From Bacilli bacterium (GTDB taxonomy: Bacteria > Bacillota_I > Bacilli_A > RF39 > UBA660), in assembly GCA_017622175.1 (NCBI GenBank), contig JAGARQ010000016.1, positions 26-64,025 on the forward strand: a stretch of 64,000 nt of DNA, in the 5' to 3' direction. The translations under genes and the position numbers were made by a program. Shown here piece after piece: positions 1 to 64,000 of the stretch (position 1 is the stretch's first letter; each line of letters opens with the position of its first letter). The notes under the pieces were generated by a model, which worked only from the letters and a program-made list of their open reading frames with translations, ran no database searches and was not told the origin of the DNA.

Positions 1-298
1 GTCTTTTATCAGTAGTTCTAACAAAACGATCATAACTAGTATTCATTAAATCCCAAATGCGTTTAATTTCACCTGCAACATCATCTACAAATGCTTGAGG
101 TTCAACTCCAGCTGCTGCTGCTTTTTCTTCAATTTTAATACCGTGTTCATCAGTTCCAGTTTGAAAATATACATCATAACCTTTTAATCTCTTCCATCTT
201 GCAATAGCATCAGCTAAAACAATTTCATAAGTATTACCAATATGTGGTTTTCCTGATGTATAAGCAATTGCAGTTGAAATATAATACTTTTCTGCCAT
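1..298 (-). CDS. metG: methionine--tRNA ligase, N-terminal fragment (rest of gene lies beyond the window start)
   Basis: Reverse-strand translation from ATG at 296-298 gives MAEKYYISTAIAYTSGKPHIGNTYEIVLADAIARWKRLKGYDVYFQTGTDEHGIKIEEKA. This is a class I aaRS HIGH-type motif with a MetRS-like N-terminus. An AGGGAG RBS and a T-box leader lie upstream. Confidence 0.85.
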   Translation of the reverse strand, partial: MAEKYYISTAIAYTSGKPHIGNTYEIVLADAIARWKRLKGYDVYFQTGTDEHGIKIEEKAAAAGVEPQAFVDDVAGEIKRIWDLMNTSYDRFVRTTDKR

Positions 299-330
299 AA
301 AATTCACTCCCTTTAATTATTTTCAATATC

Positions 331-530
331 AAAAAAAAATTACTACGACATAAGGACGATATATAATCGCGGTACCACCTTATTTCATAATAATTTGATA
401 TTACACACTTAAATAGTTAACGCCTATCTACGACTATACCTACATATCGATATAGTAGTTCAGAAGCCATATCATATAACTTAATTTATTCCTCGCTTTC
501 ACCTTACCGAGGTCTCTAAAAATAAACTTT
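331..530 (-). promoter_or_regulatory. T-box leader (tRNA-sensing riboswitch) with terminator/antiterminator, controlling metG
   Basis: The reverse strand shows AGAGA and GGTAAGGTGAAAGC stem-I-like elements (about 500-527). ATG codons sit in the likely specifier region (467-476). The canonical T-box sequence AGGTGGTACCGCG is at 368-380. A terminator helix TACCGCGA/TCGTAGTA is followed by T9 (331-339). Confidence 0.75.
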
Positions 531-592
531 TCATTATAGACTCTTCATCAAAACATTTAAAAAGTTACGGACTTAATATAACATAAAAAAAA

Positions 593-1123
593 TTAATCTT
601 CAACATATTTTCCCAAAAAATGTGTAATCATATTACTAATATTTATATCAAATTCAGAAATATCACTATTTAATGAAAGTACGATAACAGCACCAACTAC
701 ATCTCCAAAACATAAAATTGGATTAATAATATAAGAATACTTTTCATCAATATTATTCAAAATAGTTATAGAACTCAAATTTTTTTCAACATACAAATGT
801 CCACTTAAAATATTAGAACTTATCTCTTTTGATAGTTCTTTATTTAAATATTTCTTTTTAAACTCTCCACTTCCACTAACAATAAAATCCCTGTCGCATA
901 TTAAAACAGTTTTATTAATTAAACCACTAGCAACATCACCTAATTTTTTAGATATTTCTCCTAAATCAGAAACCTTTGAAAATTTCTTCAAAAAAATTAT
1001 ATTATTATCTACAAAAATCTCCAATTCCTCACCATCTCTAATTTTTAAAGTACGTCTTATTTCCTTTGGAATAACAATTCTTCCTAAATCATCTACTCTT
1101 CTTACTACTCCTGTTGACTTCAT
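593..1123 (-). CDS. spoVT: stage V sporulation protein T (AbrB-type N-terminal domain plus GAF-like C-terminal domain)
   Basis: MKSTGVVRRVDDLGRIVIPKEIRRTLKIRDGEELEIFVD closely matches my recollection of B. subtilis SpoVT, and the length (176 aa) fits. It lies downstream of mfd, as in Bacillus. I chose the ATG at 1123 because the ORF-track GTG lies inside the GTGGGGA RBS. Confidence 0.85.
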   Translation of the reverse strand: MKSTGVVRRVDDLGRIVIPKEIRRTLKIRDGEELEIFVDNNIIFLKKFSKVSDLGEISKKLGDVASGLINKTVLICDRDFIVSGSGEFKKKYLNKELSKEISSNILSGHLYVEKNLSSITILNNIDEKYSYIINPILCFGDVVGAVIVLSLNSDISEFDINISNMITHFLGKYVED

Positions 1124-1150
1124 ATTATTCCCCACTTTCTCTAAATTTAT

Positions 1151-1166
1151 TATTTCCCGGGAAATA
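1151..1166. promoter_or_regulatory. Noc-binding site (NBS), perfect palindrome TATTTCCCGGGAAATA
   Basis: Exact match to the published B. subtilis NBS core ATTTCCCGGGAAAT. It lies in the 60-bp spacer between the ZIP transporter stop and the spoVT start. Confidence 0.6.
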
Positions 1167-1195
1167 TTTTTTATACAAAAATCAAAAACAAATAA

Positions 1196-1954
1196 TTAAC
1201 CTAACGTAATATCTAAAATCATCATAACTGAAAAACCAATAATTATACTTATAATTCCCCAAAAAGATTTACTACCATCATGCATTTCTGGAACAAGTTC
1301 TTCAAAAACAACATATATCATTGCACCTGCTGCAAATGCTAACAAGTATGGCAATAAAGGTACAACTACATTAATAAGTGTAATAGTTATTAATGAAGCA
1401 ATTGGTTCAACAACACCAGACATTACACCCGTAAAAAAAGCTTTTTTCTTAGAAACACCATCTAACTTCATTGGCATCGAAATAATAGCACCTTCGGGAA
1501 TATTCTGAATAGCAATACCTAAAGCTAATATAATTGCACTAAGTAAACTAACCTCTATATTACCAGATAATACACTAGCAAAACATACTCCAACAGCCAT
1601 TCCTTCTGGGATATTATGAAGAGTAACAGAAAACATTAACATATTAATACCCTTACCACTATTATTTTGAATTCTATCAGATATCTTATGAACAAAAATT
1701 AAAAATAATACACCCAAAAATAAACCAATTACAGCAGGGATCCATACCACTTTATAATTTGATTCTGCCATTTCAACAGATGGTATTATAAGTGACCAAA
1801 TACTAGCAGCTATCATAACTCCACTTGCAAAGCCAGTCATTACCTTCTGAAAGTTTGGGTTAATTTCTTTCTTTAAGAAAAAAACAAAAAAACTACCTAA
1901 ACAAGTACCAATAAATGGTATTAATATTCCTAACATACAATAAAACAAAATCAT
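1196..1954 (-). CDS. ZIP family divalent-metal (zinc) transporter
   Basis: Polytopic membrane protein of 252 aa with the paired HNIPEG and QNIPEG motifs typical of ZupT/GufA-type ZIP transporters. A GGAGG RBS precedes the start. Confidence 0.85.
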   Translation of the reverse strand: MILFYCMLGILIPFIGTCLGSFFVFFLKKEINPNFQKVMTGFASGVMIAASIWSLIIPSVEMAESNYKVVWIPAVIGLFLGVLFLIFVHKISDRIQNNSGKGINMLMFSVTLHNIPEGMAVGVCFASVLSGNIEVSLLSAIILALGIAIQNIPEGAIISMPMKLDGVSKKKAFFTGVMSGVVEPIASLITITLINVVVPLLPYLLAFAAGAMIYVVFEELVPEMHDGSKSFWGIISIIIGFSVMMILDITLG

Positions 1955-2002
1955 TTAAATTCCTCCGCTATCATATCGTATGTAAAATAATAATTAATGT
2001 CA

Positions 2003-2025
2003 CAAAAAAGAGACCTAAGTCTCTT
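2003..2025 (-). terminator. rho-independent terminator after the 222-aa hypothetical gene
   Basis: Reverse strand reads AAGAGAC-TTAG-GTCTCTT followed by a T-run. It overlaps the stop codon. Confidence 0.6.
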
Positions 2026-2692
2026 AATTATCTTCTTGTTTAAAAATTCTTGAATTAGCTAAAGTAAATAAATATCTTTCTCCATGTTCCTTAACACTAT
2101 TAGCTAATGTTGTATCTTTAACAAGAGTTTTAAAATCAATATTTTCAAGTAATTGTCTTTGATAAGAACCTTTTACAAACTTAATAACCTCATCACTAAT
2201 TTTCTTTTTAATATTTTCATCTACTTCATTAAAAAAAACAGACGAAATATCTTTAACGAATTTTTTTTCAACAGCTTCTTGAAGCTGCTCTTTCATAATT
2301 TTCTTTAGATTTTTATTAATATCATTAAACTCTTTTTTATTTATTTTAATAATATCTGTATCTTTCAATAACGTAATTTCTGAAATAGCTTTCTCTAGAG
2401 TATCAACTCTAGTTTTCTTTATTTTATCACAACATTTAATAACTTCTTTACGATAACCATCCAACAGTTCATCCAACTTCAATGTATCTAAAACTATTTT
2501 ATTTTTTTTAGCTAAATCTAAAAATTTAGATTTGATTGAATCCATAGAGTCAAGCGGTGGTTTTCTTAGTAAAGACATTATATCTTCATTTACTAATACA
2601 TCAGTATTATTATGAATAATTTCAATAATCGATTGCTTATAGTTATCTAAATGTTGTTTTTTTATTTCTTCTAATGCATCTACCATTCTCAT
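2024..2692 (-). CDS. hypothetical protein, Lys/Glu-rich, probably coiled-coil
   Basis: Long ORF with an AGGAG RBS before the ATG at 2692 and its own terminator. I do not recognise any motif. Confidence 0.6.
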   Translation of the reverse strand: MRMVDALEEIKKQHLDNYKQSIIEIIHNNTDVLVNEDIMSLLRKPPLDSMDSIKSKFLDLAKKNKIVLDTLKLDELLDGYRKEVIKCCDKIKKTRVDTLEKAISEITLLKDTDIIKINKKEFNDINKNLKKIMKEQLQEAVEKKFVKDISSVFFNEVDENIKKKISDEVIKFVKGSYQRQLLENIDFKTLVKDTTLANSVKEHGERYLFTLANSRIFKQEDN

Positions 2693-2733
2693 CTTCACTC
2701 CTAGCATATTAACTTTAACAAGAATTTAAATCA

Positions 2734-5700
2734 TTAGTCAATGTTTTTTCCAAATTTCTCAAAAATTTTATCAAGAAGTTCTACCAAATAATAAACTGGA
2801 TGTTTCTCTAACTTAATAATATCAAGAACAATAACTAAATTACTTCCTCTGCTAATAAATCTAAACATATTAGATACTTGAAATGCATCCATAAACAACT
2901 CTTCAGTATCCATCTTAGCCACAACATCCATTGGGAAAACTAATTCAATAGAATTCTTGGTTTGATGAACATTACTGATTTTTACTTTAGTTGCTAGCTT
3001 TTCAAACCATTCTTCATACATATAAATAATTATATCTTCATTAATTCTACCAAATCTATCTTCCAGTTCAGTCTTAACCTCATTAAATTTTTCTTTTGAG
3101 TCAATTTCATTAATCTTTCTATGAATTTCAATTTTTAATTCATCCTCACTAACATATGAATCATCAATATGTGTTGTAACACTTAATAATGGCGGCTTAT
3201 CAACTTCATCTTCTTCAATTTCTAACGTAATATTTTTCTTTCTAGCAACCTCATCATTTAACATTTTCAAATACAAATCAATTCCAACAGAATCAATAAA
3301 CCCAGCTTGTTCACTACCTAAAATATCACCAGCTCCTCGAATTGATAAATCACGAGTAGCAATAGAAAATCCACTTCCGAGTTCAGTAAACTCTTTAATT
3401 ACATTTAATCTTTTTACAGCAGTTTCAGATAAAGACTTAAATGGTTGATACATAAGATAAGCATAAGCAAACTTATCTCCTCTACCAACACGTCCTCTAA
3501 TTTGATATAACTGACTTAATCCAAAATGGTCTGCATCCATAATAATTAAAGTATTAACATTAGGAATATCAATACCTGTTTCAATAATAGTCGTACACAC
3601 CAAAACATCGTATTCATGATTAGTAAAATCTAAAATAACATTTTCTAACTCATTTTTTGTCATCTGACCATGAGCAATCGCAATACGTGCCTCTGGAACA
3701 AGATTTTGTATTCTACTACGCTCTTCTTCTATTGATTGAACTCTATTATATAAAATAAATACTTGACCATTTCTTGATAATTCTTTATATATAGCATCTT
3801 TAATAATTTGTTTATTCTCTTCAACAACATAAGTTTGAACAGGATATCTATTCATTGGAGGAGTTTCAATAAGAGATAAACTTCTTATACCAACAAGCGA
3901 CATTTGAAGAGTTCTAGGTATTGGTGTAGCTGTAAGAGTCAATACATCAACATTTGTTTTATACTGTTTAATTTTCTCCTTATGAGCAACTCCAAATCTT
4001 TGTTCTTCGTCAATTACCAATAAGCCTAAATCTTTAAGTTTAACATCATCACTTAACAATCTATGTGTACCAAATACCATATCAATAGTTCCATCTTTTA
4101 ACCCATCAAGAATTCTTTTTGCTTCCTTAGGTGTAGTAAATCTATTTAATAAACCAATTGAAACAGGAAAATTCTTAAATCTTAACTTTGCATTCTCATA
4201 ATGTTGATTCGAAAGAATTGTAGTTGGACAAAGAAACAATACTTGTTTAGAATCAAGAATCGCTTTAAATGCAGCAACAAAGGCAACCTCAGTCTTCCCA
4301 AATCCAACATCACCACATAAAAGTCTATCCATAGGTACTGGACATTCCATATCAGATTTTATCTGATTTATTGCTTGAACCTGATCCTTAGTTAGCTCAT
4401 AAGGAAAATCTTGTTCAAAATCAAAAGACATATCACAATCAGGTGAAAATGCAAATCCTCTTCTTGCCTCTCTTTCAGCATATAATGCAAGTAACTGATC
4501 TGCCATATCATTTACTTTACTCTTAACTCTAGCCTTAGTTTTATTCCACTCATTTCCTCCTAATTTATTAATTTTAGGAGCAGCACCCTCTTTTCCAGAA
4601 TATTTAGAAAGTAAATCAATTTTTTCAACAGGAATATAAATCTTATCAGTACCTTGATATAACACCTCTAAATAATCCTTAGAAATACCATTAAGAGTAA
4701 GTATTTTTATACCATTATAAACACCAATTCCATGAATATTATGAACAACATAATCACCAACACTAAGTTTATTAACATCTTTTATGCCAACAGAATATTT
4801 AAACTTAGTTTTATATTTCTTCTTATTATTGTTATTTAAAAATAATTCATTAGATGATAAAACAACCAAATTATTATAAATAAAACCTTGATTTACTTCT
4901 TTTTCTATTAAGTTAACCATACCTAATTTAATATCATTAAAAGAACTTTCCACAACCTTCATATTAAGGATTTTTATAATACTTCTAAGTTGATGTTGTT
5001 TTAAACAAATAAGTACAGTTTTTCCATTATCCATTTCTTTTCTAATAAAATTATTAATATTTTCTACATTTTCAGAGAAGTTATTGATTGTTCTAACACC
5101 AAAATTAGTAAGTTCTGAAATATGTTTATTATTAACAACATTATTAATAGACATATAATATATAGGAAAATCAGACTTAATTTCATCTAAATCAAACATA
5201 TATTTTCCATTAAAGCTAGTATCCTTACTTTCCTTGTAAGTAACAACTTCTTCCATAATATGTGAATAACTAAACTCTAATTGTTCATAATCCTTAAACA
5301 CAGTAATAGTATCGTCTAAATAATCAACAATAGACTCTACATTACCAAATTCAGATAAATACTTTTGTTTACCAAACTTATCATCAGGAACATCAGAAGA
5401 AGTTATAAATTCAAAATATGGTTTAATAAAAATACTTTTAATATTTTCCAATGATTTTTGTGTTTCAGAATCAAAAACTCTTATAGAATCAATCTCATCA
5501 TCAAAAAATTCAATACGAATTGGATTTTCCTCATCAACTGGAAAAACATCAACAATAAACCCACGTACACCGAACTCTCCAGTCTTTGTAACAATTGTAT
5601 CCCTAGTATAACCACTTGAAATCAATTTACTAACCAAAGATTGAGGACTTATAATAGATCCAACTTTTAACTCTAATATAAAATCTTTATATGTTTTCTT

Positions 5701-6051
5701 TGCAGGTAAAAAACGTAAATAACCCATTAAATTAGTTATAACAACTAATGGATTTCCTTTTACAATCTCATTTATAGTTTCAAGTCTAGTAATTTGTAAA
5801 TCTGGACTAACTGCTAAAGCTTCACTTGTAAGAAAATCATCCATAGGAAATAAACAACAATTATCATTATAATTTTTCATTATTGAATAAAGTTGATTTG
5901 CTTCATATAAGGAATTAACTACAACTAAAATATTTCTATGATATTTTTCAAAAATATTATTTAAATATACACAAAAAAACTCATCGGTAAGACCAGCTAT
6001 ACCCATGTCTTTTTTTATATCAACATTAATAAATTGATCAAATAACCCCAT
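2734..6051 (-). CDS. mfd: transcription-repair coupling factor
   Basis: 1105 aa. Superfamily 2 helicase motifs GDVGFGKTEVA, DEEQRFG and TATPIPRT, plus a CarD-like segment (GDYVVHNIHGIGVY). It lies downstream of pth, as in Bacillus. Confidence 0.95.
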   Translation of the reverse strand: MGLFDQFINVDIKKDMGIAGLTDEFFCVYLNNIFEKYHRNILVVVNSLYEANQLYSIMKNYNDNCCLFPMDDFLTSEALAVSPDLQITRLETINEIVKGNPLVVITNLMGYLRFLPAKKTYKDFILELKVGSIISPQSLVSKLISSGYTRDTIVTKTGEFGVRGFIVDVFPVDEENPIRIEFFDDEIDSIRVFDSETQKSLENIKSIFIKPYFEFITSSDVPDDKFGKQKYLSEFGNVESIVDYLDDTITVFKDYEQLEFSYSHIMEEVVTYKESKDTSFNGKYMFDLDEIKSDFPIYYMSINNVVNNKHISELTNFGVRTINNFSENVENINNFIRKEMDNGKTVLICLKQHQLRSIIKILNMKVVESSFNDIKLGMVNLIEKEVNQGFIYNNLVVLSSNELFLNNNNKKKYKTKFKYSVGIKDVNKLSVGDYVVHNIHGIGVYNGIKILTLNGISKDYLEVLYQGTDKIYIPVEKIDLLSKYSGKEGAAPKINKLGGNEWNKTKARVKSKVNDMADQLLALYAEREARRGFAFSPDCDMSFDFEQDFPYELTKDQVQAINQIKSDMECPVPMDRLLCGDVGFGKTEVAFVAAFKAILDSKQVLFLCPTTILSNQHYENAKLRFKNFPVSIGLLNRFTTPKEAKRILDGLKDGTIDMVFGTHRLLSDDVKLKDLGLLVIDEEQRFGVAHKEKIKQYKTNVDVLTLTATPIPRTLQMSLVGIRSLSLIETPPMNRYPVQTYVVEENKQIIKDAIYKELSRNGQVFILYNRVQSIEEERSRIQNLVPEARIAIAHGQMTKNELENVILDFTNHEYDVLVCTTIIETGIDIPNVNTLIIMDADHFGLSQLYQIRGRVGRGDKFAYAYLMYQPFKSLSETAVKRLNVIKEFTELGSGFSIATRDLSIRGAGDILGSEQAGFIDSVGIDLYLKMLNDEVARKKNITLEIEEDEVDKPPLLSVTTHIDDSYVSEDELKIEIHRKINEIDSKEKFNEVKTELEDRFGRINEDIIIYMYEEWFEKLATKVKISNVHQTKNSIELVFPMDVVAKMDTEELFMDAFQVSNMFRFISRGSNLVIVLDIIKLEKHPVYYLVELLDKIFEKFGKNID

Positions 6052-6055
6052 CTAA

Positions 6056-6625
6056 TCACCTATTCTTACTGTTGTATTTACTCATTAAATCACCAAATGA
6101 TAATACAAAAAAATCATCGATAACATCAACAAATGTATTAAAAAGTTCATCATAAATCTTCATATCATCCTTAGAAATTTTTCCAAGAACATAATCCTTA
6201 GTATCAATATCTTTATCTTTAGAAATACCCACTTTTAACCTTTTGTATTCAGCAGTCCCTAAACATCTTTCAATATCTCTTAAACCATTATGACCACCAC
6301 AAGAACCTTTACTTTTTAACTTATAATTACCAGTTAAAAGATCTAAATCATCAGATATTACCATAATATCATCTACAGATAATTTATAGAAATTAACAAA
6401 TTGACTAACAACACTACCAGACAAATTCATATATGAAAGTGGTTTTAAGAAAATAACCTTTTCACCTTTAATATTTGTTTCAAGATAAGAACCATTAAAT
6501 TTATTTTTCCAATTATCCATGATACATTTTTTTGAAATATAATAATCCACAGCCATAAAACCAATATTATGTCTAGTATTTTCATACTCTTTACCGGGAT
6601 TTCCTAATCCAACTATTAATTTCAT
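6056..6625 (-). CDS. pth: peptidyl-tRNA hydrolase
   Basis: MKLIVGLGNPGKEYENTRHNIGF and GGHNGLRDI motifs. I chose the ATG at 6625, which follows an AAAGGTGA RBS. Confidence 0.95.
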   Translation of the reverse strand: MKLIVGLGNPGKEYENTRHNIGFMAVDYYISKKCIMDNWKNKFNGSYLETNIKGEKVIFLKPLSYMNLSGSVVSQFVNFYKLSVDDIMVISDDLDLLTGNYKLKSKGSCGGHNGLRDIERCLGTAEYKRLKVGISKDKDIDTKDYVLGKISKDDMKIYDELFNTFVDVIDDFFVLSFGDLMSKYNSKNR

Positions 6626-6630
6626 AAAAA

Positions 6631-6831
6631 TCACCTTTTCTTTACTTTTTCAACAATATTTGCAATATCTTCATTTTTTTTACTGAAAATAGACATACCT
6701 GGACATATTTCCAAATTTTTAATATTTTCAGTATTTAAACTATAACTTGAATCAAAGGAACCATCCCATCTAGAGACCCAACTTCTTATGATTCCTACTC
6801 TCAGCCCATGAGGATTTACTTTATGAGTCAT
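6631..6831 (-). CDS. small protein (66 aa) resembling the N-terminus of ribosomal protein S3
   Basis: MTHKVNPHGLRVGIIRSWVSRW resembles the S3 N-terminus (B. subtilis [21 protein letters not shown], from memory). A strong AAGGGGA RBS sits 6 nt upstream. Its TGA stop is embedded in the pth RBS. Confidence 0.5.
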   Translation of the reverse strand: MTHKVNPHGLRVGIIRSWVSRWDGSFDSSYSLNTENIKNLEICPGMSIFSKKNEDIANIVEKVKKR

Positions 6832-6832
6832 A

Positions 6833-7678
6833 CTAATTCCCCTTACTATTATGATATTCACTATAAATAATAGACTTAGCAATATCACGTTCTTTTGCTA
6901 CTAATTTGATTGCATCTTTTTCAGACATACCATCATCAACATACAACATGACATGTTCTACAATTGACATGTGAGAATAATCAACGACTTCATGATTACC
7001 TTCTACAACTAGAACAAATTCACCTTTTAAAGAATCTGCAACATTAATTAAATTACTAATCCTATCTCGTAATATTTCCTCATGTATCTTTGAAATTTCC
7101 CTACTTATACTAATAAAGCGATTTCCAAAAACATCAAGCATTGCTTCTAAAGTATCTTTAAGTCGATGAGGAGCCTCATAAAAAATCATAGTATATTTAA
7201 AATTTGCTAAAGATTCTAACTCTTTTTTCTTTTTAGATTCTTTTGAATTTAAAAAGCCATAAAACATAAATGGAGACGGATCAATACCAGAAGTTGTAAG
7301 TGCTGGAACAAATGCAGTAGCTCCAGGTAAACTAATAACATTAAAGCCAGCTTTAATAACTTCTTTAGCAACAATATAACCAGGATCACTAATAATAGGT
7401 GTACCTTGGTCAGTCACTAAACCAATATTTAAACCATTCTTTAATTCATCAACAACATAGCTTCTTACTTTATCTTCATTAAACTCATGACAACTAATCA
7501 ATCTCTTTTTTATATTATATTTGCTTAAAAGTTTACCAGTTTCACGAGTATCTTCACATAAAACAAAGTCAACAGACTCTAAAGTTTTAAGTGCTCTAAC
7601 AGTTATATCATCTAAATTTCCAATTGGGGTTGGTATTAAATATAAACTAGCACTATCATCATAACTTTTTTGATTCAT
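6833..7678 (-). CDS. rsmI: 16S rRNA (cytidine1402-2'-O)-methyltransferase
   Basis: LYLIPTPIGNLDDITVRALKTL and EDTR motifs of the tetrapyrrole-methylase-fold RsmI/YabC family. Confidence 0.9.
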   Translation of the reverse strand: MNQKSYDDSASLYLIPTPIGNLDDITVRALKTLESVDFVLCEDTRETGKLLSKYNIKKRLISCHEFNEDKVRSYVVDELKNGLNIGLVTDQGTPIISDPGYIVAKEVIKAGFNVISLPGATAFVPALTTSGIDPSPFMFYGFLNSKESKKKKELESLANFKYTMIFYEAPHRLKDTLEAMLDVFGNRFISISREISKIHEEILRDRISNLINVADSLKGEFVLVVEGNHEVVDYSHMSIVEHVMLYVDDGMSEKDAIKLVAKERDIAKSIIYSEYHNSKGN

Positions 7679-8406
7679 TATCTCACTTCTTCCTGCAATA
7701 AAGCATAATCTTTTGTAATTGTTCCATCTTCATTATACATAATAATTGGATTTTCTATCTTTAAGCCTTCATTTCCATTTTTTTGTCCTTCAATTAAAAC
7801 TAAAGTAGAACCTTTAGAAACTTTTTCATATACAAATTGAATCCTCTTAGGCTCAATAGAGTTTTTTCTAAATTCCAATAATATTTCCATTAGTCGCTCA
7901 GGTCTATGTACTATAGCAAAATTACCATTATTTTTCAATAATTTTTTAGCACAAACTAATAGATCTGCTAAATTAATTTCAACCTCATGTCTAGCAACCA
8001 TCTTCTCATAACTATCATTAAAGTAATTTTTATCATTTACTTTAAAATAAGGTGGATTACAAGTTATTAAATCAAAACTATCAAAAAAATTACTATTTGC
8101 AAAATCCTTCATATTCATATTAATAATATTTATTTTATCAGATAGTCCATTATAATCTACAGACCTTTTAGCCATATCATAGAGTTTTTCTTGAATTTCA
8201 ACACCTATTATTTTCTTATCTGTTCTAAGAGATAGAATAAGTGGAATAACTCCATTACCACATCCTAAATCAGCAATCAATTTATCTCTTAATCTAATTG
8301 TTGCAAAATTTGCTAACATGATACTATCTAAAGAAAAAGAAAAACAATCATTATCTTGAAATATTTTTCTGTTTTTATATCCTAATATATCATTTAGAAC
8401 TTCCAT
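7678..8406 (-). CDS. tRNA (adenine37-N6)-methyltransferase-like SAM-dependent methyltransferase (YabB/TrmN6 family)
   Basis: DLGCGNG SAM-binding motif and NPPY catalytic motif (CNPPYFKV). It occupies the position of B. subtilis yabB, upstream of rsmI. Confidence 0.75.
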   Translation of the reverse strand: MEVLNDILGYKNRKIFQDNDCFSFSLDSIMLANFATIRLRDKLIADLGCGNGVIPLILSLRTDKKIIGVEIQEKLYDMAKRSVDYNGLSDKINIINMNMKDFANSNFFDSFDLITCNPPYFKVNDKNYFNDSYEKMVARHEVEINLADLLVCAKKLLKNNGNFAIVHRPERLMEILLEFRKNSIEPKRIQFVYEKVSKGSTLVLIEGQKNGNEGLKIENPIIMYNEDGTITKDYALLQEEVR

Positions 8407-9196
8407 TTTTCAAATCATCCTTTGAAAATTCAACAATACCCTTTTCTTTTAAATCAACAGAGTAAGTCTTTTTAAATACATCAACAGAAACAACTTTACC
8501 CATACCCATTGGAGTATCAGCAACCATACCAATTTTAGGCAAATCTTTCTTAAGTTCTGTATAAACATCGTTTTCATAGTCTAAGCAACATAATAGTCTT
8601 CCACATACACCATTAATTTTAGAAGGATTTAAAGCTAAAAACTGATTTTTTGCCATATTAATAGATACACTATTAAAATCAGTTAAAAAAGAATTACAAC
8701 ATAAGAACAATCCACAAGGACCTAAACCACCTATTTTCTTCGATTTATCTCTTACACCAATTTGTCTAAGTTCAATTCTTGTTTTATATTTTTGTGCTAA
8801 CTTTTTAGCAAGTTCTCTAAAATCAACTCTATTTTCAGATAAGAATGAAAATACCAATTGAGATTTATCCAAACTATAATATGCCTCTACAAAATTCATA
8901 TCTAAATCTAATTCTTTACTTAACTTTCTAGCATCTTTTAATGCTTTTTCAGTATTTTTTTCATTGTCAACAAAATTCTTAAAATCATCTTCACTAGCAA
9001 GTCTTATAACTTTTGAAAGAGGTAAATCCAAATTTTCCTGTTTTTCTTTATAAACATCCTTACAAACCTCACCTAATTGTAAACCATTCTCAGTTTCAAA
9101 AACAACTAAATTACCTTTTACTAAATCCAACATATTTGGAGAAACATAATAAATGCCCTTAGTTGCTTTTAATCTTACCACTACTACATCAATCAT
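8390..9196 (-). CDS. ricT: PSP1-domain stage 0 sporulation protein (YaaT/RicT family)
   Basis: Cys-rich PSP1 domain (GPCGLFLCC, CGRLLCC). It lies downstream of holB, as in Bacillus. Confidence 0.85.
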   Translation of the reverse strand: MIDVVVVRLKATKGIYYVSPNMLDLVKGNLVVFETENGLQLGEVCKDVYKEKQENLDLPLSKVIRLASEDDFKNFVDNEKNTEKALKDARKLSKELDLDMNFVEAYYSLDKSQLVFSFLSENRVDFRELAKKLAQKYKTRIELRQIGVRDKSKKIGGLGPCGLFLCCNSFLTDFNSVSINMAKNQFLALNPSKINGVCGRLLCCLDYENDVYTELKKDLPKIGMVADTPMGMGKVVSVDVFKKTYSVDLKEKGIVEFSKDDLKNGSSK

Positions 9197-9199
9197 AAA

Positions 9200-10015
9200 C
9201 TAACCTCCTATTAATCTGGAAAATAAACAATCCAACCATAACTTATAATTAACATTAAAATCTAATTTTTGTATTTCTTCTTCAATAATTAAAATATAAT
9301 TTGTTAAATCATTAATACTTGTATTTTTTAATAGATTAATAACTCTTTCATCACAAAATGAATTTCTATTTGAAACATAATTCAAATATTTTAAAATAAT
9401 TTTCTCAATTTCTCCAAGAATTTCTTTCGCAATATTTTTATCCACAAGTATATTGTCCATAATGTGTTGATGATAAACAAATAAATCATCCTTTTTTACA
9501 ATGAACTTTAACATATCAAGTGTATTATCTGATAAAGTAATATTATAAGAATCATCTTTTAAAGAAATTATCTGACATCTAGATAAAATTGTTTCTATAA
9601 TTTTATATCTATTGGTAGTTAATAAAATTGCAATAATATCTTCTTCTGGTTCTTCTAAAAACTTCAAAATGGTATTTCCTGACGAATCATTTAATTTATC
9701 AGCTTCTTTTATAACATAAATCATTTTATTATTTAAAAAAGATTTATTTTTAAATTGTTCTTGTAATGCAATTAATTGAGCCTTTTTTATAACACTTCCA
9801 TCAGGCTCAACAATCTTTAAATCAGGATAATTACCACTATCAATCAATAAATTTGCAGATTCATCATTAATAATCAACTTAATAAAATCAATTACACAAT
9901 TAAAATCATTATCATAATTATCCAATTCTATTAAATAAGCATGAGAAATTTTATTAAATCTAACTATATTATTAATAAGCTCATAAAAATTTTTTTTAGG
10001 TGTAGTTAACTCCAT
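9200..10015 (-). CDS. holB: DNA polymerase III subunit delta'
   Basis: ISHAYLI, LKFLEEP and SRCQ motifs of clamp-loader delta'. Synteny with yaaT supports the call. Confidence 0.8.
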   Translation of the reverse strand: MELTTPKKNFYELINNIVRFNKISHAYLIELDNYDNDFNCVIDFIKLIINDESANLLIDSGNYPDLKIVEPDGSVIKKAQLIALQEQFKNKSFLNNKMIYVIKEADKLNDSSGNTILKFLEEPEEDIIAILLTTNRYKIIETILSRCQIISLKDDSYNITLSDNTLDMLKFIVKKDDLFVYHQHIMDNILVDKNIAKEILGEIEKIILKYLNYVSNRNSFCDERVINLLKNTSINDLTNYILIIEEEIQKLDFNVNYKLWLDCLFSRLIGG

Positions 10016-10027
10016 AAAATCACCTCA

Positions 10028-10210
10028 CTATAACAAAATCTTAAAAATAATTAATCCTATTAATGAAGGCACTCCCAAAATAGAAATAATTATAATATTA
10101 AAAATATTAATAGGAACAACTAAATTAAAGTTAACAGCTATTAAATTATAACCATATAATAAAAACGAACTAAAAATAATTTTTTTAATAAATCTAATAA
10201 TAAATTGCAT
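10028..10210 (-). CDS. bofA: BofA-family small membrane protein (pro-sigma-K processing inhibitor-like)
   Basis: VVPINIFNIIIISILGVPSLIGLIIFKILL resembles the B. subtilis BofA C-terminus (HVPINLVTTAISGILGIPGIAALVVIK, from memory). It lies downstream of recR, as in Bacillus. Confidence 0.65.
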   Translation of the reverse strand: MQFIIRFIKKIIFSSFLLYGYNLIAVNFNLVVPINIFNIIIISILGVPSLIGLIIFKILL

Positions 10211-10250
10211 ATAATCATCTCCTATTAAGAGATATGAGAAATAATTATAT

Positions 10251-10853
10251 TTATTCTATTTCTTTTCTATCATTTAAAGCGCGTTCTAAAGTTAAACTAT
10301 CAACATATTCCATATCCGCACCTATCGGTACCCCACTAGCTAAACGGGTAGTTTTAACATCTAATCCATCTAATATTCTTTTAATATATAAAGATGTAGT
10401 TTCTCCTTCAATACTTGGTTTAAAAGCAAAAATTATTTCCTTAAAATTTTCTTTAGAAATTCTATCAAGTAATCTATCTAAACCAATATCTTCTGGATTA
10501 ATTCCATCTAATGGTGAAATCAATCCGTCTAAAACGTGATATTTACCATGAAACATCCCTAATTTTTCAAATAAGAAAACATTTTTAGTATCTTCCACTA
10601 CACATAATAAATCGCAAGTTCTAGAATCATCAGAGCAAATATAACACCTATCATTTTCTGTTAGAGTATTACATATTTCACACTTATGAATATTATTTTT
10701 TACATCTTTCAAACTGTCTGAAAAAAATTCTACTTGCTCATCTTCTAATTCTAAAACAGAAAAAGCCAGTCTCTCGGCTGTCTTCTCACCGATTCCTGGT
10801 AAAAATTTAAATGATTCAATTAAACTTTTAATACTATCAGGATACATAATCAA
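10251..10853 (-). CDS. recR: recombination protein RecR
   Basis: LPGIGEKTAERLAF helix-hairpin-helix, a C4 zinc finger (CEICNTL...CYICS) and a Toprim domain. Confidence 0.95.
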   Translation of the reverse strand: MIMYPDSIKSLIESFKFLPGIGEKTAERLAFSVLELEDEQVEFFSDSLKDVKNNIHKCEICNTLTENDRCYICSDDSRTCDLLCVVEDTKNVFLFEKLGMFHGKYHVLDGLISPLDGINPEDIGLDRLLDRISKENFKEIIFAFKPSIEGETTSLYIKRILDGLDVKTTRLASGVPIGADMEYVDSLTLERALNDRKEIE

Positions 10854-10856
10854 ATC

Positions 10857-11153
10857 CTAGAATAAACCTGGAATATTTCCAAATTTACCCATTTTCTTAT
10901 CTAATGTTTCATCAACTTTATCATTAGCTTGATTAATAGCTACCATAATCATATCTTGTAGCATTTCAATATCATCTGCATCTAAACCATCTTTGGCATC
11001 GATTTCAACTTTAACTACTTCTTTAGTTCCTTTAACTGTAACTTTTACTAAAGAACTTTCCCCTGTAAATTCAGTATTATCAACTTCATCTTTTACCTTT
11101 AACATATCTTTTTGTAAAGCTTGCGCTTGCTTCATCATTGCTTGTATATTCAT
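10857..11153 (-). CDS. YbaB/EbfC family nucleoid-associated protein
   Basis: 98 aa starting MNIQAMMKQAQALQKDM and ending PGLF. It sits between dnaX and recR, the conserved position. Confidence 0.9.
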   Translation of the reverse strand: MNIQAMMKQAQALQKDMLKVKDEVDNTEFTGESSLVKVTVKGTKEVVKVEIDAKDGLDADDIEMLQDMIMVAINQANDKVDETLDKKMGKFGNIPGLF

Positions 11154-11170
11154 ATAAATTCTCCTTTTAA

Positions 11171-12958
11171 TTAATTAATTTCAACAATGTCACCAAAAAG
11201 TTCCACTGCACTACTTTTTATTATATCATTTTTTACTTCTTCTTCATATATTTCTTCAGGTTCTTCCATTAAAACATATGAATTTCCATCTTTTAAACAC
11301 TTTATATAATTATTTTTTTCTTTATCCCACTCTTCATCAGTAATAATAGCAATACATTTATTAGAATTAGTAATTTTATTGTATACATACGTTATTTTAT
11401 CCAATTCCAGTAGATTTTGTTTAACACTAGAATCATATGCATAACTAATAATAATTGAATTATCACTTGCGGCTCTGATAGAACCATCTAATAAATTACA
11501 AACTAAATAACCAATTTCTTGATCAAAAGTAAAATCGTTTAATAACTTAAATTTCTCTAACTCCTCATTAAGAATTTTCTTATTAGCAAGAGCTAATGTA
11601 TTATTAACTCTGGCTTTCATTATATCATTAATATTCTTAACTAATTTAATTGAATTATCAACATTTGAAGAATCATCTGATAAACTCATACCAGAATTAA
11701 TATCAGAACCATAACTAACATCTAAAGAATTATATTCATCTTCATCATCAGAAAAATCTTTATCAAAGTCATATTCTTCGTCTTCTTCATTTTCTTCAAC
11801 GCTGTTATTAAAATTTTCTGATTCAACTTTAACAATAGTATTTTCCTTATTTAATTCTTCCCCAGTAAAATTATTTCCCACTTTATTATTATTAATTATT
11901 TCCTGGGAAATAATTTCATTATTAATATTGTCTTTTATATATTTTATTAATAACATTTCAATAAATATTTTAGGGTTACCACTTCTTTTTATATCGAACA
12001 TTTTTTCGTTAATAAGATTGATTAATAACAGCATATTTTCAATAGAATAATCAGATTTTGTGTTTTCCACATAGTAATTTACAACATTATTCCTTAAAAA
12101 ATGCATTAATTGAGTTAAAATTTGGATTAAATTTTTACCATCACTGTTAAATTTATTAATATATTCTAAAACTTTAGAAAGATTACCAGAAAAAATAGAA
12201 TCACAAACTGCAATAAGCATTTTTTTAGTAATCATACCATTTACTTCGGCAAAATCATCTAAAGTAATTTTTTCCTGAGTATATGAAATAAGTTTATCTA
12301 AAGCTCCTAAAGCATCACGCATACCACCATCAGATGAAATAGCAATTTCCTCAAGAACTTCTTCATCAATATCTATACTTTCACTCTTACAAACAGTCTT
12401 TAATCTGTCAACTATCATGTCATTTGAGATTCTTTTAAAAGAAAAACATTGACATCTAGAAATAATTGTTTCCGGAACCTTTTGAGGATCAGTAGTCGCT
12501 AATATAAAAATTGCATGTTCTGGTGGCTCTTCCAATGTTTTTAATAAAGCATTAAAAGCTCCAATAGATAACATATGAACTTCATCAATTATATAAACTT
12601 TATATTTTAATTCGGCCGGAACTAAAGAAATTTTATTTTTTAATTCTCTAATTTCATCAACTCCATTATTTGAAGCAGCATCTATTTCAATAATATCTAC
12701 GCATTCCTTCTCAAATGAGTGAATACACGATTTACATTTTCCACAAGCATTTCCATCAACTGGTTCTAAACAGTTAATAGATCTAGCGAATATTTTAGAA
12801 GCTGTTGTTTTTCCAACACCACGTGGTCCAAAAAACATATAAGCATGACTAAATGACTTATTTTTTATAGAATTCTGAAGAGTTTTAACAATTGTATTTT
12901 GCCCAACAACACTTTCAAATCCTTGAGGTCTATATTTTCTATATAAAGCACGATACAT
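11171..12958 (-). CDS. dnaX: DNA polymerase III subunits gamma/tau
   Basis: GPRGVGKTT Walker A, DEVHML, a zinc module (CGKCKSC) and SRCQ. The C-terminal half contains an acidic low-complexity linker. Confidence 0.95.
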   Translation of the reverse strand: MYRALYRKYRPQGFESVVGQNTIVKTLQNSIKNKSFSHAYMFFGPRGVGKTTASKIFARSINCLEPVDGNACGKCKSCIHSFEKECVDIIEIDAASNNGVDEIRELKNKISLVPAELKYKVYIIDEVHMLSIGAFNALLKTLEEPPEHAIFILATTDPQKVPETIISRCQCFSFKRISNDMIVDRLKTVCKSESIDIDEEVLEEIAISSDGGMRDALGALDKLISYTQEKITLDDFAEVNGMITKKMLIAVCDSIFSGNLSKVLEYINKFNSDGKNLIQILTQLMHFLRNNVVNYYVENTKSDYSIENMLLLINLINEKMFDIKRSGNPKIFIEMLLIKYIKDNINNEIISQEIINNNKVGNNFTGEELNKENTIVKVESENFNNSVEENEEDEEYDFDKDFSDDEDEYNSLDVSYGSDINSGMSLSDDSSNVDNSIKLVKNINDIMKARVNNTLALANKKILNEELEKFKLLNDFTFDQEIGYLVCNLLDGSIRAASDNSIIISYAYDSSVKQNLLELDKITYVYNKITNSNKCIAIITDEEWDKEKNNYIKCLKDGNSYVLMEEPEEIYEEEVKNDIIKSSAVELFGDIVEIN

Positions 12959-13006
12959 AATGCACCTCCTAATCCCCTATATTATAACACAAAGAAAAAA
13001 ACATTA

Positions 13007-13456
13007 TTACTTTTTTCTTCTCAAACTAAAGAAATTTTGTAATAATGTTTCACTCTTTTCCGCAGATAAATTATTAACGAAGTTAACAGATGGATTCACC
13101 ATATCAGACTCAAAAATCTTACTTATAATAAATTTATTGTTTTTATCTTTATTTTCCAAAGCAGAATAAACATTTTTTATACGAGATTGTTTGATTGCAC
13201 TTGCACACATAGGGCAAGGCTCCAAAGTAACATAAATATCGCAATCATCCAATCTCCAATTTTTTAACTTTTTAGAAGCCTTTAAAATTGCTAAAATTTC
13301 AGCATGATTCACAGAACACATTGATTTTTCCTTAACATTATGTGATTTAGCAAGAATTTTACCATCCTTTACTATTACAGCACCAATTGGAACTTCTCCA
13401 AGTTTAAATGCTTTTTCAGCTTCTAAAAACGCTAAATCCATATATTTTAAATCCAT
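13007..13456 (-). CDS. tadA: tRNA-specific adenosine deaminase
   Basis: HAE...PCPMC deaminase zinc motifs. I chose the ATG at 13456, which has a GGAG RBS. The longer ORF-track N-terminus reads through the SRP RNA gene. Confidence 0.9.
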   Translation of the reverse strand: MDLKYMDLAFLEAEKAFKLGEVPIGAVIVKDGKILAKSHNVKEKSMCSVNHAEILAILKASKKLKNWRLDDCDIYVTLEPCPMCASAIKQSRIKNVYSALENKDKNNKFIISKIFESDMVNPSVNFVNNLSAEKSETLLQNFFSLRRKK

Positions 13457-13471
13457 AGATATCACTCCAAT

Positions 13472-13548
13472 AAAAAAGTGCACATGGAAGGAGGTCCTTA
13501 AGGCTGCTACCTTCCGATCCTGACCTGGTTCAAACACTTCCATTGCAC
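13472..13548 (-). ncRNA. ffs: signal recognition particle RNA, minimal 4.5S-type hairpin
   Basis: The reverse strand reads GTGCAATGGAAGTGTTTGAACCAGGTCAGGATCGGAAGGTAGCAGCCTTAAGGACCTCCTTCCATGTGCAC followed by T6. It contains the conserved domain IV core (CCAGGTCAGG..CGGAAGG.AGCAGCC, GGAA tetraloop). The 5' and 3' ends pair with each other. Confidence 0.8.
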
Positions 13549-13555
13549 GATATAT

Positions 13556-13584
13556 ATTTTAATATAAGATTAATTTTTTGTAAA
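13556..13584 (-). promoter_or_regulatory. putative sigma-A promoter of ffs
   Basis: Reverse strand reads TTTACA, a 17-nt spacer, TAAAAT, then 7 nt to the G that begins the SRP RNA helix. Confidence 0.45.
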
Positions 13585-13680
13585 TAGTTTTGAAAAAATC
13601 CACAAAATTGTTAATAAAATTATATAAAAAGCCACAAAAATGTGGATTTTCTTTTTTTAAAAATAATATTGCACAAAAGT

Positions 13681-13707
13681 TGTGGATAAAATGTTTCACG
13701 TGAAACA
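13681..13707 (+). promoter_or_regulatory. composite DnaA box (TGTGGATAA) plus perfect parS (TGTTTCACGTGAAACA), module 1
   Basis: DnaA box at 13681-13689, a 2-bp spacer, and parS at 13692-13707. The parS is an exact match to the consensus TGTTNCACGTGAAACA and is fully palindromic. Confidence 0.8.
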
Positions 13708-13908
13708 TTAACTCATAATTAATAAAAATACATTAAAATATAATAAATAATTTATAAAGAATATGTATATACAAAAAAATATCAAGTAAAAATTAGTTAT
13801 TTAAACATAATATATCAATTAGAATTAAAAAATGTATAAAAAAATGTTAATAAAAAAATGTTAATAAAAAAATTCAAAAAGATTAAAAAATAAATAATTA
13901 ACAAATTC

Positions 13909-13935
13909 TGTGGATAAAATGTTTCACGTGAAACA
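13909..13935 (+). promoter_or_regulatory. composite DnaA box (TGTGGATAA) plus perfect parS, module 2
   Basis: DnaA box at 13909-13917, a 2-bp spacer, and parS at 13920-13935. The 27-mer is identical to module 1. Confidence 0.8.
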
Positions 13936-14059
13936 TAAAATAACAATAAAAGAAAAAAAAGAATCTGGTACTGTTAGAAAAATAAAATATTAATCTAATA
14001 TAAAATTTTAAATCCACAAAAATTGTGAAAAGAATAATTTAGATTTGATAAACATATTT

Positions 14060-14086
14060 TGTGGATATAGTGTTTCACGTGAAACA
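14060..14086 (+). promoter_or_regulatory. composite DnaA box (TGTGGATAT) plus perfect parS, module 3
   Basis: DnaA box at 14060-14068, a 2-bp spacer, and parS at 14071-14086. Confidence 0.8.
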
Positions 14087-14294
14087 TAAAAAGCTCATAA
14101 AAACAGTTAAATAAAATCAAATGAAATAGACATAGATAAGCAATAAAAAAGATAAATCGCTTAAAATGCATGCTAGCGTCAAATTTGACACAAAATAAAC
14201 AATAATAGACTATTATTTAAACAAAATTAAATAAAAATTTGACATTTAATAGAATTTAGTATCTTTTTTACATAAAAAAATTATTTCCCAAAAT

Positions 14295-14310
14295 TATTTC
14301 CCGGGAAATA
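14295..14310. promoter_or_regulatory. Noc-binding site (NBS), perfect palindrome TATTTCCCGGGAAATA, flanked by half-sites
   Basis: Exact NBS core ATTTCCCGGGAAAT at 14296-14309. Half-sites ATTTCCCA (14283-14290) and TGGGAAAT (14328-14335) lie nearby. Confidence 0.6.
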
Positions 14311-14432
14311 ATTAAAAATATAACTGTTGGGAAATATTTGTTACAAAATAAGATTATTTCGATTTTGCACAAAATATTTTTTCCACAAGGCAATAATAAC
14401 ACTTTTTTTACATTTTATAGACAAAATAAAAA

Positions 14433-14457
14433 GGATAGTTTTACACTATCCTTTTTT
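14433..14457 (-). terminator. rho-independent (bidirectional-looking) terminator after gyrA
   Basis: GGATAGT-TTTAC-ACTATCC hairpin with T/A runs on both sides. It lies immediately after the gyrA stop codon. Confidence 0.7.
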
Positions 14458-14458
14458 A

Positions 14459-16933
14459 TTATTCACTAACTACAGCAGATTCAGAACTATCCGATTGGTT
14501 ATCTATTACATCAGATTCATCCTCTTTAGCTACAATAGCAACAGTAGATACAGTTTGATCATCTTTTAAATTAATTAATCTTACACCTTGAGTTGCACGT
14601 TTTAATGTAGATATTTGTTCACCAGGCATTTTCATAATTACTCCACTATTTGTAACAACAATTACATCATAATCATTACCTTCATCAACACATTTAAGTG
14701 CAGACATCATACCATTCTTTTCAGTAACATTAAATGCTCTAACACCTTTGCTACCTCTATGAGTAAGTCTATATTCATCAATTACAGTTTTCTTTCCATA
14801 ACCTTTTTCAGTAACAATTAGAATATATTGTCCAGAATTAACAACTTCAGCACCAACAACTGTTGCTCCTTCAAGTTCAATTCCTTTAACACCTGAACTA
14901 CTTCTTCCCATCGAACGAATCTCATTTTCATCAAATCTAACCATACGTCCGTTACTTGCACCAATTGCAATTTCATTTTTTCCACAAGTCTTTCTTACTG
15001 AAATTAACTCATCATCTTCCTTTAAAACAATTGCAATCTTACCACCTTTACGAATATTATCAAACTCACCTATTTCAGTACGTTTAACAATACCACCTTT
15101 AGTAGCAAACACTAAATATTTTGTAACGTCATCGTTAACATCTAATTCAACTATCGAACTAATGTTCTCCTCTTTTTCTAATGGTAATAAATTGATTATT
15201 GGTAAACCTTTAGATTGTCTAGAAAACTCAGGCACTTCATAACCTTTCATTCTATATACTCTTCCTCTATTAGAGAAGAATAATAAATAGTCATGCGTTT
15301 TCATCGAAATCATATGTTCTACAAAGTCTTCTTCATTTGTAGCCATACCTTTAACTCCGACTCCTCCTCTATTTTGAGTTCTATAAGTATCAGTTCTTAA
15401 TCTCTTAATATAACCATTCTTAGTTAAAGTAATAATAATATCTTCTTCTGGAATTAAAGACTCATCTTCAATATACTCAATTGCTGTCATATCAATATTT
15501 GTACGTCTTTCATCTCCATACTTATCTTTTATTTCTAATAATTCATTTTTAATTACTTCTAATATCTTCGCATCACTAGCTAAAATGGCACGTAACTCGT
15601 CAATTAACTTTAATAAGTCATTTAGTTCATTTTCAATCTTTTCACGTTCTAAGCCCGTTAAACGACGTAATTTCATTTCTAAAATTGCATTAGCTTGAAC
15701 TTCACTTAACTTAAAGTTATTCATTAAGCCATTTCTAGCTTCTTCATCTGATTTTGCAGCACGAATCAATTTAATAACAGCATCAATATTATCTAAGGCA
15801 ATTTTTAAACCTTCTAAAATATGAACTCTTTTCTCTGCTACATCTAAATCAAATCTTGTTCTTCTAATAATAACTTCTTTTTGATAATCAATATATTTAA
15901 CAATAATATCTTTTAATCCTAATGTTTTTGGAACACCTTGATCCAACATTAAGAAGATAATACCATAAGTAGTTTGGAATGAAGTATGCTTATATAACTT
16001 ATTTAAAACAACTTGAGCATTAGCATCTTTCTTTAATGTAATAGTAATCTTAATACCATCTTTTAAATCAGAATGGTAGTCAGCTATACCTTCAATTGTT
16101 TTATTATGAACAAGTTCTGCTACTTTATTTTTTAATTCTAAAGTATTAACTCCATAAGGAACTTCATCTATAATGATATATTGTTTTCCATTTTTTTCTT
16201 CAATAGTAGCTTTACTTCTAATAGTAATTGAACCTCTTCCTGTTTCATAAGCCTTTTTTATCCCACTATTTCCAAGAATAATTGCTCCTGTTGGAAAATC
16301 AGGTCCTTTAATATATTTCATTAATCCATCTACATCAATTTCAGGATTATCAATATAAGCAACACACCCATCAATAACTTCACATAAGTTATGAGGCGGA
16401 ATGTTAGTAGCCATACCAACAGCTATACCAGTAGTTCCGTTAACTAAAATATTTGGAAATCTTGATGGTAAAACAGCTGGTTCTCTTTCACTTTCATCAA
16501 AGTTTGGAGTAAAATCAACTGTATCTTTATTAATATTTTTAAGTAATTCTAAAGATATTTTTGATAAACGCGACTCAGTATAACGCATTGCCGCAGCACC
16601 ATAGCCTTCAATATTACCGAAGTTTCCATGGCCATCTACTAACATGTAACGATATGAGAAATCTTGAGCCATTCTTACCATAGCTTCATAAATTGAAGAA
16701 TCACCATGTGGGTGATATTTTCCCATAACGTCTCCAACGATTCTAGCACTCTTTTTATGAGGCTTATCAGGTGTATAACCAGATTCATACATAGAATATA
16801 AAATTCTTCTATGAACAGGTTTTAAACCATCTCTTAAATCAGGTAATGCACGAGCAACAATAACACTCATTGAATATTCTAAGAAAGAGTCTTGGACTTC
16901 TTTTACAATACTATTTTTTTCTAATCTATCCAT
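14459..16933 (-). CDS. gyrA: DNA gyrase subunit A
   Basis: 824 aa. [26 protein letters not shown], the active-site region AAMRYTE and C-terminal beta-pinwheel repeats. Confidence 0.97.
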
Positions 16934-16944
16934 TTAAAACCCTC

Positions 16945-18876
<1,932 letters not shown>

Positions 18877-18881
18877 CTAAC

Positions 18882-19994
18882 CTACTTTCTTTCTACATTA
18901 CCATTTTTAACTTCGTATATATAAGCATCATTTAAATACTTTTTACTAATATTTTTTAAATCTGTTGTTGTAATAATAGTTTGAGTATTACCATTATTTA
19001 TAAATTTCAACAACTTATTTCGTTTTTTAATGTCTAATTCACTAAAAATATCATCTAATAACAATAGCGGTTCAGTTTCACAAATTGATGTAAATATTGG
19101 TATTTCCGCTAATTTATAAGACAATATTGCAATTTTTTGTTGTCCTTGAGAACCAAAAAATTTTAAATCGTTTCCTTTAAAATCAAAATAGAAATCATCA
19201 CGATGAGGACCATACATAGTCATACCATAATTAAGTTCCTTATTATAATTCTTATGGAAAATATGCTTCATTTTCTTTCTCATTACTTCATTTTCATAGT
19301 CATCAAAATCAATATTAGTTTGATATATAACTTTTAAACCACTAATTTCAACAATTTCTTTATAATATTTGTCTATATAAATATTAATTAAATCTATATA
19401 TTCACGACGTTTTTGATAAATAAATATAGCTTTTTCAATTAATTTATCTGTAATAATATCCAAATATGTTTTATCTGCAATACTATTACTAAACAAAATT
19501 TTTAAATACTCATTTCTAGTTTTTAAAAGTTTATTATATTCATTGTATGTATTTAAATATGTTTTAGATATTTGAGATAACTGTATATTTAATAAATTTC
19601 TACGAATATTAGGTGATCCCTTTACAATTTCTAAATCATCTGGAGTAAAAACAATAACATTTAAATTAGAAATATAATCAGATACTTTCTTAATATCAGT
19701 CTGATTAATTTTTAAGTTCTTACCATCTTCTGTTATATTAACCTCCATCTTAGAAATAATATTTTTTTTCTTTACTACACCTTTAATTTGTGCCTTTTTC
19801 TTATTAAACATAATAATATTAGGATTTACTCCTACCCTATGTGATTTAGTAAGAGCTAGCATAGTAATAGCCTCTAAAATATTTGTTTTTCCTTGAGCAT
19901 TGTTTCCAATAAAAATATTCATCTTATCACCAAGAGAAATATTAATATTCCCACAATTTCTAAAATTAAGGAGATTTATTTTAGTAAGTTTCAT
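18882..19994 (-). CDS. recF: DNA replication and repair protein RecF
   Basis: The N-terminus has a GNNAQGKTNILEA Walker A motif. An SMC-like signature (FGSQGQQK) and Walker B (LLLDDIFSELD) are also present. Confidence 0.9.
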   Translation of the reverse strand: MKLTKINLLNFRNCGNINISLGDKMNIFIGNNAQGKTNILEAITMLALTKSHRVGVNPNIIMFNKKKAQIKGVVKKKNIISKMEVNITEDGKNLKINQTDIKKVSDYISNLNVIVFTPDDLEIVKGSPNIRRNLLNIQLSQISKTYLNTYNEYNKLLKTRNEYLKILFSNSIADKTYLDIITDKLIEKAIFIYQKRREYIDLINIYIDKYYKEIVEISGLKVIYQTNIDFDDYENEVMRKKMKHIFHKNYNKELNYGMTMYGPHRDDFYFDFKGNDLKFFGSQGQQKIAILSYKLAEIPIFTSICETEPLLLLDDIFSELDIKKRNKLLKFINNGNTQTIITTTDLKNISKKYLNDAYIYEVKNGNVERK

Positions 19995-20128
19995 TTAAAA
20001 CCTCTTAAAATACCCATATAATCACCTATCCCCTATTTCAGTATTCCTATACATACGTTTATATTATACCATAAGAGCCTTTAAAAAGCACTAAAAAAAT
20101 AGTTTTATCAACTATTTTTTCATACTTT

Positions 20129-20575
20129 TTATCTATTTTTTCTCATTCTTAAAATATAGTCTAATCTAGATGCTCTAGAAACCTGATTTTCTATTGATCT
20201 ATAAGAACATGGAACAATAATTTCTTGACTGTTATCAAAGGTAATTTTAGTATTACAAGCATCTATTTTTTCAAACTTTTTCAATCTTTTTAAAGAAATC
20301 CAAACACATTCATCTGAAAATGGCGACGTAGTTGGAAAAATCACCAAATTTTCACTATCTTCAACAACAATCGGTACCTTATATTCAGCTCCTAATATTT
20401 CTTTAGCACTTTCTTTTCTTCCTTCATAAGTGCTTCCAAAATATTTACAGCTATCTTCCATTATTTTAAAAGGTTTATCATCTATAATATATCTTTCTTC
20501 ATCTTCATATACAAGACTATTTTCCTTTTCATTTGGAACTATAGCTAAAGTTCCATTACTAATTTCATATTTCAT
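20129..20575 (-). CDS. comK: ComK-family competence transcription factor
   Basis: The protein aligns with B. subtilis ComK along its whole length (from memory). Matching segments are YEISNGTLAIVP, SCKYFGSTYEGRK, PIVV..NLVIFPTTSP...WIS and SYRSIENQVSRA. An AGGGGGA RBS precedes the start. Confidence 0.85.
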   Translation of the reverse strand: MKYEISNGTLAIVPNEKENSLVYEDEERYIIDDKPFKIMEDSCKYFGSTYEGRKESAKEILGAEYKVPIVVEDSENLVIFPTTSPFSDECVWISLKRLKKFEKIDACNTKITFDNSQEIIVPCSYRSIENQVSRASRLDYILRMRKNR

Positions 20576-20709
20576 TTTATTCCCCCTAACCTATGGAAAT
20601 CTCTGTTTCCAACAAAAAAATACCAAATAATACAGTCGAATTATGTCAAAAAACATAATTATTATTATTTTCATTAATATTATTCGAGAAAAAAGAAAAA
20701 TTTTTACTA

Positions 20710-20732
20710 TTTTCCACAAAAAATGTGCAAAA
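20710..20732. promoter_or_regulatory. head-to-head DnaA-box pair upstream of comK
   Basis: TTTTCCACA (20710-20718), a 5-nt spacer, then TGTGCAAAA (20724-20732). Confidence 0.45.
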
Positions 20733-20752
20733 AAAAAGGGATTTTTCCCTTT
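20729..20752 (-). terminator. rho-independent terminator after dnaN
   Basis: Reverse strand reads AAAGGG-AAAAAT-CCCTTT followed by T9. It lies directly after the dnaN stop. Confidence 0.7.
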
Positions 20753-21880
20753 TTAATATGTTCTTATTGGTAAAACTAATTGAGTTAAAGTTTCATCCTC
20801 TGTTGACTTTATTAAAATTGGCTTAATTTCTCCAACAAAATGAATATCCACATTTTCTGTTGAAAAACTTTTTAAAGCTTCCATCATATATTTTGCACTA
20901 AATGAAATTTTTATATCTTCATTATTATTCTTTGTAATTGGCATTTTTTCTTCTACTCTACCAATTTCTGCTGAACTACTTCTAAGAACTAAAATGTCAC
21001 CATTAGTTTCTAATGTAACAATATTCTTTTCTTTATCACTTGTTAAAATACTAACACGATCAATAACATCATAGAAATCACTTAGTTTTGTACTAATAAC
21101 TAAGAATGAATCATCAGGTAATAAGTTAGAAGTATTTGGATATGTACCATTAATTAATCTTGATTCAAATTTTAAGTTACCAGCCTTAAATAGTATTTTA
21201 TTACTAAAAATATGAATTTCTACATCTTCATCGTCGTCACCTAAAATTCTTGAGAATTCAACTATATTATGACTAGGAATAACTATATTATAATTTTCTT
21301 CACTTACACTATCTAATTTAACAACTTTTCTTGCTAAACGATATGAGTCTGTTGAATTACATTCAAGAACATCTCCAACAATATTAAAGTTAATACCTGT
21401 TAATACTGGTTTACTTTCTTCATTTGATGAAGCAAATGCTGTTTGATTAACAATACTTTTAAAAACACCTGCCTTAATATTAACTTTCTTTTTACTTTCT
21501 TCTAATCCAATATTAGGATATTCACTTTCACTAATACCATTTAAATTAAATTCACTATTTTCTGTATAAATAAGAATTTTAAGTTCATCAACAACTTCAA
21601 TATTAATATACTTATCAGGTAATTTTCTAACAATATCTAATACATATTTACCTTGAATAATAATACTACCTTCACTTTCTACAGTAAAATCATCATCACT
21701 ATTACAATTAATTGTAGTTTGAATTGTTATATCATTATCACTAGCAGTTAATGTCAATTTCTTTTTCTTTAATTCAAATTTAATACCTGCTAAAACAGGA
21801 ATTAAGTTTTTAGTAGAAATAGCTTTTGAAACTTTATTTAAAGCTTCTAATAATAAATCTTTCTTAATTGTTAATTTCAT
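20753..21880 (-). CDS. dnaN: DNA polymerase III subunit beta (sliding clamp)
   Basis: MKLTIKKDLLLEALNKVSKAIS... through ...LVLPIRTY, 375 aa. I chose the ATG at 21880, which follows a GAAGGA RBS. The ORF-track extension runs into the DnaA boxes. Confidence 0.95.
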   Translation of the reverse strand: MKLTIKKDLLLEALNKVSKAISTKNLIPVLAGIKFELKKKKLTLTASDNDITIQTTINCNSDDDFTVESEGSIIIQGKYVLDIVRKLPDKYINIEVVDELKILIYTENSEFNLNGISESEYPNIGLEESKKKVNIKAGVFKSIVNQTAFASSNEESKPVLTGINFNIVGDVLECNSTDSYRLARKVVKLDSVSEENYNIVIPSHNIVEFSRILGDDDEDVEIHIFSNKILFKAGNLKFESRLINGTYPNTSNLLPDDSFLVISTKLSDFYDVIDRVSILTSDKEKNIVTLETNGDILVLRSSSAEIGRVEEKMPITKNNNEDIKISFSAKYMMEALKSFSTENVDIHFVGEIKPILIKSTEDETLTQLVLPIRTY

Positions 21881-22014
21881 ATATTTATTCCTTCTTTCTT
21901 TTATACTATTTATATTATTACTGTGGAAAAAGTTCAAAACTACATTTTTCCTTTATTTTTCAAAGTAAAACTTTAAACAATTCTTGTGGAAAAAAGTTCT
22001 ACTTAACAAAAGTT
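21881..22014. other. oriC, dnaA-dnaN intergenic part (two DnaA boxes plus an AT-rich candidate unwinding region)
   Basis: TGTGGAAAA at 21922-21930 and again at 21985-21993, each followed by AGTT. The two boxes are separated by a 54-bp AT-rich tract. Confidence 0.65.
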
Positions 22015-23394
22015 TTAAACAACCCCAATATCCTTTTTTAATTTTTCAATTATATTTGCTAAATCTTTATTCGTTTTTATTTCAGTTTCTATCTTTTCTA
22101 CTGAATGCATAACTGTGGAATGGTCTTTTCCACCAAATTCAATACCAATTTTAGGAAAAGATTCACTCGTCATAGCCCTACATAAATACATTGCAATTTG
22201 TCGTGGAAATGAAATATTTGAACTTCTTTTCTTACTTCTAATATCCTCAACAGATATCTGAAAATATTCAGAGACTATTTTTTGAATACGATGAACATCA
22301 TTTTTTTCACTAATTCCTTTACTAATAAAGTCTTTTAATGCTTCAATTGCTAAATCTAAGGTTATTTCAGAACCTCCCATCATAGCAGAATAAGCAATTA
22401 ACCTAGTAACAGAACCCTCTAGTTGTCTTACGTCTGTTCCAATATTTGATGCAATATACTCAATTACATCATCTGGAATCTCTTTTTCAAACATTCCTGC
22501 AGCAATCTTTTTCTTTAATATTTCCTTCCTTAATTCAAAATCAGGAGGAAAAATATTAACTGATAATCCCCATGAGAACCTTGTTCTTAAACGATCTGCC
22601 AACATTTTTAAATCTCCAGGTGATCTGTCAGAGGATACAATAATTTGCTTGCTATCATTATATAAATTGTTAAATGTGTGGAAAAACTCCTCTTGAGTTG
22701 ATGTTGCCCCACCTAAAAATTGAATATCATCAATAATTAATACATCAATATTTCTATATTTTGTTTTAAAAAAATTAATATAATTAAAATTAGTACCAGA
22801 TTCATCCTTTTTACTCATACTAACATAATCACTAATAAAATCCTGACTTGTAACATATAAAACAGCTTTATCAGATTTCTCCATTATGTAATTTCCTATT
22901 GCATGCATTAAATGGGTCTTCCCTAACCCACTATTTCCGTAAATAAATAAAGGATTATACATATTTCCTGGATTTTCAGCAACAGATAATGATGCAGCAT
23001 GTGCAAACTTATTACTATTACCAACAATAAAGGTATCAAAAGTATATTTACTAATTAAGTTTGATTGAGGTTTTTTTGTTGAACTATACCCCTTCTCTTC
23101 TTCTTTTTCAACTTTAATTTCTTCTTTTGGTAAGACTGTATCTATTTCTTCTTTTAATAACAATTCTAATTCATAAGTACTTCCAGTAATTGAACTGATT
23201 TTATCCACCATTAACTGTGAAAAATTATCCATTAAATGTTTTTTATGAATTGGCATAGGTACAATTATATAAGCTTTTCCGTTTTCTAATTTATAAAGTT
23301 CAGTCTCGGAGAACCAAGTATTATAAGATAAAGAATTCATTTCTTCTTTTATCTGTGATAAAAAATTAGACCATAAAATATCTACATTCATCAT
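22015..23394 (-). CDS. dnaA: chromosomal replication initiator protein DnaA
   Basis: 459 aa. AAA+ motifs GNSGLGKTHLMHAIGN and LIIDDIQF, plus the C-terminal DNA-binding signature GGKDHSTVMHS. Confidence 0.97.
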   Translation of the reverse strand: MMNVDILWSNFLSQIKEEMNSLSYNTWFSETELYKLENGKAYIIVPMPIHKKHLMDNFSQLMVDKISSITGSTYELELLLKEEIDTVLPKEEIKVEKEEEKGYSSTKKPQSNLISKYTFDTFIVGNSNKFAHAASLSVAENPGNMYNPLFIYGNSGLGKTHLMHAIGNYIMEKSDKAVLYVTSQDFISDYVSMSKKDESGTNFNYINFFKTKYRNIDVLIIDDIQFLGGATSTQEEFFHTFNNLYNDSKQIIVSSDRSPGDLKMLADRLRTRFSWGLSVNIFPPDFELRKEILKKKIAAGMFEKEIPDDVIEYIASNIGTDVRQLEGSVTRLIAYSAMMGGSEITLDLAIEALKDFISKGISEKNDVHRIQKIVSEYFQISVEDIRSKKRSSNISFPRQIAMYLCRAMTSESFPKIGIEFGGKDHSTVMHSVEKIETEIKTNKDLANIIEKLKKDIGVV

Positions 23395-23867
23395 ACCATC
23401 TCCCCCGCAAGAAATTTATACGAACTAGTATAAGTTAAATTAAATCAAAAATAAATAGATTTTTATTAAAACTTAAACTATATATACTTTAATTATAAAG
23501 GAAAAAAACATTAATATCTATATATATACTTATAAAAGTAAAAATATTTAGAGGTCAATTCTCCCATAATTAAAATTGTCACGATTAGTATAATTGAAAT
23601 TGTTGAAAAAAGAAACCATTTTTTTGAAAAAAAAGTTTTAAACAGGAAATCCACAATTTTTTCCACTATTAATTTGGTGATATATAAAAGAAAAATTGAG
23701 TTTTCCACATTTTCCACAGATTTTTATTCACATATATATAAAAAGTATTCCACATAGTTGTGGATTTTGTTGAAAATAGTCGATTATTATAAAAAACAAA
23801 CATTTTATTGACAAAATATGAGAATTTCTATTATAATAATGGAGATTTATGTCTGGAGGTGGAACAA
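23395..23867. other. oriC, rpmH-dnaA intergenic part with a DnaA-box array
   Basis: Seven boxes: 23647-23655, 23659-23667, 23701-23709, 23710-23718, 23724-23732, 23746-23754 and 23759-23767 (variants TTTTCCACA, TTATTCACA and TGTGGATTT). Coding-strand polarity switches at this point. Confidence 0.8.
23808..23837 (+). promoter_or_regulatory. putative sigma-A promoter of rpmH-rnpA
   Basis: TTGACA (23808-23813), an 18-nt spacer, then TATAAT (23832-23837). Confidence 0.55.
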
Positions 23868-23990
23868 ATGAAGAGAACATATCAACCAAACAATCGTAAA
23901 AAAGCTAAAAGATTAGGTTTTTTCGCACGTAAAAAAACAAATATTTTAAATCGTCGTCGTCGTAAAGGACGTAAAAGTCTTTGCAAATAA
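23868..23990 (+). CDS. rpmH: 50S ribosomal protein L34
   Basis: MKRTYQPNNRKKAKRLGFFARKKT..., 40 aa, with a GGAGG RBS. Confidence 0.92.
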   Translation: MKRTYQPNNRKKAKRLGFFARKKTNILNRRRRKGRKSLCK

Positions 23991-24046
23991 GAATACCGCT
24001 GCTAAAACAGTGGTTTTTTACTCTTATTAAAAGATAGGTGATAATA

Positions 24047-24403
24047 ATGAGAAAATTATATATAGTAAAGAATCAACGAGATTTTGACAGAATTATTAAA
24101 GAGGGCAGATATCGTAAAAATAATAGTTACGTTATATATTATGAAAAAAACGAATTACCTTATGACAGATTTGGAATATCAGTAGGGAAGAGAATAGGTA
24201 ATGCAGTTAATCGTAATAAACATAAACGAAAATTACGTGCTATCATAGATAATTACAAAAAACTATATGTAAATAACCGAGATTATATTATAATATTAAG
24301 AGGAAGCGCAAAAGATAGAGAATATCAAGAATTAAATACTGATTTCTTAAACTTAATGGATAATATAAGAAAGGACATACAGAAAAATGAAGAAAAACAA
24401 TAA
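24047..24403 (+). CDS. rnpA: ribonuclease P protein component
   Basis: Basic 118-aa protein containing GISVGKRIGNAVNRNKHKRKLR (the RNR-like motif). It lies downstream of rpmH. Confidence 0.9.
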   Translation: MRKLYIVKNQRDFDRIIKEGRYRKNNSYVIYYEKNELPYDRFGISVGKRIGNAVNRNKHKRKLRAIIDNYKKLYVNNRDYIIILRGSAKDREYQELNTDFLNLMDNIRKDIQKNEEKQ

Positions 24404-25328
24404 ATTTAAAATATTGATATTAATAATGTTATTATTGTTAACTACAGGATGTACAAAAACATTAACAGATAAAAATAATCAAGCAGTTAAAAATGAAAAA
24501 ACACAACAAACATTAACAGAAAACATTATTTGTCAACCAACTGATAAAATATCAATAAAAGCATATGAAAAAAATGGGGTAGACATAAAAAAACTTCCAA
24601 AGTGTGATGATTTTAAAATTACATCTGGAAAATATGAAGGTTTGTGGACAAGCTTTTTAGTTAAACCACTTGCTTTTGTTTTACTAGCAATTGGTAGATT
24701 ATTAGGATTTACTGGTAAATATGCTTTATCAATTATTATTGTAAGTTTAGCAATAAGATTAATTGCATATCCAGTTACAAGAAAAACAGCTTTACAATCA
24801 GAACTTATAAAGAAAGCTCAACCAGAATTAAACAGAATTCAAAAGAAGTATCAAGGTAAAGAAGATCAAGAATCGATGATGAAGCAAAATCAAGAAATTC
24901 TAATGATTTACAAAAAATATAACATTAATCCAATGTCTGGATGCTTATTCTCAATGTTACAATTACCATTGTTTATAGCTTTCTTTGAAGCAGTTCAAAG
25001 AACTCCAGCATTATTTGAAGATAAATTTTTAGGATTACAACTTGGAACAACTCCAGTAGCGGGAATAGGAACAGCAACATTCTATGCATACATTATTTTA
25101 ATGTTAATAATTGCAGCTACAACATTCTATTCATTTAAAATGAATTCTACTGGAAACATGCAAGATCCTAGTATGAAAACAATGCCATATATGATGTCAG
25201 GAATGATAATTATAACAGCATTATTCATGCCTTCTGGATTAGGTATTTATTGGGCAACAACAAACTTATTTACAATTGTCCAAAATATATTAGTTAAAAG
25301 GAGTAAAGAAGCAAATGGAAAAGCATAA
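24387..25328 (+). CDS. yidC: membrane protein insertase YidC/SpoIIIJ (lipoprotein type)
   Basis: Lipobox LLLTTGC, then the YidC core (MKQNQEILMIYKKYNINPMSGCL...LPLFIAFF...GLGIYWATTNLFTIVQ). Confidence 0.9.
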   Translation: MKKNNKFKILILIMLLLLTTGCTKTLTDKNNQAVKNEKTQQTLTENIICQPTDKISIKAYEKNGVDIKKLPKCDDFKITSGKYEGLWTSFLVKPLAFVLLAIGRLLGFTGKYALSIIIVSLAIRLIAYPVTRKTALQSELIKKAQPELNRIQKKYQGKEDQESMMKQNQEILMIYKKYNINPMSGCLFSMLQLPLFIAFFEAVQRTPALFEDKFLGLQLGTTPVAGIGTATFYAYIILMLIIAATTFYSFKMNSTGNMQDPSMKTMPYMMSGMIIITALFMPSGLGIYWATTNLFTIVQNILVKRSKEANGKA

Positions 25329-25929
25329 ATTTCAAGGAAAAACAAAAGAAGAAGCAATTCAAAATGCAACAGTAGAATTACAAGAGGTAGAAGCAAATCT
25401 AATTATAAAAGAATTAGAAGTAATTAAAGGTGGACTATTTAAAAGTCCAAAAGTAGAAATCGAAGTTATTGAAAAAAGAGAAGTAGTAAAATATATTAAA
25501 GATTACATTGTAAAATTATTAAAAGACTTAGGATTTCAAGCAAATGTTGAAATAAAAAATAAAGACACAGTACCAACATATACTGTATATTCAGATAATG
25601 ATGCTTTATTAATTGGAAAAAATGGTAAAAATTTAAAAGCTTTATCAGTAGTGGTAAATCAACACATAAATAAGGAATTAGGAAAGAATTATAAATTTAT
25701 AATTGATATTAATTCATATAAAGAAAAAAGAGAAAAACAACTTGAACAATTAGCAAAAAGAGTTGCACGTGAAGTAGCAAATACAAAAATAGAAGTAAAA
25801 ATGGATTCAATGAATTCATATGAAAGAAGAATTATTCATAATGTATTAACAAACAACAAAAGGGTTTATACTGAAAGCGAAGGAGAAGAACCAAATCGCT
25901 ATGTTGTTGTAAAACCAAAAGAAGATTAA
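25315..25929 (+). CDS. jag: Jag/KhpB RNA-binding protein (KH plus R3H domains)
   Basis: GKNGKNLKAL (KH GXXG) and an R3H segment (SYERRIIHNVL). It lies downstream of yidC. Confidence 0.85.
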   Translation: MEKHKFQGKTKEEAIQNATVELQEVEANLIIKELEVIKGGLFKSPKVEIEVIEKREVVKYIKDYIVKLLKDLGFQANVEIKNKDTVPTYTVYSDNDALLIGKNGKNLKALSVVVNQHINKELGKNYKFIIDINSYKEKREKQLEQLAKRVAREVANTKIEVKMDSMNSYERRIIHNVLTNNKRVYTESEGEEPNRYVVVKPKED

Positions 25930-25946
25930 TCAATCTTCTTTTTTTG
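25919..25946 (+). terminator. rho-independent terminator after jag
   Basis: AAGAAGATT-AATC-AATCTTCTT followed by T6. Confidence 0.7.
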
Positions 25947-25989
25947 TCTATTAATAATGTTGTATACTATATATAATTAGGAGGTAAAT

Positions 25990-26463
25990 ATGGAAAAGAA
26001 AGATTTATCAATTATGATAGATGATGTAAAGCTAAATATTAGAGTAGGAGCAATACTAGAATATAACAATAAAATACTTGTAGAAAAAAACAAATCTGTA
26101 GACTTTGGTGTTATTCCTGGAGGAAGAGTAAGAACTTTGGAAAGTAGTCAAGAAGCTCTAATTAGGGAAATTGGTGAAGAACTAGAAGTTGATTTAAGTG
26201 AAGAAAAATTCAAATTAATATCGTTGCTTGAAAATTATTTTGAATTTAATCACAAAACATATCATGAAATTTATTTTGTATACAAAGTAATTCTTTCAAA
26301 AGATTATGGTATTATTAATGGATATGAAAATGCTGACAATAACGATTCAAGATTTTATTGGTATACAAAAGAGGAGTTCAAGCAACAAAATATTTTACCC
26401 GCAGTTCTAAAAGAAATAATTTATAATGAAGAATTTAAAAATTATATAGTAAAAGATATTTAA
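25990..26463 (+). CDS. NUDIX hydrolase
   Basis: Nudix box GGRVRTLESSQEALIREIGEELEV. Confidence 0.75.
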   Translation: MEKKDLSIMIDDVKLNIRVGAILEYNNKILVEKNKSVDFGVIPGGRVRTLESSQEALIREIGEELEVDLSEEKFKLISLLENYFEFNHKTYHEIYFVYKVILSKDYGIINGYENADNNDSRFYWYTKEEFKQQNILPAVLKEIIYNEEFKNYIVKDI

Positions 26464-26524
26464 TTTTATTAGTAAAAATAAAGAGTTTGTGTTATAATAT
26501 CGAAAGAAAAAGGGAGGGAGTATC

Positions 26525-27877
26525 ATGAATGATACAATAGTAGCTATTTCAACAACAATGGGAGTAGGAGCAATTTCAATTGTAAGATTAAGTGGAAAAC
26601 AAGCTATTTCTATAGTTAATCAAAGCTTTAAGGGAAAAAATTTAGAAGAAGTTCCAACTCATACTATTAATTATGGTCATATCTATGATGGTGAAGAACT
26701 AATAGATGAAGTGCTTGTATCAGTCATGAGAGGACCAAAAAGTTTTACCGCTGAAGATATAGTTGAAATAAATTGTCATGGAGGAATTATAACAACAAAT
26801 AGAATATTTGAAACTATGTTAAATAATGGTGCTAGATTAGCAGAACCAGGCGAATTTACAAAAAGAGCATTCTTAAATGGAAGAATAGATTTAGTAAAAA
26901 GTGAAGCAGTAATGGATTTAATAGAAAGTAAATCTGACGAAGCAAGAAAAATTGCACTTTCTCAATTAGGAGGAAGAACTTCAAACTTAATAACTAAATT
27001 TAGAGATACTTTAAAATATTTACTTTCATCAATTGAAGTTAATATCGATTATCCAGAATATTATGATATCGAAGTAATGACAATAGAAAAGGTAAGAGAA
27101 AAAGTATCTGAAATGAAAAAAGAATTAGAAAAACTTGTAAACGAGTCAGAAAATACTATTACTATAAAAAATGGTATAAAAACTGTTATTATTGGTAAAC
27201 CAAATGTTGGAAAGAGTAGTATTTTAAACAAATTATTAGAAAAAGAAAAAGCAATTGTAACAGATATAGCAGGAACAACAAGGGATATAGTTGAAGGTGA
27301 AATATATCTTGATGGAATTTTGCTAAATATCATTGATACAGCAGGAATTCGTTCAACGGAAGATGTAGTTGAAAAAATTGGAGTAGAGAAAAGTCTTTCA
27401 ATGATAGCAGAAGCAGACTTAGTAATTGTTGTATTAAATAGTAATGAATGTTTATCTGAAGAAGATAAAGAAATACTAGAAAAAACAAAAGATAAAACAA
27501 GAATAGTAGTTCTTAACAAAAATGATTTAACTAGAAATCTTGAATTACCAGAAAATATTGATAATGTTGTTGAAACAAATACAAATGATTATTCTGGAAT
27601 TAATTCATTAAAATCAAAAATTAAAGAGTTATTTAATTTGGAACAAATAGCAACAAAAGATTATACATATTTAACAAACAGTCGCCAAATTTCCCTTGCT
27701 AAACAAGCATATAGAAGTTTATTATCGGCAGAAACAGCAATTCAAAATGATGAACCCGTTGATATTATAGAAATAGACTTAAAAGAATGTTTTGATATAT
27801 TAGGTGAAATAATAGGTGCAACATATAGCGAAGAAATAATCGATAATTTATTCGAAAATTTCTGTGTTGGAAAATAG
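26525..27877 (+). CDS. mnmE: tRNA modification GTPase MnmE
   Basis: DTIVAISTTMGVGAISIVRLSG, GKPNVGKSS, DTAG, NKND and the C-terminal FCVGK. Confidence 0.95.
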   Translation: MNDTIVAISTTMGVGAISIVRLSGKQAISIVNQSFKGKNLEEVPTHTINYGHIYDGEELIDEVLVSVMRGPKSFTAEDIVEINCHGGIITTNRIFETMLNNGARLAEPGEFTKRAFLNGRIDLVKSEAVMDLIESKSDEARKIALSQLGGRTSNLITKFRDTLKYLLSSIEVNIDYPEYYDIEVMTIEKVREKVSEMKKELEKLVNESENTITIKNGIKTVIIGKPNVGKSSILNKLLEKEKAIVTDIAGTTRDIVEGEIYLDGILLNIIDTAGIRSTEDVVEKIGVEKSLSMIAEADLVIVVLNSNECLSEEDKEILEKTKDKTRIVVLNKNDLTRNLELPENIDNVVETNTNDYSGINSLKSKIKELFNLEQIATKDYTYLTNSRQISLAKQAYRSLLSAETAIQNDEPVDIIEIDLKECFDILGEIIGATYSEEIIDNLFENFCVGK

Positions 27878-27889
27878 GAAGTGAATAAA

Positions 27890-29741
<1,852 letters not shown>

Positions 29742-29749
<8 letters not shown>

Positions 29750-30377
29750 AGAACAATTTATACTTGCAGCGAAAGAATTAGGAATAGAGTTAACAGAAGA
29801 ACAATTAATAAAATTAAATAATTTCTATAAATTATTAGTTGAATGGAATGAAAAAATAAATTTAACAAGAATTACAGAAGAGGAAGATGTATATTTAAAA
29901 CACTTCTATGATAGTTTAACTATTGCAAAAGTTGTTGATTTATCAACAAAAAAAACACTATGTGACGTAGGAACAGGAGCAGGATTTCCAGGAATTGTTT
30001 TAAAAATAGTATATCCAAACTTAAAAATTACATTAGTAGATTCATTATTAAAGAGAGTAAACTATTTAAATACAATAATAAAAGACTTAGGTTTAGAAAA
30101 TATTCAGGCAATTCATTCTCGTGGAGAAGACTTTAAAGAAAAGTTTGATATAGTTACTGCAAGAGCTGTTGCAAACATAGAAAAACTTTTAGGATTTACT
30201 ATGCACTTGGTAAATAAAGATGGTTTATTTATTGCTATGAAAGGTAATATTTCAGAAGAAATGACAGAATCTGTAATTAATAAAATAAATAAAAAATATA
30301 AAATAGAAGATATAAATAGTTTCTTATTACCAATAGAAAATAGTAACAGAAGTCTTGTAGTAATAAAAAACAAATAA
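29742..30377 (+). CDS. rsmG: 16S rRNA (guanine527-N7)-methyltransferase
   Basis: [20 protein letters not shown]. It lies downstream of mnmG. Confidence 0.9.
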
Positions 30378-30391
30378 AATTCAATGTCAAA

Positions 30392-30426
30392 AAACACTTA
30401 GTACAAAATAAATAAGTGTTTTTTTG
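30392..30426 (+). terminator. rho-independent terminator after rsmG
   Basis: AAACACTTA, a 12-nt loop, TAAGTGTTT, then a T-run. Confidence 0.7.
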
Positions 30427-30455
30427 TTGAAAGACAAAGAAAAATAGTCTATAAT
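30427..30455 (+). promoter_or_regulatory. putative sigma-A promoter of the noc-like gene
   Basis: TTGAAA, a 17-nt spacer, then TATAAT. Confidence 0.5.
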
Positions 30456-30495
30456 GATAACATAGGATAAAAAGAATAAAGTGAGGGGACAATAT

Positions 30496-31872
30496 ATGAA
30501 TACAGAAAATACAAATGATCAAGTAGTCCAATTATATTTAGATGACATAATACCAAATAGATTTCAACCAAGAGAAGTTTTTGATGAAAAAGCATTAAAA
30601 GAATTAGCAGTTTCAATTAAAGAACATGGTGTTATTCAACCTATTATTGTCCGTAACGTTAAAGGTAAATATGAAATTATAGCTGGTGAAAGACGCTATA
30701 AAGCCTCTGCTTTAGCAGGTTTAACAAAGATACCTGCGATAATAAGAGACCTAGATGATAAAGAAAGTTCAAAAGTTGCACTTCTAGAAAATCTTCAAAG
30801 AAAAAATCTTACTCCAATAGAAGAAGCAAGAACATATCAAAAAATATTAGAGATTGATGAAATGACACAAGAAGATTTGGCAAGAACCATGGGTAAAAGC
30901 CAATCTGCAGTAGCAAACAAATTAAGACTTTTATCATTACCAGATGATGTTCAAGATTCGCTACTAAAAGAACAAATATCAGAAAGACATGCAAGAGCCT
31001 TGTTAAATATACCAGAAGCATCTCAACAAACTGAAATGCTAAAGAAAATAATTAATAACAAAATGAGTGTTCGTGCAGTTGAAGAAGAAATAAAAAGATT
31101 ATATTCAAAAGAAGATAATGAAGGTGTTGGTAACATGGAAAATCAAAGTGTTGGAATTCCGGAAAGTATTTCAATTCCATCTACAAAAACATTTATAAAT
31201 AGTAATCCATTAATGCCAACAAATGATATTCCAAATCCTCAAAATACAGGAATAAGTGAAATATCATCAATTCCGCCAATTGGTCCAGGATTACCAGGAT
31301 TTGTTGCTCCACAAGTTCCAACATCTCCAGCATCAGAACCTGCTAAATTTATTAATTATGCAGAAATTGACGATGATGACGATGAAGAACCACCAATGCA
31401 ATTTAATAATCCTGTTACATCAATTGATGTTAATAGTATAAGAAATAGTGCAGTGGATATTGGAACTCCAAAAGAAGAAAAAAGTATGCCATCAGCAGAC
31501 TTGGACAGTTTATTAAACTTACAAAATGTATCAGCAGGTCCTTCAGTAGGGAACTTGCCAGGAGTAAATTCATTTTTATCTCCAGCAGAAGAAATTGTTA
31601 AAACAGATGCATCTAAGCCAATGCCAAAAGAAAAAGCAGCTGACTATTTTAAAACAGCGGATTTTATTCCAAACGTTCCAAGTATGTCATCAAATCCAAC
31701 AATGAATTTGGGAATACCTGAAATTACATCACAAGGAAATTATGACGCTGAAACAGCATTACAAAAATTGAGAGATACAATTTCAGATTTAAAAGCTCAT
31801 GGTGTTAGAATTCATGCAGATGAAATGAATTTCGAAACATCATACCAAATAATTATTAAATTAGATAAGTAA
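30496..31872 (+). CDS. noc: Noc-like ParB-family nucleoid occlusion protein with a long Pro-rich internal insertion
   Basis: ParB N-terminal domain (IIPNRFQPREVF, GERRYKA). The HTH segment GKSQSAVANKLRLLSLP resembles B. subtilis Noc (GKGQSTIANKLRLLKLP, from memory). The C-terminal ETSYQIIIKLDK resembles the Noc C-terminus. It occupies the rsmG-noc-soj-spo0J position. Confidence 0.75.
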   Translation: MNTENTNDQVVQLYLDDIIPNRFQPREVFDEKALKELAVSIKEHGVIQPIIVRNVKGKYEIIAGERRYKASALAGLTKIPAIIRDLDDKESSKVALLENLQRKNLTPIEEARTYQKILEIDEMTQEDLARTMGKSQSAVANKLRLLSLPDDVQDSLLKEQISERHARALLNIPEASQQTEMLKKIINNKMSVRAVEEEIKRLYSKEDNEGVGNMENQSVGIPESISIPSTKTFINSNPLMPTNDIPNPQNTGISEISSIPPIGPGLPGFVAPQVPTSPASEPAKFINYAEIDDDDDEEPPMQFNNPVTSIDVNSIRNSAVDIGTPKEEKSMPSADLDSLLNLQNVSAGPSVGNLPGVNSFLSPAEEIVKTDASKPMPKEKAADYFKTADFIPNVPSMSSNPTMNLGIPEITSQGNYDAETALQKLRDTISDLKAHGVRIHADEMNFETSYQIIIKLDK

Positions 31873-31875
31873 TAA

Positions 31876-31901
31876 AAGTAGATAAAAATCTACTTTTTTT
31901 T
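31876..31901 (+). terminator. rho-independent terminator after noc
   Basis: AAGTAGAT-AAAA-ATCTACTT followed by a T-run. Confidence 0.75.
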
Positions 31902-31969
31902 ATAAAAGCATTTAAAAAAAAACATTTATTTGGTACAATTATAAAGTAAAATGGAAAATGGGTGATTAG

Positions 31970-32758
31970 ATGGGAAAGGTTATATCATTAGTAAATCAAA
32001 AAGGTGGAGTTGGTAAGACAACAACAAGTATCAATCTTTCTGCATCATTAGCAGTATTAGGGAAAAAAGTATTATTAATAGATTTAGACCCACAAGGAAA
32101 TACAACTACTGGTGTAGGAATTAACAAAGGAGATATAGAAAAAAGTGTATATGATGTTTTAATCGGAGAATGTACAGTAAAAGAAGCAATGATCAAAACA
32201 AAACATAAAAATTTGTATGTATTACCAGCAACAATTAATTTAGCAGGATTGGATATTGAATTAGTAGAAAAAAGTCATAGAGAAAACGGATTTGCAAAAG
32301 GTGAACAACTAAAAATACATTTAGCAGAAGTAATAGATGACTTTGATTTTATAATTTTAGATTGTCCACCATCATTAGGAATTATTACAACAAATGCATT
32401 AACAGCATCAAATTCAGTAATAATCCCAGTACAATGTGAATTCTTTGCACTAGAAGGAATAACACAATTATTAAAGACAATAATGTTAGCTCAAAAAACA
32501 TTGAATCCAACACTTGATATAGAAGGTGTATTACTTACAATGCTAGATTCAAGAACAAATTTAGGATTTGAAGTAGTAGATGACATTAGAAAATTCTTTA
32601 AAGAAAAAGTATATAATACAATAATTCCAAGATTAGTAAGATTGACAGAAGCTCCATCACACGGTGAGCCAATTGTGGCATACGATCCAAAAAGTAGAGG
32701 TTCAGAAGCTTACTTGAATTTAGCGAAGGAAGTGATTGCAAGAAATGGAAACAAATAA
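31970..32758 (+). CDS. soj: ParA-family chromosome partitioning ATPase Soj
   Basis: Deviant Walker A NQKGGVGKTTT. ParA core, 262 aa. Confidence 0.92.
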   Translation: MGKVISLVNQKGGVGKTTTSINLSASLAVLGKKVLLIDLDPQGNTTTGVGINKGDIEKSVYDVLIGECTVKEAMIKTKHKNLYVLPATINLAGLDIELVEKSHRENGFAKGEQLKIHLAEVIDDFDFIILDCPPSLGIITTNALTASNSVIIPVQCEFFALEGITQLLKTIMLAQKTLNPTLDIEGVLLTMLDSRTNLGFEVVDDIRKFFKEKVYNTIIPRLVRLTEAPSHGEPIVAYDPKSRGSEAYLNLAKEVIARNGNK

Positions 32759-33641
32759 TCCAAAAAGAAGAGCATTAGGAAGAGGTTTGGAGGAATTATT
32801 CTTTAATGAACCAATTGCTTATGATAAAGTTGAAGAAAAAATCATAACAGAAACTCCTAGCGAAGAAATTGTAAAAGTAAAATTATCAGAATTAAGAAGC
32901 AATCCATATCAACCAAGAAAAGTATTTGATGAAACAGCTTTACAAGAACTAGCGTCATCAATAAAAGAACATGGTGTATTTCAACCAATAATAATTAAGA
33001 AAAGCATAAAAGGATATGAAATAATTGCAGGTGAACGTCGTGTAAAAGCTTCAATCCTAGCTGGATTAGAAGAGATTCCAGCAATCATAAGAGACTTTAA
33101 TGATACAGAAATGATGGAAATTGCTTTACTAGAAAATCTTCAAAGAGAAAACTTAAATGCAGTAGAAGAGGCAACTGCATATAAAAAGTTAATAGAAACA
33201 TTAGCCCTTACTCAAGAAGAACTAGCAAAAAGATTGGGTAAAAGTAGAAGTCATATTACAAATATGATTGGCTTATTAACATTACCAGAAGATATTCAAT
33301 CACAAATTAGTGATAAGAAAATAACTATGGGACACGCAAGAGTACTAAGTAAATTAGATAGCCACGTTCAACAAAAAGAATTGGCTGAAAAGATTATCAA
33401 CGAAGGACTTAGTGTAAGACAACTTGAAGAATTAACAACATCAGATACAGAATATGCTAGAACAAAACAAATTAAGCGTAAAAACTCAGAATATAGTGAA
33501 TATCATTATATTCAAGAAGAATTATGCGAAAAATTTGGAACAAAAGTAAAAATTAAAAATAATAAAATTGAGATAAACTTTGTAAATGGAAGTGACTTAA
33601 ATAGAATATTAGAAGTCATGGGGATTATTCCAAGAGGATAA
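32745..33641 (+). CDS. spo0J: chromosome partitioning protein ParB/Spo0J
   Basis: RALGRGLEEL, GERRVKA and the HTH GKSRSHITNMIGLLTLP. The C-terminal KIEINFVNGSDLNRILEVM resembles B. subtilis Spo0J. I chose the ATG at 32745 over the TTG at 32736. Confidence 0.9.
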   Translation: METNNPKRRALGRGLEELFFNEPIAYDKVEEKIITETPSEEIVKVKLSELRSNPYQPRKVFDETALQELASSIKEHGVFQPIIIKKSIKGYEIIAGERRVKASILAGLEEIPAIIRDFNDTEMMEIALLENLQRENLNAVEEATAYKKLIETLALTQEELAKRLGKSRSHITNMIGLLTLPEDIQSQISDKKITMGHARVLSKLDSHVQQKELAEKIINEGLSVRQLEELTTSDTEYARTKQIKRKNSEYSEYHYIQEELCEKFGTKVKIKNNKIEINFVNGSDLNRILEVMGIIPRG

Positions 33642-33644
33642 AAC

Positions 33645-34463
33645 ATGATAAAAATACCAGGGATAATTACAATTGAACTTAAACATATTTTATTACCTAT
33701 TATTTTTATAGTAAGCGGAATTATTATATATAATATATTAAAAACTGCAATTACAAAATTATCTTTAAGTAAAACAAAAAGATTAAACGATGACCAACTT
33801 CAAAGAATTAAAACAGTAAATATGTTAATTATTAATATAATAAAATATATTATTGTAATTGTTATTGCCTTAGCAATCCTAGCATTATATGGAGTAAATG
33901 TTAATTCATTAGTTGCTGGATTAGGTATAACAGCCGCAATTATAGGACTTGCATTTCAAGATTTAGCAAAAGATTTAATTGCCGGAATTTTTATAATTAC
34001 AGAAGCTCAATATGAAGTAGGAGATACAATTGAAGTTGATGGTTTTATGGGAGAAGTCATCTCTTTAGGTTTAAAAACAACTCAAATTAGAAATTATAAA
34101 GGTGCAACAAAAATAATAGGAAACCATTACATGGATAATATGATTAATTATAGTCTTCATAATTCTTTAGCTGTAGTTGATGTTGGTACTGACTATGCTC
34201 ATTCTCCTGAAGAAGTAGAAGATGTACTAAATAAACTTGCAAAAGAACTAGAGGGAAAAATAAAAGATGCAAAAGGGGAATTGCAAATATGGGGAATTAA
34301 TGCATTGGATGATTCCTCGGTAGTTTATCGCGTTGCGATAGAAGTTAATTCAATGAAACAATTCGAAGTGGAAAGATTTTTAAGAAAGAAAATAAAAGAA
34401 GCCTTTGACAAAGAAAATATAAAAATACCTTTTCCACAAGTTGAGGTGCACAATGGAAAATAA
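33645..34463 (+). CDS. small-conductance mechanosensitive channel (MscS family)
   Basis: TM3 and beta-domain signature AFQDLAKDLIAGIFIITEAQYEVGDTIEVDGFMGEVISLGLKTTQIRN. Confidence 0.85.
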   Translation: MIKIPGIITIELKHILLPIIFIVSGIIIYNILKTAITKLSLSKTKRLNDDQLQRIKTVNMLIINIIKYIIVIVIALAILALYGVNVNSLVAGLGITAAIIGLAFQDLAKDLIAGIFIITEAQYEVGDTIEVDGFMGEVISLGLKTTQIRNYKGATKIIGNHYMDNMINYSLHNSLAVVDVGTDYAHSPEEVEDVLNKLAKELEGKIKDAKGELQIWGINALDDSSVVYRVAIEVNSMKQFEVERFLRKKIKEAFDKENIKIPFPQVEVHNGK

Positions 34464-34650
34464 TTTAAACTATGAATTAGGTACAAAAGTTGTAATGAAA
34501 AAACAACACCCATGTGGTGCTAATGAATGGGAAATCACAAGATTAGGAGCAGATATAAAAATTAAATGCTTGAATTGTGGAAGAACAATATTGATTCCTA
34601 GAATTGAATTTAACAAAAAAGTTAAAAAGATAATTTCCCAGGAAGGATAA
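34453..34650 (+). CDS. DUF951 (YyzM-like) small protein
   Basis: KKQHPCGANEWEITRLGADIKIKCLNCGRTILIPR matches the DUF951 pattern. Confidence 0.7.
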   Translation: MENNLNYELGTKVVMKKQHPCGANEWEITRLGADIKIKCLNCGRTILIPRIEFNKKVKKIISQEG

Positions 34651-34653
34651 TAT

Positions 34654-36249
34654 ATGAATGATAAAAGAAAATTAAAACTAAAAAAATTCTATCTTCATCC
34701 AATAACAACATTTTTATTATTAACAATACTTGTTATAGTATTAAGCGGAGTGTTTTCATTATTTGAAATGCAAGCAACTTATAATACTGTAAATATAAAT
34801 ACAAAAGAACTAGAGCCAACACTAATTACCGTAGATAATTTATTTAGCTTTAGTGGGTTACGTTATATATTAAGCAATGCAACTAAAAACTTTTTAAGCT
34901 TTGCTCCATTGGGAACATTGCTTATTTCACTATTTGCATTAACTGTTGCTGAAGCATCAGGATTTATAGAGACAGTAACAAAAAAATATTTATCAAAAAT
35001 ACCAAGACAAATATTTACGTTTATCGTACTATTTATTGCATCAACATCCTCACTGGTTAATGAAGTTGGTTATGCAATGTTAATTCCTTTAGTTGCTACA
35101 ATATACTTTATAAATAAAAGAAATCCAATTCTTGGAATAATAACAGCATTCTGTGGTGTGTCATTTGGATATGGAGTATCTTTATTTGTAGGTACACAAG
35201 AAATGTTATTAATGGATTATACAAAAAATGCAGCAATGCTAATAGACGAAACAACACATATTGCATTATCTTCGAATTTAATATTTTCAATAGTAGCAAC
35301 AATAATTTTATCAATAGTTGGAACGATAATTATTGAAAAAATCATTGCTCCAAAAATAGGAAAATATAAAAAAGAGGAAGAATTTGCTAATACAGAACAA
35401 TATAGTCCAATTAGTATTGAAGAAGAAGAACAAAAGCAAATAGAAAAAGAAAAAAGAGAAACAAAAGGTTTAAGAATAGCATTAATAGTTGGAGCAATTT
35501 ATGCCTTATTTACAATTTATGCTTTAATACCGGGATTACCTGGTTCTGGATTAATGCTTGATATGACAGAAAAAACCTACGCAAATCAAATATTTGGAGA
35601 AAAAGCATATTTCCAAAATGCATTTACATATTTAGTAGCGTTATTCTTTATTATTACTGGATTTTCATATACAATAGGTGCAAAGTCAGTAAAAAATGAT
35701 AAAGAATTGATAGAAAAAATAAATAATAAATTAACAAAAACAGGTTCTATATTTATTTTAATATTTGTGGTATCACAATTTATTGCAATCTTTAAAAAGA
35801 CAAACATCGGTATTGTAGTTACAACATGGTTAGCTAGTATACTAGAATATTTAGAAATGAATGGGATTGTTTTAATAATAGTAACTTTATTATTAATTGC
35901 ATTATCTGGATTATTGTTAACAAGTTCATCAACAAAGTGGGCTCTGTTCTCACCAATAGTTGTTCCAGTATTTATGCAAGCGAATATTTCTCCAGAATTT
36001 GCGCAAATTGTTATGAGAGCAGCAGATTCTATGACAAAAGGACTTACTCCATTGCTAGGATCATTTGTAATATATATCGGATACTTAAATATATATAATC
36101 TTAATAAAGAAAAACCAATAACAATAAGAAAATCATTAAAAATGATTTCACCATATTTCTTGCTTATTGCAGCAGTATGGATTGTACTAGTAATTGGATG
36201 GTACATAATAGGTTTACCAATTGGACCAGGAGTATATCCAACAATTTAA
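34654..36249 (+). CDS. AbgT family transporter (p-aminobenzoyl-glutamate / antimetabolite transporter family)
   Basis: NFLSFAPLGTLL near the N-terminus, and the C-terminal WYIIGLPIGPGVYPTI matches E. coli AbgT (WYLVGLPIGPGIYP, from memory). 531 aa, polytopic. Confidence 0.8.
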   Translation: MNDKRKLKLKKFYLHPITTFLLLTILVIVLSGVFSLFEMQATYNTVNINTKELEPTLITVDNLFSFSGLRYILSNATKNFLSFAPLGTLLISLFALTVAEASGFIETVTKKYLSKIPRQIFTFIVLFIASTSSLVNEVGYAMLIPLVATIYFINKRNPILGIITAFCGVSFGYGVSLFVGTQEMLLMDYTKNAAMLIDETTHIALSSNLIFSIVATIILSIVGTIIIEKIIAPKIGKYKKEEEFANTEQYSPISIEEEEQKQIEKEKRETKGLRIALIVGAIYALFTIYALIPGLPGSGLMLDMTEKTYANQIFGEKAYFQNAFTYLVALFFIITGFSYTIGAKSVKNDKELIEKINNKLTKTGSIFILIFVVSQFIAIFKKTNIGIVVTTWLASILEYLEMNGIVLIIVTLLLIALSGLLLTSSSTKWALFSPIVVPVFMQANISPEFAQIVMRAADSMTKGLTPLLGSFVIYIGYLNIYNLNKEKPITIRKSLKMISPYFLLIAAVWIVLVIGWYIIGLPIGPGVYPTI

Positions 36250-36268
36250 CACCAATCGGTGTTTTTTT
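36248..36268 (+). terminator. rho-independent terminator after abgT
   Basis: AACACC-AATC-GGTGTT followed by a T-run. Confidence 0.6.
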
Positions 36269-36322
36269 GTTGCTATAAAATCAAATAAAAGATATAATAT
36301 AGCACGAAAAGCAGGGGATAAG

Positions 36323-36910
36323 ATGAAAAGAAATATTTGTATAAGACCAATATCAAGAAAAGATAAAGGTAACTATCTAAAACTATTTAATTCAGAAGAT
36401 TTTGGTTGTATTGGTATTAATTCTGATTTGAAACCATCAATATATGAAGAAGAAAAAATATTAGACGGAGTAATTGAAGAAACAATTTTATCAACAAGAG
36501 TACTTGTCATAGAGGATAATAATGAATTCATAGGATATACATCGGTTTCCAGATCAAGTGAACACACGTATCATATTGGACAATTTGTTATAAGAAAAGA
36601 TAAACGAGGACAAGGGTATGGAAAAATATTAATGGAGGAAGTAAAAAAGTATGCTGCAACAGAAGATTGTGATATAAATTTAGAATGTATAAGTAATGCA
36701 ACTGGTTTCTTCCAAAGACAAGGATTCGTTAAAGGACATTCTTCTTCATTTTCATATCCAAGAAAAAGAAATTTACTAAAAAGAAAGCAACCTTTGTTTC
36801 CAAGTTATGAATTAATATGTCAAGAAAGAGATGAACGAAACAAGAATGAAATTAAGTCTTTTAAAAAATTTTTAGATTCTCCGCTATTTAAAGAAATAAT
36901 GAAATTATGA
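36323..36910 (+). CDS. GNAT family N-acetyltransferase
   Basis: Motif A IRKDKRGQGYGKILMEEV. I chose the ATG at 36323, which follows an AGGGGA RBS. The ORF-track start overlaps the abgT terminator. Confidence 0.7.
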   Translation: MKRNICIRPISRKDKGNYLKLFNSEDFGCIGINSDLKPSIYEEEKILDGVIEETILSTRVLVIEDNNEFIGYTSVSRSSEHTYHIGQFVIRKDKRGQGYGKILMEEVKKYAATEDCDINLECISNATGFFQRQGFVKGHSSSFSYPRKRNLLKRKQPLFPSYELICQERDERNKNEIKSFKKFLDSPLFKEIMKL

Positions 36911-36945
36911 TATAATATACATAGATAAAGAAAAGAGGTATAAAA

Positions 36946-38046
36946 ATGAGTTTAACAGCAGGTATAGTAGGATTACCAAACGTAGGAAAATCAACATTAT
37001 TTAATGCAATTACAAATCAAAAAATATTAGCAGAAAATTATCCATTTGCAACTATAGAACCAAACGTAGGAGTTGTAACAGTTCCAGACGAAAGAATGGA
37101 TAAATTAAATGAAATGTATGAACCAAATAAATTTATCCCAACAGCATATGAATTTACAGATATAGCCGGCTTAGTAAAAGGGGCATCACAAGGAGAAGGT
37201 TTAGGAAATAAATTCTTATCTCATATCAGAGAAGTTGATGCTATTGTTGAAGTTGTAAGATGTTTTGATGATGGGAAAATTATTCACGTAGATGGTGCAC
37301 CAGATCCAATCAGAGATATTGAAACAATAAATTTAGAATTAGCAATTGCAGATTTAGATGTTATTAATAATAGATTAGAAAGAGTTGCTAAAAAAGCTAG
37401 AACAACAAAAAATAAGGATGATATAACAGAAGTAGAAGCTTTAGAAAAATCAAAAGCAGCCTTATTGGAAAATAAACCATTACGCCAAGTTGAATATAGT
37501 GATGATGAATTAAAACTACTAAAATCTTATAGTTTTTTAACACTTAAACCTATTATATATTTAGCAAATATAAAAGAAGATGAACTTGGTAATCCAGATA
37601 ATGATTACGTAAAACAAGTAAAAGAGTATGCATCAAAAGAAAATGCGAAAGTAGTAAGTTTATGTGCAAAAGTAGAAGAAGAACTAAGTGAATTATCAAA
37701 GGAAGATAAACAAGAAATGTTAGAAGGACTAGGATTAGATGGTTCAGGACTTGATAAACTAATAACAGCTACTTATGATATTTTAGGTTTAGCCACATAC
37801 TTTACAGTAGGTAAAGATGAAGTAAGAGCATGGACTTTTAAAAAGGGAATGAATGCAAAGCAATGTGCAGGAATTATTCATACAGATTTTGAAAAAGGAT
37901 TCATCAGAGCTGAGGTTATGTCTTATGAAGATTTAATAGCTTGCGGTAGTGAACTAAAAGTAAAAGAAGCTGGAAAAGCAAGATTAGAAGGAAAAGATTA
38001 TATTATGCAAGACGGAGATATCTGTCACTTTAGATTTAATGTCTAA
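36946..38046 (+). CDS. ychF: ribosome-binding ATPase YchF
   Basis: GIVGLPNVGKSTLFNA, the TGS-like C-terminus and the GDICHFRFNV ending. Confidence 0.95.
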   Translation: MSLTAGIVGLPNVGKSTLFNAITNQKILAENYPFATIEPNVGVVTVPDERMDKLNEMYEPNKFIPTAYEFTDIAGLVKGASQGEGLGNKFLSHIREVDAIVEVVRCFDDGKIIHVDGAPDPIRDIETINLELAIADLDVINNRLERVAKKARTTKNKDDITEVEALEKSKAALLENKPLRQVEYSDDELKLLKSYSFLTLKPIIYLANIKEDELGNPDNDYVKQVKEYASKENAKVVSLCAKVEEELSELSKEDKQEMLEGLGLDGSGLDKLITATYDILGLATYFTVGKDEVRAWTFKKGMNAKQCAGIIHTDFEKGFIRAEVMSYEDLIACGSELKVKEAGKARLEGKDYIMQDGDICHFRFNV

Positions 38047-38080
38047 AGTCTTTTTCTTTATATAGAAAGGAGGAGAAAAT

Positions 38081-38854
38081 ATGGAGTCAAAAATTAAAAT
38101 ATTTGAGTCTGGGATTGAAGAAGGTATAATGTCTAGAAATAAAAAGTTTTATAAAGATGGAACATCGGAAGAAGAAATTAATAAATTATTCCTTGAAGTT
38201 AGAAAAAAAATAGGTAATAAATATGGCTTTGATGGTAAAAAAATGTTTCAAGCATTACAAAAAACAGAAATAAATAAAATAGACTATCCAGATGGAAAAT
38301 ATCACGTAATTAATGAAGAAGATATAAATCGCGAAGACTTGTGGTATGTAGAAATACCGACAGATATACTAATTTTAAAGGAAAAATATAAAAATATTGT
38401 AGTAGGAAATCAAATGGCTGATTGTCCAATATTAATAGTAGAAGATAGAAAAAAGGGGGTTACTGCATTATCTCATTGTGGTGCCCCATATATAAATAGA
38501 AAATTACCATACCAAACAGCAGAAGCCTTAATTAAAGAATTTAATAGTAATCCAGAAGACTTATATGCATATATTGGAAGTAATTCAAAAAAAGAAAGTT
38601 ATATTTACGATAGATATCCAGCTTGGGCTACAAATGAAGATGTATGGGATGGATATATAACGGAAGAAAATAAAGATTTTCATATTGATATGGAAGGTGC
38701 AATGCTAAAGCAAATGCATGCTTTAGGAATTAAAAATATTGAAATAAGCCAAATTGATACAGTAACAGATGATAGATATTATTCACATAGTGCATTTTCG
38801 AAAGGAAATATAAGTAAAAAAGGACAAAATTTCGTAGGATTTTTTTATAAATAG
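38081..38854 (+). CDS. divergent DUF152/YfiH(PgeF)-like protein
   Basis: MADCPILIVEDRKKGVTALSHCGAPY aligns with the PgeF TADC..P....HAGWRG region. The C-terminal YYSHSA...GQNFVGFFYK resembles FFSYRRD...GR. The GWRG motif is not conserved. Confidence 0.45.
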   Translation: MESKIKIFESGIEEGIMSRNKKFYKDGTSEEEINKLFLEVRKKIGNKYGFDGKKMFQALQKTEINKIDYPDGKYHVINEEDINREDLWYVEIPTDILILKEKYKNIVVGNQMADCPILIVEDRKKGVTALSHCGAPYINRKLPYQTAEALIKEFNSNPEDLYAYIGSNSKKESYIYDRYPAWATNEDVWDGYITEENKDFHIDMEGAMLKQMHALGIKNIEISQIDTVTDDRYYSHSAFSKGNISKKGQNFVGFFYK

Positions 38855-38857
38855 GGG

Positions 38858-38955
38858 TGGACAAATAAGATACCATTTGATATAATACATCCGAGTATTT
38901 AAAATACTCCTTGCCACAAAAGTGGCCGAAAAGTCCAAAAGGAGGTGTGTCAAAG
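38858..38955 (+). promoter_or_regulatory. putative promoter and structured 5' leader of the rpsF-ssb-rpsR operon
   Basis: TGGACA (38858-38863), a 17-nt spacer, then TATAAT (38881-38886). Two hairpins follow: GAGTAT..ATACTC (38893-38909) and GCCAC-AAAA-GTGGC (38913-38926). This could be an S6:S18 autoregulatory leader, but I have not verified that. Confidence 0.45.
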
Positions 38956-39243
38956 ATGAATAAATATGAAATCATGTTCATTGTTAGACCAGATATGGAA
39001 GAAGCAGAAATCAAGAATACTGCAGAAGAAGTTAAAAAGGTTTTAACAGAAAAAAATGCAACAATCGTTGAAGAAAAAGCTATGGGACAAAGAGAACTAG
39101 CTTATGAAATCAACAAATTTCAAACAGGATACTACTACTTATTCGTAGTTGAAGCAGAATCAGCAGCAGTTAAAGAATTTGATCGTGTTGCTAGAATCAA
39201 TGAAAGTCTACTTCGTCATTTAGTTGTAAAAGTAGAAGACTAA
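38956..39243 (+). CDS. rpsF: 30S ribosomal protein S6
   Basis: MNKYEIMFIVRPDMEE... with a GGAGG RBS. Confidence 0.95.
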   Translation: MNKYEIMFIVRPDMEEAEIKNTAEEVKKVLTEKNATIVEEKAMGQRELAYEINKFQTGYYYLFVVEAESAAVKEFDRVARINESLLRHLVVKVED

Positions 39244-39259
39244 GAAAAAGAGGTATGTT

Positions 39260-39745
39260 ATGAACAAAGTATTTTTAATAGGAAGATTAACAAGAGATCC
39301 TGAATTGAGATATACAGGAAGCAACATTCCAACAGCTACATTTTCAATTGCTGTAAATAGAAACTTTACAAATCAAGCAGGAGAAAGAGAAGCTGATTTC
39401 ATCAATATAATCGTTTGGAGAAAACAAGCTGAAAATTGTAAAAACTATCTTACAAAAGGTAGCCAAGTTGCAATAGAGGGTCGTATTCAAACAAGAAATT
39501 ACGATGGACAAGATGGAAAGAAAGTATATGTTACTGAAGTTGTTGCAGATAACGTTGAATTTTTAGGATCACGTAATTCCTCAGGAAATTCTAATAACAT
39601 GAATGGTTCAGCTGATTATAATGCAGGACCAAGTCCTTATGATTTTGGAGGAGCTCCAGAACCAAAAGGAACAGACGTAGACAGTAATCCGTTTGCTGAC
39701 TTCGGTGCAAGTATCGAAATTAGTGATGACGAATTACCATTCTAA
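39260..39745 (+). CDS. ssb: single-stranded DNA-binding protein
   Basis: MNKVFLIGRLTRDPELRYT OB-fold and the acidic tip DDELPF. Confidence 0.95.
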   Translation: MNKVFLIGRLTRDPELRYTGSNIPTATFSIAVNRNFTNQAGEREADFINIIVWRKQAENCKNYLTKGSQVAIEGRIQTRNYDGQDGKKVYVTEVVADNVEFLGSRNSSGNSNNMNGSADYNAGPSPYDFGGAPEPKGTDVDSNPFADFGASIEISDDELPF

Positions 39746-39765
39746 TCTAAAAAGGAGGATTTAAA

Positions 39766-39981
39766 ATGGCAGAATTCAATCGTAGAAAGAAAAAAATCTG
39801 TATGATGTGTGCTGGTAAAACAGTTGATTATAAAGACGTTGAAACTCTAAGAAGATATACAAATGAAAAGGGTAAAATCGTTCCAAGAAGAGTAACTGGA
39901 ACTTGCGCATTACATCAAAGACATGTTTCAAAACAAGTAAAAAGAGCACGTGCAATCGCATTAATGCCTTATTCAAGATAA
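39766..39981 (+). CDS. rpsR: 30S ribosomal protein S18
   Basis: [32 protein letters not shown]. Confidence 0.95.
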
Positions 39982-39984
39982 TAA

Positions 39985-40010
39985 GTAGCCTAATTACAGG
40001 CTGCTTTTTT
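39985..40010 (+). terminator. rho-independent terminator after rpsR
   Basis: GTAGCCT-AATTAC-AGGCTGC followed by T6. Confidence 0.7.
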
Positions 40011-40068
40011 GTTTTACAAACTTCCCAATGTATTATATAATAAAAGTGATACTTTAAAGGAGGTCTAT

Positions 40069-41055
40069 ATGTCAATTATTAAACAAAGAGGAACTTTGAA
40101 TAAAGCGATAAACAAAGCAAAAACAGTATTTTTAATGGGTCATAAAGATTTGGATTTAGACGCCTTAGGAAGTTCGATAGGAATGTATCTATTACTTAAA
40201 GGAAAAAGAAAAGAATGTTATATAGTAGTAGATGATTTAACTCATGAATTGGGAGTAGAAAAAGTATTAAGAGAACTAGAAGGCTGCATTAAAATAATTA
40301 AAAGCGAAAATGTTGAAAAATACATGAACCAAAGAGAAGCAAAAAACTTGTTACTTATATTAGATACTAATAAGGCAGATTTAGTTCAAAATAAAGATTT
40401 ATTAAAGAAATTCGATAATAAGCTAATTATAGACCATCATGACTTATCAAAGTCTAGCATCAAAGATGCGGTTATAATTAACGATACAGAGGTTTCTAGT
40501 ACATGTGAAATGATTACTGAATTAATCGAATATTATGATGTAGAAATAGAATCATACTATGCAACTGTGTTATTAGCAGGTATAGTTTTAGATACAAACA
40601 ATTTCACATTAAAGACTAATCCAGGAACATATTATGCAGCTTACTATTTATCTAGTTTAGGAGCAAGTGCAAAGAAAGTACAATATTTATTAAAGCAAGA
40701 TATTGAAGAATATACCGAAAGACAAAAACTATTAGCTGGAATAGAAACAATTAATGGAAGAATAGCAATAACAAAAGCTACTCCATATACAATTTATAGA
40801 AGAGAAGATCTTGCAAGAGTAGCAGATACACTACTATTCTTTAATAACATTGAAGCATCATTTGTAATTGGTAAGATAGGAAAAGATACAGTAGGAATAA
40901 GTGCAAGAAGCTTAGGAAATTATGAGATAAGTAAAATTCTTGAAAAACTAGGTGGAGGAGGTAGCGACTATAATGGTGCTGCCAAATTCGAAGACACAAC
41001 AATCAGCAACGTTGAAAAGTTGCTAAAAAATACAATAAAAGAAATGGGTGAATAA
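40069..41055 (+). CDS. DHH/DHHA1 family phosphoesterase (stand-alone, in the GdpP position)
   Basis: The DLDALGS, LDTN and IIDHHD motifs are present. The DHHA1 motif reads [11 protein letters not shown]. It lies between rpsR and rplI, where Bacillus encodes GdpP. Confidence 0.8.
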
Positions 41056-41056
41056 G

Positions 41057-41497
41057 ATGGAAGTAATCTTCATAAAAGATTTAAAAAACCAAGGTAAAAA
41101 GGGAGAAATCAAAAACGTAAAAGATGGTTACGCAGAAAACTTCTTAATCAAACAAGGATATGCAGTGCTAAAAACAAAGGAAAGTTTAGCAAAATTACAA
41201 TGTGAGCAAAGAAATAAAGCAGCACAAGATGCTGAAAATAAGAAAAACGCAGAAAATCTAAAAAAAGATTTAGATAAAGTAGTAATCGACTTCAAAGTAA
41301 AAACAGGAGAAGGAGATAAAGTATTCGGAAGTATTAGTGTTAAACAAATTAAAGACGAACTTCAAAATAAGGGATTTAAAATTGATAAAAGTCAAATTGA
41401 AATTACAAATCCAATTGCAGCACTTGGATTTCACAATGTAAATATTAAATTATATCCAAGTATTACAGCAGTAATAAAAGTACACGTAATAAAATAG
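41057..41497 (+). CDS. rplI: 50S ribosomal protein L9
   Basis: [31 protein letters not shown]. Confidence 0.95.
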
Positions 41498-41507
41498 AGG
41501 TGATAAC

Positions 41508-42860
41508 ATGAATGGTAGAGTTTTACCAAACAATTTAGAAGCAGAACAATCTGTTTTAGGTGCATGTTTCTTATCAAAGTATGCTTTACAAAAAGCTGGC
41601 GAAAATTTAACTCCAGAGGCTTTTTATAATGACAAAAATGGTAAAATATTCGCTACCATGATATCTCTAATGGAAGAACATACACCAATAGATTTAACAA
41701 CAGTAACAAGTGCTTTAAAAAAGAAAAATGAATTAACAGAAGTGGGTGGAGTTGAATATTTAACAGAAATAATTAACTTTGTTCCAACAGCAAGTAATAT
41801 AGATTATTATATAAAAACTGTGGAAGAAGCCGCATTACTTCGTAGATTAATTGAAACAGCAACAGAAATAGCAACAGAAGGTTATAGAACAGATGAAACT
41901 GTTAATGAAATACTTGATAGTTCAGAAAAGAAAATACTAAATATTGTTAAAAATAGAAAATCTAGTGAATTTAGAAGTATTAAAGATGTTTTAGCCAAAA
42001 CACAATCTGATCTTGAAAGATTATCAGAAAACAAAGGTGAAATCACAGGATTAGCAACAGGATGGTATGACTTTGATAAGTTAACAACAGGACTACATCC
42101 AAATGAATTTATTATCATCGCAGCACGTCCTGCAATGGGAAAAACAGCTTTTGCCTTAAATTTAGCAACACATGTAGCAATGACACAAGATAAATCAGTA
42201 GCAGTATTTAACTTAGAAATGTCTGCAGAACAATTAGCAATGCGTATTTTATCATCAGTTGGGCAATTAGAAGGGTTTAAATTGCGTACAGGAAACTTGC
42301 TAAATAATGATTGGAAAAGAATTAATGAAGCAGTATCACAACTTGCTAATACTAACTTAGTAATAGATGATACACCAGGTATTACAATTGGAGAAATAAG
42401 AGCAAAATGTAGACGCCTAGCTAGCAGTGAAAAAGGTTTAGCATTAGTTGTTATTGACTACCTACAACTAATTTCTGGCGGTAAAAACTATGGTACAAAT
42501 CGTCAACAAGAAGTTTCGGATATTTCCAGAAGTTTAAAAACACTTGCCTTAGAACTTGGTGTACCAGTAATTGCATTATCACAATTATCACGTAGTGTTG
42601 AAGGAAGAGAAGATAAACGTCCATTAATGAGTGACTTACGTGAATCTGGTTCAATTGAACAAGATGCTGATATTGTTGGATTCTTGTATCGTGATGATTA
42701 TTATAATAAAGAAGCAAGAACAGAAGATAATAACAGTATCAGTGAATTTATTATCGGAAAACATCGTAATGGTCCAACAGCAACAGTAGAATTATTATTT
42801 AAAAAGAATACATCAACATTCTTGAATCTACGTAAAGATCGAGATAGTGTGGAGGGGTAA
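41508..42860 (+). CDS. dnaB: replicative DNA helicase (DnaB family; called DnaC in Bacillus nomenclature)
   Basis: PNNLEAEQSVLGA, ARPAMGKTAFALN, SQLSRSVE and RESGSIEQDADIV. Confidence 0.95.
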   Translation: MNGRVLPNNLEAEQSVLGACFLSKYALQKAGENLTPEAFYNDKNGKIFATMISLMEEHTPIDLTTVTSALKKKNELTEVGGVEYLTEIINFVPTASNIDYYIKTVEEAALLRRLIETATEIATEGYRTDETVNEILDSSEKKILNIVKNRKSSEFRSIKDVLAKTQSDLERLSENKGEITGLATGWYDFDKLTTGLHPNEFIIIAARPAMGKTAFALNLATHVAMTQDKSVAVFNLEMSAEQLAMRILSSVGQLEGFKLRTGNLLNNDWKRINEAVSQLANTNLVIDDTPGITIGEIRAKCRRLASSEKGLALVVIDYLQLISGGKNYGTNRQQEVSDISRSLKTLALELGVPVIALSQLSRSVEGREDKRPLMSDLRESGSIEQDADIVGFLYRDDYYNKEARTEDNNSISEFIIGKHRNGPTATVELLFKKNTSTFLNLRKDRDSVEG

Positions 42861-42864
42861 AATA

Positions 42865-44367
42865 ATGTCTAAAAGAACAAAAATAATAACTATAGTTGTA
42901 ATTATTTTATCAGTTGTTCTAACAGTAGGATTTTCATTTAAGATAAAAGCACCAAAAACTGTATACAGAGTATACCTTGAAGGTAAATCATTAGGAATAA
43001 TAAAGTCCAAAAAAGCATTAGAAAACTATATAGATAAAAAGCAACAACAAATAAAAGAAGAATATGGAGTAGATAAAGTATATGCTCCAGAAGATATTGA
43101 TATTATTAAAGAAATAACATTTAACGAAGATGTAACGAGCGTAAAAAAGATATATAACAAAATAGAAGGTACATCCCCTTTTACGATTAATGGATATAAA
43201 ATTACAGTTAAAGGTGTAGAAACCACTGAAGGTCATGAGATGGTAAAAGGAGAAAACAAAACAATTTATGTAATTGATAAAGATACTTTTGTAGAAGCAA
43301 TAGATAATACTGTAAAATCATTTATTGAAGAAGAAGATTATACAAATTTTGCAAATGATACACAAACAAAAATAGAAGATACAGGAAAAATAATTGAAAA
43401 AATCTACCTAGAAAACAAAGTTACAATCAAAAAACAAAATATACCTGTTGATGAAAAAATATATCAAGATGAAGTAGAGTTAAGTCAGTACCTATTATTT
43501 GGTACTACAGAGAAACAAAAAGAATATGTTGTTCAAGCAGGAGACACAATAGAAGATATATCATTTAATAATAAAATGTCCACAGAGGAATTTTTAATAG
43601 CAAATCCATCATATACTGATGAAAATAGTTTATTATCACCAGGACAAATTGTTAACATAGGAATTCTTAATCCACAAGTCAATGTTGTTGAACAAGACTA
43701 TGTTGTAGAAAGAGTAGCAAAAAAATACACTACAGAAATTCGCTATGATAATAGTCAATTTGTTGGTTATCAAGCAACTACTCAATATGGAGTAGATGGA
43801 GAAAACAGAGTTACTCAAAGAGTATATAAGATAAATGGGGACACAAAATCCATCGAACCATTAAGTACAGAGGTTATAAAAGCTGCAGTTAACGAAGTAA
43901 TCGTTAAAGGTAAAAAAAGTTATGGATCAGGATATGGAAGTCATGTTGCAGTATCTGGATCATGGGGATGGCCAGCTTCATGTAGTTCAGTTTCAAGTTA
44001 CTACGGATGGAGATGGGGATCATTACACAAAGGAATCGATATCGCAGGTTGTGGAGAAGGATCATATATCTTTGCAGCCCAAGCAGGAACAGTTGTTGTA
44101 TCACAAAGAACACGTGGAGGTTATGCCGGTGGTTATGGAACTAACGGCGAGTACATTATAATTGATCATGGAAACGGTTATTATACAGAATATGCTCATA
44201 TGTGTCCAGGATGTCGTTATGTTCAAGAAGGACAAGTTGTAGAAAAAGGAACACCAATAGGAGGAATGGGAAGAACAGGAGCCGCTACCGGAGTTCATAT
44301 TCACTTCGCTATTTGGAGTGGATATCCATTTAGAGGAACACCGTTAAACCCAATGAATTTCTACTAA
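42865..44367 (+). CDS. membrane-anchored M23 family metallopeptidase with LysM and G5-like domains
   Basis: N-terminal TM helix, LysM (YVVQAGDTIEDISFNNKMSTEEFLIANP), a G5-like segment (YGVDGENRVTQRVYKINGD) and M23 motifs (HKGIDIA, HIHFAI). Confidence 0.8.
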   Translation: MSKRTKIITIVVIILSVVLTVGFSFKIKAPKTVYRVYLEGKSLGIIKSKKALENYIDKKQQQIKEEYGVDKVYAPEDIDIIKEITFNEDVTSVKKIYNKIEGTSPFTINGYKITVKGVETTEGHEMVKGENKTIYVIDKDTFVEAIDNTVKSFIEEEDYTNFANDTQTKIEDTGKIIEKIYLENKVTIKKQNIPVDEKIYQDEVELSQYLLFGTTEKQKEYVVQAGDTIEDISFNNKMSTEEFLIANPSYTDENSLLSPGQIVNIGILNPQVNVVEQDYVVERVAKKYTTEIRYDNSQFVGYQATTQYGVDGENRVTQRVYKINGDTKSIEPLSTEVIKAAVNEVIVKGKKSYGSGYGSHVAVSGSWGWPASCSSVSSYYGWRWGSLHKGIDIAGCGEGSYIFAAQAGTVVVSQRTRGGYAGGYGTNGEYIIIDHGNGYYTEYAHMCPGCRYVQEGQVVEKGTPIGGMGRTGAATGVHIHFAIWSGYPFRGTPLNPMNFY

Positions 44368-44368
44368 T

Positions 44369-45124
44369 ATGAAAATAAAAACAATAGCCAGTGGTTCAAA
44401 AGGAAATTGTTCAATAGTCTTAAGTGATGAGACAAAATTTATAATAGACATGGGAATTTCCTACTTAACTTTAAAAAAAAGTTTAGAAGAAAATTCCCTT
44501 TCTTTTGACCAATTTACTGGTGTATTAATAACACATAATCACAAAGACCATATAAACGGTTTAGCATCATTAATTAAAAAAACTAATCTACAACTATTTA
44601 TCCCAATAGAAATGTATGAAGGAATAAAAGAAATAGTACCAAAGGATAGATGTGAGTTTATAGACGACATTCAAAAAATAAGTGATACAACAATTGAATT
44701 AATACACACTTCTCACGATGCTCCATGTTCACTTGGATATATTATTTCAGATAGTAAATCTAGTATTGTATATGTAACAGATACTGGATATATAAATAGA
44801 AAATATCTATCTAAAATGGTAAATAAAGAATTATATCTAATAGAAAGTAATCATGATGAAGTGATGTTAATGGATGGACCATATCCAAGATTTTTAAAAG
44901 AAAGAGTAATAAGTGATAAAGGCCACCTATCAAATACAACAACGGCAAAATACCTAAAGAAACTTGTAGGAGACCGTACTAAACATATAATACTTGCACA
45001 TATAAGCGAAAAAAACAATACAGAAGAATTAGCATATACTTGTACAAAAGAGATGCTAGAAAACGATAAAATTCATATTACAATAGCTAAACAATATGAA
45101 GAAAGTCCAATGATTGAGGTATAA
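44369..45124 (+). CDS. MBL-fold metallo-hydrolase (YycJ/WalJ-like)
   Basis: HNHKDH (an HxHxDH variant). It lies immediately upstream of rlmH, as yycJ does in Bacillus. Confidence 0.75.
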   Translation: MKIKTIASGSKGNCSIVLSDETKFIIDMGISYLTLKKSLEENSLSFDQFTGVLITHNHKDHINGLASLIKKTNLQLFIPIEMYEGIKEIVPKDRCEFIDDIQKISDTTIELIHTSHDAPCSLGYIISDSKSSIVYVTDTGYINRKYLSKMVNKELYLIESNHDEVMLMDGPYPRFLKERVISDKGHLSNTTTAKYLKKLVGDRTKHIILAHISEKNNTEELAYTCTKEMLENDKIHITIAKQYEESPMIEV

Positions 45125-45125
45125 A

Positions 45126-45581
45126 ATGATAAAAATAATAACTGTAGGAAGCATAAAAGAAAAATATTTAAAAGATGCAATTGATGAATATTTAAAAAGA
45201 TTAAAAAAATACACAAACATAGAAATAATTGAACTAAAAGATGAAGGACTAGTTGAAGAACAAAAAGCAATTCAATTGGAAGGAGAAAAAATATTAAAAA
45301 ATATTTCTCCAAAAGATTATTTAATTACACTAGAAATAGAAGGAAAAGAGTATTCATCAGAAGAATTTGCTGCAAAAATAAATCAAATTCAAATTGAAAA
45401 TAGTAATATTGTTTTTGTAATTGGTGGAAGCTACGGATTAAGTAAAGAAATAAAAGAAAAATCTAAAATGCACTTATCATTTTCCAAAATGACTTTTCCT
45501 CATCAGTTATTTAGAGTATTTTTATTAGAACAAATATATAGAGCATACAAGATATTAAATAATGAAAGTTATCACAAATAG
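45126..45581 (+). CDS. rlmH: 23S rRNA (pseudouridine1915-N3)-methyltransferase
   Basis: SPOUT family. MIKIITVGSIKEKYLKDAIDEYLKRL, FVIGGSYGL and the HQLFRVFLLEQIYRA ending. Confidence 0.9.
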   Translation: MIKIITVGSIKEKYLKDAIDEYLKRLKKYTNIEIIELKDEGLVEEQKAIQLEGEKILKNISPKDYLITLEIEGKEYSSEEFAAKINQIQIENSNIVFVIGGSYGLSKEIKEKSKMHLSFSKMTFPHQLFRVFLLEQIYRAYKILNNESYHK

Positions 45582-45589
45582 GAGGAAAT

Positions 45590-46252
45590 ATGATTGGAAA
45601 TAGTTGGGATAAACTTCTAGAAGAAGAGTATAAAAAAGATTATTTTGTAAATCTAATGGAATTCGTTAAAAATGAATATAAAAACAAGACAATTTATCCA
45701 AAACAGAATGAAGTTTTTAATGCATTTAGATATACAAGTTTTGAAGATGTTAAAGTTGTAATTCTTGGACAAGACCCATATCATGGCCCAAATCAAGCAG
45801 AAGGGTTATCATTTTCTGTAAGCAATGAAGTGTTAAAACCACCATCATTAAAAAACATTTTTAAGGAACTAGAAAGTGATTTAGGAATACAATTTCCGGA
45901 AGCAAATTCACTTATTCCATGGGCAAAAGAAGGCGTATTATTACTAAATGCAGTTTTAACAGTTCAAGAACATACCCCGACATCTCACAAAGATAAAGGA
46001 TGGGAAACATTTACTGATAATGTAATAAAAGTACTTAATAAAAAAACAACACCAGTTGTATTTATATTATGGGGAAGCTATGCTAGAAATAAAAAGGAAC
46101 TAATTACAAATCCACTTCACTATATAATTGAATCCCCACATCCATCACCATTTTCTGCCAGAACAGGATTTTTTGGGAGTAAGCCATTCTCAAAAACAAA
46201 CGAATATTTAAAAAGTAAAGGAATAAAAGAAATAAATTGGAGAGTAGAATAA
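45590..46252 (+). CDS. ung: uracil-DNA glycosylase
   Basis: VVILGQDPYHGPNQAEGLSFSV and the HPSPFSA motif. Confidence 0.95.
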   Translation: MIGNSWDKLLEEEYKKDYFVNLMEFVKNEYKNKTIYPKQNEVFNAFRYTSFEDVKVVILGQDPYHGPNQAEGLSFSVSNEVLKPPSLKNIFKELESDLGIQFPEANSLIPWAKEGVLLLNAVLTVQEHTPTSHKDKGWETFTDNVIKVLNKKTTPVVFILWGSYARNKKELITNPLHYIIESPHPSPFSARTGFFGSKPFSKTNEYLKSKGIKEINWRVE

Positions 46253-46286
46253 CTCTCTTTTTCTTATTAACAAAATATTCGTAAGA

Positions 46287-46315
46287 TTGACAAAATTGAT
46301 GTTTTATGGTATAAT
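46287..46315 (+). promoter_or_regulatory. putative sigma-A promoter of the 558-aa orphan gene
   Basis: TTGACA, a 17-nt spacer, then TATAAT. Confidence 0.55.
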
Positions 46316-46357
46316 TAGCCCATTAATTGGGTATATATCCAAAAAGGGGACGGTAAA

Positions 46358-48034
46358 ATGAATTATACAATGATATACGATAAAATAATGAATCCATTAG
46401 ATGATTCACTAGTTTTAGATCAATTATTAGAAGCTTATGCAGAAGGTTCAAGTTTTTATTCTGCACTAACTAAAAGATTTTCTAAAGATAAAAATTTACT
46501 ATATAGTAAATCCGCTCGTGATGAACTACATGCTTCAATATTTAATAGATGGAAAAAATCATTATTATCAATAACACCTGAACAATATAATAAAGCAATT
46601 AGAGATAAATTATATAAAAAGAATATTTTTAAATTAGTTAGTTTTTTAGAGAAAGTTCCAGATGTTAAAACAGAAAAAGAAGCAACAGATATTTTAAATA
46701 AAACATATCAAGATAAAGAATTATCAGAAGCAATGGAAGAATATCGATGGGATTCTATTGGGGAATTTAGTGGATGGACCCATATTAGTGAAAGATACAT
46801 AAACGGTAAGCAAACAAGAACACCAAAAATAGAACACAGATTATATATAAATACAGATTTAATGGACGTTCATAAGATGTCAAAGATATTTATGGACAAA
46901 TGTATTGCTAAAAAATTACCATATTATTTTAAAATAGGTGAATGTGATAGAAGAGATGATAATATCGTTATTTACTCAGATACAAAACTTTTACCTCATT
47001 ATCTAGGTGTATTAAAAGAAATAGAAGATGAATATCCGGATTTAGTAAAACGATGCGGTAGACCTCCGATATTATCAGGAGTAATTCGTAACTGGATTGG
47101 ATATGGTAGTGAACCAATACAATTATCAGGACAAGAATCATTTAATGGAATTAGAGCAAAATCAATAGAAAAAGCAATAGATGAAGAATTATTGAGTTGG
47201 TATAGAAATCATAAAGATACAACGATGACAATACAAGGGCAAACAATTAGTCTTCAAGAATATTTTGTTAGACAAGTAGTTAAAACTAAAATAAAAAGGA
47301 TGCTTGATTATCGAAGAAAACATCCAAATAATAACTATATAAAATATACAGAACAAGAAATTCAATCAAAAGATTTTGCAAAAAGAATGGCAAATATGGT
47401 TAGAGCACAAATGCCAAGTATATTTAGTAATTATATGTATGATAAAAAGCAAACTGTTAAAATTGAAGTACCTATAAAAAAAGATGTTAATGCAACTATT
47501 TATTCATCAGATATTACAACAGAATTCAAAAAATTTATTTCAATTATAAAAGCTAACGATCCTGGATTTGTTAAAAGAGTAAAGAAAAGAATAGAATTAG
47601 ATGCAGTAAAAAGAGGAATAGATCCAAATAAATACTGCTTTGATATTGAAAATGCAGATTTATTAAGAAAACAAGATGGTGAACCAATTAAGAAAAAAAC
47701 ATCGACTACAGATAAAAAAGAAGAAAAGAAAGGTCCAAGACAACCGATTAACGATACACCAAGATATCATCGACCAGCAGGAACACCAACATCTTATAAA
47801 CCAATGACAGATGCTGAAATAAGAGAATCTCAAAGAAAGTTAGCAGAATGTCCACCTGTTCAAGAAACTGGAAAGAAGAAAGTATCACCAACAAACGATA
47901 CACCAAAATATCATCGACCAGCAGGAACACCAACATTTTATAAACCAATGACAGATGAAGAAATAAGAGAGTCTCAAAGAAAATTAGCAGAAGTTCCAAT
48001 GGTAAAAGTAAAAACAAAAAAAGTTACACAATAA
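46358..48034 (+). CDS. hypothetical protein, 558 aa, with a tandemly repeated basic C-terminal module
   Basis: Strong GGGGA RBS, its own promoter and its own terminator. The central block HRLYINTD...YYFKI...RRDDNIVIYSD...GRPPILSG..WIGYGSEP reminds me of HopA1-like family proteins, but this is from memory and unverified. Confidence 0.7.
   Translation: MNYTMIYDKIMNPLDDSLVLDQLLEAYAEGSSFYSALTKRFSKDKNLLYSKSARDELHASIFNRWKKSLLSITPEQYNKAIRDKLYKKNIFKLVSFLEKVPDVKTEKEATDILNKTYQDKELSEAMEEYRWDSIGEFSGWTHISERYINGKQTRTPKIEHRLYINTDLMDVHKMSKIFMDKCIAKKLPYYFKIGECDRRDDNIVIYSDTKLLPHYLGVLKEIEDEYPDLVKRCGRPPILSGVIRNWIGYGSEPIQLSGQESFNGIRAKSIEKAIDEELLSWYRNHKDTTMTIQGQTISLQEYFVRQVVKTKIKRMLDYRRKHPNNNYIKYTEQEIQSKDFAKRMANMVRAQMPSIFSNYMYDKKQTVKIEVPIKKDVNATIYSSDITTEFKKFISIIKANDPGFVKRVKKRIELDAVKRGIDPNKYCFDIENADLLRKQDGEPIKKKTSTTDKKEEKKGPRQPINDTPRYHRPAGTPTSYKPMTDAEIRESQRKLAECPPVQETGKKKVSPTNDTPKYHRPAGTPTFYKPMTDEEIRESQRKLAEVPMVKVKTKKVTQ
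47750..47992 (+). repeat. two 99-nt direct repeats (period 144 nt) inside the orphan gene
   Basis: 47750-47848 and 47894-47992 are about 90% identical. They encode NDTP(R/K)YHRPAGTPT(S/F)YKPMTD(A/E)EIRESQRKLAE. Confidence 0.85.
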
Positions 48035-48048
48035 AGTGTAACTTTTTA
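48022..48048. terminator. bidirectional terminator between the orphan gene and pta
   Basis: AGTTACAC-AATAAA-GTGTAACT, with an A-run upstream and a T-run downstream. Confidence 0.7.
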
Positions 48049-48053
48049 TTTTG

Positions 48054-49049
48054 CTAATTATTTTGTGCTTGAACAGCAGTAATAGCAATCACACCAACGA
48101 TATCGTCAGAACTACATCCTCTAGACAAATCATTAACAGGCGCCGCAATTCCTTGGCAAATTGGTCCATAAGCTTCAGCCTTAGCTAGTCTTTGCACTAA
48201 TTTATAACCAATATTACCAGCATCTAAGTCTGGAAATACTAAAACATTAGCACAACCAGCAACTGAACTATTAGGAGCCTTAGAAGCAGCTACACTTGGA
48301 ATAATTGCCGCATCTAATTGTAATTCTCCATCCATTTGATAATGAGGGTATTTTTCCTTTGCAATTTTAACCGCTTCAACAACTTTGTCAACATCTTCGT
48401 GTTTAGCACTTCCCATAGTTGAGTGAGATAAAAAAGCAACTTTTGGTTCTTCATTAACTAATAACTTAAAACTATCTGCACTACTAGCCGCAATAGCTGC
48501 TAACTTAGAAGAGTCAGGATTTTGTTCAAGACCACAGTCAGCAAATATAAATGTTCCATTAGCTCCAAAATCACAATTAGGTACTACCATTAAAAAGAAT
48601 GCTGAAACCAATTCTACACCAGGCTTTGTTTTTACAATTTGTAATGCCGGTCTTAATGTGTTTGATGTTGAATGACATGCACCAGAAACACATCCATCTG
48701 CTTTACCATCTTTAACAAGCATACATGCATAATACATATAATCTTCTAATAATAAACGCTTTGCCTCATCATATGTCATACCTTTATTTTTTCTTAATTC
48801 TACAAGTTTTAATATTAAATCTTCAGTTAATTCACTAGTATAAGGATTAATAATAGTTGCATGGCTAATATCCAAACCTTGAGAATTTCTTAATATTTCC
48901 TCATCAGTTCCAATAATAATAATATTAGCAATATTTTCTTTTAATACCTTACTAGCAGCCTCCATAACACGTCTATCCATTGACTCTGGCAATACAATAG
49001 TTTTCTTATTTGTTTTGGCTCTTTCTTTAATACTTTCAATAAAACTCAT
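48054..49049 (-). CDS. pta: phosphate acetyltransferase
   Basis: IVLPESMDRRVMEAA, DGCVSGACHSTSNTLRPALQI and the SRGCSSDDI ending. The start is either the ATG at 49049 or the GTG at 49058. Confidence 0.9.
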   Translation of the reverse strand: MSFIESIKERAKTNKKTIVLPESMDRRVMEAASKVLKENIANIIIIGTDEEILRNSQGLDISHATIINPYTSELTEDLILKLVELRKNKGMTYDEAKRLLLEDYMYYACMLVKDGKADGCVSGACHSTSNTLRPALQIVKTKPGVELVSAFFLMVVPNCDFGANGTFIFADCGLEQNPDSSKLAAIAASSADSFKLLVNEEPKVAFLSHSTMGSAKHEDVDKVVEAVKIAKEKYPHYQMDGELQLDAAIIPSVAASKAPNSSVAGCANVLVFPDLDAGNIGYKLVQRLAKAEAYGPICQGIAAPVNDLSRGCSSDDIVGVIAITAVQAQNN

Positions 49050-49064
49050 TACTAACACTTCTTT

Positions 49065-49598
49065 CTACTTCTCATTTAATATTTCATACATTTCTTTTTT
49101 CTCATTATTATAAAACTCTTTTTTCTTATATCTCCATAGTAAAGCAACTACATTTGAAGGAAAACTTCCAACTAATTGGTTAAAAACAACTACATTATCA
49201 TTATAAAACTTAGTTGATCCCAATATTGCTTCTTCATTGCCATTAAGTTCTTCAACTATAGAAAGTAATGCTTCGCTTTTGTACAATTTTTCATTTTCAT
49301 CTAATATTTTATTTAATTCGTTATGTAGTGCTTTCAAACTATTATTCATTTCAAAATGATTAATAGTTGTTTCATTTAAATATTCAATATCTTCTAAAAA
49401 TTCCTTCAGTTTAAGTTCTTTTTTTACAATTGGTCTTGTTCTTTCAAGTAATTGCATCTTTTTATCAAAAAGAATATCAATATTATTTTCTGCTTCAGCA
49501 ATCTTTATAATAGCAAAATTAAATTTATTATAATAAAAAGTTATAATTAATAAAATCAATGAAATCACAATAATAATTCCCAAAATAGTATATAACAT
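49065..49598 (-). CDS. LemA family protein
   Basis: N-terminal TM helix and a C-terminal FYNDNVVVFNQLVGSFPSNVVA pattern typical of LemA. Confidence 0.7.
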   Translation of the reverse strand: MLYTILGIIIVISLILLIITFYYNKFNFAIIKIAEAENNIDILFDKKMQLLERTRPIVKKELKLKEFLEDIEYLNETTINHFEMNNSLKALHNELNKILDENEKLYKSEALLSIVEELNGNEEAILGSTKFYNDNVVVFNQLVGSFPSNVVALLWRYKKKEFYNNEKKEMYEILNEK

Positions 49599-49668
49599 CT
49601 AATCACCTCTATACTATGACAATTATATCAAATTAACTTTTTTTTCTCAATAATAAACTATATAATGA

Positions 49669-51633
49669 CTAATTACCAGTAAGTATTTCATCAAACACAG
49701 GATCTGTAACTTCAGGTTCTGTTCCTTTTATAAAATACATAAGCTTTTTTTTATCTGTTTCATTAGTTATGGGTTTGCCACTAATGGGATCAACAAACAT
49801 TCCCGAAACATTTTTAGGTACGTTATACCAAACCTCATCATTTGATTTGTCCGATTCATAAGCTTCAATTGATTTATACCAAATATTTTGTGAATACTTA
49901 TATTCACTTGTATCTAAAACTCTGTTATCATCATATCCAACCCAAACAGCACACAATACATCACTGTTATAACCTATATTCCAATTATCCCCATATGTTG
50001 TTCCACTTTTTAAAGAATAAGTATGTGTAAGTTTTGGAGCTAGACTAACACCTGTTGGATAATTATAATCAATAAATAAAGGATCATAAGTAACGGTTAA
50101 CATGTTATTAAGAATAAACGCTAAACTAGAGTTTAAAACTAAATCATTATTATTATCAACTTCATACAAGACATTGCCTTTACTATCAACCACTTTTTTT
50201 ATTAAATGTGGACTAACTTTGTATCCTAGATTAGCAAAAGCAGCATAACCAGCAGATAACTCAATAATATTTATTTCATTGGTACCAAGAGGCAAAGAAG
50301 GTACTTCCTCAAGTTTTGCATTTATTCCAACGCGTCTAGCCACATTAACTAATGCATCGGTGCCTAAAAACAAATGAGTCTTTACCGCATAAATGTTATC
50401 AGAATAAGCAACAGCAGCAGCCATCGAAATCGGTTTTTCACCATATACATTATTATAATTCTTAGGAGAATAGTCTTCTTGATCATTAAATGAAAAAGTA
50501 GTTGCTTCACTAGTAAAAGAACTACTAGTAGTAAATCCATTTTCTAATGCTGCATAATAAAGAAATGGTTTCATAGTAGAGCCAACTTGCCTTAAAGAAC
50601 TAGTGGCTCTATTATATGATGATTTGTTGTAATCTCTGCCACCAACAAGAGCAATAATTCCACCTGTTTTTGGATTCATCATAACAGCTGAAGTTTGGAT
50701 AGAAGAATCACTTGGTATACTATCTGCAATATTTTTTTCTAGTTCTTTTTGTGCATTTATGTCAAGATTAGTATAAATTTTAAGACCATTAATATTATTG
50801 TATGAATTTGGAATACTTTCTATTGTTTCTAGCTCATCCATAACAGCATCATAATAATACATAATAGTAGATAATTCATCCTTTTCATTATTTGCAACAA
50901 AAATAAGTTCAGTATTATAAGCATCATTCATTTCTTTTTCAGTAATAACACCATTTTCAACCATTAATTTTAAAATAATATATTGTCGTTCTTTAGCAAG
51001 TTCAAAATTAACAATAGGTGAATAATTAGAAGGAGATTTAGGAATACCTGACAAAATACTAGCTTCAGCTAAAGAAAGTTCACTAGCTGACTTATTAAAA
51101 TAATACTTACTAGCATTCTCAATTCCATATTTTCCATGACCATAATTAATTGTATTTAAATATCCCTCTAGTATTTCATCTTTTTTATAATTTGCTTCAA
51201 TCCTAAGTGTATACCATAACTCATCCCATTTTCTTTTCCAAGTTTTGTCAAAATCTAAAAATAAATTTTTAGCATACTGTTGAGTAATTGTAGATGCACC
51301 TTGTAATGTTTTCCCATTTTTAATATTTATATAACAGGCTTTAAGTATTCTTAAAAAATCAAAACCAAAATGTTTATAAAAGTGCTTATCTTCTGTGGAA
51401 ATAGTTGCATTAATTAGATGATCAGAAATATCGTCTAAACTAATCCATTCCTTTGATTCACTTCCTTTAAAAAAAGATTCATTGTTTGAATCATATAAAA
51501 CCATACTATTTGCAGTATTAATAATAACTTTAGGGGAAAACTTAACATATAAAAAGCCAATACATATAAAAGTAACAACAAAACAAATAATAATTTTAAA
51601 CATATTAAAAATAAACTTTCTGAATCTTTTCAT
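49669..51633 (-). CDS. class A penicillin-binding protein (PBP1A family: glycosyltransferase plus transpeptidase)
   Basis: GT51 motifs EDKHFYKHFGFD and GASTITQQ. Transpeptidase motifs STMKP, SDN and KSGTT. Confidence 0.9.
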   Translation of the reverse strand: MKRFRKFIFNMFKIIICFVVTFICIGFLYVKFSPKVIINTANSMVLYDSNNESFFKGSESKEWISLDDISDHLINATISTEDKHFYKHFGFDFLRILKACYINIKNGKTLQGASTITQQYAKNLFLDFDKTWKRKWDELWYTLRIEANYKKDEILEGYLNTINYGHGKYGIENASKYYFNKSASELSLAEASILSGIPKSPSNYSPIVNFELAKERQYIILKLMVENGVITEKEMNDAYNTELIFVANNEKDELSTIMYYYDAVMDELETIESIPNSYNNINGLKIYTNLDINAQKELEKNIADSIPSDSSIQTSAVMMNPKTGGIIALVGGRDYNKSSYNRATSSLRQVGSTMKPFLYYAALENGFTTSSSFTSEATTFSFNDQEDYSPKNYNNVYGEKPISMAAAVAYSDNIYAVKTHLFLGTDALVNVARRVGINAKLEEVPSLPLGTNEINIIELSAGYAAFANLGYKVSPHLIKKVVDSKGNVLYEVDNNNDLVLNSSLAFILNNMLTVTYDPLFIDYNYPTGVSLAPKLTHTYSLKSGTTYGDNWNIGYNSDVLCAVWVGYDDNRVLDTSEYKYSQNIWYKSIEAYESDKSNDEVWYNVPKNVSGMFVDPISGKPITNETDKKKLMYFIKGTEPEVTDPVFDEILTGN

Positions 51634-51740
51634 AAAAATCTCCTTAATACTATTATTATTAAAGAGAAAATACCAAAATATGTATTAAAATACAAAGAAT
51701 TGTGTTATAATCTATACATAAATTTGAAGTGGGTGATAGT

Positions 51741-52100
51741 ATGTCAAAAATTAATATACACACAGTATTAAAAACACAAGAAAAAACTTATGAGTATAAT
51801 GTCCCTGCAATCTTTAAAGAAGATGAAAGGACTATTATCTATAAAGAACAAGATGAACAAAGAACAACTACTAGCTTCAATTATAGAACTAAAGAATTAA
51901 TAAGAGAAAATGATTCACTAAGAATGCATTACATTTTTAATAAAGATAAAAATTCACGAGGAACAATTCTTGTTAAAGAGTTTGGTCGTTCATTAGATCT
52001 TATAATTAAAACGACTAAAATACTCCGATGTGAGAACAATATTGAAATAGAGTTTTTAGTCGAAGGACAATTATTTAATTATAAAATAGAGGTGAAATAA
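51741..52100 (+). CDS. DUF1934 (YwiB-like) protein
   Basis: Small beta-rich protein immediately upstream of argS and overlapping it, in the ywiB-argS arrangement. Confidence 0.6.
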   Translation: MSKINIHTVLKTQEKTYEYNVPAIFKEDERTIIYKEQDEQRTTTSFNYRTKELIRENDSLRMHYIFNKDKNSRGTILVKEFGRSLDLIIKTTKILRCENNIEIEFLVEGQLFNYKIEVK

Positions 52101-53849
52101 ATGAGTATTATTAAAAATATAACAAAAGAATTAGAAAATATAGTAAAACAAGCTGGATATGAAGTAGATAATTTAGTACTTCAACCATCTGGAAGAAAAG
52201 ATTTAGGACAATATCAATTAAATGATGCAATGCCACTTGCAAAAAAATATGGAAAAAATCCAAGAATGATAGCAGAAGACATTGTTAAAATATTAGAACA
52301 AAATAGTAGATTTACAAATATTAATATTGCAGGACCAGGATTTATTAATATAACGTTAACAGACGAATATTTAGTAGAATTATTAAATAAAATTGCTGCA
52401 AATATAGATGAAAATATTGATAAAGAAGAAACAAAAAAAATCGTAATTGATTATGGTGGAGCAAATGTAGCAAAAGCATTACATGTAGGACATTTAAGAA
52501 GTGCCAACATTGGAGAAGCTTTAAAAAGACTTGCTAAATTATTAGGACATGATGTTTTAGGAGATGCTCACCTTGGAGATTATGGAAGACCATTAGGTTT
52601 AGTTCTAAGAGAAATCAAGGAAAGATATCCTAACTTAGAATACTTTGATGAAAACTACACAGGAGATTTTAGTGAAGTAGAATTGCCAATTACAAATGAA
52701 GATCTTGAAATAATATATCCATATGCTTCAAATAAAGCTAAAGAAGATGAACAATATTTAGAAGATGCCAGAGATATAACTTTAAGAATTCAAAGACATG
52801 AAAAAGGTTACTATGATTTATGGAAGAAAGTTGTAGATATTTCTAAAGAAGATATTAAAGAAACATATGCAGCACTAAATGTTTTCTTTGAAATTTGGAA
52901 TGGTGAATCTGATGAAATGGAATACTTTGATGAACTAAAACAAATTTATGAAGATAAAAATCTACTAGTAGAAAGCGAAGGAGCACAAATAGTAGAAGTT
53001 GCAACAGAAGAAGACAAGGCTCCAATGCCACCACTAATATTTACAAGAAGCAATGGTGTTGCTTCCTATGAAACAACAGATTTAGCTGCTATTTATGAAA
53101 GAAAAATAAATTTCAATCCAGATGAAATTTGGTATGTAGTAGATGGAAGACAATCTTTACACTTTGAACAAACATTTAGAGCAGCAAGAAAAGCAGATTT
53201 AGTAAGTGATAACGTAGTGTTGGAACATATCGGATTTGGAACAATGAATGGAAAAGATGGAAAACCATTTAAAACAAGAGATGGTGGCGTACTAAGCCTA
53301 AAATCATTAATGAATTTAGTTTATAATGAAACATACAGTAAAATAACAAATGAATCTATTCAAGAACAAGAAAAAGAAAAAGTAGCTAAAACAGTTGCAG
53401 TAGCAGCTTTAAAATATGCGGATCTTTTACCATTTAGAGGAACAGATTATATATTTGAATTAGAAAAATTTGCTGATTTAGAAGGAAAAACAGGATCATA
53501 TATTTTATATTCAACAATAAGAATGAAATCATTACTTGCTAAAGCATCAGAATTAAAACAAGAGAAAATGCAACTAATTGGTGGCGAAACAGAAAAAGAA
53601 ATAGCATTAACAATTTTAAGTATGCCAACAGTTTTAACTAAAGCAAAAGAAGCAAGATCATTAAATGATATTGCAGAATATTTATATAAATTAACATCTT
53701 TATATAATAAATTCTATTCAGAAAATAAGGTACTAGTAGAAGAAAATCAACAATTACAAGAATCATGGTTAGTATTAACAAAACTTGTATATGATATAAA
53801 TATCTTGCTTTTAGATGTACTTGGAATAAAAGTTCCAGAAAAAATGTAA
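52101..53849 (+). CDS. argS: arginine--tRNA ligase
   Basis: GGANVAKALHVGHLRS (HIGH motif), a class I KMSK-region equivalent and a DALR anticodon-binding C-terminus. Confidence 0.95.
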   Translation: MSIIKNITKELENIVKQAGYEVDNLVLQPSGRKDLGQYQLNDAMPLAKKYGKNPRMIAEDIVKILEQNSRFTNINIAGPGFINITLTDEYLVELLNKIAANIDENIDKEETKKIVIDYGGANVAKALHVGHLRSANIGEALKRLAKLLGHDVLGDAHLGDYGRPLGLVLREIKERYPNLEYFDENYTGDFSEVELPITNEDLEIIYPYASNKAKEDEQYLEDARDITLRIQRHEKGYYDLWKKVVDISKEDIKETYAALNVFFEIWNGESDEMEYFDELKQIYEDKNLLVESEGAQIVEVATEEDKAPMPPLIFTRSNGVASYETTDLAAIYERKINFNPDEIWYVVDGRQSLHFEQTFRAARKADLVSDNVVLEHIGFGTMNGKDGKPFKTRDGGVLSLKSLMNLVYNETYSKITNESIQEQEKEKVAKTVAVAALKYADLLPFRGTDYIFELEKFADLEGKTGSYILYSTIRMKSLLAKASELKQEKMQLIGGETEKEIALTILSMPTVLTKAKEARSLNDIAEYLYKLTSLYNKFYSENKVLVEENQQLQESWLVLTKLVYDINILLLDVLGIKVPEKM

Positions 53850-53883
53850 AAAAATAGTTGTATTTATATAAAATCTATGTTAT

Positions 53884-53925
53884 AAGTTTGTTGGCGCTTT
53901 TATAGTGCTAACAAACTTTATTAAT
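53884..53925 (+). terminator. rho-independent terminator after argS
   Basis: A 14-bp stem AAGTTTGTTGGCGC / GTGCTAACAAACTT (two G-U pairs), followed by a T-rich tail. Confidence 0.65.
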
Positions 53926-53958
53926 TAAACATATAATGTTTTAATATAGGAGGGCAAT

Positions 53959-54405
53959 ATGAGTCTTAAGAAAATGACAAAAGAAGATTTAGAATTACTA
54001 TCAAACAAGGATATAACAAATTTAATATTAGAAGAAAGTAAGAAATCAATAAATACAGCTGATCTTTTCAAAAGAATCATCGAATTATTAGAGTTACCAT
54101 CAAGTACTTTTGAAAATAAGATTGGAGATTACTATACAGCTCTTGCTACAGATAAAAGATTTATTTTATTAGAAGATGGTACATGGGACTTAAGAAGTCG
54201 TCACACTTCTGATAAAGTGGTAAAAATTGCTGAAGAAGACGAAGAAGATGAAGAAGAACAAAATGAAGAGCAAGAAGAACAAGATGAAGATTTACTAGAA
54301 GACAGTTATGACGATGCAGAAGATGAAGATTACGATGAAGATACTAATGAAGAATTAAAAGATTTAGTAGTAATCGACGAAGATGAATTAGAACTAGAAC
54401 AATAA
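53959..54405 (+). CDS. rpoE: DNA-directed RNA polymerase subunit delta
   Basis: HARE-HTH-like N-terminal domain (DYYTALATDKRFILLEDGTWDLR) followed by a long Asp/Glu tail. Confidence 0.9.
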   Translation: MSLKKMTKEDLELLSNKDITNLILEESKKSINTADLFKRIIELLELPSSTFENKIGDYYTALATDKRFILLEDGTWDLRSRHTSDKVVKIAEEDEEDEEEQNEEQEEQDEDLLEDSYDDAEDEDYDEDTNEELKDLVVIDEDELELEQ

Positions 54406-54468
54406 TCTAGTTTTTTTCTTAAAAAAAATATGATATAATACAACTGATTACCGAGAAAGGGTGAAAAT

Positions 54469-55533
54469 ATGATAGAAAGATTAGAAGCAACACTTGAAAA
54501 GTATAATCAATTAGAACAAGAACTAACAAAACCAGAAGTTTTAAGTGATGTAAAGAAAACAAGAGAGTATTCAAAAGAAATGGCTTCTTTAGAAGATATC
54601 GTTACTTGCTATAAAAGATATAAAAAAGTTTTAGAAGATATCGAAAGTACTAAAGAAATGACAAAAGATCCAGATTTAGGAGAAATGGCTAAAGAAGAAC
54701 TAAAAGAACTAGAAGACGAAAAAATAAAATTAGACGGAGAATTAGAGATATTATTAATTCCAAAAGACCCTAATGATGATAAAAACGTAGTTGTAGAAAT
54801 TCGTGGAGCAGCAGGTGGGGATGAAGCAAATATCTTTGCTGGAGACTTATTTAGAATGTATACAAGATATGCAGAAAAACAAGGTTTTTCCTATCAAGTA
54901 TATAACTCTGTTGATGGTACAGCAGGAGGATTTAGTCAAATTGAATTTATTATTAAAGGTAAGAACGCATATTCATTATTAAAATATGAAAGTGGGTCTC
55001 ATAGAGTTCAACGTGTTCCCGTAACAGAAGCAAACGGAAGATTACAAACATCAACAGCCACTGTATTAGTAATGCCAGAAGCTGATGACGATATAGATAT
55101 TCAAATAAATCCAAATGATTTAAGAATAGATATTTATCGTTCAAGTGGATGTGGAGGACAAGGAGTAAACACAACTGACTCAGCAGTAAGAATTACTCAC
55201 TTACCAACAAATACAGTAGTTACATGTCAAAATGAACGTAGTCAAATTCAAAATAAAGAACAAGCAATGAAAGTTTTAAAGACTAGACTTTATGAATTAG
55301 AACTTCAAAAACAATTAGAAGAAGCAGGTGCAGCACGTCGTAGTAAAATTGGCACAGGAGATAGAGCTGAAAAAATTAGAACATATAACTATCCACAAAA
55401 TCGTGTAACAGACCATAGAATTGGTTTCACAACAAATAACTTAGATAGAATTATGGATGGCGCTCTAGACGATGTTGTAGATGCACTAATCCAAGAAGAC
55501 CAAAAGAGAAAACTTCAAGGAGAAGAAGAATAG
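54469..55533 (+). CDS. prfA: peptide chain release factor 1
   Basis: The PVT-type tripeptide region (RVQRVPVTE) and the GGQ motif (SGCGGQGVNTTDSAVR). Confidence 0.97.
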   Translation: MIERLEATLEKYNQLEQELTKPEVLSDVKKTREYSKEMASLEDIVTCYKRYKKVLEDIESTKEMTKDPDLGEMAKEELKELEDEKIKLDGELEILLIPKDPNDDKNVVVEIRGAAGGDEANIFAGDLFRMYTRYAEKQGFSYQVYNSVDGTAGGFSQIEFIIKGKNAYSLLKYESGSHRVQRVPVTEANGRLQTSTATVLVMPEADDDIDIQINPNDLRIDIYRSSGCGGQGVNTTDSAVRITHLPTNTVVTCQNERSQIQNKEQAMKVLKTRLYELELQKQLEEAGAARRSKIGTGDRAEKIRTYNYPQNRVTDHRIGFTTNNLDRIMDGALDDVVDALIQEDQKRKLQGEEE

Positions 55534-55544
55534 GAGTTGAAAAT

Positions 55545-56369
55545 ATGCGAGTAGAAGACTTATTAGTATATGGAAAAAGCGAATGTCACTCAGACCTTGC
55601 AAAAATGTTACTCGCAGAACTTTTAGAACTTAATCCTTTAGAATTATTAAATCATTTAAATGATGTAGTATCAGAAGAAAAATCTAATCTATATAAAAAA
55701 GAGTGTCAGGCCATTAGAGAAGGAAAACCAATTCAATATGTAATTGGAAATGTTAACTTCTACGGAGAAACATTCTATGTAAATGAAAATGTACTAATTC
55801 CAAGATTTGAAACAGAAGAATTAGTAGAAAATACAGTTACATATATAAATAAGTTTTTCACAGAACCTGTGGATATAATTGATTTAGGATGTGGAAGTGG
55901 TGTAATAGGACTTACTTTAGAAAAAAAAGTTTCCACAAAATCTGTGGATTTAATAGATATAAGTCCAAAAGCATTAGCTGTTACCTACAAAAATTGTGTA
56001 AAACTTTCTTCAACAGCCAATCTAATTAACAGTGATATGTTTGAAAAAGTGGATAAAAAATACGATGTAATTATAAGTAATCCGCCATATATCAAAACAA
56101 ATGAAGAAATAGAAGACATAGTAAAAGATAATGAGCCACATCTTGCATTATATGCTGGAGAAGATGGACTAGATTGTTATAAAAAAATATTAGAAAATAT
56201 AGAAAGTCATATGAAAGAAAGATGTTTAGTAGCTTTTGAAATTGGCTATGAACAGGCAAATGATATTATAGAACTTGTAAATAAGCATCTCTCCAATGTG
56301 AAAACAGAAGTAAAAAAAGACTTATCTGGAAAAGACAGAATGATATTTATTTTTAAAAATCTTGAATAA
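55545..56369 (+). CDS. prmC: release factor glutamine methyltransferase
   Basis: DLGCGSG and NPPY motifs. It lies downstream of prfA. Confidence 0.9.
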   Translation: MRVEDLLVYGKSECHSDLAKMLLAELLELNPLELLNHLNDVVSEEKSNLYKKECQAIREGKPIQYVIGNVNFYGETFYVNENVLIPRFETEELVENTVTYINKFFTEPVDIIDLGCGSGVIGLTLEKKVSTKSVDLIDISPKALAVTYKNCVKLSSTANLINSDMFEKVDKKYDVIISNPPYIKTNEEIEDIVKDNEPHLALYAGEDGLDCYKKILENIESHMKERCLVAFEIGYEQANDIIELVNKHLSNVKTEVKKDLSGKDRMIFIFKNLE

Positions 56370-56380
56370 AATATTTAAAT

Positions 56381-56412
56381 AAACCTCACTATTAAAATGA
56401 AAGTGAGGTTTT
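56381..56412 (+). terminator. hairpin/terminator after prmC, overlapping the spoIIR RBS
   Basis: AACCTCACT, an 11-nt loop, AGTGAGGTT, then TTTAT. The 3' arm contains the only Shine-Dalgarno-like sequence (GTGAGG) for spoIIR. Confidence 0.55.
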
Positions 56413-56415
56413 TAT

Positions 56416-56937
56416 ATGAAAAAAATCATAATATTAATATCATTTATAATAGTAATTTTATGTTTACTTAAAACAGATACAGTAATAATACCCAAAGAAG
56501 CTATTAGATTTAGAGTAATAGCAAGTAGTAATACAGAAAAAGATCAATATATTAAAAAAGAAATAGTAAAAGATTTACAAAAAGAAATAAAAAAACTAAA
56601 TATAATTCCAAAAAGCTTAGAAATCAATAGAGCTATTATTAAAGAAAATATTCCAAATTATAAAAAAACAATAAATAATACTCTAAAAAATTTAAATGAA
56701 GAAGCAGAATACACTATTAAGTACGGTATGAATTACTTTCCTAAAAAAGAATATCAAGGTGTAATATACGAAGAAGGAGAGTATGAATCACTTGTAGTTG
56801 AAATAGGAGATGCACAAGGAGATAACTTCTGGTGCGTGCTATTTCCACCATTATGCTTATTAGAAGGAGAAGTGGAAAACAAAGATAATATAGAATATAC
56901 CTCATTTATAAAAGAAATTATAGAAAAGTACCTTTAA
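56416..56937 (+). CDS. spoIIR: stage II sporulation protein R
   Basis: Signal/TM N-terminus, IRFRVIASSNTEKDQ and GDNFWCVLFPPLC motifs characteristic of SpoIIR. Confidence 0.85.
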   Translation: MKKIIILISFIIVILCLLKTDTVIIPKEAIRFRVIASSNTEKDQYIKKEIVKDLQKEIKKLNIIPKSLEINRAIIKENIPNYKKTINNTLKNLNEEAEYTIKYGMNYFPKKEYQGVIYEEGEYESLVVEIGDAQGDNFWCVLFPPLCLLEGEVENKDNIEYTSFIKEIIEKYL

Positions 56938-57058
56938 CAAAATAATGAATAAACTAATATAGAAATGTTCTTTATCTTTACGTTTTGTTTACGGTAAAAA
57001 CGTTGAAATAATTGACAAAACAACTAGTTTCTCATAAGATTAAATTGGGTGATAAGAA

Positions 57059-57904
57059 ATGTTAGAAAATTTCAATGAAATGTTAAATAAAGCAAAAAAA
57101 GGTCATTATGCAGTGCCACAATTTAATATTAATAATCTAGAATGGACTAAATATATTTTAGAAGCATGTAGAGATTTAAATGTACCTGTAATACTAGGCG
57201 TAAGTGAAGGTGCAGCAAAATATATGGGTGGATACAATGTTGTATCCGCAATGGTAAAAGAGTTAGTTAAATCACTTAATGTAACAACACCAGTATGCAT
57301 TCATTTAGATCATGGTACATCATATGAATCATGTCAAAAGGCAATTGATGCAGGATTTACATCAGTTATGATTGATGCATCACGCCATGAATTAGCAGAA
57401 AATATTAGAATTACAAAAGAAGTAGTTGAATATGCACACTCAAAAGGAGTAAGTGTTGAAGCAGAAGTAGGACATATTGGTGGTACAGAAGATAATATTA
57501 CTTCAACAAGTACCAATGCAACTTTAGAAGATTGCCAAGTATTATATGAAAATACAGGTATAGACTCACTAGCTCCTGCATTAGGAAGCGTTCATGGATT
57601 CTATAAAGGTGAACCAAACTTAGATTTTGAAACAATGGAAATTATTAATAATAATTTACCAATTCCACTAGTATTACATGGTGGAACAGGTATTCCAGAA
57701 GATAAAATAGCTAAAGCAATTAGCTGTGGAATCTCAAAAATAAATATAAATACTGATTTACAAGCAGTGTGGAGTAACGCAGTAAGAAATAAGTTAGAAA
57801 ATGATAAAGAAGTGTATGATCCACGTAAAGTTATTGGAAGCGGCGAAGAAGCAATGAAAACAAGAATTAAAGAACTAGTTACTCTATTCAACACTCGCTT
57901 ATAA
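57059..57904 (+). CDS. fba: class II fructose-bisphosphate aldolase
   Basis: YAVPQFNINNLEW, HLDHG and LVLHGGTGIP. Confidence 0.95.
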   Translation: MLENFNEMLNKAKKGHYAVPQFNINNLEWTKYILEACRDLNVPVILGVSEGAAKYMGGYNVVSAMVKELVKSLNVTTPVCIHLDHGTSYESCQKAIDAGFTSVMIDASRHELAENIRITKEVVEYAHSKGVSVEAEVGHIGGTEDNITSTSTNATLEDCQVLYENTGIDSLAPALGSVHGFYKGEPNLDFETMEIINNNLPIPLVLHGGTGIPEDKIAKAISCGISKININTDLQAVWSNAVRNKLENDKEVYDPRKVIGSGEEAMKTRIKELVTLFNTRL

Positions 57905-57926
57905 AATAGAGTGGAGGTATAATAAC

Positions 57927-59180
57927 ATGAAAATTATGGAAATCTGTGGTGCCAAGGAATTAACTGGAACCATCAGAATCAGTGGGGCAAAAAATGCAAC
58001 TGTTGCTTTAATTCCAGCAGCAATTTTAACTGATGAAGAAGCAACAATATGTAATATTCCAGAAATTACAGATACAGAAGCACTATGTGATATATTGGAA
58101 GCGCTTAATGTAGATGTAAAAAGAGCAAGTGAAAGTATCATTATTAATCCGGAAAACATGCAAAATATTGAAATTGAAGAAAAATTTTCTAAAAAATTAC
58201 GCGCATCATATTATTTTATGGGTGCATTATTGGGAAAATATAAAAAAGCATCAATGTACTTTCCTGGTGGATGTTCAATCGGAGCAAGACCAATTGACTT
58301 ACACTTAAAAGGTTTTGAGGCCTTAGGTGCCAAAGTAACAAATGAAGGAAATAAATATATTGTTGAAGCTGAAGATTTAAAAGGAGCAAATATTTATTTA
58401 GATTTTGCATCAGTAGGAGCAACAATTAATATTATGTTAGCAGCAGTTCGTGCTAGAGGTACAACTGTTATTGATAATGCTGCAAAAGAACCAGAAATAG
58501 TAAATGTGGCAACTTTCTTAAATAATATGGGTGCAAAAATAACTGGAGCAGGAACATCAACAATCAAAATTGTTGGAGTTGACCATTTAGGTAAGTGTTT
58601 CCATGAGGTAATACCAGATAGAATTGAGGCAGGTACATATATTATTATTGGAGCATTATGTGGAAAGCCACTAAAAGTAGACAATATTATCCCAGAACAC
58701 GTAGATGCCTTACTATCTAAACTAGATGAAATTGGTGTAGATATGGAAATAGGAGCTGACTACGTTGTTGTAAGTAAACCAGAAAAATACAAAGCAACAT
58801 CATTAAAAACAGCTGTATACCCAGGATTTGCAACAGACTTACAACAACCATTTACAGTTTTATTAACTCAAAGTAATGGAAAATCTAAAGTAACAGAAAC
58901 AATTTGGGAAAATCGTTTTATGCATATACCATATTTAAATAGTCTAGGGGCAGATATATCTGTAAAAAACCAAACAGCTACAATTATGGGACCACATAAA
59001 TTAGTTGGAACAGAGGTAGTTGCAACAGACTTACGTGCAGGTGCAGCTATGGTTGCAGCAGCTTTACTAGCAGAAGGTAAAACTACAATTACTAATGTAG
59101 AACACATTTTAAGAGGTTATGAACACATTGTAGAAAAACTAACTGAAGTCGGTGCTAAAATAGAAATAAAAGAAATATAA
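57927..59180 (+). CDS. murA: UDP-N-acetylglucosamine 1-carboxyvinyltransferase
   Basis: ISGAKNATVALIPAAIL, GGCSIGARPIDLHL (active-site Cys) and ATDLRAGAAMV. Confidence 0.95.
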   Translation: MKIMEICGAKELTGTIRISGAKNATVALIPAAILTDEEATICNIPEITDTEALCDILEALNVDVKRASESIIINPENMQNIEIEEKFSKKLRASYYFMGALLGKYKKASMYFPGGCSIGARPIDLHLKGFEALGAKVTNEGNKYIVEAEDLKGANIYLDFASVGATINIMLAAVRARGTTVIDNAAKEPEIVNVATFLNNMGAKITGAGTSTIKIVGVDHLGKCFHEVIPDRIEAGTYIIIGALCGKPLKVDNIIPEHVDALLSKLDEIGVDMEIGADYVVVSKPEKYKATSLKTAVYPGFATDLQQPFTVLLTQSNGKSKVTETIWENRFMHIPYLNSLGADISVKNQTATIMGPHKLVGTEVVATDLRAGAAMVAAALLAEGKTTITNVEHILRGYEHIVEKLTEVGAKIEIKEI

Positions 59181-59211
59181 TTAATTATATTTCTTTTTTT
59201 ATGGAGGTAAT

Positions 59212-59940
59212 ATGAAAATCTCTAAAAAATTAAAAGTACTGATAATACTATTTATGTGTGGAACAACCTTTTTCATATATAAATATACAAATTATAATAA
59301 TATAACTTATACAGTACTAGGCGACGGCCTTTCATGTGGTATTGATTCTTATGGAAGAAAAACCTATAGTTACGGTGATTATGTAAAAGATTATCTTACT
59401 GAGAAAAATAAACTAAAAGATTATTATAAAGAATATACAAAACAAGATATGACAATAGAAATGTTGCATAATACATTATTAACAAACCAAAAAAAGGAAT
59501 ATAAATACACAAATAAGAACATAAAGGAAATATTAAGAGAAACAGATTACTTAACTATGTCAATTGGTATTAATGATTTATTATATTTACTCACAACTAC
59601 AAACGAATTATCTGAAGCAAAAATAGATGAGATAATTAGTGAAATAGAAATAAAATTTAATAACTTAATCCAAGAAATAAGAAAAGTATACAATAGAGAA
59701 ATATATATAATAGGTTATTATGATTTAAATATAAATAATAAATTATATAAAACAGCAATAAAAAAATTAAATAATATATATAAGAAAAATAATAATGTAA
59801 CCTATATATCTACATATATAATATCTGAAAATAAGAATATATTTTTATCAAATTCTATGAATTATTACCCAAATTATAAAGGATATCAAGTAATAGCAAG
59901 TAAAATAATCGATAAAATATCAAAAAAACTTGAAAAATAG
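59212..59940 (+). CDS. SGNH/GDSL-like hydrolase family protein, membrane-anchored
   Basis: N-terminal TM helix, block I VLGDGLS, and GINDL (block III-like). Confidence 0.55.
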   Translation: MKISKKLKVLIILFMCGTTFFIYKYTNYNNITYTVLGDGLSCGIDSYGRKTYSYGDYVKDYLTEKNKLKDYYKEYTKQDMTIEMLHNTLLTNQKKEYKYTNKNIKEILRETDYLTMSIGINDLLYLLTTTNELSEAKIDEIISEIEIKFNNLIQEIRKVYNREIYIIGYYDLNINNKLYKTAIKKLNNIYKKNNNVTYISTYIISENKNIFLSNSMNYYPNYKGYQVIASKIIDKISKKLEK

Positions 59941-59958
59941 AAAAATCCTTGCTATACT
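59930..59958 (+). promoter_or_regulatory. putative sigma-A promoter of rpmE
   Basis: TTGAAA, a 17-nt spacer, then TATACT. Confidence 0.45.
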
Positions 59959-60015
59959 AATAACGCATTTGAATTACTATGACTTTATTAGTCATGGCGG
60001 AAGGAGAAGATAAAT

Positions 60016-60237
60016 ATGAAAAAAGATATACATCCAGAAGTAAAAGAATGTACAGTAACTTGTGCATGTGGAGAAACTTTTACAGTTAAATCAACAAAAT
60101 CAGAAATCAATGTTGAAGTTTGTTCTAAATGTCATCCTTTCTATACAGGAAAACAAAGTAGAGCATCTCGTGCAGGACGCGTAGATAAATTCAACAAAAA
60201 ATACGGATTTACATCAACAAATGAAACTGCTGAATAA
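60016..60237 (+). CDS. rpmE: 50S ribosomal protein L31 (zinc-binding type A)
   Basis: MKKDIHPE..., CxC...[10 protein letters not shown]. Confidence 0.95.
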
Positions 60238-60248
60238 GCAGTTTTTTT
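60226..60248 (+). terminator. rho-independent terminator after rpmE
   Basis: ACTGCT-GAATA-AGCAGT followed by T7. Confidence 0.75.
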
Positions 60249-60251
60249 ATT

Positions 60252-60326
60252 AATTCCACAGTTAGTGTGGAAAAAGTTTTCAACAACTAAAAATAACAAA
60301 ATATTATCCACAAAAATTGTGGAAAT
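60252..60326. promoter_or_regulatory. DnaA-box cluster (two head-to-head pairs)
   Basis: AATTCCACA (60252-60260) faces TGTGGAAAA (60266-60274). The perfect box TTATCCACA (60304-60312) faces TGTGGAAAT (60318-60326). Confidence 0.6.
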
Positions 60327-60384
60327 AATAAATGAGGTAGAAATACCTCATTTTTCTATGCTATAATTATTAAGAGGGATAGGT

Positions 60385-60942
60385 ATGAAGGAATTTGAAG
60401 AAAAGACATTAGATGAAATAATTGCATCAGGTAGTAAAGAAGATCTTGAAAGATACTATGAATATTTAGAATCAATGAAAACAAATTCTTTCTACAGAGA
60501 TATAGTTGAATCATATGAAGGGAGTTCAATCGCAGACATAACCTATAAAATAATGGAAGAAGAGCAAGCATATCGAAGTGAAATCTTTTTTCCCGGAGAT
60601 ATAATAATGTTCTATCCAAGAATAAAAGAACAAAGAGCAAGAAGCTATATAACATGTGATTTTTCAGCAGGAATTATTTATCCTGGAAGTATATATGTTA
60701 ATTATAGGCCTATGCTTCATAATATAACTACTGGAGATACATATGTATTGCAAAGAACAATTAAAGTTGAAACAGGTTATAGCTATGATTTGCCTCGCTC
60801 TATTGTTGAACTAGAATCGCTAGATAATAAATTAAAAATAGATGATTATGATGACAATAGTGGGATACATTACTCCCATTTAAGTCAATGTCTAGGCGGA
60901 GAAATATATTTAAAAAAATTAAAAAGGAGAAAGAAACAATGA
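60385..60942 (+). CDS. hypothetical protein, 185 aa
   Basis: AGAGGGA RBS, and the stop overlaps the rpiB start (ATGA). I do not recognise any motif. Confidence 0.6.
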   Translation: MKEFEEKTLDEIIASGSKEDLERYYEYLESMKTNSFYRDIVESYEGSSIADITYKIMEEEQAYRSEIFFPGDIIMFYPRIKEQRARSYITCDFSAGIIYPGSIYVNYRPMLHNITTGDTYVLQRTIKVETGYSYDLPRSIVELESLDNKLKIDDYDDNSGIHYSHLSQCLGGEIYLKKLKRRKKQ

Positions 60943-61382
60943 AAATAGGATTAGCAAGTGACCACAGAGGTTATAAATTAAAAGAATATTTAAAACAAAT
61001 ATTACCAACAAACAACTATGAAATAGTTGATTTTGGAACAGATTCTGAAGTATCAACGGATTATCCAGATTATGCATTTGCATTAGGAGAAGCAGTAGTA
61101 TCAAAACAAGTTGATTTTGGAGTAGCAATATGTGGTTCGGGAATAGGAATTAGTATTGCATGTAATAAAGTCAAAGGAATAAGATGTGCAAAAGTTTCAA
61201 ATAAAGAAGAAGCTCAAATAACAAGAATAGACAATAACTCAAACATAGTTGCATTTAGTGAAAAAGTATCAGAAAGTGATGCATTAGATATTGTAAAAAC
61301 ATTTATTACAACAGAAGCATCACCTGAGGAAAAACATATTCGTAGAGTTAATAAAATAATAGCTTATGAGGAAAATAACTAA
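60939..61382 (+). CDS. rpiB: ribose-5-phosphate isomerase B
   Basis: MKIGLASDHRGYKLKEYL, CGSGIGISIACNKVKGIRCA. Confidence 0.9.
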   Translation: MKIGLASDHRGYKLKEYLKQILPTNNYEIVDFGTDSEVSTDYPDYAFALGEAVVSKQVDFGVAICGSGIGISIACNKVKGIRCAKVSNKEEAQITRIDNNSNIVAFSEKVSESDALDIVKTFITTEASPEEKHIRRVNKIIAYEENN

Positions 61383-61579
61383 TGACAGCAAAGTTTATAA
61401 TATACATAGTAGTTACAATACTTGTTGTTTGGTCATTAGAATCAGTTAATATAAATCAAATATTCAAAAAAAACAGATATTATCAAGCTAGAGTATTTTA
61501 CTTTTTTCTAGCAGCATCATTAATATATTTAGTAACAAATTTTTTCTGGGATTTATTTACTTCTATAAAAATTATATAA
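61382..61579 (+). CDS. DUF1146 (YwzB-like) small membrane protein
   Basis: VNINQIFKKNRYYQARVFYFFL...VTNFFWD resembles B. subtilis YwzB (from memory). Confidence 0.7.
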   Translation: MTAKFIIYIVVTILVVWSLESVNINQIFKKNRYYQARVFYFFLAASLIYLVTNFFWDLFTSIKII

Positions 61580-61629
61580 AGAAGTATAAATTCTTTTTTT
61601 TTGCTCAAAATGATATTGAGGTGAATAAA

Positions 61630-62262
61630 ATGAAAAAATTAAAAATTAAAAAGTATGTTTTACCAGTATTTGTAATGACAATATGTCTAATTACAGTATT
61701 TGTAACAGCAGTAACATCAAATTTAAAAAAGGAAACAAAGGATTTATTACACTTAAACTATGTTTCAAACACAATAATTTCTAAAGAACAAGCAGTAATT
61801 AATACTACAACCAAATTAATTAGTCCATATACAGATCAAACGGTTAAAATTGGAAAAAGTTATTATGATTATAAAGGAAATCAAGAAGAACAAGAAAATT
61901 CTATCATTTATCACGAAAATACATATATTCAAAACTCTGGAGTTGATTTCATACATGAAAATCAATTTGATGTAATTTCTGTATTAGATGGAACAGTAAT
62001 TAATGTAAGAGAAGATGAACTTTTAGGAAAAATTGTTGAAATACAACATAATAATGATTATATATCTGTATATCAAAGTTTAAGCGAAATAAAAGTAAAA
62101 AAAGGTGACACAATTTCACAAGGTCATATCATTGGAAAAAGTGGAGTAAATACACTTGATAAAAGTTTAGGTAATCATCTACATTTTGAACTATATATTG
62201 GTGGACAAATAGTAAATCCAATAAATTATTTAAATAAAGAAGTTCAATCAAAAGTAGAATAA
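61630..62262 (+). CDS. spoIIQ: stage II sporulation protein Q-like M23/LytM-domain protein
   Basis: N-terminal TM helix. The segment DGTVINVREDELLGKIVEIQHNNDYISVYQSLSEIKVKKGD...GKSG...GNHLHFE parallels B. subtilis SpoIIQ (VYQSLSEVSVEQGD...GNHVHFE, from memory). Confidence 0.75.
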   Translation: MKKLKIKKYVLPVFVMTICLITVFVTAVTSNLKKETKDLLHLNYVSNTIISKEQAVINTTTKLISPYTDQTVKIGKSYYDYKGNQEEQENSIIYHENTYIQNSGVDFIHENQFDVISVLDGTVINVREDELLGKIVEIQHNNDYISVYQSLSEIKVKKGDTISQGHIIGKSGVNTLDKSLGNHLHFELYIGGQIVNPINYLNKEVQSKVE

Positions 62263-62278
62263 ATATAAAGGATGTGAA

Positions 62279-63274
62279 ATGATGTTATCAACAGATATTG
62301 GAATAGACTTAGGAACATCAAACACCTTAATATATGAACGAAAAAAGGGTATAGTTCTAAATGAACCAAGTATTATAGCAATAGACAAAAGAAGTAATAA
62401 AGTTATTGATACAGGAAATAATGCATATAAGATACTAGGAAAAGAACCTAAAAATATTAAAATAATTTATCCATTACAAAATGGTACTATTATAGACATA
62501 GATGCATTAGAATTAATGATTAATGAATTTATCAAAAAAATAAAAACAAATAATATGTTTATTAAACCTAGAGTACTAATTAGTTTATCAGCAGATTTAA
62601 CATCATTAGAAAAAGATGTTATAAAAGAAATAATCCTAAAATTAGGAGCTAGAAAAGTATATGTTGAACCGTCTATAAAAACTGCTGCAATAGGAATCGG
62701 GATGAATATATCAGAACCAATTGCAAATATGATAGTAGATATAGGTGGAACAACTACAGATATAGGTGTTTTATCATTAAATGATATTGTAAAATATAGT
62801 TATGTAAAAATTGGTGGAAAAACATTTGATGAAGACATCATAAAATACATAAGAGAAAAGTATAAAGTACTAATAGGTGAATCAACAGCAGAAACTTTAA
62901 AAATAAATCATTTAAATGTATATAAAGAAGATAATCATACAGTAGAAATTAAAGGCAAAGACCTAATTTCTGGTTTACCAACGACAATATCTTTAGAAAA
63001 AAATGAATTAAAATATGCAATAAAAGAAAACTTAAATAAAATTATTAAAGAAATTATTCACATTCTAGAACAAACTCCACCAGAATTATCCGCAGATATT
63101 GTGGAAAAAGGAATTGTAATAACTGGAGGATGTGCAAAAATGAAAGGATTACTAGAGTTAATAAATAAAAAGACTAATGTACCAATATTTATTGCTGAAT
63201 ATCCATTAATATCTGTAATAGAAGGCAGTGGAAAACTAATAAACGAACTAAAGTTAATTGATGAAGACCAATAA
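62279..63274 (+). CDS. mreB: rod shape-determining protein MreB/Mbl
   Basis: DIGIDLGTSNTLIY, actin-fold phosphate motifs (VDIGGTTTDI) and GIVITGGCA. Confidence 0.9.
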   Translation: MMLSTDIGIDLGTSNTLIYERKKGIVLNEPSIIAIDKRSNKVIDTGNNAYKILGKEPKNIKIIYPLQNGTIIDIDALELMINEFIKKIKTNNMFIKPRVLISLSADLTSLEKDVIKEIILKLGARKVYVEPSIKTAAIGIGMNISEPIANMIVDIGGTTTDIGVLSLNDIVKYSYVKIGGKTFDEDIIKYIREKYKVLIGESTAETLKINHLNVYKEDNHTVEIKGKDLISGLPTTISLEKNELKYAIKENLNKIIKEIIHILEQTPPELSADIVEKGIVITGGCAKMKGLLELINKKTNVPIFIAEYPLISVIEGSGKLINELKLIDEDQ

Positions 63275-63342
63275 AAGGTCTTTTTATTTGCTATTTAAGG
63301 CTTATATGAGATATAATCTTTATAAGAAAGAAGTTGAAATAA

Positions 63343-64000
63343 ATGAAAATGCAAATACTCGATGCATGCAAAATAGTGTTAGTAACATTTATATGCTCAG
63401 CATTAATAATGGAAGTAATGAAAAAAATAGCAGCTCATATAGGAGCTATGGACATACCAAGGTCGGATGAAGGAAATAGACATATCCATAAAAAAGCAAC
63501 ACCTAAATTAGGGGCAGTTGGAATATTCCTAGCCTTTTTAATTGGATATATGCTATTTGGAGAACAAAGTGTAAGAATGAATTCAATTCTTATTGGTAGT
63601 TTTATAATGATACTAACAGGTATCATTGATGATATAAAACCAATTAAAGCATCCCATAAGATGTTAGGACATCTAATAGCTGCCTCAGTTATAGTTTTCT
63701 ACGGAGGAATATTGTTAGACCAAATTAGTGCATTTGGATATACATTAAATTTTGGACTATTTGCATATCCAATAACAATATTATTTATAGTAGCTTGTAC
63801 AAATATAATTAATTTAATTGATGGCCTAGATGGCTTAAGTAGTGGAATATGTAGTATTTTTTACATAACAATAGCAATTATAGCCTTCTATCAAGGAAGA
63901 TATGGAAGTCTAGTAATGATGTTAAGTTTAATAATGCTTGGCTCAACACTAGGATTCTTGTTGCACAATTTCAATCCAGCAAAAATATTTGCAGGTGACT
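63343..64000 (+). CDS. tagO: undecaprenyl-phosphate N-acetylhexosamine-1-phosphate transferase (MraY/WecA/TagO family), N-terminal part; continues past the window end
   Basis: I translated this frame manually from ATG 63343. It gives MKMQILDACKIV...MDIPRSDEGNRHIHKKATPKLGAVGIFLAF...IIDDIKP...NLIDGLDGLSSG...HNFNPAKIFAGD. It is not in the ORF track because it runs off the window. Confidence 0.85.
   Translation, partial: MKMQILDACKIVLVTFICSALIMEVMKKIAAHIGAMDIPRSDEGNRHIHKKATPKLGAVGIFLAFLIGYMLFGEQSVRMNSILIGSFIMILTGIIDDIKPIKASHKMLGHLIAASVIVFYGGILLDQISAFGYTLNFGLFAYPITILFIVACTNIINLIDGLDGLSSGICSIFYITIAIIAFYQGRYGSLVMMLSLIMLGSTLGFLLHNFNPAKIFAGD

Follow-up and report, generated by a model that had tools for sequence, protein, structure and literature searches.

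Sites in the gyrA-ffs spacer

The window (the whole 64-kb stretch of DNA that was analysed) contains gyrA, dnaA, ffs and the partition genes soj and spo0J, the last two adjoining rsmG and noc, and an unusual 463-aa Noc-like ParB paralog is encoded in the genome. The host is an uncultured gut bacterium, known from a MAG labelled "Bacilli bacterium". Upstream of dnaA, at ~23640-23770, lies the oriC box cluster, which consists of imperfect boxes only. Three composite modules, each joining a DnaA box to a parS site, are located downstream of gyrA, 9.6-10 kb from this cluster and from the GC-skew minimum (~23.7-24 kb); no parS is present inside spo0J here. The GC skew is uniformly negative across 14 kb, and its minimum and the switch in gene strand both occur at ~24 kb beside dnaA rather than at 14 kb, so that the modules were rejected as a second replication origin (oriC).

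Table 1. Position of the modules, the other candidate protein-binding sites and the relevant genes within the window.
Feature	Position	Strand	Remarks
ffs (SRP RNA gene)	13469..13554	-	Spacer boundary; promoter-like site 13556-13584 (-)
gyrA-ffs spacer, 904 bp	13555..14458		parS array, DnaA-box cluster and candidate Noc-binding site
Stand-alone inverted DnaA-box-like pair	13596..13617	+	AAATCCACA-aaat-TGTTAATAA; TCCACA core at 13599; immediately upstream of ffs promoter
Stand-alone inverted DnaA-box-like pair	13628..13649	+	AAAGCCACA-aaaa-TGTGGATTT
Putative weak inverted partner box, module 1	13667..13675	+	TATTGCACA, 5 bp past the strong box
Composite module 1	13681..13707	+	DnaA box TGTGGATAA 13681-13689 (TTATCCACA on - strand), 2-bp gap, parS TGTTTCACGTGAAACA 13692-13707
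Putative weak partner boxes, other modules	13895-13903 (module 2), 14046-14054 (module 3)		
Composite module 2	13909..13935	+	Perfect DnaA box 13909-13917, 2-bp gap, parS 13920-13935
Stand-alone inverted DnaA-box-like pair	14010..14032	+	AAATCCACA-aaaat-TGTGAAAAG; repeat family D5
Composite module 3	14060..14086	+	One-mismatch DnaA box TGTGGATAT 14060-14068, 2-bp gap, parS 14071-14086
Candidate Noc-binding site, exact consensus	14296..14309	+	ATTTCCCGGGAAAT; duplicated half-site 14277-14302; kept in L099 and L012
One-mismatch DnaA box	14379..14387	+	TTTTCCACA; near gyrA terminator; kept in L099 and L012
gyrA	14459..16933	-	Other spacer boundary; terminator hairpin 14428-14456
dnaA	22015..23394	-	Domain IV intact (DHSTV); Bac_DnaA_C domain 4.6e-32
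soj/parA	31970-32758		Precedes spo0J/parB
spo0J/parB	32736..33641	+	ParB_N and HTH_ParB domains, GERR CTP-binding motif

A pattern scan of the 64-kb window for TGTGGATAWARTGTTTCACGTGAAACA returned three matches, all on the plus strand and with 0 mismatches. No further match appeared in the window when up to 2 mismatches were allowed, and none of 100 dinucleotide-preserving shuffles of the window held a match (0 expected by chance). In every copy TGTTTCACGTGAAACA, a perfectly palindromic 16-mer, matches TGTTNCACGTGAAACA exactly, and these are the only parS-like sites with at most 2 mismatches in the 64-kb window, where 0.10 would be expected. Copies 1 and 2 have perfect boxes (TTATCCACA on the minus strand), which make up two of the five perfect DnaA boxes in the window, and the box of copy 3, ATATCCACA, carries one mismatch. 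Box and parS are separated by 2 bp in all three copies. Successive copies lie 228 and 151 bp apart; their 40-bp flanks are 25-62% identical from copy to copy, against a random background of 37 ± 8%, and their 27-bp cores are 93-100% identical, with differences confined to box position 9 and the 2-bp gap. An earlier, sequence-only reading of this DNA had described three same-orientation copies, each with a consensus or near-consensus DnaA box and a parS consensus match, irregularly spaced and set in unconserved sequence, and all of these points were reproduced. Its view that the pattern reflects selection on two abutting sites rather than a mobile or CRISPR-type repeat likewise agrees with the conserved cores; the 27-mer is not a dispersed repeat, as its three copies in the window all lie in one spacer.

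Boxes are also abundant in the spacer away from the modules. TCCACA/TGTGGA cores occur seven times in its 904 bp, where the remainder of the window would predict 0.70 (Poisson P = 9e-6), making it the window's densest kilobase for DnaA-box cores, above oriC. A consensus built from 17 gap-2 modules in 7 genomes contains a conserved TGT and an element resembling TGTKNAWAA, 5 bp beyond the box. The partner elements of the modules are probably weak inverted DnaA boxes, an assignment made tentatively because they are 2-3 mismatches from consensus. The Noc-binding-site consensus has three matches in the window against 0.17 expected; ATTTCCCGGGAAAT in the spacer, which we take to be a Noc-binding site on the basis of the B. 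subtilis consensus, is ~210 bp from the nearest module and not fused to it. An Rfam search of the spacer at E<=1 returned SRP RNA alone, with no other known RNA. The modules were also considered as promoters, and this was rejected, since a consensus scan gave 11 promoter-like sites compared with 10.4 in shuffles.

Conservation in relatives and in other phyla

Every relative with at least 65% GyrA identity and available downstream sequence carries a parS array, of 1-9 sites, in the corresponding gyrA-dnaX spacer, and loci at or below 60% have no parS in that spacer, with L179 as the sole exception. Absence of the box-parS juxtaposition from the gyrA-downstream spacers of relatives had been named as the main observation that would speak against the sequence-only reading; the juxtaposition is present there, and that objection therefore falls. 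Abutting architecture is found in roughly one third to two thirds of lineages, the rest having parS arrays with no adjacent box; adjacency is to this extent dispensable. Boxless arrays occur in the close relatives L121, L122, L202/203 and L206/207/210, as well as in many lineages of 65-80% GyrA identity. In 24 spacers chosen regardless of boxes, 23 boxes lie at -2 to 5 bp from parS where 0.42 would be expected, a ~55-fold excess, with 3-6-fold enrichment at larger distances; three loci have a perfect abutting box (0.017 expected). The composite persists between 65% and 100% GyrA identity beside flanks that have become random, and in relatives the repeat unit is restricted to the same syntenic spacer.

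Individual modules could be followed in the same way. Across orthologous modules core identity is 0.89-1.00 and flank identity 0.25-0.62, the random background being 0.37. Module 1 has orthologs in L099 and L012 (core 0.96, flanks 0.42-0.62), as does module 3 (core 0.89). The module 2 ortholog of L099 has a 2-bp deletion that reduces the gap to 0, and that of L012 has lost parS and retained the box (TTGTCCACA), suggesting that the box is maintained independently of parS. Since boxes are ~55-fold enriched near parS and ortholog cores are conserved beside near-random flanks, parS and the DnaA box are both under selection. A single ancestral module may have given rise to most of the canonical composites, in which case the adjacency peak would partly reflect inheritance and not only repeated selection.

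The claim of a fixed architecture stands for the window and its sub-lineages, to which the 2-bp gap is restricted (L099, L012, L201, L205, L128 and L117), but not for the rest of the clade, where gaps of -1 to 13 bp occur, many arrays are boxless and one lineage is flipped. In that lineage, L126, the box orientation is reversed in a flipped box-parS fusion, and the box sits exactly between a Noc-binding site and parS in 5 copies. The side of the box relative to gyrA varies by lineage, and in L188 most boxes have decayed and the parS sites are still perfect.

A GTDB-wide variable-gap scan, the figures for which cover the matches listed in the TGTGGATA-parS orientation, extended the comparison beyond the clade. 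The window's gap was found in 13 of 120 loci among those listed, as against ~7.5 if gaps were uniform, and a universal fixed 2-bp architecture was rejected on this mild excess. Among the TGTGGATA-parS pairs found across phyla, 67 of 96 unique ones in the matches listed have A as the unrequired ninth base, giving the full consensus box, and a Caulobacter locus (L067) is present among the listed pairs. Several other phyla also have conserved box-parS pairs, which hints that a DnaA box beside one parS site recurs across phyla. Most of the other parS sites in the non-clade loci listed stand without an adjacent box, which is present at 9 of 120 (2.65 expected), and given this weak association a box at every parS is no general rule.

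Interpretation of the composite modules

The sites in this spacer are clustered, conserved and tightly adjacent, and the cognate ParB, Soj and DnaA genes lie in the same window. Judged from these features, the reading of the gyrA-ffs spacer as an origin-proximal centromere together with a DnaA-box cluster, built from inherited composite modules and with mutual regulation of DnaA and ParB as the likeliest role, has about an even chance of being correct. The three-site parS array would be the loading place for Spo0J/ParB-CTP clamps. The inherited building block, in which parS, a consensus DnaA box and a weak inverted box follow one another at distances of 2 and 5 bp, would have been copied by local duplication and then held by purifying selection on both sites as the flanks were randomised. 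With both sites retained in the module, DnaA would sit immediately next to every site at which ParB loads. The high-affinity boxes could sequester DnaA within the ParB/Soj partition complex, contributing to titration and to Soj-mediated control of initiation, as do B. subtilis clusters and Spo0J, and, conversely, bound DnaA could affect how ParB loads or slides, as at the Caulobacter centromere. Binding of both DnaA and ParB at the modules is predicted here, as is functional coupling by proximity. A physical link between the loading of ParB and the occupancy of boxes by DnaA, which the sequence-only reading had proposed, is plausible in view of the ~55-fold excess of boxes within 5 bp of parS. 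Comparison among lineages favours an effect of proximity that is independent of helical phase and speaks against a rigid, stereospecific DnaA-ParB complex.

The two sites might instead serve uncoupled, independent functions, one as centromere and the other as a box cluster for titration or transcription control, abutting because an ancestral unit that held both by chance was amplified by tandem duplication. We regard this as possible although on balance doubtful. The arrays of relatives are tandem duplications that carry the parS neighbours along (units of 309 bp in L061, 88 bp in L053, 119 bp in L122 and 37 bp in L121, and Noc-binding site-44 bp-parS in L206/207/210); boxes are 3-6-fold enriched away from parS too, the window holds stand-alone box pairs, many lineages have lost adjacency yet keep the array, and neither gap nor orientation is conserved. 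Chance capture in one unit fits poorly, however, with a 55-fold peak at or below 5 bp, which far exceeds the enrichment elsewhere in the spacers, with composites that persist from 65% to 100% GyrA identity amid randomised flanks, and with the conserved pairs of several other phyla, and the flipped fusion of L126 may represent a second, independent origin. A different form of contact would have DnaA act as a one-sided roadblock or insulator that biases the exit of ParB-CTP clamps (and of Noc clamps, or of ParB-loaded SMC) from parS and that may shield the ffs promoter. Such a device would be indifferent to helical phase and box orientation and so is compatible with a gap of varying length and with the flipped box; within one genome every box is on the same side of its parS, the 5 copies in L126 place the box between Noc-binding site and parS, and ParB sliding in vitro is limited by DNA-bound roadblocks (PMC8299390, PMC7053999). 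The side that would be blocked relative to gyrA/oriC is nevertheless lineage-dependent (distal in ~18, proximal in ~9), dimer-dimer recruitment lets ParB get past roadblocks (PMC9242446), and DnaA turns over rapidly at its sites according to the available part of PMC5319796, leaving the roadblock distinctly unlikely. The idea that boxes confer directionality by standing on the ter-side of parS was rejected, the side not being constant among lineages.

Other readings dispense with DnaA or with function altogether. That TGTGGATAA belongs to a longer site read by a different protein, for example a ParB paralog or a dimeric regulator of CCACA-N5-TGTGG specificity, is suggested by the inverted partner often found 4-6 bp from the box, with the look of a palindromic operator, and by the Noc-like paralog in the genome. 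It is very unlikely, as TGTGGATAA agrees with the 9-mer DnaA consensus at every base, the variants of it TTTTCCACA, TTATCAACA, TTGTCCACA and ATATCCACA are typical of DnaA boxes, the same box type and inverted pair recur at oriC upstream of dnaA, and the partner half is badly conserved; moreover, the exact Noc-binding-site consensus elsewhere in the spacer gives the Noc-like paralog a candidate site distinct from the box. The decayed boxes of L188 and the many boxless relatives could be taken to mean that the box is a neutral passenger or functionless relic, but perfect consensus boxes are kept across species beside flanks of random identity, the window's three cores differ only at the ninth base of the box and within the 2-bp gap, and the enrichment statistics speak against neutrality, so that we hold this to be extremely unlikely. 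There is next to no chance that the spacer is a mobile or dispersed repeat, a CRISPR-like array or a second origin, a reading prompted by its repeated unit, its AT-rich non-coding sequence and its oriC-like DnaA-box grammar and already effectively refuted by the sequence data: there are three copies only, irregularly spaced in a single spacer, no transposase or cas-like gene is present among the identified neighbouring genes, no terminal repeats were seen, the unit is limited to the same syntenic spacer in relatives, and the GC-skew minimum and gene-orientation switch lie at ~24 kb beside dnaA.

A mechanistic picture of how replication initiation is coupled to chromosome segregation exists for only a few models: Bacillus (Soj-DnaA), Caulobacter (DnaA at parS) and Vibrio (ParB2/RctB). 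With the two binding sites 2 bp apart in three copies, the modules offer a compact 27-45-bp substrate for the study of cooperativity, exclusion or roadblocking between DnaA and the CTP-dependent ParB clamp, for which relatives supply natural variants with gaps from -1 to 13 bp, a flipped box, boxless versions and Noc site-DnaA box-parS triple modules. A more speculative extension, improbable as we see it, is that a DnaA box with parS, and sometimes with a Noc-binding site, forms a widespread, unrecognised class of cis-element in which DnaA occupancy would directly control the loading or directional sliding of ParB-family CTP clamps, or would itself be controlled by ParB/Soj. If this is true, composite modules hard-wire initiation to segregation in many phyla, with this uncultured Bacilli clade as the most explicit, multi-copy form; and if the recurrence across phyla is real, the Caulobacter observation generalises.

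Comparison with known systems

The parS array resembles the B. subtilis parS/Spo0J-Soj system in the consensus of its 16-bp palindrome, in being origin-proximal and multicopy, in the location of soj-spo0J by rsmG and noc, and in a ParB with the GERR motif. The B. subtilis parS sites are scattered and lie partly within genes, whereas the origin-region sites described here are gathered in one non-coding gyrA-ffs spacer and each is fused to a DnaA box. Among systems with oriC-proximal clusters of DnaA boxes, to which E. coli datA is also related, those of B. subtilis are similar in having intergenic consensus boxes outside but near oriC; in the window, unlike in B. subtilis, the strongest boxes are 2 bp from parS. 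Deletion of the B. subtilis clusters, which restrain initiation, is synergistic with deletion of spo0J in its effect on initiation (Okumura et al. 2012, PMC3245932). Clusters and parS are both origin-proximal in that organism, and abutting sites are not described in PMC3245932.

The window's spacer also shares with the Noc/NBS system an exact Noc-binding-site consensus, and relatives have the Noc site joined to a DnaA box and parS; in the window, by contrast, it is ~210 bp from the nearest module. Noc restrains DnaA-dependent initiation in S. aureus (PMC5540599), and no Noc site-DnaA box-parS module turned up in the literature searches made. Sites for an initiator and a centromere protein lie side by side in two further systems. 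At rctA/parS2 on Vibrio cholerae chromosome II, sites for RctB and ParB2 are adjacent or overlapping and link replication to partition (PMC6399470), and the available part of PMC7671480 describes adjacent or overlapping DnaA and ParB sites in the cisII/cisMP repeats of Deinococcus radiodurans. Both differ from the window in belonging to secondary replicons of plasmid-like ancestry; in addition, the Vibrio initiator is RctB, not DnaA, and the Deinococcus repeats are inside the origin.

A further parallel bears on the remark of the sequence-only reading that it was not aware of side-by-side DnaA and ParB sites having been described, which passes over a precedent: in Caulobacter the parS centromere has DnaA boxes, as reported in the review PMC6399470. 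There, DnaA of Caulobacter crescentus is said to bind boxes in the parS region, with domain IV at parS and ori and DnaA activity tied to the onset of segregation (Mera, Kalogeraki & Shapiro 2014, via PMC6399470), and movement of the centromere is triggered in a DnaA-ATP-dependent manner (PMC6399470). DnaA boxes thus lie within or next to parS in both cases, at a 2-bp gap in the window's three modules. The Caulobacter gap is larger (9 bp after the 8-mer, L067), no identical module is repeated, and the site belongs to an alphaproteobacterial cell-cycle circuit; the arrangement in the gyrA-ffs spacer resembles this DnaA-centromere link in what would be a repeated, hard-wired form.

Box-parS modules in the gyrA-ffs spacer

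A 27-mer, TGTGGATAWARTGTTTCACGTGAAACA, occurs three times without mismatch on the plus strand of the 64-kb window; no further match was found there even allowing two mismatches, and none in 100 dinucleotide-preserving shuffles. The repetition is highly non-random. All three copies contain the perfect palindrome TGTTTCACGTGAAACA, the exact Firmicutes parS consensus, and are the only parS-like sites (two mismatches or fewer) across the 64 kb. Exactly 2 bp before parS lies a DnaA box, completing what is here called a module: TGTGGATAA in copies 1 and 2, a perfect box (TTATCCACA on the opposite strand), and TGTGGATAT in copy 3, with one mismatch. Outside the 2-bp gap and position 9 of the box, the three cores are identical. 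The sequence-only reading had described the three copies accurately in every particular (positions, palindrome, 2-bp gap and boxes), and by every sequence criterion tested the elements qualify as genuine parS sites and genuine DnaA boxes.

The source is a metagenome-assembled "Bacilli bacterium" (GyrA, MBO5120389.1, on a 156.5-kb contig) with a G+C content of ~27%. On the minus strand dnaA, dnaN, a ComK-family ORF, recF, gyrB and gyrA are followed, across the 904-bp spacer, by ffs (the SRP RNA gene), a tadA-like deaminase gene, dnaX, ybaB and recR. The plus strand from 24 kb carries rnpA to mnmE, mnmG, rsmG, a Noc-like ParB paralog, soj and spo0J. Since cumulative GC skew reaches its minimum at ~24 kb, where gene orientation also switches, oriC was placed just upstream of dnaA, 9.6-10 kb from the modules. 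Spo0J has ParB N-terminal and HTH domains with the GERR CTP-binding motif, and domain IV of DnaA is intact (DHSTV).

A ComK-family gene in this company is unusual for the replication operon of a gut Bacilli MAG; its 148-aa product matches Pfam PF06338 (E=5.8e-45), and the gene is kept between dnaN and recF in all close relatives retrieved (L201-L211; L-numbers denote loci from other genomes). The 463-aa Noc-like paralog has ParB_N and HTH_ParB domains that stop at about residue 207, no Pfam match in its final ~250 residues, and an NCBIfam Noc score of 291.8 bits, under the 315 cut-off. The deaminase ORF as called mechanically overlaps ffs; its start is probably at ~13457, because coding conservation stops there in alignment with relatives.

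Positions of features in the window
Feature	Position (strand)	Detail
tadA-like ORF, as called	13007-13543 (-)
ffs	13469-13554 (-)
gyrA-ffs spacer	13555-14458
gyrA	14459-16933 (-)
ComK-family gene	20129-20575 (-)
dnaA	22015-23394 (-)
oriC boxes	23640-23770
Noc-like ParB paralog	30481-31872 (+)
Module 1	13681-13707 (+)	perfect box
Module 2	13909-13935 (+)	perfect box
Module 3	14060-14086 (+)
Stand-alone inverted box-like pair	13596	AAATCCACA-aaat-TGTTAATAA
Stand-alone inverted box-like pair	13628	AAAGCCACA-aaaa-TGTGGATTT
Stand-alone inverted box-like pair	14010	AAATCCACA-aaaat-TGTGAAAAG
Further element in spacer	14379	TTTTCCACA
Other perfect DnaA boxes	9438, 16958, 60304
Noc-site consensus	14296-14309	ATTTCCCGGGAAAT
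Duplicated Noc half-site	14277-14302
Other Noc-site match	1152-1165
Other Noc-site match	11898-11911	1 mismatch
Conserved block	14150-14192	AAATCGCTTAAAATGCA...GCGTCAAATTTGACAC; palindrome GTCAAATTTGAC
Intergenic region	59941-60384
L31 ribosomal-protein leader	59977-60006
DnaA-box-like sites beside leader	60067, 60266, 60304	60304 perfect

DnaA boxes and Noc-binding sites

Seven TCCACA/TGTGGA cores lie in the 904-bp spacer, where their frequency in the remainder of the window predicts 0.70 (P=9e-6); this makes it the window's densest kilobase for these cores, ahead of oriC (5). The boxes upstream of dnaA are all imperfect (1-2 mismatches) and include the inverted-pair grammar of the spacer, as in ATTCCACA-tagt-TGTGGATTT. 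Of five perfect boxes in the window, modules 1 and 2 hold two; the origin region has its perfect consensus boxes in parS modules, not in oriC. No known RNA besides ffs was found in the spacer, and promoter-like matches there were no commoner than in shuffles. One block of the spacer is kept in L099 and L012, while the surrounding spacer is not; it gave no Rfam matches and no convincing promoter. Elsewhere, the intergenic region with the L31 leader may be another small DnaA-box cluster, and at ~55-56 kb there are six TCCACA cores per kb, but long ORFs cover that region.

Just inside the spacer, adjoining the gyrA terminator, is an exact match to ATTTCCCGGGAAAT, which we take, from the B. subtilis literature, to be the Noc-binding-site consensus; a half-site is also duplicated here. 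In L126 the box has a flipped form, present in five copies as the triple module ATTTCCCGGGAAAT-aat-TTTATCCACA-a-parS (Noc site, 3 bp, TTATCCACA, 1 bp, parS), and L206/207/210 have ~245-bp tandem units with a Noc site 44 bp from each parS, without an abutting box. Relatives with a Noc site joined to other sites are L126, L188, L032/L018, L206/L207/L210 and L211. Judged by these motifs, ParB, Noc and DnaA seem to share the spacer as a loading zone.

Conservation and variation of the modules

In spacer alignments, modules 1 and 3 have one-to-one orthologues in L099 (96% GyrA identity) and L012 (92%). The 27-bp cores are 89-100% identical to those of the window and the 40-bp flanks 38-62%, against a mean of 37 +/- 8% for random 40-mers from the spacer, bearing out the earlier proposal that two binding sites are under selection. 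Module 2 lacks 2 bp in L099, and in L012 it has lost parS and kept the box, which indicates that box and parS are each maintained. Seventeen modules with a 2-bp gap, drawn from seven genomes whose GyrA identity goes as low as 75%, yield the consensus TA-TGTTYCACGTGAAACA-TT-TTATCCACA-g-nTTTTGTkna.aA, in which a weak inverted partner box shows up 5 bp past the strong one. Several relatives have parS arrays made of perfect or near-perfect tandem repeats (L061, 309 bp; L053, 88; L122, 119; L121, 37; L094, 109); duplication is therefore the route of module multiplication, and such units show that unequal recombination turns the centromere array over rapidly.

A scan of 185,579 species genomes for TGTGGATA-N(0-15)-TGTTNCACGTGNAACA returned at least 120 loci, whose gaps covered every length allowed and were no more than slightly overrepresented at the spacing of the window. 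Among the matches listed, about 20 were syntenic (gyrA, spacer, dnaX; 60-96% GyrA identity), in uncultured Bacilli, "Mycoplasma", "Tenericutes" or "Clostridium" MAGs, with 2-9 parS sites per spacer and an abutting box in many. The gap, uniform inside each of these genomes, takes values of -1 to 11 bp across them; some lineages have a gyrA-distal box, others a gyrA-proximal one. Two box-blind samples were also drawn, one by scanning metagenomes with GyrA as the query, the other from contigs encoding GyrA homologues of 87-93% identity. In these, every locus at 65% GyrA identity or above with downstream sequence had a parS array in the spacer and none at 60% or below did, except L179, so that the array marks the clade as a whole.

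Loci with abutting boxes were L201 (gap 2 in three cases, gap 3 in one), L205 and L128 (gap 2), L204 (gaps 1 and 9), L208 (0, 1 and 7), L209 (8-9), L188 (4; most of its boxes decayed), L137/138 (4-5) and L211 (one, gap 13). The box-blind loci L121, L122, L123/124, L127, L129-134, L160, L172, L202/203 and L206/207/210 had none. A universally fixed architecture is not borne out, since gap, side and orientation differ among relatives and many have no abutting box.

Beyond the clade, the base after TGTGGATA was A in 67 of 96 unique TGTGGATA-parS pairs among the matches listed, completing the consensus 9-mer at a position that the search did not demand (other gap positions, ~32% A). Conserved pairs, again among the matches listed, occurred in Flavobacteriales, Deferribacterales, Lachnospiraceae, Treponema, Steroidobacteraceae and Caulobacter, and in actinobacterial MAGs (Bifidobacterium, Ilumatobacteraceae), usually adjoining mnmG, soj or gyrA/gyrB. 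Since other parS sites at these loci had a box in only 9 of 120 cases (2.65 expected), a box beside one parS is recurrent across phyla and is no rule for every parS. An Acidocella MAG chromosome (OZ255623.1; L076, L080, L109) has three near-identical box-parS composites, TGTGGATAAC-N-GGGGGG-TGTTTCACGTGGAACA, far apart at ~1.38, 1.98 and 2.56 Mb of 3.2 Mb; they are probably far from oriC and might be a dispersed element.

Possible coupling of DnaA and ParB

The sites, their clustering, tight adjacency and conservation, and the encoding of the cognate proteins are established. Box-parS enrichment was found both in the box-blind samples (89 parS sites), where 3 of 20 loci had a perfect box within -2 to 12 bp of parS (0.017 expected; maximum one in 2000 shuffles) and 7 of 20 a box with at most one mismatch (0.69 expected), and in 24 de-duplicated spacers (28.9 kb), with 23 boxes at -2 to 5 bp against 0.42 expected (~55-fold), 13-fold enrichment at 6-12 bp and 3-6-fold at larger distances, all counts being inflated by within-array duplication and shared ancestry, so that events are not independent. 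This fall with distance indicates that the spacer is generally box-rich and that abutment is specific and sharp. A centromere and DnaA-box cluster without coupling, its adjacency owed to descent and co-amplification, is a possible but rather doubtful explanation.

ParB-CTP would load at the three parS sites and DnaA would occupy the consensus boxes; with coupling, their proximity would matter functionally. Because gap, side and orientation vary, a rigid stereospecific DnaA-ParB complex is disfavoured; the variation is compatible with proximity effects independent of helical phase, in which DnaA might be sequestered within a ParB/Soj partition complex, or act by steric gating or as a leaky one-sided roadblock to ParB sliding. 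ParB-CTP is restricted by roadblocks in vitro (PMC8299390, PMC7053999), which it can also bypass (PMC9242446), and a dedicated roadblock or insulator role seems improbable here; remaining explanations carry little weight. For sequestration there is a parallel in B. subtilis, where initiation is under the synergistic influence of Spo0J and the DnaA-box clusters, by way of Soj (PMC3245932). Functional cross-talk of DnaA and ParB, in a spacer that is both centromere and DnaA-box cluster, stands at roughly even chances.

Full-text literature searches turned up no account of repeated modules in Firmicutes-like bacteria in which a DnaA box abuts parS. The broader suggestion that side-by-side DnaA and ParB sites lack precedent has to be withdrawn: the nearest known case of initiator sites within a centromere is Caulobacter, where, according to the account of Mera et al. 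2014 in PMC6399470, segregation is enabled by DnaA bound to its boxes around parS. Control of initiation by Noc in S. aureus (PMC5540599) bears on the Noc site-box-parS triple modules of relatives. Related cases are rctA of Vibrio chromosome II, with RctB and ParB2 (PMC6399470), and the DnaA/ParB-binding repeats of Deinococcus secondary replicons (PMC7671480).
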